Of a DNA stretch of 32,000 bases, positions 1 to 32,000 are shown piece by piece; the first letter of the stretch is position 1, and every line of letters starts with the position of its first letter. Source of the stretch: Massilicoli timonensis (GTDB lineage Bacteria; Bacillota_I; Bacilli_A; Erysipelotrichales; Erysipelotrichaceae); assembly GCF_900199515.1 (NCBI RefSeq), contig NZ_LT963434.1:813272-845271 (forward strand), in the 5' to 3' direction. Made by a program: the position numbers and the translations under genes. The notes beneath the pieces are model-generated. The model was not told where the DNA came from. It did not search any database and saw only the letters and a list, made by a program, of their open reading frames with translations.

Positions 1-928
1 CATGCAGCATCGCCACATTTCCCTGGAAATCTTTTAAGATATAATGAATCGAAGTATTGCCGATCGGCACGGTCGCTTCAATGTCTTCATAGCCGTTTTC
101 CGGAAACTGCAGCTGTGTGATATTGCCCAGATCAAAAGAAAGCAGATTCATGGCAAAACGCTTGATCTCCGAATTGCTGACATTTGTTTCAATGTACGGC
201 ATGACCTGATTGACGATATCCAGCAGTTCAAAAGGACTTCTGCTTTTGAATTGATCGACGATCGCCAAGATGACCTGATTTTGTCTGTTCATTCTGCCGT
301 AATCGCTGTCCAGATTACGAATACGCGAATATTCCAGCGCCTGTTTGCCGTTTAGCGTATAAACACCGCCTCCGGAAAGACCGATCTGTCCCGCTTCCGC
401 CGCACTGAGCGACAAAGAAACGCCGCCCAAAAGATCGACGATCTTCGGTACGGAATTAAAATCAAACAGCACATAGCGCGTAATATCCAGATCCAGATTA
501 TAATTCAGCGTCTGCAGCGCCGATTCTACACCGCCGCTGGAATACGCCTCATTGAAGTTATTGTAGTCGTCGATTCCCGGAATATAGACCAGATTGTCGC
601 GCTGGATCGAACTGATCGTAATTTTATCGTTGTTGAAATCGAGCGATATGATCTTCATGACATCGGTGCGATGTGATGTGTCATTCTCGGTACCATCCGC
701 ACCCAACAGCGCAATATTGATCACATTGTAGCGTTCTTCAAGCGACAGCGATTCTTCCGATACGCCGCCCTGCTCTTTAGAAATCGCATCTTTTTGATTC
801 ATCTTGTTCAAGATCGAATCAATATATAAATTGCCGCCGATCACGACTGCGAGCACCAGCACCACGACCGTGCCTAATACCGCAATCAATCGTTTTTTGG
901 CTTTAATCGATAATCTGTGTTTTTTCAT
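1..928 (-). CDS. LytR-CpsA-Psr (LCP) family cell-envelope phosphotransferase; C-terminus runs off the window edge
   Basis: Absent from the ORF track because it is open at nt 1. My minus-strand translation from ATG 928-926 gives MKKHRLSIKAKKRLIAVLGTVVVLVLAVVIGG (TM anchor). It continues NIALLGADGTENDTSHRTDVMKIISLDFNNDKITISSIQRDNLVYIPG...RYVLFDFNSVPKIVDLLGGV...ALEYSRIRNLDSDYGRMNRQNQV, the LCP domain pattern. GAGGTG SD lies 6 nt upstream. Confidence 0.85.
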   Translation of the reverse strand, partial: MKKHRLSIKAKKRLIAVLGTVVVLVLAVVIGGNLYIDSILNKMNQKDAISKEQGGVSEESLSLEERYNVINIALLGADGTENDTSHRTDVMKIISLDFNNDKITISSIQRDNLVYIPGIDDYNNFNEAYSSGGVESALQTLNYNLDLDITRYVLFDFNSVPKIVDLLGGVSLSLSAAEAGQIGLSGGGVYTLNGKQALEYSRIRNLDSDYGRMNRQNQVILAIVDQFKSRSPFELLDIVNQVMPYIETNVSNSEIKRFAMNLLSFDLGNITQLQFPENGYEDIEATVPIGNTSIHYILKDFQGNVAMLH

Positions 929-1010
929 ACTTGCCACCTCACATTAGAGATTATACCTGATTTTATAGAAAAAGGCACTGCTTCTTGTCATAAAATCCAT
1001 ACATTTCACG

Positions 1011-1052
1011 AAAAAAACAGACTTTTCACATCTCTTTTCAAAAAGTCTGTTT
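1011..1052 (-). terminator. Rho-independent terminator after the small ORF
   Basis: 12-bp stem 1015-1026 / 1041-1052 (its core acagactttt / aaaagtctgt is a perfect 10 bp) with a 14-nt loop. On the minus strand it is followed by a run of T (rc of the A run 1011-1017). Confidence 0.65.
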
Positions 1053-1065
1053 CCCATGTCAGCAT

Positions 1066-1254
1066 TTATTTCTCAAAAAGCGACGCCGCTTCTACTTCCA
1101 GCACCTGTGCGATCCGCGCGATTTCCACTAGTGTTAATGTATCGTCAAGCGCAGCGACCACCGCCTTTTTCAGCACTTCATCTACTTTCATTCCTTTGAT
1201 CGCAGAAAGTGTCGCCAACCGTATTTTCAATAATTCCAGTGCATCTTGATCCAT
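1066..1254 (-). CDS. Small helical hypothetical protein (62 aa)
   Basis: ORF 1066-1269. The internal ATG at 1254 (MDQDALELL...) is preceded by GGAGGT with a 7-nt spacer. The C-terminal TLVEIARIAQVLEVEAASLF resembles the last helix of XRE-type HTH domains, but the rest does not match. Confidence 0.4.
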   Translation of the reverse strand: MDQDALELLKIRLATLSAIKGMKVDEVLKKAVVAALDDTLTLVEIARIAQVLEVEAASLFEK

Positions 1255-1349
1255 CCGGTTTACCTCCATCCTCTACTATCAGCTATTTCCTATTTTACCA
1301 GACTTATGCACATAGACAAGTCATTTATTGATTTTTGAAAGCAGTCCCG

Positions 1350-2939
1350 CTATTCATAGCGTTTGATCCTATGCTTGACAAAGAACACCGCGATCTTCAT
1401 CAATACATTGACCGCTAAGATCACCACCGAAATAAAGGCGGTTGCCTCGATCAGCGACTGGGAATCAAACTGCGGGATCAAAAGGGAAAGCGGCATCGTC
1501 TTAAAGTTTGCCAGAAAAGAAACCGCCGAGATCGTTACCATCGCATTGACAAAAATATAACTGAACATCTCACAAAGCGTTTCTTTCATACACGGCATGT
1601 AGACATCGCTCAACATCCTCATGCGGGAAATGCCCAGCGTCATCGACACATCTTCTAAATTTTCATTGAAATTGCTGAAAGAATTATAGGCAAGCAGATA
1701 CGGCGAGGCAAAGAAATGCACCAGATTGACCTGCACCAAGATCGCCAGCGTGCCATAGATCACACTGCCCTTGAAAAACAGCACATAGGAAAGACCAAGC
1801 ACGATTCCCGGTATCGCCAACGATAAGATCGAAATCAAATGCAGCGCCATCGTCGTAAAGGTTCGCTTTGAACGAGCGGTGATATAAGCCGCAAAATAAG
1901 TGAGCAGCACACCGATCAAAGCGGAAAACAGGGCGATGGTAAGGGAATTGATCAAATACATGCCTAGCCCCAGATCAAATGCCTTTGCCACATTTACCAG
2001 TGAAAACGACAGATCGATCGGATACTGCTTTACCACGCTGAGATAAACAAAAGTAAGGATCGGCAGGGAGATCAGCACCACCGTAACGATGCAAAGCAGG
2101 TAGGATAACCCATCCCGCACTTTGTTTGGATGAATCTCATAAGCGCGTACGATCGTACTGCTGCGCTGGCCGTCTTTATTGCGCAGATCGGCAATAAATG
2201 CGATGACAGCCGGAATCAGCAGCAAGATCCCGATGATCGCACCCTTTGAAAAATCAAGCAGACCGATGACCTCACGATACATATAGACCGGAATCGTCAT
2301 CATCTTACCGCCTAATACCAAAGGCACCCCATAATCCGTAAACACCAGCGTAAATACCGCAAAGATCGCCGAAAGCAGCGGCCGTTTCATATTGGCGAGC
2401 GTAATGCAGTCAAACTGATTGAACTTGCTGAGACCAAGCACCTCCGCCGCCTCATAGATCGTATAATCCTCATACTGGAATGTATCGGTGAATAACAGGA
2501 AAGCGACCGGAAAGCTATACAGCACTTCACCGATCACAACGCCCAATAAACCATACAGCGGCAAATTCACACCGAATAAATTCGTCAGCAGTCCATTGTC
2601 GCCAAATAACAGCACCAGCCCCATCCCATGTGAAATACTGGGAATCAGCATCGGCAGCGTAAACAAGACGGAAAAAAGTCCTTTCATCTTGATCGAACTG
2701 CGATTGACGCACCATGCCAGCGCCAAAGCCAGCGTAACTGAAATCGCCGTCGCCAAAGCGCTCGCCAACAAAGAATTGAAGATCATCGGCCAAAACTGCG
2801 GCGCGTCTATGATCTTGGGAATATCGTCTACATGAATATTGCACAACAGGGTAATGAGCGGCGCAACGACGCTGATCAAAAGAAATACGATGATCAAAAC
2901 CCGGATACTGTGATAGCTTCTATTGCGCATGCTGTTCAT
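1350..2939 (-). CDS. ABC transporter permease, fused two-domain type (Fe3+ / 2-aminoethylphosphonate / thiamine-class importer)
   Basis: 529 aa, about 12 predicted TM helices in two repeats. Overlaps the upstream ATPase gene by 20 nt. Substrate cannot be assigned from sequence alone. Confidence 0.8.
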   Translation of the reverse strand: MNSMRNRSYHSIRVLIIVFLLISVVAPLITLLCNIHVDDIPKIIDAPQFWPMIFNSLLASALATAISVTLALALAWCVNRSSIKMKGLFSVLFTLPMLIPSISHGMGLVLLFGDNGLLTNLFGVNLPLYGLLGVVIGEVLYSFPVAFLLFTDTFQYEDYTIYEAAEVLGLSKFNQFDCITLANMKRPLLSAIFAVFTLVFTDYGVPLVLGGKMMTIPVYMYREVIGLLDFSKGAIIGILLLIPAVIAFIADLRNKDGQRSSTIVRAYEIHPNKVRDGLSYLLCIVTVVLISLPILTFVYLSVVKQYPIDLSFSLVNVAKAFDLGLGMYLINSLTIALFSALIGVLLTYFAAYITARSKRTFTTMALHLISILSLAIPGIVLGLSYVLFFKGSVIYGTLAILVQVNLVHFFASPYLLAYNSFSNFNENLEDVSMTLGISRMRMLSDVYMPCMKETLCEMFSYIFVNAMVTISAVSFLANFKTMPLSLLIPQFDSQSLIEATAFISVVILAVNVLMKIAVFFVKHRIKRYE

Positions 2940-3723
2940 CTCCGCTCTTCTTACCGGTACATTTTAATAACGACTCATATTTTTGATCCAAATGATTTAC
3001 CACAAAATCTTGAACATAGTCATTTGCCGGGTGATCATAAATTTCCCGCGGCGTATCGATCTGTTCGATTTTACCCTCGCTCATGATCATGATGCGGTCC
3101 GACAAGAAAAACGCTTCCTCCTGATCATGCGTGATGAAGATCATCGTCGATCTGAATTTCTTTTGAATTTCCTTTAGTTCCCGCTTCATTACCTCCCGCA
3201 TCGACACATCCAATGCGGAAATCGGCTCATCCAGCAAGATAATATCCGGATTTAACGCCAAAGTACGCGCGATCGCCACACGCTGCTGCTGACCGCCGGA
3301 CAACTGTGAGGGTTTTTTATGCAGCTGATCCTTTAAGCCGATCGCCTCCAGTGTTTCCGCGGCGATCTGCTTTGCCTTCTTATTGTCTTTATAGCGCACA
3401 TTTAACGCATACGATACATTTTCTAAAACATCCATGTTGGGAAACAGCGCATAATTCTGAAAGACGATGCCCATGCCGCGATCGCTTGGTTTAAGCGCCG
3501 AGATCTCACGTCCTTCTTTGATGATAGAACCTGCATCCTTTGTTTCCAAGCCGATCAGGATCCTTAACAGTGTCGTCTTCCCGCATCCGCTCGGCCCCAG
3601 CACCGACAAAAACTCTCCGTCGTACACATCAAAGGAAATGCCTTTTAAGATTTCTTTTCCGTTCATCTGTTTTTTCAGATCACGCACCTGTAATTTCACA
3701 TTTTGTTGCTTTAATACTTCCAT
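2920..3723 (-). CDS. ABC transporter ATP-binding protein (PotA/FbpC-like)
   Basis: Walker A GPSGCGKTT, ABC signature LSGGQQQRV, Walker B IILLDEP, H-loop FITHDQ. Confidence 0.9.
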   Translation of the reverse strand: MEVLKQQNVKLQVRDLKKQMNGKEILKGISFDVYDGEFLSVLGPSGCGKTTLLRILIGLETKDAGSIIKEGREISALKPSDRGMGIVFQNYALFPNMDVLENVSYALNVRYKDNKKAKQIAAETLEAIGLKDQLHKKPSQLSGGQQQRVAIARTLALNPDIILLDEPISALDVSMREVMKRELKEIQKKFRSTMIFITHDQEEAFFLSDRIMIMSEGKIEQIDTPREIYDHPANDYVQDFVVNHLDQKYESLLKCTGKKSGDEQHAQ

Positions 3724-4685
3724 TTCGCAAGCAGCCTCTCTTTCTCCTGTAAGTCCTCTATCCCCTGCATATCGGCATAACGAATGTTTTTCGGATAGTT
3801 TTCGATATAGTTGTTTTGTTTTTTCAAGATCTGTTCCGGAGAGTCATATTCCTTGTCAATGACCAGATATTCATTGATCAGATACTGATACACTTCCAGT
3901 ACTTCTTCATCATTTTCATTGCCTTTGATCAAGGCGGCTCCGGTCATGGAATAAGGAGAGCCGTATTCCGGCGTCAGCATTTCCAGATCATTGCCCTCAT
4001 TGTATTCACTGACACCTTGAAACGTCAGTCCCAGTCCGATGGCGATCTCTCCCTGTACCAGCAGCTTTACCGGACCCGAGCCGGATTCACTGAACTGCTT
4101 GATATTGTCGGCCAGCCGATCGATATAAGCAAACGCCTCTTCCTCGCCTAACACATTGACCAGATTTTTCAAAAAGAAATAGCCGGTGCCGCTGGATTTA
4201 GGATCAGGCATTGCGATGAGTCCCTGATAAGCGGGATCTAACAGATCTTCATAAGTATGCGGCGTTGGCAGATCATACTTGTCTAACACGCTGTGATTCA
4301 CAATGATGCTGCCGGCCTGACGATTCCAGATCACATAGCGATCATCCTTTGTTTTTGCGTCATCTACATAGTCTAACTTAGAATATTGTGCAGAGGGCGC
4401 CAACTGCTCTTTGATCTTCTCCATATATGCCGTTTCCATATCAATGATGATATCCGCATCGGTCTGTTCTTTTTCAACACTGATCTTCGCAGCCGCTTTC
4501 GCCGTCGGCACATACATGACGATCACTTCTTTATCCGGAAATTGTTTTTCTAATTCCGCCTGCATACGATCATTGCGAAACTGTTCCATACAAGAATAGA
4601 CGATGATCGTACCGCCCTGCGCTTTCACACTGTAAACGCAAAGTACGATCGCTACGCCAAGCAATGCGACCCATAATTTTTTCAT
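3711..4685 (-). CDS. Extracellular solute-binding protein (family 1) of the ABC importer
   Basis: The start is moved to MKKLWVALLGVAIVLCVYSVKAQGG (signal peptide), preceded by AAAGGAG. The longer ORF-track start (4736) lies inside the predicted promoter. SSGTGYFFLKNL is typical of Fe3+/AEP/thiamine-type binding proteins. Confidence 0.8.
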   Translation of the reverse strand: MKKLWVALLGVAIVLCVYSVKAQGGTIIVYSCMEQFRNDRMQAELEKQFPDKEVIVMYVPTAKAAAKISVEKEQTDADIIIDMETAYMEKIKEQLAPSAQYSKLDYVDDAKTKDDRYVIWNRQAGSIIVNHSVLDKYDLPTPHTYEDLLDPAYQGLIAMPDPKSSGTGYFFLKNLVNVLGEEEAFAYIDRLADNIKQFSESGSGPVKLLVQGEIAIGLGLTFQGVSEYNEGNDLEMLTPEYGSPYSMTGAALIKGNENDEEVLEVYQYLINEYLVIDKEYDSPEQILKKQNNYIENYPKNIRYADMQGIEDLQEKERLLAKWKY

Positions 4686-4713
4686 AAGCAAACTCCTTTG
4701 TTCAATATTAACT

Positions 4714-4741
4714 ATTATAGACCTTATTTTGAACATTGCAA
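4714..4741 (-). promoter_or_regulatory. Sigma-A type promoter of the ABC operon
   Basis: The minus strand reads TTGCAA (4741-4736), a 16-nt spacer, then TATAAT (4719-4714), about 30 nt upstream of the MKKLW start. Confidence 0.5.
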
Positions 4742-4980
4742 CCCCATATTCCTTAATAAAATTTAATTTTTACTTAAATTTTACTGCTTTTGTGTTCATT
4801 TTTATACAATTATTCTTTTTTTCAGTACAGCTTATGGATAACGACAGTGCATTGACTGCTGTGATTCAAAGATGAAATCCTATCGTTCTGTTTTTCCTTT
4901 CTTTTTTTCGATCGAAATGGTATAAGCATACGATCTCTTTACCATACTAGCACTATCTGATAGGAAAAGAGGTTGTCGTT

Positions 4981-5556
4981 ATGAAAAAAATGATCTTACT
5001 GTTGATTTTGCTTTTGCCGTTCATTCAGCCCGTTGCCGCTAACCATAACAGCGCTGTTTTATTGATTCCAAACAGCGATGATACTTATTATGTCATTGCC
5101 AATCAAGGCAGCGATTTTCAGATTTTAGCCATTCCCAAAAACAGCGCCATGCCGATTCCCTGCCTCCACGATCAAATTACCGATACGGCAGATTTCGCCG
5201 AAAATGAGACTGCTGTTTCCTGTATCAAAGAGGCGATCGGCGATGCTTTCTCCTTATCCATCGATCACCATGTGCTGCTCGATACCGAAGAAATGGCCGA
5301 TCAGCTCGATCTGAAAAAGAATGCCAAGCAGGATCAGTTTGAACAGATCATCACCTACTTCAATGACGAAGCACACACGCTTTCCTTAAAAGACTGCTAT
5401 GTTTTATATCAAAGCATATCCACCGATCTATCGATCTTTACGCTGTATGATTACTATCAGCTGTTTACCGATTCTGCTTTTCATTATGAAAAGCAAATGC
5501 CGTTTTTCCTTTATGCAGACAAGCAGATGATCCCACTTTCCTATTTGCCAAAGTAA
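4981..5556 (+). CDS. Secreted hypothetical protein, possibly a degenerate LCP-like domain
   Basis: N-terminal signal peptide MKKMILLLILLLPFIQPVAANH. SD AAAGAGG lies upstream. There is weak resemblance to the LCP core (ILAIPKNSAMPIP; FSLSIDHHVLLDTEEMADQL). Confidence 0.6.
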   Translation: MKKMILLLILLLPFIQPVAANHNSAVLLIPNSDDTYYVIANQGSDFQILAIPKNSAMPIPCLHDQITDTADFAENETAVSCIKEAIGDAFSLSIDHHVLLDTEEMADQLDLKKNAKQDQFEQIITYFNDEAHTLSLKDCYVLYQSISTDLSIFTLYDYYQLFTDSAFHYEKQMPFFLYADKQMIPLSYLPK

Positions 5557-5631
5557 CAAGATCTTACGCAAATCATGCACTTGTGCCTTTTCCATCTATC
5601 TGCCTGTATCAAAGCAGTGAATAACGAAACT

Positions 5632-5668
5632 AAAAAACGATTCGCATGTCTGATCGAATCGTTTTTTT
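5632..5668. terminator. Bidirectional rho-independent terminator between convergent genes
   Basis: Stem aacgattcg (5636-5644) / cgaatcgtt (5655-5663), flanked by an A run (5632-5637) and a T run (5662-5668). Confidence 0.7.
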
Positions 5669-5683
5669 CTATATGCAGCTGTT

Positions 5684-6556
5684 TTATAAACGCTTTTCAA
5701 AATTGCCGCTGACACTCATTCCTTCATTAAAGATCACAAATGCCTTCGGATCAAGGGAATGGATCAGCTTCTTTAAGCGGCTGACCTCATATTTGGAAAT
5801 GACCGTTACCAGCACATGGGTTTTCTCATTGGTATAAGAACCAAAACCATCCCATTTCGTAACACCGCGCACCATCGTTTGATTGATCAGTGTATCAATG
5901 CCATCTACTTTCGTAAAGATCATGACCGTCATATTGATATTTTGATAATGGATCTTATCCATCGCCGTTGACATGATAACGGAATAAATAATGGAATAAA
6001 GCGCCACCATCGGATTAAACAAGACCGCACAAAGCGCATAGACGATCAGATTGAATCCGGTAAACATCTTGCCGACACTGAAACCGGGAATTTTCTGCGT
6101 CAATAATACGCCGAGTATATCCGCTCCGCCGCCGGATCCCCCGCCGCGCAATACCAATCCGATGCCGACCCCGCAAAGCGCGCCGCCTACTAAACATGTC
6201 ATCCACGCATCTTCTAAAAACGGCACTGCCGGAATCAAGATCGCCGTCAGGGTGATGCTTTGTACAACAACGCTCAACAGCGTTCTAAAGAAAAAGCGTT
6301 TTGATATATCCTTATATGCGATCATAAACAGCGGAATATTCAAAACAAAATTCAAGATGCCGGCAATTTCCACATTGGCGGGAATCGGGATATGCAAAAT
6401 ATCCATCAAAATGGTACGCACGATCTGCGATACCCCCAAAAGGCCGCCGCTGTAATACCCCATCGGCACGATAAACAGATTCATACCGGCCGCAAACAAG
6501 ATCGAACCGATGACGACCGATAACAGTTCTTTCCACTCTACCCGCAGTTTTTCCAT
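5684..6556 (-). CDS. YitT family membrane protein (DUF2179 C-terminal domain), paralog 1
   Basis: 290 aa. Polytopic N-terminal region with GGGSGGGADILG and a soluble C-terminal domain ending VIFNEGMSVSGNFEKRL. Extended -10 TGcTATAAT lies at 6610-6602 upstream. Confidence 0.85.
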   Translation of the reverse strand: MEKLRVEWKELLSVVIGSILFAAGMNLFIVPMGYYSGGLLGVSQIVRTILMDILHIPIPANVEIAGILNFVLNIPLFMIAYKDISKRFFFRTLLSVVVQSITLTAILIPAVPFLEDAWMTCLVGGALCGVGIGLVLRGGGSGGGADILGVLLTQKIPGFSVGKMFTGFNLIVYALCAVLFNPMVALYSIIYSVIMSTAMDKIHYQNINMTVMIFTKVDGIDTLINQTMVRGVTKWDGFGSYTNEKTHVLVTVISKYEVSRLKKLIHSLDPKAFVIFNEGMSVSGNFEKRL

Positions 6557-6660
6557 CTTTTCCCTACCTCATCTCATTTTCTATTTTTTATGGTCTATTT
6601 CATTATAGCACAGCGCTTCCAAAAGAAAACCGTTCTCTTTCGCAAATGATCGTATTCCAT

Positions 6661-6698
6661 AAAAAAGATGATGGCAAACAAATGTTCGACACATCATC
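6661..6698 (-). terminator. Rho-independent terminator after the PurF-like gene
   Basis: Stem gatgatg (6667-6673) / catcatc (6692-6698). On the minus strand it is followed by TTTTTT (rc of 6661-6666). Confidence 0.6.
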
Positions 6699-6715
6699 CC
6701 TTTTCCATATTCTAT

Positions 6716-8131
6716 CTACTCTTTGCCATCAAAGCAATACGTACAGAGCTTACACTTCGGTAAACCGATCGATTCCACCATATCATCTAAACGATGAAAG
6801 CGCAGCGTCGTGAAGTTAGAGATCTTTCTGATTTCTTCACACATCTTCGCATAGCGTTCGCTGTTTGGATCGGCATATTCCTTCAAGATCTCATCGGTTA
6901 CATGATCATGCTCCAAACGATGGATCACCCTTCTGGTAATGAGATCCATTTCCGAACTGGAACGGGAAAAGTTTAAGTATTTACAGCCGAACATGATCGG
7001 CGGACAGGCTGGACGTACGTGCACTTCCTTTGCCCCGCTGTCATATAAAAACTCGGTCGTTTCTCCTAACTGTGTTCCGCGCACGATCGAATCATCGATC
7101 AGCAATAATTTCTTATCATGGATCATTTCCTTGACCGGGATCAGCTTCATTTTAGCGATCATATTACGCTGTTTCTGACTTGCCGGCATGAAAGAACGCG
7201 GCCATGTCGGCGTATATTTGATAAAGGGCCTGGCAAAAGGCAGATGCGATTCATTAGAATAGCCGACCGCATGCGCCGTCCCGGAATCCGGTACGCCGGC
7301 AACACTGTCGACATGCACGCCTGCTTCCATATCGCGTCGAGCCAATAGCTTTCCGCATTCATTGCGCATACATTCGACATTGATGCCCTCATAGGTAGAA
7401 GTCGGATAGCCATAATAGACCCATAAAAATGAACAGATCTTCATTTCCTCCTGCGGCGCTTTTTTCTGTTCCACCTTCTGCGGCGTGATATACACGATCT
7501 CTCCCGGACCCAGATCACGATAATGATGATAGCCGAGATTCAAAAAGGCGCTGCTTTCAAATGTCATACAGTAACCGCTGTCCTTTTGTCCGATGATGAC
7601 CGGTGTACGTCCATAGCGATCACGCATCGCATAAATGCCTTCTGCCGTCATCAGCAGAATGCTCATAGATCCCTTAACGATTTCCTGCACATAAGTAAGA
7701 CCTTCTACAATGCTGTCCTTGTGATTGACTAATGCCGCCACCAGCTCCGTCGGATTGATGACCCCGCTGCTGGTCTCCAGAAAATGCGTCGCGCCTTTGG
7801 AGAAACAAAGATCACGCAGTTCCTCTAAGTTATTGATCCTGCCGACCGTCGTGATCGCAAAAGAACCAAGATGCGATTTTACCAATAGCGGCTGCGCTTC
7901 ATTATCGGAAATACAGCCGATCCCCAAATTACCGTTAAACTCCTCAATGTCTTTCTCGAACTTCGTTCTGAACGGCGAATTTTGAATATTGTGAATGGCG
8001 CGGTTAAATCCTTCTTCGCCATGCACCGTCATACCGGCACGCCGCGTACCCAGATGCGAATGATAATCGACCCCGAAAAACAAATCCAGTACACAATCTT
8101 TCTTTGATGCAACACCAAAAAATCCACTCAT
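6716..8131 (-). CDS. Amidophosphoribosyltransferase-like (PurF family) protein lacking the N-terminal catalytic Cys
   Basis: 471 aa, collinear with PurF. It has the PRPP loop LLLIDDSIVRGTQ, VAGVPDSGT, and Cys residues at CSFLW, FGCKYL and CKLCTYC. The N-terminus is MSGFFGV (Ser codon AGT at 8126-8128) rather than M-C-G. Confidence 0.85.
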   Translation of the reverse strand: MSGFFGVASKKDCVLDLFFGVDYHSHLGTRRAGMTVHGEEGFNRAIHNIQNSPFRTKFEKDIEEFNGNLGIGCISDNEAQPLLVKSHLGSFAITTVGRINNLEELRDLCFSKGATHFLETSSGVINPTELVAALVNHKDSIVEGLTYVQEIVKGSMSILLMTAEGIYAMRDRYGRTPVIIGQKDSGYCMTFESSAFLNLGYHHYRDLGPGEIVYITPQKVEQKKAPQEEMKICSFLWVYYGYPTSTYEGINVECMRNECGKLLARRDMEAGVHVDSVAGVPDSGTAHAVGYSNESHLPFARPFIKYTPTWPRSFMPASQKQRNMIAKMKLIPVKEMIHDKKLLLIDDSIVRGTQLGETTEFLYDSGAKEVHVRPACPPIMFGCKYLNFSRSSSEMDLITRRVIHRLEHDHVTDEILKEYADPNSERYAKMCEEIRKISNFTTLRFHRLDDMVESIGLPKCKLCTYCFDGKE

Positions 8132-8389
8132 TTGTCTGCTTGTCCTCCATCCTCATTCTCTTCCTGAAGATCCTAAAAGCGTACCATTCTTTTACGACCT
8201 TCACTTTGGCAAAGCACAGCATGAAGTTTTTTCGTCCATCGAAATCGATCGATGAAAAAGCAAACCGCATGTACCCTGTCCGTTTTTTACTTTTTTCTTG
8301 TTATTCAAAAATAACGTAATTATTGTAACACAAATTCAATGGCTTGTTTCCCTGAATTTATGTTTTTTTATGCCTTTGAAAGCGGTCTT

Positions 8390-9325
8390 TTATGTAAAAT
8401 AAACATAATCCTCCAAGTGGGTGATGACCTTTCTTTCCGTTTCTTTGATCATACATACTTCTCCCCCGTAATCCGCATCATATGCGACGCTGATCGTGCC
8501 GCTGATCTGTAGCCATGTTCCCACTTCCGGCAGTTCTTGCTCTGTAAAGACCCATAAAGCGATCAGTGAAGTATCTTCACTGCAGCACACCATCGCTTCT
8601 CTGCCCAGCACATAGGCACTCGCCTGCGCTTTCGGCGATGGATACACCTTGGCCTGATAAGTGATCTGCTTGCCCTCATATTTGCGCGGATGTTCCAGCG
8701 CGTCCATATACCAGATGCCATAATCATGATCAGAAAGCGTAATAGATGAATCCATGGCAAAAGGCAGACTCGCTTCATGCAGCGGCTCGATCGTACCGTT
8801 TTCATTTTCATAGATGATCTGCGCACCGCGATTCATCGCCTTTATATTATTGCGTAAATAAAGCTGATTCGTCGTCCTGTTACAGCGATTGAAAATGATC
8901 GTTTCACTGTGCCGCAGCTGTTCATATACGATCTTGCGCATATTGGTCAAATACAGATCGAAGGTAGACGCATCGACCGTTGATAAGATCTGTACCAAGA
9001 TCCAACGCAGCGGAAATACCAGATCCAAAAAGCGATCGACGCTCCACATGCCGTTCAGTTCTACCAGCACCCGATCAGGATGACAATGCTGTTCACACGC
9101 TTCCAAAAAATCCTCATTCAGTTGAGAAACGTCATCAACCATCACGATCTGCGCATTGACCTGCTTCAAAAAAGCGTCGTCATAGCCCTTTGTTCCTTCC
9201 TCGCATACCAAGATCAGATTTCTTTCATCACTTTGAAACTGCGGATCCAGCAAGGTTTCTTGAATCAGCGTCGTTTTCCCGCTTTCCAAAAAACCGCTGA
9301 ACACATACAGCAAACACTCTTTCAT
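8390..9325 (-). CDS. COG0523-related P-loop domain without CxCC, fused to a DUF1980/TIGR03943-like CC-motif C-terminal domain
   Basis: Walker A SGFLESGKTT. The region aligned to the neighbour's CICC reads MVDDVSQL. The C-terminus YVLGREAMVCCSEDTSLIALWVF...GTWLQISGTI resembles the DUF1980 CCxxD motif. ATGA start/stop overlap with the upstream gene at 9322-9325. Confidence 0.7.
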   Translation of the reverse strand: MKECLLYVFSGFLESGKTTLIQETLLDPQFQSDERNLILVCEEGTKGYDDAFLKQVNAQIVMVDDVSQLNEDFLEACEQHCHPDRVLVELNGMWSVDRFLDLVFPLRWILVQILSTVDASTFDLYLTNMRKIVYEQLRHSETIIFNRCNRTTNQLYLRNNIKAMNRGAQIIYENENGTIEPLHEASLPFAMDSSITLSDHDYGIWYMDALEHPRKYEGKQITYQAKVYPSPKAQASAYVLGREAMVCCSEDTSLIALWVFTEQELPEVGTWLQISGTISVAYDADYGGEVCMIKETERKVITHLEDYVYFT

Positions 9326-10278
9326 GATCCTTCCTCAAACAGCTTGCGCAAAGCATCCTCATTCAGCTTAGCACCGATCACACAATAACGCCCCTGCTTT
9401 TGCGCCGTCGCGCATCGCACTTCATATTCATGCGGCGTTACATCAAACTGATAGGCTTCTTGCTCACCAAGTAAGATTCCCTTTGCCCGCAGCAGCGTTC
9501 CATAGCTTTCCTGCTCGGCCAGTTCCTGCGCAATATGCTTTACTTCTTCCTTCGTATAAAGTTTGATCGTTTCCCGGGCAAAAGAAGCAAACACCTCATC
9601 CGCATGATGATGGTGGTGCTTTTCATCATGTGCATGGTGATGATGCGCATGTGCTTCTTCCTGTGAGAAATGATGATATTGCTTCCGCTTAAAATGGGCA
9701 AACAGATTTTGCCATGCCCTTTGATCCAGTTCCTCCCAAGGGGTCGTACAGATCGCCGTTTCTTCACAAATTCCACGCACGACCATGACTGCCTCGCTGA
9801 TCTCTTCTGCGGATGCGTACTGCGTCCTGCTTAATAATACACCGTCCGCATATTCGATCTGATCGCGAAAAAATTCCCCGAAGTTTCTGGCATACAGTTT
9901 CCCTTTCTTTACATCCACCACACAAAGTGCTTTATCGATCATTAAGCGCGCATCCGCTTCTTTGACCGCCTTTAATACATCGGAAAGCTTTCCCACACCG
10001 CTTGGCTCAATGATGATACGATCAGGATGAAACTGCTCCAATACCTGTAACAGCGCCGTTTTGAAATCACCGACCAGCGAACAACAAATACAACCGCTGT
10101 TGATCTCCTTGATCGCAATGCCGGTATTTTCCAAAAAAGCTGCGTCAATTCCGATCTCGCCAAACTCATTTTCAATCAATACGATCTGCTCTTTCGCATA
10201 CAGCTTTTTCATAAACTCACGAATAAGCGTCGTCTTTCCCGCACCTAAAAATCCCGAAATAATCGTAACTGCCGTCAT
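9322..10278 (-). CDS. COG0523 (CobW/YjiA/ZigA-like) G3E-family metallochaperone GTPase with His-rich tract
   Basis: Start chosen at MTAVTIISGFLGAGKTTLI (ATG 10278). Motifs: ENEFGE, the CICC metal motif, EPSG. The His-rich insert HAHHHHAHDEKHHHHHADE is encoded around 9595-9660. Confidence 0.85.
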   Translation of the reverse strand: MTAVTIISGFLGAGKTTLIREFMKKLYAKEQIVLIENEFGEIGIDAAFLENTGIAIKEINSGCICCSLVGDFKTALLQVLEQFHPDRIIIEPSGVGKLSDVLKAVKEADARLMIDKALCVVDVKKGKLYARNFGEFFRDQIEYADGVLLSRTQYASAEEISEAVMVVRGICEETAICTTPWEELDQRAWQNLFAHFKRKQYHHFSQEEAHAHHHHAHDEKHHHHHADEVFASFARETIKLYTKEEVKHIAQELAEQESYGTLLRAKGILLGEQEAYQFDVTPHEYEVRCATAQKQGRYCVIGAKLNEDALRKLFEEGS

Positions 10279-10312
10279 TACCCGATGCCTCTCTTTCCTA
10301 TTCAACTGTATC

Positions 10313-10341
10313 ATTATAACACTGATTTATCTTTTTCAGTG
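10313..10341 (-). promoter_or_regulatory. Extended -10 promoter of the COG0523 operon, overlapped by an inverted repeat (candidate operator)
   Basis: The minus strand reads TGtTATAAT (10321-10313), 35 nt upstream of ATG 10278. The inverted repeat CACTGA (10320-10325) N10 TCAGTG (10336-10341) covers the spacer and -35 position. Confidence 0.45.
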
Positions 10342-10433
10342 ATCGATCCGCTTTCTTTTTTCTGCCTTTGCCCCACTTATTCGCCTGAACCGCTATTTTC
10401 TCTTATCTGTAGGATTTCTTTTTTGTTTTCTTG

Positions 10434-10442
10434 TGATACAAT
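10434..10442 (+). promoter_or_regulatory. Extended -10 element upstream of receptor gene A
   Basis: TGaTACAAT lies about 58 nt upstream of ATG 10501. The -35 is poor. Confidence 0.4.
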
Positions 10443-10500
10443 ATGATTACTTTTCATACGTTTATGACATAACGATTCTATATTTAAGAGAGGTATTGCT

Positions 10501-11763
10501 ATGAGCAAGTTATCAAAATCTATAAAACCAACCATCGGACAGCTGATCGCTTATTATCACCAAAAACGCTATCCTCACCAAAACATCACCGATTTCATTC
10601 AAGATGGACAACCTGACATGATCTGTACCCGCAGCGTTTATTCTCGTATGACGCACCATGTTCCGGTCAAATCGGAATATTATGTACGGCTCGCCGATAA
10701 ACTCGGATTTTCTCTTGTTTATGATGCGCAGCTCGATGAACAGATCAAAGCCTTCTATTCCAAACTGCTGCTCTTGTTTTATCAGGATTTAACCGCATTC
10801 AGAAAGAAATTGGAGGACTGCCGGCGTTTGCTTGCTTCAAAAGAGGATGATCTTTATTTTCACGGTCATCTGCTTTTGTTTGAAACGCTTTATCAGATCA
10901 GTGATCCGCATGTTTTCTACACCAAAGAAATAAATACGCTGTGTGACATCTCCTTTCTTTTCCAAGGCGATGCAATGCTGCTTTTTCATTATGTTCTCTT
11001 TGAATATTTATTTCATATTCGCTATGACTTCAAGCAAGCCGATTTTTGCATACAAGTATTAGGCTTTGACAAACAGGTCGTTGAGCCGATCCATCAGCTT
11101 ATCTATGCGCGTTATCTCGTTAATCGCTATGATACGCTGACTGCTTATCAGCTGTGCCGAAAAGTACAGGTCTTCGCATCGGAAAACGGCTATGCCCATC
11201 TATATGATGAAACGCTTTTATTGCAGGCAATGGTGGATATGGAATTAGATCACACGGCGTTTTTTGCCCGCATGCAAAGCATCAGTGCCGATCTTCGCTT
11301 ACTGCGTCCCAGCCAAAAGGTCATGGTGTATCAGTTATATGCCTATACTTATTATTTAGAACAGCAGTATGAACAGGCTTTCGCCGCATTAGATCGGATC
11401 TATCATCATTATCCCGATCAGTTGATTTACGTTTTTCCTTATTATGCGTATTTTGCGAAACTGATCCATTTGCCTAACGCGCAGTTATTACAGATTACAA
11501 AAGAAATCATCGCTTCCCATCCGGATGAACAGCAGCGGTTGCCTTATCTGCATTATATGGAAGCAAAGCTCACCCAACAAAACCCAACCCGCTTAAAGCA
11601 CGATTTATTGAAACTTTGTCCGTTCTACTTAAAGGGCAGTTATCATCGTGCATTGATCGTCGATGTGTTTCAAAGCGAAATGGAAGAATTATGCCAGCTT
11701 CGCAATTCCAATCAATCCCGTTTCCGGTTAGAAAGAGCCATCCAGCAATACTGTAATTTCTAA
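10501..11763 (+). CDS. HTH (XRE/Rgg-like) + TPR-like helical-repeat transcriptional regulator, RRNPP-like receptor A
   Basis: 420 aa. The N-terminus TIGQLIAYYHQKR...DMICTRSVYSRMTHH...YYVRLADKLGFSL fits the Rgg/PlcR-type HTH pattern. The rest is helical with TPR-like units (YQLYAYTYYLEQQYEQAFAALDRIYHHYP). SD AGAGAGG lies 8 nt upstream. Confidence 0.6.
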   Translation: MSKLSKSIKPTIGQLIAYYHQKRYPHQNITDFIQDGQPDMICTRSVYSRMTHHVPVKSEYYVRLADKLGFSLVYDAQLDEQIKAFYSKLLLLFYQDLTAFRKKLEDCRRLLASKEDDLYFHGHLLLFETLYQISDPHVFYTKEINTLCDISFLFQGDAMLLFHYVLFEYLFHIRYDFKQADFCIQVLGFDKQVVEPIHQLIYARYLVNRYDTLTAYQLCRKVQVFASENGYAHLYDETLLLQAMVDMELDHTAFFARMQSISADLRLLRPSQKVMVYQLYAYTYYLEQQYEQAFAALDRIYHHYPDQLIYVFPYYAYFAKLIHLPNAQLLQITKEIIASHPDEQQRLPYLHYMEAKLTQQNPTRLKHDLLKLCPFYLKGSYHRALIVDVFQSEMEELCQLRNSNQSRFRLERAIQQYCNF

Positions 11764-11779
11764 GAAGGCAAGTTATGAT

Positions 11780-13075
11780 ATGAAACAAAATACACCGGTC
11801 AGGATTGCGGAAGCACACCTGCCTATGATTATGTTTCTGATTGAATACCACCGCCAACAGTTGCTCGAAATGACGAAAAGTCCCCGTTATACCAAATCCC
11901 GGTTTCTATTAGATGCGCATAGCATGCGGATCTGCACCGGTAAAAAGTATCATGATCTATGTAATGGGAAACTGAGCGACAACTATGAGATCTATCATTT
12001 ACTGTTGAAGAACTTAAATACCTGCTATTACTATCTGCCTTCCCTCATTGCTTTGTTAAATGAACTCCATTCCTGTATGTTTTTGGCAGCGGAACAACAA
12101 AAGAAAGCAAAGCTTGTTGATCTGGCCAATCAGGCAGTACGGTCATTGAAGCCGTATCGCACTTCTGTCTACTATCGTGAAATGGAGAAGATGTATTTGT
12201 TAATTGCCCATTATCATGAAAATCTATCCGTCGATCCTGCCGATATCCATCTTTTCTACGACATCAAAGCGTATATAGACCCGCTGTTGAAACCGATCTT
12301 GTTGGAAATCGGCTGTTATTATTTCAGTATGGTGGCATACAGTCAAACACATTATATGAATCTATTGCATGACGCACAGCAATTAGAGATGAACAGCATC
12401 GTATTGGATCTTCTGAAATGTACGGCTCTGATTCGCAAGAATGAGCATCTGAAAGCAATCGCCAAATTAGAAGCGCTGCTCCCTGTTTTGAAAAGACAGA
12501 ACGCTGAGTATTATCTGGCAAAAGTGTATAACATGTTAAGCATCTCTTATCATTATTTTAATAAGACATCTTCCATAGAGTATCTGCATAAATCAATCAT
12601 ACTGTTGGAAAAGCAGAAGCAGTATCATTTGCTCGGATCTTCTTATCACAATATGGCAGTTACCTATGTTGAGCTAGGCTATTATGCAGAGGCACTATCG
12701 GCTTTTAAGCAAGCTATCTTGTATAATCCACGCAAATCTATTTATGATCTTCCCTATTTATTCAGATGTCTTGAACATAACAAAACACTATTAAACAAAC
12801 AAGCGCTATTTGATATTCTTACATGTGCTAAAACCTATCTTGATCAAGTAACCCCATGTTTACAATTAGTCTACTTATTCTATGAAGCAATAATAAATAA
12901 TGAATACTCTTACATTACATCTGTTTTATTACCAAAATTTTACTTTTTTCAAAATGAAATCAGATGTAATGCCTTTTATTTCAGTATCGTTTTCGACCAT
13001 CTATCTCAGATCTGCATACGCTGCAATAAACAAAAATATTTTTATAAACTTTACGAAAAAGTCATGAACAGCTGA
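11780..13075 (+). CDS. HTH-like + TPR regulator, RRNPP-like receptor B (paralog of A)
   Basis: 431 aa, 16 nt after A. The N-terminus MIMFLIEYHRQQ...MRICTGKKYHDLCNGK aligns with A (LIxYxHxx...ICT). There is a clear TPR unit YHNMAVTYVELGYYAEALSAFKQAILYNP. The SD is weak or distant. Confidence 0.6.
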   Translation: MKQNTPVRIAEAHLPMIMFLIEYHRQQLLEMTKSPRYTKSRFLLDAHSMRICTGKKYHDLCNGKLSDNYEIYHLLLKNLNTCYYYLPSLIALLNELHSCMFLAAEQQKKAKLVDLANQAVRSLKPYRTSVYYREMEKMYLLIAHYHENLSVDPADIHLFYDIKAYIDPLLKPILLEIGCYYFSMVAYSQTHYMNLLHDAQQLEMNSIVLDLLKCTALIRKNEHLKAIAKLEALLPVLKRQNAEYYLAKVYNMLSISYHYFNKTSSIEYLHKSIILLEKQKQYHLLGSSYHNMAVTYVELGYYAEALSAFKQAILYNPRKSIYDLPYLFRCLEHNKTLLNKQALFDILTCAKTYLDQVTPCLQLVYLFYEAIINNEYSYITSVLLPKFYFFQNEIRCNAFYFSIVFDHLSQICIRCNKQKYFYKLYEKVMNS

Positions 13076-13098
13076 ACATACTCCCGCTATTTTATGCA

Positions 13099-13121
13099 AT
13101 TTTACCTAATAATTGTAAAAT
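13099..13121. promoter_or_regulatory. Perfect 7-bp inverted repeat upstream of the peptide gene (candidate receptor box)
   Basis: ATTTTAC (13099-13105) N9 GTAAAAT (13115-13121), about 83 nt upstream of ATG 13204. The right arm overlaps a TAAAAT -10-like hexamer. Confidence 0.35.
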
Positions 13122-13203
13122 ATCTTATGAAAATAACATGAATTTCCACTTTTCATCTACTCCGAGTGTAATTGCATATACTTATGAGCGGGAGGTGAAT
13201 CTA

Positions 13204-13341
13204 ATGCGGAAATGGTTATCAGCTTTCTTTTTGACTGCTGTTCTTGTTTCACCGTTGCTCCTCAACGCAAATAACGAATCGCAAGATGCGCCGGAATTAT
13301 GCGCAGGAAGCAATGGGATACTTGAACAAGGTATTTTCTAG
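13204..13341 (+). CDS. Small secreted pro-peptide (45 aa), candidate signalling peptide precursor
   Basis: MRKWLSAFFLTAVLVSPLLLNA|NNESQDAPELCAGSNGILEQGIF. GGGAGGTG SD lies 6 nt upstream of ATG 13204. It has a basic N-terminus, a hydrophobic core and an AxA-like LNA site. It sits immediately downstream of the receptors on the same strand. Confidence 0.5.
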   Translation: MRKWLSAFFLTAVLVSPLLLNANNESQDAPELCAGSNGILEQGIF

Positions 13342-13440
13342 TTCAATGCTAAAGCGTCATTGAGAAACAGTTTTGGGGGAGATTCAACATATTTTCAAAG
13401 CGTAAAATATGTTTACTTAAATCATGAATGAAACTGATCT

Positions 13441-13541
13441 TCTCATCCTATGACCTGATCAAGATAAATGGCAGTGAATAACACTACGATCATAAAGCAA
13501 AGCAATTTATCTGATCGTCAGGCCATAAAAACAAGATGAGA
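13441..13541. repeat. About 100-bp imperfect inverted repeat / long hairpin
   Basis: Left arm tctcatc-c-tatgacctgatcaagataaat (13441-13469). Right arm atttatctgatcgtcaggccata-aaaaacaa-gatgaga (13505-13541). About 27 pairable positions in three blocks, with a 35-nt loop and no flanking T run. Confidence 0.6.
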
Positions 13542-13619
13542 AAATGATAGAATTGACGGGGATCAATGATTTCATTTTCTCTTTTTATTTTGCAATCGGC
13601 AAGTATGAAAACGAGCATA

Positions 13620-13648
13620 TTCTCATCTTTCTTTTTTCATGTTATAAT
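13620..13648 (+). promoter_or_regulatory. Promoter of the transglycosylase gene
   Basis: TTCTCA (13620-13625), N17, then TGtTATAAT (TG 13640-13641, TATAAT 13643-13648). AAGGAGG SD precedes GTG 13678. Confidence 0.5.
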
Positions 13649-13677
13649 ACACTCACTGAAAAAAAGGAGGTATCCTT

Positions 13678-14382
13678 GTGAAACGCTACCAAAAAGCGAT
13701 CCTCTCAGTCGCAGCAGTCTTGCTTCTCGTCTTAGCCGGCTTGCTGATCAGCGGCTATCTAAAATATAAAGAACTGATCAATGAACGCCCTTTGGCAGCA
13801 GTGATCTCACAAGCAAAAGAAAATCCTTCCTATGTAGAAATCGAAGAAATCGATCCCTTTTTCATAGAGGCGATCTTAGCGATCGAAGATCCTGCCTTTT
13901 ATGAACACGGCGGGATTCGTTTAAGCAATATCATTGAAGCCTTTTTTACCAATGTAATAGAACATGAGTATGCGATGGGTGGCAGTACCATCTCGCAGCA
14001 GTTATGTAAAAACTTATATTTTAATCAGAAGAAGCAGCTGCTTCGCAAAGTCAGTGAATTATATTTCGTACATGATATCGAAAGCATGTTAGAAAAAGAT
14101 GAAATACTGGAGCTGTACCTGAATGTCATTTATTTCGGTGATGGCTATTATGGAATCAAAGAAGCCTGCGAAGGTTATTTCCATACGACACCGGATCAAC
14201 TGACAAAGGCACAGGCGACCATGCTTGCGGGATTACCACAGGCACCTGCCAATTATCAGTTGAGCGATGGTTATGAACTAGCAAAAAAGCGGCAGAAACA
14301 GGTACTGGAAGCGATGGTGGAACAAGAGATCATCACTGAAAAAGAAATGCGGACGATTTATAAAGAAGCAGTGGAATCATGA
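13678..14382 (+). CDS. Monofunctional biosynthetic peptidoglycan transglycosylase (GT51, MtgA-like)
   Basis: GTG start, N-terminal TM anchor. GT51 motifs EDPAFYEHGGI, GGSTISQQ, RKVSELY, KDEILELYLNVIYFG and LAGLPQAPANY. No transpeptidase domain. Confidence 0.85.
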   Translation: MKRYQKAILSVAAVLLLVLAGLLISGYLKYKELINERPLAAVISQAKENPSYVEIEEIDPFFIEAILAIEDPAFYEHGGIRLSNIIEAFFTNVIEHEYAMGGSTISQQLCKNLYFNQKKQLLRKVSELYFVHDIESMLEKDEILELYLNVIYFGDGYYGIKEACEGYFHTTPDQLTKAQATMLAGLPQAPANYQLSDGYELAKKRQKQVLEAMVEQEIITEKEMRTIYKEAVES

Positions 14383-14454
14383 TAGCGATAAGCGGCAGAT
14401 CTTGATCGACAGGATTGCCGTTTCATTATCATGATTTCGACCGAATCAATCACA

Positions 14455-14498
14455 AATTGGGGAGCGGATGCTGCTTTTGCAGCAAATGCTCCCCAATT
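14455..14498. terminator. Bidirectional terminator hairpin between convergent genes
   Basis: 11-bp GC-rich stem aattggggagc (14455-14465) / gctccccaatt (14488-14498), with an inner stem tgctgc/gcagca around a tttt loop. Short T-rich tails on both strands. Confidence 0.65.
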
Positions 14499-14514
14499 CT
14501 ATTTATAGTTGGTC

Positions 14515-15453
14515 TTACATTGTTTTCCAGCATCGTTCTTTCATAAAAGCGACAATAGCAGAACGATCCTCGCCCTCATAGTATTTCACAAGCAGTTTCT
14601 TAAATTCCGGAACTTCCTTTTCAGGAATCACCAAAAAGCCGCCTCCATGCGCAATCAGATAATGATTTGCGAAAATAACCGATGCGCGTTTATTGCCATC
14701 TAGAAAGATCTGTGTTTTCATACAATATAGACACAGGTTGATTGCAATATTGATAATTTCATCGTTTGCTTCCGTAATCTCGCGAATTTTATTTTTAACA
14801 TCTATCTCATTAGGCAATGGCGGAATATAGGATGAACCGCCAATGGTGACCGGAACCCCGCGGATCCGTCCACCTTCTGCAAAAAAGCCTTCATTGACAA
14901 GCCTTGCAATATAACTAAGCATATAGTAATCAGAATGGCTTGCGACGACATCACGATCGAGAATAAACTCCCATGCGTGTTTCAAATTCAAGATCTTTTG
15001 GACATCGGTTGCATTCATGCCGAAGACCTTTCCGTTTTCTATGATTTCTTCTGTCTGTGGGAAAGAAGTTGCAATTCCTTCCAAAACCGCTTGATCATAG
15101 ATATTTATTTTCATATGGGCGCGGGCAAAGGCAATGTTATTGATTATATCGGCAGTCAGCCCGTCTTCCACATATCCGACAGCAGCAAGCTGTTTTTCAA
15201 TGTTGCGAATTTCTTTCTTAATCTCTCTGGCTTCTCTGGCATTGCGAAGAAGCAGATTATAAAGTTCTTCCGTATATGTTCCTACATAGATGGAAGTCAA
15301 TTTTCCCGCGGTTCGCTTTCTAACATAAAGATAGGTTCCGCTACCCTGCTTTTTGATTTCCGGTGTTCCATCATAAGGCAATAGACGCAGTCTTGTTTGA
15401 AGATCTGCACGAGTTCTAAGTAATTCCTGAATTTCATGATATGCGGCTGCCAT
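14515..15453 (-). CDS. Fic/Doc family protein with non-canonical active-site motif (QIFLDGNKR)
   Basis: 312 aa. Fic-fold hallmarks VLEGIATSF...EEIIENG and GGRIRGVPVTIGGSSYIPP. The motif region TQIFLDGNKRASVIFANHYLIAHG is encoded at 14686-14712, where canonical Fic has HPFxDGNGR and Doc has HxFxDANKR. Confidence 0.8.
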   Translation of the reverse strand: MAAAYHEIQELLRTRADLQTRLRLLPYDGTPEIKKQGSGTYLYVRKRTAGKLTSIYVGTYTEELYNLLLRNAREAREIKKEIRNIEKQLAAVGYVEDGLTADIINNIAFARAHMKINIYDQAVLEGIATSFPQTEEIIENGKVFGMNATDVQKILNLKHAWEFILDRDVVASHSDYYMLSYIARLVNEGFFAEGGRIRGVPVTIGGSSYIPPLPNEIDVKNKIREITEANDEIINIAINLCLYCMKTQIFLDGNKRASVIFANHYLIAHGGGFLVIPEKEVPEFKKLLVKYYEGEDRSAIVAFMKERCWKTM

Positions 15454-15467
15454 AACAGCACCTCCTT

Positions 15468-15568
15468 TTAGGGAACAAATCTCATATAAACTATAACAAA
15501 AAATTCCCTAATTTTCAACCTCTTTTAGGGAACTTTTCATTGTTTATTTAAGTTAAAATGTTCCCTAA
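15468..15568. promoter_or_regulatory. Four copies of TTAGGGAAC/GTTCCCTAA arranged as two inverted-repeat pairs around the fic promoter
   Basis: TTAGGGAAC at 15468-15476 and 15525-15533. The complement (a/g)TTCCCTAA is at 15503-15511 and 15560-15568. Intra-pair spacers are 26 nt and the pair-to-pair offset is 57 bp. A degenerate fifth copy TCCCTAA is at 15685-15691. Confidence 0.6.
15490..15518 (-). promoter_or_regulatory. Sigma-A type promoter of the Fic/Doc-like gene
   Basis: The minus strand reads TTGAAA (15518-15513), N17, TATAGT (15495-15490). Repeat copy 15503-15511 lies in the spacer, and copy 15468-15476 abuts the AAGGAGG SD. Confidence 0.5.
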
Positions 15569-15723
15569 TACATGCAGGGGAGCCTATCATCAAGATATGC
15601 CATTTCATCATAAAGCAAGATTTTTTTATTCCTTATTATCTGATTTTAATTACGTTTGCCTCAGTCAAATCAACGATCTTTTTCTCCCTAAATCAAATAT
15701 GATGTGTGCCTGCCCGTATATAA

Positions 15724-15753
15724 GGACAAAAACGACACCGCAACCGATGCCGT
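15724..15753 (-). terminator. Possible rho-independent terminator after the GH3 gene
   Basis: The minus strand reads acggca-tcggttgcgg-tgtcgt followed by TTTTTGTCC. The stem is 6 bp including one G-U pair, so it is weak. Confidence 0.4.
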
Positions 15754-15812
15754 TTCCTTATCAATTTTGCTGCTTACACTTTTTATGCAAGGCAGAAAAC
15801 AGAACTGCTGTT

Positions 15813-17039
15813 TTACGATTGTTCCAAAGGAATGATTCCGCGATTGATCTTCATTGCCAAGATGCGTTTGACACTTTCATCAATACGAGCCTGCGACAGT
15901 TCTCCCTGTTCCAGCGCATTTTGCAGCGCGGACACAGCCTCCTGCGGATTATCCGGACATAACAGCAGATCTACCCCTGCCGATATCGCCCGCACTGCGA
16001 TTTCTCCACTGCTGTAATAATCGCTCATTGCCCCCATCTGCAAGCCGTCGGTAATGACGACCCCTTCAAAATGCAGTTCCTTACGCAATAGATCCGTAAC
16101 GATCTTGCTTGAAAACGGAGCCGGCTGATCATCAATATCCGGCAAGATCAAATGTGCGATCATTACCATATCACTGCCGGCTTCTATGCCGGATTGAAAC
16201 GGCAATAATTCATTCCCACGCAGTTCATCCAGCGACTTATACACATAAACCGCACCCAGATGCGTATCAGCCGAAGTATCACCATGTCCCGGAAAATGCT
16301 TCAATGCCGTACCGACACCGCCATCGTGAAACCCTTGTACCGCCGCTTTCACCAAGACCCCTGCCTCATGAAAATCATCGCTGTACGCCCGATCACCGAT
16401 GACCGTATTGGCCGGATTCGACCACACATCTGCCACCGGTGCCAAATCAAAATTAAAACCGAGCGCTTTCATATCGGAAGCGATCGTAAACGCATTTTGA
16501 TAAGCGACATCGCTGCCTTGATCCTTATAGTTTAACATCGGTCCGATATAGGTCGTCGATACGCTGTCCATCAGTCGATTGACCCGACCGCCTTCCTCAT
16601 CACAAGTCAAGATCAGCGGGATCTTCGCATAGCTCTGCAAATTGGTCAGCATCGTCCTTACCTGCTCCTGACTGATGAAATTTTGACGACTGTATAAAAT
16701 ACCGCCGACCGGCATTTTCGCTAACGCCTGTGCGCTGACATCCGATGCAGCCGTTACCGGTCCCACACCGGTCAAGCTCTCCGGACTGACGATCAACAGC
16801 TGACACAGCTTCTCATAAGTCGTCATCTCCCGCATCATTCTTTCCGCCTGTTTTTCGATTTGTTGCTTGCGCAGCGTCGCCGCATCGGTTACAGGTGTTT
16901 CCTGTTTCTTTTTTTCTTCCTGCTTCACTGCTTCTTTTTCAGGCGCTGTCGGTGTTTCTTCCTTGCCGAAAAAACCGCACGCCGTACAGCTAAGCAACAA
17001 TGCCGTCATAAGCAGCATACGAATGTGCTTTCTTTTCAT
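15813..17039 (-). CDS. Glycoside hydrolase family 3 N-terminal-domain lipoprotein (beta-N-acetylhexosaminidase, NagZ-like)
   Basis: Signal peptide with lipobox MLLMTALLLSC. Ser/Glu/Lys-rich linker. GH3 signature KHFPGHGDTSADTH and DRAYSDD. Confidence 0.85.
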   Translation of the reverse strand: MKRKHIRMLLMTALLLSCTACGFFGKEETPTAPEKEAVKQEEKKKQETPVTDAATLRKQQIEKQAERMMREMTTYEKLCQLLIVSPESLTGVGPVTAASDVSAQALAKMPVGGILYSRQNFISQEQVRTMLTNLQSYAKIPLILTCDEEGGRVNRLMDSVSTTYIGPMLNYKDQGSDVAYQNAFTIASDMKALGFNFDLAPVADVWSNPANTVIGDRAYSDDFHEAGVLVKAAVQGFHDGGVGTALKHFPGHGDTSADTHLGAVYVYKSLDELRGNELLPFQSGIEAGSDMVMIAHLILPDIDDQPAPFSSKIVTDLLRKELHFEGVVITDGLQMGAMSDYYSSGEIAVRAISAGVDLLLCPDNPQEAVSALQNALEQGELSQARIDESVKRILAMKINRGIIPLEQS

Positions 17040-17047
17040 AAATGCTT

Positions 17048-17749
17048 TTACCTCTTTTCACTTCCATATAAAATATCAAATAATGCGCGCAGATCATCAA
17101 TTTCGTAAGTGAGTGGCAAATGCCCCTTATTTTGCTTATGATGAGGATTAAACCAGCATACATCATAGCCGGCATGGATCCCGCCCGTCATATCCGAAGC
17201 GAGCGAATCGCCGATCAACAGCACCTGATCATGTGCAAAATCAGGAATACGCGCTTCCACATACGTAAAATACTCCTTCTGCGGTTTTTGATAACCGCTT
17301 TCTTCCGATACAAACATCTTCTTGATATAAGGCTTCAAGGCAGATCGATCTAAGCGGCTTCGCTGGGTCTGGGCAATGCCGTTGGTAACCAAATAGAGAT
17401 CAAAATCTTCAGCCAGTCTTGCACATACCGCTAGCGCATCCGGCAAAAGATCACTGCCTTCTCCCAAATAGCGCAAATATTCCTCATTAAATAAAGTGCC
17501 GTCATAGGCGATCTGATACTGTTGAAACAGGCGGGTAAAACGCTGGGATTTGATCGCCTCTTTGTCGATCAGTCCCTTTTCAAACGCTTGCCACAATTCT
17601 GAATTGATCTTTTTATAATCTTGTTTGATTGCTTCATCATGTGGAAAACCGTGCATCTGCAATGCTTTGTCTAATGCCTGCTCTTCCGCCTTCTGAAAAT
17701 CAAACAGAGTATCGTCGGCATCAAACAGTAAAATACGATATGGCTTCAT
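17048..17749 (-). CDS. HAD-IA hydrolase, YjjG-type (noncanonical pyrimidine nucleotidase family)
   Basis: LLFDADDTLFDF (DxDxT), LVTNG, GDSLASDMTGG. 233 aa. Confidence 0.75.
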   Translation of the reverse strand: MKPYRILLFDADDTLFDFQKAEEQALDKALQMHGFPHDEAIKQDYKKINSELWQAFEKGLIDKEAIKSQRFTRLFQQYQIAYDGTLFNEEYLRYLGEGSDLLPDALAVCARLAEDFDLYLVTNGIAQTQRSRLDRSALKPYIKKMFVSEESGYQKPQKEYFTYVEARIPDFAHDQVLLIGDSLASDMTGGIHAGYDVCWFNPHHKQNKGHLPLTYEIDDLRALFDILYGSEKR

Positions 17750-17755
17750 AACGTC

Positions 17756-19036
17756 TTATGCTTCTTTCTTCGCCTTTGCCATAAACGATTCGATCTCTTC
17801 CACGCTTTTCAAGATACCTTCCGACAGATCGATCGCCCCGGTTTCCGTGATCAGAATATCATCTTCGATGCGGATACCGATGCCTTCTTCTTCCACATAG
17901 ATGCCCGGCTCTACGGTAATGACCATGCCCGGTTCTAACACCTGCTCATTTCGCAGGCTGATATCATGCGTATCTAATCCCAAATGATGAGAAACGCCAT
18001 GCCAATAATAGTCTGCTACTTGCTTGCCGTTTCGATCTAATCCCAAGCGATGCAGATTCTCTTCATAATGGCGGATGACCATATTTTGCAGATCGCGCAG
18101 TTCCATTCCCGCTTTCGCTGTATGGATGATCTTTTCCTGTATTTCCAAGACCAGCTCATATAATTCTTTCTGCCGCGGTGTGAATTTGCCGTTTACCGGG
18201 AACGTGCGGGAAATATCGGCACAGTAATGCTGATGGGTGCTGCCCAGATCCAATAATACCAGTTCGCCGTCTTTTACGATCTGGTCATTGTCGCTGTAAT
18301 GCAGCGTTGTCGCCCTTGCTCCGCCGGCTACGATGCTCGGAAACGCATGCTCTTTTACGCCCTGCTTTGCCAGTGCAAAATCAAATGCGCCCTCTAATGC
18401 CCGTTCATTGACTCCCGGCTTGGCATAGGCCATCAATTCCTCGATCGCCTGCTTGGTCGTCTGCTGGGCTTTTCGCATACAAGCGATTTCCGCCTTTGAT
18501 TTCACAATACGCAAAGCCACCAAACGATCATAAATATCGCTGATCCAGCAGTCCGGATACTGATGACGAACATAAGCCGCAAACGCATGCGCCGGCGTAT
18601 CGTCCTGATCGACACGATATTTCCATAAATCTAAGCCGAATGTCAGCGGACAGCCGTCACGATGATAAACGATCTTATCATGCAGATGTTCCTTCAGTTG
18701 TTCGATCGGATAAACCGCGTCCACTCCGCTGATTTCCATTGCTTCTTTCTCTTTCATGCGCGGACCGACCCATTTTGCCAATTCTGCATCATATGGCGGA
18801 ATAAATAATTCACTTTTGACCTCACCCTGCAAGTTGTGCATGAGCAATACCATATCCGCACGGTCAATACCGCATAAATAATAAAAACTACGATCTACGG
18901 AAAACGGATATTCCTCATCCGCACTGCGCATGATCGTCTTGCCCGAAAAAAGCAGCACGACACTTTTTTCATCCATCTGCTCCATCAGGGCAAGTCTGCG
19001 TTCTTGATATAACGCAGCGGTAATCATTTCATTCAT
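17756..19036 (-). CDS. Xaa-Pro aminopeptidase (M24B family)
   Basis: Start chosen at MNEMITAALYQERR (ATG 19036, AAGGAAG SD upstream). Metal-ligand motifs LLDLG...YCADISRT, HGVSHHLGLDTHD, VEPGIY and IRIEDD. Confidence 0.85.
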   Translation of the reverse strand: MNEMITAALYQERRLALMEQMDEKSVVLLFSGKTIMRSADEEYPFSVDRSFYYLCGIDRADMVLLMHNLQGEVKSELFIPPYDAELAKWVGPRMKEKEAMEISGVDAVYPIEQLKEHLHDKIVYHRDGCPLTFGLDLWKYRVDQDDTPAHAFAAYVRHQYPDCWISDIYDRLVALRIVKSKAEIACMRKAQQTTKQAIEELMAYAKPGVNERALEGAFDFALAKQGVKEHAFPSIVAGGARATTLHYSDNDQIVKDGELVLLDLGSTHQHYCADISRTFPVNGKFTPRQKELYELVLEIQEKIIHTAKAGMELRDLQNMVIRHYEENLHRLGLDRNGKQVADYYWHGVSHHLGLDTHDISLRNEQVLEPGMVITVEPGIYVEEEGIGIRIEDDILITETGAIDLSEGILKSVEEIESFMAKAKKEA

Positions 19037-19197
19037 AAATTCACTTCCTTTTTTAGTATCATACCATAATTTATGACTTTCCACCACTTAGACGGATCTT
19101 TTATGATACAATAACCATAGTGCATGGAAGATCATGAAAATGATGATGAACGTGATGATATCAGATCAGCTATGCGAATGAAGAAAAGAGGGATCGT

Positions 19198-20568
19198 ATG
19201 GAACTGCGGCAGCAATTGGAAAGACAGCGTCAGTATTTTCAAAGCGGACAGACAAAGTCTTATGCGCATCGAATGGCGGCATTAAACAAGATCGAAGCCT
19301 GGATCCATAAGCATGAAGCAATGATTCAGGACGCTTTATATCAGGATTTGCGAAAAGCACCGAGCGAAGCATATATGAGCGAGATCGGCATGACGCTGAG
19401 TGAACTGCGTTTTCAGATGAAGCATCTGCGCAAATGGATGAAGCCGGTATCGGTGCCAATGCCGCTTGCCCATTTTTACAGCCGCGGTTTTTATGATCAT
19501 GAACCATATGGGGTCGTATTGATCATGGCGCCTTGGAATTATCCTTTTTTGCTTTGCATGGAGCCTTTGATCGGCGCGATCGCGGCCGGCAACTGTGTGA
19601 TCTTAAAACCATCTGCCTATGCGCCGCATACCTCTTCCCTACTGGCAAAGATGATAGAAGCATTATTTGATCCGGCATTTATCACTTGTATAGAGGGCGG
19701 CAGAGAAGCCAATACACAGTTATTGGAGGAGCGCTTTGACTACATCTTTTTTACCGGCAGCGTTGCCGTAGCAAAGACCGTCATGGAAAAAGCAAGCCGT
19801 CATTTGACTCCGGTTACTTTGGAACTGGGTGGAAAAAGTCCCTGTATCGTAGAGCGCAGCGCCCATTTGAAAAGTGCGGCGAAGCGCATCGTCTTCGGCA
19901 AGTTTCTCAACAGCGGACAGACTTGTGTAGCGCCTGATTACCTGCTGGTCGATGAAACGATCCAGGCGGCGCTGGTAAAGGAAATCATCACGCAGATCAA
20001 ACTGGCATTTCCAAGTGATCCGCTTCAGGATCCCCATTTGCCAAAGATCATCAATGCAAAACATATGCGCAGGCTATGTGCTTTATTAAACGATCAATCC
20101 TTGTTATACGGCGGTAGATTTGATGAAGAGAAGCAGTTGATCGAACCGACTTTGGTGGAGTTGAATGATATAAACAATGTGCTGATGCAGGAGGAGATCT
20201 TCGGACCGATCCTGCCGATCCTTACCTATCAAAGTCTTCCTGAGGCCATTCAGCTGATCAAGAAGCAGGAAAAGCCGTTGGCGCTGTATTTGTTTACCCG
20301 AGATCGAAAAGCGGTGAAAAAAGTGCTTTCTGCCTGCAGCTTCGGCGGTGGCTGCATCAATGATACGATCATTCAGTTATCGACTTCCCGGCTTGGATTC
20401 GGCGGGGTCGGCAACAGCGGCATGGGCAGTTATCACGGCTATGAGAGCTTTCGTACCTTCTCGCATCGCCGCAGCATCGTCAAAAAAGCGATCAGGGCAG
20501 ATGTGCCGGTGCGCTTTCGTCCTTATTCCAAAGCAAAAGATCAAATCATTCGGCGTTTTCTGAAATGA
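19198..20568 (+). CDS. Aldehyde dehydrogenase, class-3-like NAD(P)+-dependent
   Basis: 456 aa. ELGGKSP, catalytic-Cys segment FLNSGQTCVAPDY, EEIFGPILPI. SD AGAGGGA upstream. Confidence 0.9.
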   Translation: MELRQQLERQRQYFQSGQTKSYAHRMAALNKIEAWIHKHEAMIQDALYQDLRKAPSEAYMSEIGMTLSELRFQMKHLRKWMKPVSVPMPLAHFYSRGFYDHEPYGVVLIMAPWNYPFLLCMEPLIGAIAAGNCVILKPSAYAPHTSSLLAKMIEALFDPAFITCIEGGREANTQLLEERFDYIFFTGSVAVAKTVMEKASRHLTPVTLELGGKSPCIVERSAHLKSAAKRIVFGKFLNSGQTCVAPDYLLVDETIQAALVKEIITQIKLAFPSDPLQDPHLPKIINAKHMRRLCALLNDQSLLYGGRFDEEKQLIEPTLVELNDINNVLMQEEIFGPILPILTYQSLPEAIQLIKKQEKPLALYLFTRDRKAVKKVLSACSFGGGCINDTIIQLSTSRLGFGGVGNSGMGSYHGYESFRTFSHRRSIVKKAIRADVPVRFRPYSKAKDQIIRRFLK

Positions 20569-20586
20569 TGCCGGAAAGGAGCCTAT

Positions 20587-21441
20587 ATGAAGCATAGCTT
20601 ATTAGAACAATGTAAAACGATCATTCTGATCCTGATCGGCAATGCGATACTGGCATTTGCCATCGCGGCGTTTATTTTGCCGGCGCGCCTGATTGCAGGA
20701 GGAACGACCGGACTGGCGCTGCTCGGCGAACATTTTTTCGGTCTGCGCATTTCCCTCAGCGTATTGATCGTCAATATCGTCATGTTTGTGCTGGGCTTTT
20801 GGATCCTCGGTAAAAAGTTTGCCTTGACGACCATTTTATCCACCCTGATCTATCCGCTGTTTCTCGATGTGTTTTCTTCGATGGACGCATTACAGGATCT
20901 CAGCGATGATCTGTTGCTTTCAGCGGTCTATGCCGGTCTGTTGATCGGTGTTGGCATCGGACTTGTCATCAAAGCAGGCGCATCTACCGGCGGCATGGAC
21001 ATCCCGCCGCTGATCTTACAGAAGAAATACGATCTGCCGGTCAGTGTTACGCTTTATCTGTTTGATACGACGATCCTGCTCGCCCAGATGGCTTTTTCTT
21101 CCACCAGTCAGGTATTGCACGGAATCATGGTCGTTCTGCTTACCTCGCTTGTCATCAATAAAGTGCTGCTGTTTGGCAAAGGACAGATGCAGATGCTCAT
21201 CATTTCCGATCGCTATGAGGAAATAAAAGATGCTTTCTTACATGATCTGGACTGCGGCGTTACGCTTGTGGATATTGAAACCGGTTGGGGAAAGGTGGCA
21301 CAAAAGGCAGTCTTATCCGTATTGTCCCATCGTAAGCTGACCGAAGCAAAGCAGATCGTCATGCGCATCGATGACAAAGCATTTATGATGATCAACGAAA
21401 CGACCGAAGTGCATGGGCGCGGCTATACCATTGCCCGCTAA
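20587..21441 (+). CDS. YitT family membrane protein, paralog 2
   Basis: 284 aa. GASTGGMDIPPLIL plus a C-terminal DUF2179-like domain (AFMMINETTEVHGRGY). Confidence 0.8.
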   Translation: MKHSLLEQCKTIILILIGNAILAFAIAAFILPARLIAGGTTGLALLGEHFFGLRISLSVLIVNIVMFVLGFWILGKKFALTTILSTLIYPLFLDVFSSMDALQDLSDDLLLSAVYAGLLIGVGIGLVIKAGASTGGMDIPPLILQKKYDLPVSVTLYLFDTTILLAQMAFSSTSQVLHGIMVVLLTSLVINKVLLFGKGQMQMLIISDRYEEIKDAFLHDLDCGVTLVDIETGWGKVAQKAVLSVLSHRKLTEAKQIVMRIDDKAFMMINETTEVHGRGYTIAR

Positions 21442-21457
21442 CAGAAAGGAGCTTGTT

Positions 21458-22192
21458 ATGCAGCAGTATTTTGTAAAAGAGCACATTGTATTAGATCAGC
21501 CGATCCAAATGGATGACGAGGCGTTTCATCATATTTCACATGTGCTGCGCATGAAGGAAAACGACATCATTCGCTTATGTGATGAAAGACAGCTGTGCTA
21601 TGCCCGCCTGCATTTTGAAAACGGTGCGGTTTATGCACTGCCTTATGAAAGGATCGAAGATAAGACCAAGACAGCGGTTCCCATCACTTTGGCAATGGGA
21701 TTGATCAAAGGTGATAAATGGGATCTGCTGATCCAAAAGGCATGTGAGTTAGGAGTGGAACAGATCATACCTTTTACCAGCAGTCGCTGTGTCGTAAAAA
21801 ACAAAGCGGAAAAGCAGGATAAAAAACTGACCCGCTGGAACAAGATCGCAAAGGAAGCATGTGAACAGTGCAAGCGCTCTGCTCTTGTGAAAGTACATGC
21901 GCCGATTCCTTTTGCGGAACTTACAAAATGGACGCAGCCGAATGCCTTAAAGTTGATTGCCTATGAAGACGCGGATCTGGAAGGGCAGCATCTTGCATCA
22001 TTATTGGCGCAGCACAAAAAACCTTCGCATGTGCTGATCGTGATCGGTGCGGAAGGCGGTTTTGCCAAGGAAGAAGTGGAACTGCTGCGGCAACATGATT
22101 TTGCCTGTGTATCGCTGGGAGGAAGAATTCTACGGGCGGAGACCGCTGCCTTTTATGCTTTGTCTGTCATTTCTTTTTATTACGAATTATGA
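21458..22192 (+). CDS. rsmE: 16S rRNA (uracil1498-N3)-methyltransferase
   Basis: Start at MQQYFV (AAAGGAG SD). GLIKGDKWDLLIQKACELGV, IGAEGGFAKEEV, SLGGRILRAETA. Confidence 0.85.
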   Translation: MQQYFVKEHIVLDQPIQMDDEAFHHISHVLRMKENDIIRLCDERQLCYARLHFENGAVYALPYERIEDKTKTAVPITLAMGLIKGDKWDLLIQKACELGVEQIIPFTSSRCVVKNKAEKQDKKLTRWNKIAKEACEQCKRSALVKVHAPIPFAELTKWTQPNALKLIAYEDADLEGQHLASLLAQHKKPSHVLIVIGAEGGFAKEEVELLRQHDFACVSLGGRILRAETAAFYALSVISFYYEL

Positions 22193-22365
22193 TCATAGAC
22201 ATCATTGGAAAAACGCTTTGTGTATGCTTGATTCCCATGATGTTTTTTTATTGACTGGTATTGATAGAACAGGTATGCATCCATTACCCAAAGATGCGGC
22301 ATAGTAAAAGATCAGCAGCTTCAAAACAAGGCAGAAAAGGCTCTTTTTAACAGTCTTAATTGCTA

Positions 22366-22394
22366 TTGTACTCTTTTCTAAAAAGGTATATAAT
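22366..22394 (+). promoter_or_regulatory. Sigma-A type promoter of the panT-coaBC-coaX operon
   Basis: TTGTAC (22366-22371), N17, TATAAT (22389-22394). This implies a leader of about 165 nt. Confidence 0.5.
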
Positions 22395-22434
22395 GTATAA
22401 GCCAAAAAATATTTTTTTCACAACTACTGATTCC

Positions 22435-22446
22435 GAGAACGTTCTC
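22435..22446. promoter_or_regulatory. Perfect 12-bp palindrome in the CoA-operon leader
   Basis: GAGAACGTTCTC, flanked on both sides by CTGATT. Confidence 0.4.
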
Positions 22447-22564
22447 CTTTCCTGATTAGGGCAGAATAATCGTGAGGACGATGAACAGTAAGTATCTGTC
22501 TGTGCTTAAAATACGGCATTTTTATATGCGCTACATCTTCTATGAGTAGCAGCGGAGGTAAGTT

Positions 22565-23197
22565 ATGAAACAAAAACAAACAACGACAATGGCGTTTTAT
22601 GCCCTGTTTGTCGCGATCGAGCTGGTGCTGATGTTTACGCCGCTTGGCTTTATTCCTCTAAGCGCCATCAAGATCACGACGATGCACATTCCCGTTATCA
22701 TTGCGGGAATCGTATTAGGCGTAAAAGGCGGCAGTCTGATTGGGGCGGTATTCGGGATCTGTTCGGTGATCAACGCCACGATCAACCCGGTGCCTACTTC
22801 ATTCGTCTTTACTCCTTTTTACAGCATCGGAGCAGTCAGCGGCAATTTCTACTCCTTGCTCATTGCCATCGTACCGCGTATCATGATCGGAGTCGTCAGC
22901 GCCCTGCTGTATCGTTTCTTGAAAAATTTACGCACCAATGATTCCATCGCAACGGTAATCTGCGGATTTGCCGGCTCAATGACAAATACGGTCTTAGTAA
23001 TGGGCGGCATCTATTTATTTTTCGGTCCGGATTATGCGGCGGCGCTTGATATGAGCTACGATCTGCTGCTCGGCGCAATCATGGGCATCGTTACTTATAA
23101 CGGCGTGATCGAGGCAATCGCAGCGGCAGTCATGGTCTGTGTGATCTGCAAAGCGCTGGCGCCTATGACACGCAAATACTTTCATACAAACGCTTAA
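22565..23197 (+). CDS. panT: ECF-transporter S (substrate-capture) component, probably pantothenate-specific by context
   Basis: 210 aa, about 6 TM helices, GGAGGT SD. It lies directly upstream of coaBC and coaX. No EcfA/A'/T genes are in the window. The specificity is inferred from context. Confidence 0.65.
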   Translation: MKQKQTTTMAFYALFVAIELVLMFTPLGFIPLSAIKITTMHIPVIIAGIVLGVKGGSLIGAVFGICSVINATINPVPTSFVFTPFYSIGAVSGNFYSLLIAIVPRIMIGVVSALLYRFLKNLRTNDSIATVICGFAGSMTNTVLVMGGIYLFFGPDYAAALDMSYDLLLGAIMGIVTYNGVIEAIAAAVMVCVICKALAPMTRKYFHTNA

Positions 23198-23225
23198 CAA
23201 CACTGAAGACAGCGAGGTAAAACAA

Positions 23226-24422
23226 ATGGAAAAGAAAACGGTCCTGCTTGGCATAAGCGGCGGTATTGCGGCTTTCAAAAGCGTTCAATTAACAAGTGAT
23301 CTGATCAAAAAAGGCTATGATGTCGAGGTCATCATGACCCCGCACGCATGTGAATTTGTAAAGCCGTTAAGCTTTGAGGCTTTGACCAATCATAATGTTT
23401 GCGTCGATATGTTCGATTCGCATGTCGTGCGCAGCACCAAACACATTTCACTAGCCAAAAAAGCAGATGTCTTTATGATCGTACCGGCGACTGCCAACGT
23501 CATTGCGAAAATCGTACATGGAATTGCGGATGATATGTTGACGACGACTTTTTTAGCGGCAACCTGTCCTAAGATCATCGCTCCGGCAATGAATACCAAT
23601 ATGTATGAAAATCCGATTACCCAAAACAATCTGGCGCTTTGTCGATCTTATGGCTATCACGTAGTCGATGCCGCAAACGGCTTTCTGGCATGCGGGGATC
23701 ATGGAAGCGGGAAACTCGCTGATCTTTCGATCTTGATGGAGGCGATCGAAGACGCTTTACAGACGGAAAAACCGCTGCAAGGCAAAAAGGTCGTCATTAC
23801 CGGCGGGCCGACACAGGAAGCGATCGATCCGGTTCGCTATATCACCAATCATTCGTCCGGGAAAATGGGACATGCTTTGGCAGTTGCCGCAAAGCGTCTA
23901 GGCGCATCGGTAACTTACATCCACGGACCGATCAATCTGCCTGCGGTATATGGGGCAGACGATGTCGCCATTACCAGTGCACAGGAACTGTTCACCGCCG
24001 TAAAAGATACTTATGCGGATGCTGATTTTATCATCATGGCGGCGGCGGTCGGCGATTACCGCTGTTCTTCCATTGCAGCTGAAAAAATCAAAAAGAACGA
24101 TGCTGTTTTGACTTTAGAATTAACCAAAAATCCGGATATTCTCGCATGGCTGGGCGAACATGTTTCCGCCAAATGCGTCTTATGCGGATTTGCGATGGAA
24201 ACACAGGATCTGTTAGCGCATGCGACCGACAAATTCAAAAAGAAACACTGTGATCTGTTAGTTGCCAACAGTTTGAAAACAAGCGGCGCCGGTTTTCAGT
24301 GTGATACCAATATCGTTACGATCATAAGTGAAACACAGAGTGAAGAACTGCCGATCATGGATAAATCGGCATTGGCCTATGAAATCTGGGAGCGTTTGAT
24401 TGCGCTGTACCATAAGAAATGA
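23226..24422 (+). CDS. coaBC: Bifunctional phosphopantothenoylcysteine decarboxylase / phosphopantothenate-cysteine ligase
   Basis: 398 aa. N-terminal flavoprotein domain (ISGGIAAFKS, PATANVIAKIVHGIADDMLT). C-terminal CoaB domain (ITGGPTQEAIDPVRYITNHSSGKMG). Confidence 0.9.
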   Translation: MEKKTVLLGISGGIAAFKSVQLTSDLIKKGYDVEVIMTPHACEFVKPLSFEALTNHNVCVDMFDSHVVRSTKHISLAKKADVFMIVPATANVIAKIVHGIADDMLTTTFLAATCPKIIAPAMNTNMYENPITQNNLALCRSYGYHVVDAANGFLACGDHGSGKLADLSILMEAIEDALQTEKPLQGKKVVITGGPTQEAIDPVRYITNHSSGKMGHALAVAAKRLGASVTYIHGPINLPAVYGADDVAITSAQELFTAVKDTYADADFIIMAAAVGDYRCSSIAAEKIKKNDAVLTLELTKNPDILAWLGEHVSAKCVLCGFAMETQDLLAHATDKFKKKHCDLLVANSLKTSGAGFQCDTNIVTIISETQSEELPIMDKSALAYEIWERLIALYHKK

Positions 24423-24432
24423 GGAATTAGAA

Positions 24433-25209
24433 ATGTTAGTAGTAGTTGATATCGGAAATACCAATATTACCTTAGGGATCTATGACGGCGATACGCTGCT
24501 CGGCAGTTTCCGCTTAACCACTAAATTGAAGCGTACCAGCGATGAATTCGGCTCTTCGATCCTGTCCTTTTTATCTGCGAATCAGGTTACGATCGACGAA
24601 ATCGACGATGTGATCATCGCCAGCGTCGTTCCTAAGATCATGCACTCCTTTAATAACGGTGTACGCAAATATCTGAAAAAAGAACCGATCATCATCGGAC
24701 CGGGCATTCGTACCGGCATTTCCGTACAAACAGACTCTCCGCGCACGCTTGGCGCCGATCGAATCGTCGATGCGGCAGGCGCTTATTATACTTATGGGGG
24801 ACCGGTGCTTGTCATTGATTTCGGTACTGCTACCACATATGACTACATTGCGGCTGATACGACCTTTCAATACGGTGTGATCGCACCCGGCATTGAGATC
24901 AGTGCACAGGCGCTTTGGACCCAAGCTGCCAAGCTGCAGGAAATCGAAATCAAGAAGCCGCGTTCGATCTTATGTAAAAATACCGTTTCTTCCATGCAGG
25001 CCGGCTTGATCTACGGCTACATCGGACAGGTAGAATATATCATCAAAGAATTTAAGCGCGCGCTCAAGACCGATATGAAAGTCGTAGCGACCGGCGGTTT
25101 GGGACGAATCCTCTATAAAGAAACCGATCTGATCGATCTCTATGATCCGGATCTGACATTCAAAGGCTTAAAGATCATTTACGACAAATGCACCGGAAAT
25201 GACCGCTGA
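24433..25209 (+). CDS. coaX: Type III pantothenate kinase
   Basis: Start at MLVVVDIGNTNITLG (GAGGAA SD at 24421-24426). GADR, VIDFGTATT, ATGG. Confidence 0.9.
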   Translation: MLVVVDIGNTNITLGIYDGDTLLGSFRLTTKLKRTSDEFGSSILSFLSANQVTIDEIDDVIIASVVPKIMHSFNNGVRKYLKKEPIIIGPGIRTGISVQTDSPRTLGADRIVDAAGAYYTYGGPVLVIDFGTATTYDYIAADTTFQYGVIAPGIEISAQALWTQAAKLQEIEIKKPRSILCKNTVSSMQAGLIYGYIGQVEYIIKEFKRALKTDMKVVATGGLGRILYKETDLIDLYDPDLTFKGLKIIYDKCTGNDR

Positions 25210-25211
25210 TA

Positions 25212-25258
25212 AAAACCTTCTATGCACAGAAAAGAAAGTACTGTTCATAGAAGGTTTT
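25212..25258. terminator. Bidirectional rho-independent terminator
   Basis: Perfect 13-bp stem aaaaccttctatg (25212-25224) / catagaaggtttt (25246-25258), between convergent coaX and the AAA+ gene. Confidence 0.75.
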
Positions 25259-25276
25259 ATTTTATATCTTGTTTCC

Positions 25277-32000: not shown

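Follow-up and report, generated by a model that had tools for sequence, protein, structure and literature searches.

Four genes of Massilicoli timonensis, here called A, B, X and T, probably form a peptide signalling cassette of the RRNPP type, of the class with an HTH and about nine TPRs (NprR, AloR) but with a pair of receptor genes from an ancient duplication in place of a single one. The conserved block consists of A, B, X and the cell-wall polymerase gene T, which follow each other in the order A-B-X-T on the + strand of the window (the whole stretch of 32,000 nucleotides that was analysed, 45% GC), and all genes of the block are under purifying selection. All functions that we ascribe to this cassette are putative. 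It has the appearance of a novel and very rare variant among the Gram-positive peptide quorum-sensing systems and, if true, would add an RRNPP-type system to the gut bacteria of the Erysipelotrichaceae, a family that receives no mention in the main text of three large RRNPP surveys (including PMC10075063 and PMC12700828). Unusual features of the cassette would be its two co-inherited receptor paralogs with one propeptide between them, a cell-wall polymerase gene (T) as conserved neighbour and candidate target, and the mosaic and dimorphic character of one receptor (B), with variation that is uncoupled from X. Should this reading be false, the locus would still be a clean, conserved small-ORF/TPR block adjoining a cell-wall enzyme. 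Because the host is cultured (strain DSM 103513; PMC6796691), predictions are directly testable.

A sequence-only reading of this DNA had described two + strand ORFs of 420 and 431 aa (A and B), 16 nt apart, and a 45-aa ORF (X) with a strong Shine-Dalgarno sequence (SD) starting 128 nt past the stop of B. The ORFs and their sequence context bore this out, and the peptide strings it had quoted were found in the translations (Table 1). B intervenes between A and X. An SD-like GAAGG directly follows the stop codon of A, with GAAGGGG at the equivalent place in a distant locus, L005, and A and B are probably co-transcribed and translationally coupled. The candidate TGATACAAT element upstream of A was not reported by the promoter scan because it has no -35 hexamer. 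No RNA family of Rfam was detected in the window or in L005.

Table 1. Features of the A-B-X-T block and its surroundings, with positions in the window.
Feature	Positions	Strand	Basis
Candidate extended -10 promoter element TGATACAAT upstream of A	10434..10442	+	read by eye; putative
Gene A, 420-aa cytoplasmic helical-repeat protein, candidate receptor/regulator	10501..11763	+	ORF; WP_102267718.1, "hypothetical protein"
N-terminal XRE-type HTH-like domain of A, residues ~9-79, insertion after helix 1	10525..10737	+	hhalign family profile
Gene B, 431-aa TPR protein, paralog of A	11780..13075	+	ORF; WP_102267720.1, "tetratricopeptide repeat protein"
Dimorphic segment of B, codons ~286-390	12634..12948	+	BLAST breaks at 12633/12949; two allele classes within species
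Canonical TPR unit of B, residues 287-318	12638..12733	+	Pfam TPR_2, TPR_12, TPR_8, TPR_1
Shine-Dalgarno of X, GGGAGGTGA	13190..13198	+	sequence; 5 nt before X start
Gene X, 45-aa candidate pro-peptide	13204..13341	+	ORF; WP_178200069.1
29-nt imperfect inverted repeat between X and T	13528..13591	+	repeat search: 79% complementary, 6-nt loop
Sigma-70-like promoter before T, TTCTCA-17-TATAAT with TG	13620..13648	+	consensus scan, 10/12 matches; consensus match only
Gene T, 234-aa membrane-anchored monofunctional peptidoglycan glycosyltransferase, candidate regulated target	13678..14382	+	Pfam, NCBIfam

An exhaustive HMMER search of 1.84 billion representatives (~15 billion proteins) yielded one distant relative only, L005 (32% GC), in which an A-like gene, a B-like gene, a 43-aa ORF and T follow each other in the same order, despite receptor identities of 20-24% and different outer flanks. 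With only two lineages, conservation statistics are therefore thin. Word-index searches with A, B and the family alignment returned near-identical proteins only, a metagenome scan with the B alignment same-species contigs only, and a scan of GTDB genomes with A gave no match; M. timonensis is apparently absent from the GTDB collection, since the best match of T there reaches only 55%. A supposed third lineage ("56% identity") proved to be an assembly of M. timonensis itself with many frameshifts. The A/B family is a near-orphan, found in two lineages among some 15 billion proteins, and homology-based annotation leaves A and X "hypothetical". No sequence homology to Rap, Rgg/ComR, NprR, PlcR, PrgX, AimR or AloR was detected: Pfam and NCBIfam gave no RRNPP subfamily for A and B, nothing beyond generic TPR at E <= 1, and phmmer and profile searches gave no PDB chain of an RRNPP receptor at E <= 10, in agreement with the earlier view that neither protein is recognisable as a member of a characterised RRNPP subfamily.

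The claim that A and B align to each other holds in an indirect way. Their direct alignment is not significant (BLASTP E 0.4), so that paralogy is shown via the L005 pair, A2 (P0006, 430 aa) and B2 (438 aa), through which A and B are linked transitively (pairwise E-values of 2e-17 for A-A2, 4e-30 for B-B2, 3e-13 for B-A2, 3e-8 for A-B2 and 7e-16 for A2-B2). A and A2 are 20% identical over their full length (E 5.8e-8 against the whole library). Given the orthologous pairs A-A2 and B-B2, both paralogs have been retained since before the split of the two lineages, and A and B are best seen as the products of an ancient duplication. A has a dN/dS ratio of about 0.1-0.15, and B, with its variable segment left aside, one of 0.24.

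The TPR-like helical remainder proposed for both proteins was recovered in part: both are predicted to be all-helical and B has one clear TPR unit, but the only TPR match of A in Pfam is TPR_14 at E 0.019. For B, TPR_2 (E 7.1e-6, 31/34 positions) and TPR_12 (E 1.4e-6, 51/77) lie just under Pfam's own gathering cut-offs, TPR_12 is also matched by B2 (E 3.7e-6), and the PDB profile search matched consensus TPR proteins at the same unit of B. The AlphaFold2 model of B (pLDDT 70.5) has a confident C-terminal half and about 19 helices after the N-terminal domain, with low confidence for the N-terminal 80 residues; the single-sequence model of A (pLDDT 51) is too poor to use and gave no significant Foldseek match. 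The model of B weakly resembles Rap receptors. Its best PDB match is RapF (3ulq; Foldseek E 4.6e-4, TM 0.48/0.54), and RapH, RapI, RapJ, phi105 Rap and pLS20 Rap are also among its matches, with E-values that are marginal (1e-4 to 1e-3, TM about 0.5) and about equalled by the scores of generic TPR proteins such as CTPR, OGT, LGN, KLC and APC; a BFVD search returned generic TPR proteins only. Neither A nor B was placed in a non-RRNPP family by structure or profile searches, Rap being the best match for B, though weakly.

An N-terminal XRE-type HTH is optional in the RRNPPA family and defines its transcription-factor members. A degenerate HTH of this type had been proposed for both N-termini, and similarity to such a domain is seen at the level of the family profile but neither in curated libraries nor in B alone. 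The N-terminal profile of the family matched a nine-sequence HTH_3 alignment over the whole domain in register (hhalign P 2.5e-5, score 30.9, probability 75%), as against a mean score of 9.6 and a maximum of 16.0 in 200 column shuffles. All nine template sequences score as HTH_3 at E <= 3e-12, but only three of them are locus-derived, and a template restricted to these three gives a weaker family P of 0.003. Taken singly, A2 (P 2.7e-5), B2 (1e-4) and A (0.0076) score better than B, which has no HTH signal of its own (P 0.46); the degenerate HTH appears better preserved in A than in B. The PlcR segment in the template, which we take to be ICHQSEVSRIESG, resembles ICTKSTLSKLENGK of the A/B family. 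Pfam, NCBIfam and PDB sequence searches gave no HTH (the best match, to HTH_3, was that of the distant A-like protein at E 0.11), nor did a PDB profile search with the N-terminal alignment or Pfam on the family consensus, which puts the apparent similarity below the threshold of curated libraries.

These data also bear on the possibility, which we consider improbable, that A and B sense the X peptide in the manner of Rap proteins, with the N-terminal domain as a decayed, non-DNA-binding helical bundle, output through contacts with other proteins (as phosphatases or anti-activators that act on an unlinked regulator) and a linkage to T that is historical rather than regulatory. Such a mode of action would fit the best structural matches, which are Rap proteins aligned nearly full-length, as well as the lack of an HTH in curated library matches and of HTH similarity in B alone, and the Rap subfamily, whose proteins have no HTH, was itself founded by HTH loss (PMC12700828). 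The family HTH profile match, however, extends in register over all helices and far exceeds the shuffles, and the A-B-X-T linkage persists across a change of upstream flank. Moreover, 420-431 aa fits an HTH with nine TPRs better than it fits Rap (about 380 aa).

The small ORF X (MRKWLSAFFLTAVLVSPLLLNANNESQDAPELCAGSNGILEQGIF) is annotated by RefSeq and called on 205 contigs. Its N-terminus is MRK followed by a hydrophobic stretch of about 17 residues, and cleavage after LLLNA is our guess. As expected from the sequence-only reading, a small ORF of the same type and place is kept downstream in the one distant locus: the 43-aa ORF of L005 has the same position and an SD (AGGAGGTGA) at the same distance. 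By hydropathy, both products have a basic N-terminus (MRK and MKLFAK), a hydrophobic stretch of 12-17 residues and a polar tail; they share the SD, the hydrophobic N-terminus and the motif C[AT]G[ST], and both end in G-[IL]-F. In a sister strain (91% nucleotide identity), the corresponding gene differs by 6 synonymous and 3 non-synonymous substitutions; the last nine codons contain all of the non-synonymous ones. RRNPP pheromones usually lie at the C-terminus of the propeptide, NprX being named as an exception (PMC10075063). X has no Pfam match, and a lipoprotein reading was rejected, as no lipobox precedes its Cys, which is distant from the hydrophobic segment.

The five-point RRNPP signature of Bernard et al. 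(2023, PMC10075063) includes a receptor of 250-500 aa with matches to TPR HMMs at E < 1e-5 and an HMM coverage > 65%, a propeptide that is 10-100 aa long and has a Sec-type signal by SignalP, and receptor and propeptide genes that are direct neighbours at -50 to 191 bp; the receptor fold of the RRNPPA family is a superhelix of 5-9 TPRs (PMC9765709, PMC12700828). All four candidate receptors of the two lineages (420-438 aa) fall within this length range, as do the two small ORFs within that for propeptides, and B and X are neighbours on the same strand at 128 bp in the window and at 81 bp in L005. A fits the TPR part of the signature only through its homology to B-type proteins, in view of its own TPR_14 match. 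The reading of the locus as an RRNPP-type module was contradicted neither by fold and profile searches nor by the distant locus with its downstream small ORF, and gains support.

The conserved linkage of A, B and X to T had not been described in the earlier reading. T (Pfam Transgly E 1.9e-55; NCBIfam mono_pep_trsgly E 5e-39) occupies the same position in L005, with 55-56% identity. The upstream flank differs between the window and L005, yet A-B-X-T stays together. A related MAG keeps T and the upstream flank of L005 (GlyK-NaAla-T synteny) and is devoid of A, B and X, and 11 GTDB loci that carry related T genes had no A/B homolog. Since relatives with the same flank have T but none of A, B and X, T does not need X. 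This argues against the locus being a cell-wall module in which X is a small secreted or membrane-anchored protein acting with or on T, while A and B serve in the cytoplasm as TPR scaffolds or regulators answering something other than X. We hold this to be unlikely as well: T is indeed the conserved fourth gene, the hydrophobic stretch of X might just as well anchor it in the membrane, X does not vary between the two B alleles (see below) and the TPR similarity is generic, but in size, position, SD and diversification at the C-terminus X is typical of RRNPP propeptides, and the sequences of A and B have neither signal peptide nor membrane segment. That X is an antimicrobial or modified peptide precursor whose production A and B regulate is highly improbable, for in spite of its small size, its conserved Cys, its Gly-rich C-terminal part and a hydrophobic C-terminus, neither locus has a modification enzyme, dedicated exporter or immunity gene, X matches no Pfam family, and its leader is Sec-like, not double-glycine.

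The cassette probably controls X and T. The 29-nt inverted repeat that separates them folds as RNA at -21.4 kcal/mol (z -2.2). It is possibly a weak terminator or attenuator, or a protein-binding site, and no counterpart of it was found in L005. No operator motif common to the promoters was found. The motif TATGAAAA lies near all three promoters but was rejected, with 14 occurrences against 2.6 expected across the window, largely in start-codon contexts (several sites, by eye) and with inconsistent half-site spacing; AATTGTAAAA, upstream of X in both lineages, could by a rough estimate be due to chance.

For the favoured RRNPP-type cassette, we infer the following course of export, processing, import, binding, DNA binding and hetero-oligomerisation, and the following target genes. 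A and B would be made as cytoplasmic proteins from a joint transcript. The signal-like N-terminal segment of X would direct its export, and extracellular trimming would leave a short peptide from the C-terminal end, with G-[IL]-[FI] as its last residues. Once the population is dense, this peptide would be taken up again by an oligopeptide permease encoded elsewhere, none being encoded in the window, and would bind A, B or both in the TPR groove. With peptide bound, the receptor (most likely A and B together as a hetero-oligomer, or as a pair of activator and modulator) would then alter transcription of X and of the adjacent T via the degenerate XRE-type HTH, tying cell-wall polymerisation to population density. 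That the adjacent, conserved candidate target is a monofunctional peptidoglycan glycosyltransferase suggests such density-dependent control of wall synthesis.

Among known systems, NprR of the Bacillus cereus group (about 420 aa) has an N-terminal XRE-type HTH and nine TPRs, and its gene is directly followed on the same strand by that of NprX, a Sec-type propeptide of about 43 aa, and next by nprA, the main gene under its control. The cassette likewise has the order receptor(s), 45-aa propeptide-like gene and candidate target, but NprR shows no detectable sequence similarity to A or B, there are two receptor paralogs here rather than one, and the candidate target is a peptidoglycan glycosyltransferase instead of a protease. 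The HTH-9TPR class of RRNPPA has been described (PMC12700828), and the putative active part of X is its extreme C-terminus, whereas that of NprX is internal (PMC10075063). Rap-Phr systems (Bacillus, phages, plasmids) resemble the cassette in the matches to the B model and in a downstream gene for a small secreted propeptide, here a putative one, but A and B are about 40-50 residues longer, have an HTH-like N-terminus and lack a sequence-level match. Rap proteins are phosphatases or anti-activators. In Streptococcus pyogenes, the paralogous receptors Rgg2 and Rgg3 respond to the same SHP signal with opposing outputs, the nearest precedent for two receptors with one signal. SHP peptides leave the cell through PptAB, not Sec (PMC10075063). 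Rgg2 and Rgg3 lie at separate loci, have their own shp each and the 5-TPR Rgg fold, while the candidate receptors described here are adjacent, of a size for about nine TPRs, and share one propeptide gene. In the PlcR-PapR system of the Bacillus cereus group, PapR is a Sec-exported propeptide of about 48 aa with its C-terminal end as the signal, and PlcR and PapR diversify into pherotypes. PlcR differs from A and B as a 285-aa, 5-TPR protein, ranking only 41st (E 0.46) for the poor model of A, and in the cassette, unlike PlcR-PapR, the receptor segment of B varies with no change in X.

This dimorphic segment of B is likewise a new observation. It spans about 315 nt (~105 residues) and is sharply bounded, with flanks of about 99% identity. 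Between alleles, the segment has 50% amino acid and 53% nucleotide identity, with saturated synonymous sites and a dN of 0.45, compared to a dS of 0.037 and a dN of 0.009 for the remainder of B. The X protein is identical in both backgrounds, which is unexpected if the segment sets specificity for X. To our knowledge, receptor-only "pherotype" switching is undescribed for RRNPP systems. It is tempting to speculate that A and B are an obligate two-subunit RRNPP receptor or an activator and anti-receptor pair, kept in tandem for a long time, that puts a peptidoglycan polymerase under peptide quorum control, and that the dimorphic TPR segment, diverged since ancient times, is a balanced polymorphism retuning the choice of partner or ligand (e.g. 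eavesdropping on foreign peptides) with the own signal unchanged; taken as a whole, this extended proposal is doubtful. No silent donor copy of the alternative segment was found in the window. Both alleles are common among M. timonensis records (9 contigs were allele-typed), and two further changes lie outside the segment, at codons 395-396.

Genes A and B, two tandem candidate receptor genes, and X, a small candidate pro-peptide ORF, probably form a module of the RRNPP type, a well-known kind of Gram-positive peptide quorum-sensing system, in the HTH-9TPR architectural class and with two co-retained receptors. In the functional steps that we infer, the X product would be exported from the cell, trimmed to a C-terminal peptide with a G-[IL]-[FI] end and taken back into the cell; there A and/or B would bind it and go on to control X and the downstream glycosyltransferase gene T. 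The sizes, order and spacing of the three ORFs in the sequence-only reading match the sequence (see table). A, B and X are exact matches to WP_102267718.1, WP_102267720.1 and WP_178200069.1, named "hypothetical protein", "tetratricopeptide repeat protein" and "hypothetical protein", respectively. The host, Massilicoli timonensis, is a human-gut isolate (species description, PMC6796691). The window is chromosomal DNA; a phage or plasmid origin was rejected, the flanking genes being housekeeping ones (CobW-type GTPases, YitT proteins, CoaBC/CoaX, a GH3 hydrolase, an M24 peptidase and others).

Features of the A-B-X-T locus and neighbouring genes in the window
Feature	Position	Strand	Description
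A	10501-11763	+	420-aa ORF
SD-like GAAGG	immediately 3' of A stop codon	+	read in sequence
B	11780-13075	+	431-aa ORF; 16-nt gap after A
Dimorphic B segment	12634-12948		~315 nt, sharply bounded; BLAST/alignment of same-species contigs
X	13204-13341	+	45-aa ORF; start 128 nt past B
Imperfect inverted repeat	13528-13591		29 nt; 79% complementary, -21.4 kcal/mol, z -2.2
T	13678-14382	+	234-aa membrane-anchored monofunctional peptidoglycan glycosyltransferase; Transgly E 1.9e-55
CobW/DUF1980 protein	8390-9325		adjoins next CobW gene
CobW-family GTPase	9322-10314	-	histidine-rich stretch HAHHHHAHDEKHHHHH; divergent from A
Fic/DOC-domain protein	14515-15453	-	312 aa; Fic E 3.3e-6; convergent with T
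GH3 (NagZ-like) glycoside hydrolase	15813-17039	-	~1.4 kb from T
YitT/DUF2179 membrane-protein paralogs	5684-6556, 20587-21441, 26734-27684		three in 32 kb
AAA_14 + DUF4143 ATPase	25277-26476	-	in lower-GC part of window (38-41%)

Word-index searches of 5.8 billion clusters returned nothing beyond near-identical proteins, and an exhaustive HMMER search of 1.84 billion representatives gave one distant relative of A only, P0006 (430 aa, 20% full-length identity, E 5.8e-8), which also matches B (E 9e-12). P0006 is A2 of contig L005 (GC 32% versus 45% in the window), where the gene order is that of the window: A2, B2 (438 aa) after 12 nt, X2 (43 aa) after a further 81 nt, and T2 (a 234-aa Transgly protein). 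A small ORF thus lies downstream of the receptor homologs at the one distant locus, the conservation that the sequence-only reading had proposed as a check. The pairwise E-values (A-A2 2e-17, B-B2 4e-30, A2-B2 7e-16, B-A2 3e-13, A-B2 3e-8) show that A and B are true paralogs; the proposed paralogy therefore holds through A2 and B2, but not through the direct alignment first put forward for it (BLASTP E 0.4, not significant). Judged from these comparisons, the A/B duplication is older than the divergence of the two lineages, each of which has retained both copies. No further family member turned up in the window, among the fetched loci or ahead of eleven related T genes of GTDB genomes. The GTDB species-representative collection gave a near-identical match for neither A nor T although NCBI holds M. 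timonensis genomes, and the species seems to be absent or masked there.

Curated profiles detected no helix-turn-helix domain, the best match being HTH_3 to residues 45-61 of P0006 at a sub-threshold E of 0.11, in the register of the recognition helix. The aligned N-termini of A, B, A2 and B2 were compared by hhalign with an alignment of nine XRE-type HTH domains, of which three were taken from ORFs at the fetched loci and six were entered by hand; all nine score as PF01381 with E of at most 3e-12. The match (probability 75%, P 2.5e-5, score 30.9) is in the expected register over columns 6-67 of the 80-column template, with helix 1 "IGkLIaYyR", a 13-residue insertion after it, the recognition helix "ICTrSxLSkLxnGK" and then "YxxLxxkLg". 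Against this score, 200 column shuffles averaged 9.6 (sd 1.8, maximum 16.0) and the reversed query reached 12.7; with the three locus-derived templates alone, P was 0.003. Taken singly, the proteins gave P values of 2.7e-5 (A2), 1e-4 (B2), 0.0076 (A) and 0.46 (B). The degenerate HTH previously read in both A and B is thus supported at the level of the family profile, but neither by curated profiles nor for B by itself. In our reading, the family descended from an XRE-HTH plus TPR regulator, and its HTH-like domain appears degenerate, to a greater degree in M. timonensis and to the greatest in B.

Both A and B are predicted to be all-helical. The model of B, built from a six-sequence alignment (mean pLDDT 70.5), is confident in its C-terminal half and poor over residues 1-80, and shows about 19 helices after the N-terminal domain, roughly nine helix pairs. 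Foldseek against the PDB placed RapF (3ulq) first (E 4.6e-4, TM 0.48/0.54, 365 aligned columns) and also listed RapH, RapI, RapJ, phi105 Rap and pLS20 Rap. Consensus TPR proteins, OGT, LGN, KLC and APC subunits score similarly to the Raps, and the modelled TPR fold of B is therefore compatible with RRNPP receptors but not diagnostic of them. A canonical TPR score was obtained for one repeat of B only, residues 287-318, the same unit alone being matched in the PDB profile search. The single-sequence model of A (pLDDT 51) is unusable. Pfam, NCBIfam and PDB sequence searches tied neither protein to a characterised RRNPP subfamily, in agreement with the sequence-only reading. A Rap-like output of A/B, that is, one exerted without DNA binding, would suit the leading position of RapF, but sets aside the HTH-like family profile and seems to us unlikely.

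Pairwise identity is 55-59% among T, T2 and the counterpart of T in L008, an Erysipelotrichaceae MAG. Upstream of T, L008 has the same synteny as L005 (glycerate kinase, Na/Ala symporter), with a 345-nt spacer where L005 carries A2-B2-X2 (L008 5657-6000 compared with L005 2988-6687); the three genes thus behave like an insertion/deletion unit directly in front of the glycosyltransferase gene. The upstream flank differs in M. timonensis (two cobW genes), yet A-B-X-T are still contiguous. The A-B-X unit is thus present or absent among relatives and, where present, lies immediately 5' of T and in its orientation. In the nprR-nprX-nprA system, a regulator gene is followed by those of its propeptide and its target. 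The A-B-X-T layout resembles it, which makes T the best candidate target, as judged from two lineages only. The 336-nt spacer between X and T contains a separate sigma-70-like promoter for T, and the inverted repeat, for which no counterpart was found in L005, lies about 30 nt before its -35 element; a weak terminator/attenuator or a binding site are possible roles for this repeat. A cell-wall module, with X acting alongside T and having no signalling role, would likewise account for the linkage, and is about as improbable as the Rap-like output.

X (MRKWLSAFFLTAVLVSPLLLNANNESQDAPELCAGSNGILEQGIF) and X2 (MKLFAKIMLVVILAAPIITPGTDPKPTPQPYGGCTGTACMGLF) have position, strand and SD (GGAGGTGAA-CTA-ATG) in common; in the window, GGGAGGTGA ends 5 nt before the X start. 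In both, a basic N-terminus leads into a hydrophobic stretch and then a polar tail; both also carry a C[AT]G[ST] motif and a G-[IL]-F C-terminus. A strain sister to that of L005 (L031, 91% nucleotide identity) has an X2 (404-535) that departs from the L005 one (5931-6062) by 6 synonymous and 3 non-synonymous changes, which allows a small check on coding constraint. By our binomial estimate, with synonymous sites taken as about a quarter of all sites, at least 6 synonymous changes of 9 have a neutral probability of ~0.008. All three non-synonymous changes fall within the last nine codons (...CSGTACMGII in L031, ...CTGTACMGLF in L005), and the leader is unchanged; this clustering fits the usual location of RRNPP pheromones at the propeptide C-terminus (PMC10075063). 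By these sequence criteria X is a genuine gene, conserved and with the features of a propeptide; that it is an antimicrobial or modified peptide is very improbable, and what probability then remains belongs to something else. X hardly varies within M. timonensis: the protein is identical on 205 contigs, and two single substitutions occur rarely. The apparent peptide variant GALEQDIF of L029 (VOFI01003159.1) is unreliable because that assembly is frameshift-rich, probably from error-prone reads, and the contig, which is of the same species, was rejected as a 56%-identical B relative.

Over the locus, contigs of the same species match the window at ~99% identity; the exception is the dimorphic segment inside B. 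One class ("win": the window, L003, L026, L029) and the other ("alt": L001, L002, L004, L027, L028) are both common among M. timonensis records. Over codons ~286-396 they share 50% protein and 53% DNA identity, with dN 0.45 and saturated synonymous sites, against dS 0.037 and dN 0.009 in B outside the segment. The GC content of the segment is 31% in "win" and 41% in "alt", against 39% for the remaining B; both segments are equidistant from B2 (18% identity), and no donor copy was found in the window. The segment looks like a recombination import from an unsampled B lineage, kept as a polymorphism, and covers about three predicted helix pairs in the confident TPR region. X is identical in both backgrounds, and a dimorphic B with an invariant X does not match a simple receptor-peptide pherotype pair.

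Many new candidate RRNPP families have already been predicted by large surveys (PMC10075063). New here are an orphan family with no sequence tie to known RRNPP subfamilies, a host class unmentioned in the main text of three large RRNPP surveys, the conserved tandem-receptor architecture, the conserved linkage to a peptidoglycan polymerase, and a dimorphism confined to the receptor. The host strain is cultured, and the A-B-X-T module is thus amenable to testing.

Among the neighbouring genes, the two CobW genes look like a metal-chaperone pair. The Fic/DOC gene lies outside the conserved block, since L005 has an esterase at that place; the GH3 gene, possibly a cell-wall recycling enzyme, is likewise not conserved at the L005 locus. 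The region of the AAA_14 + DUF4143 gene may be a small foreign insert.
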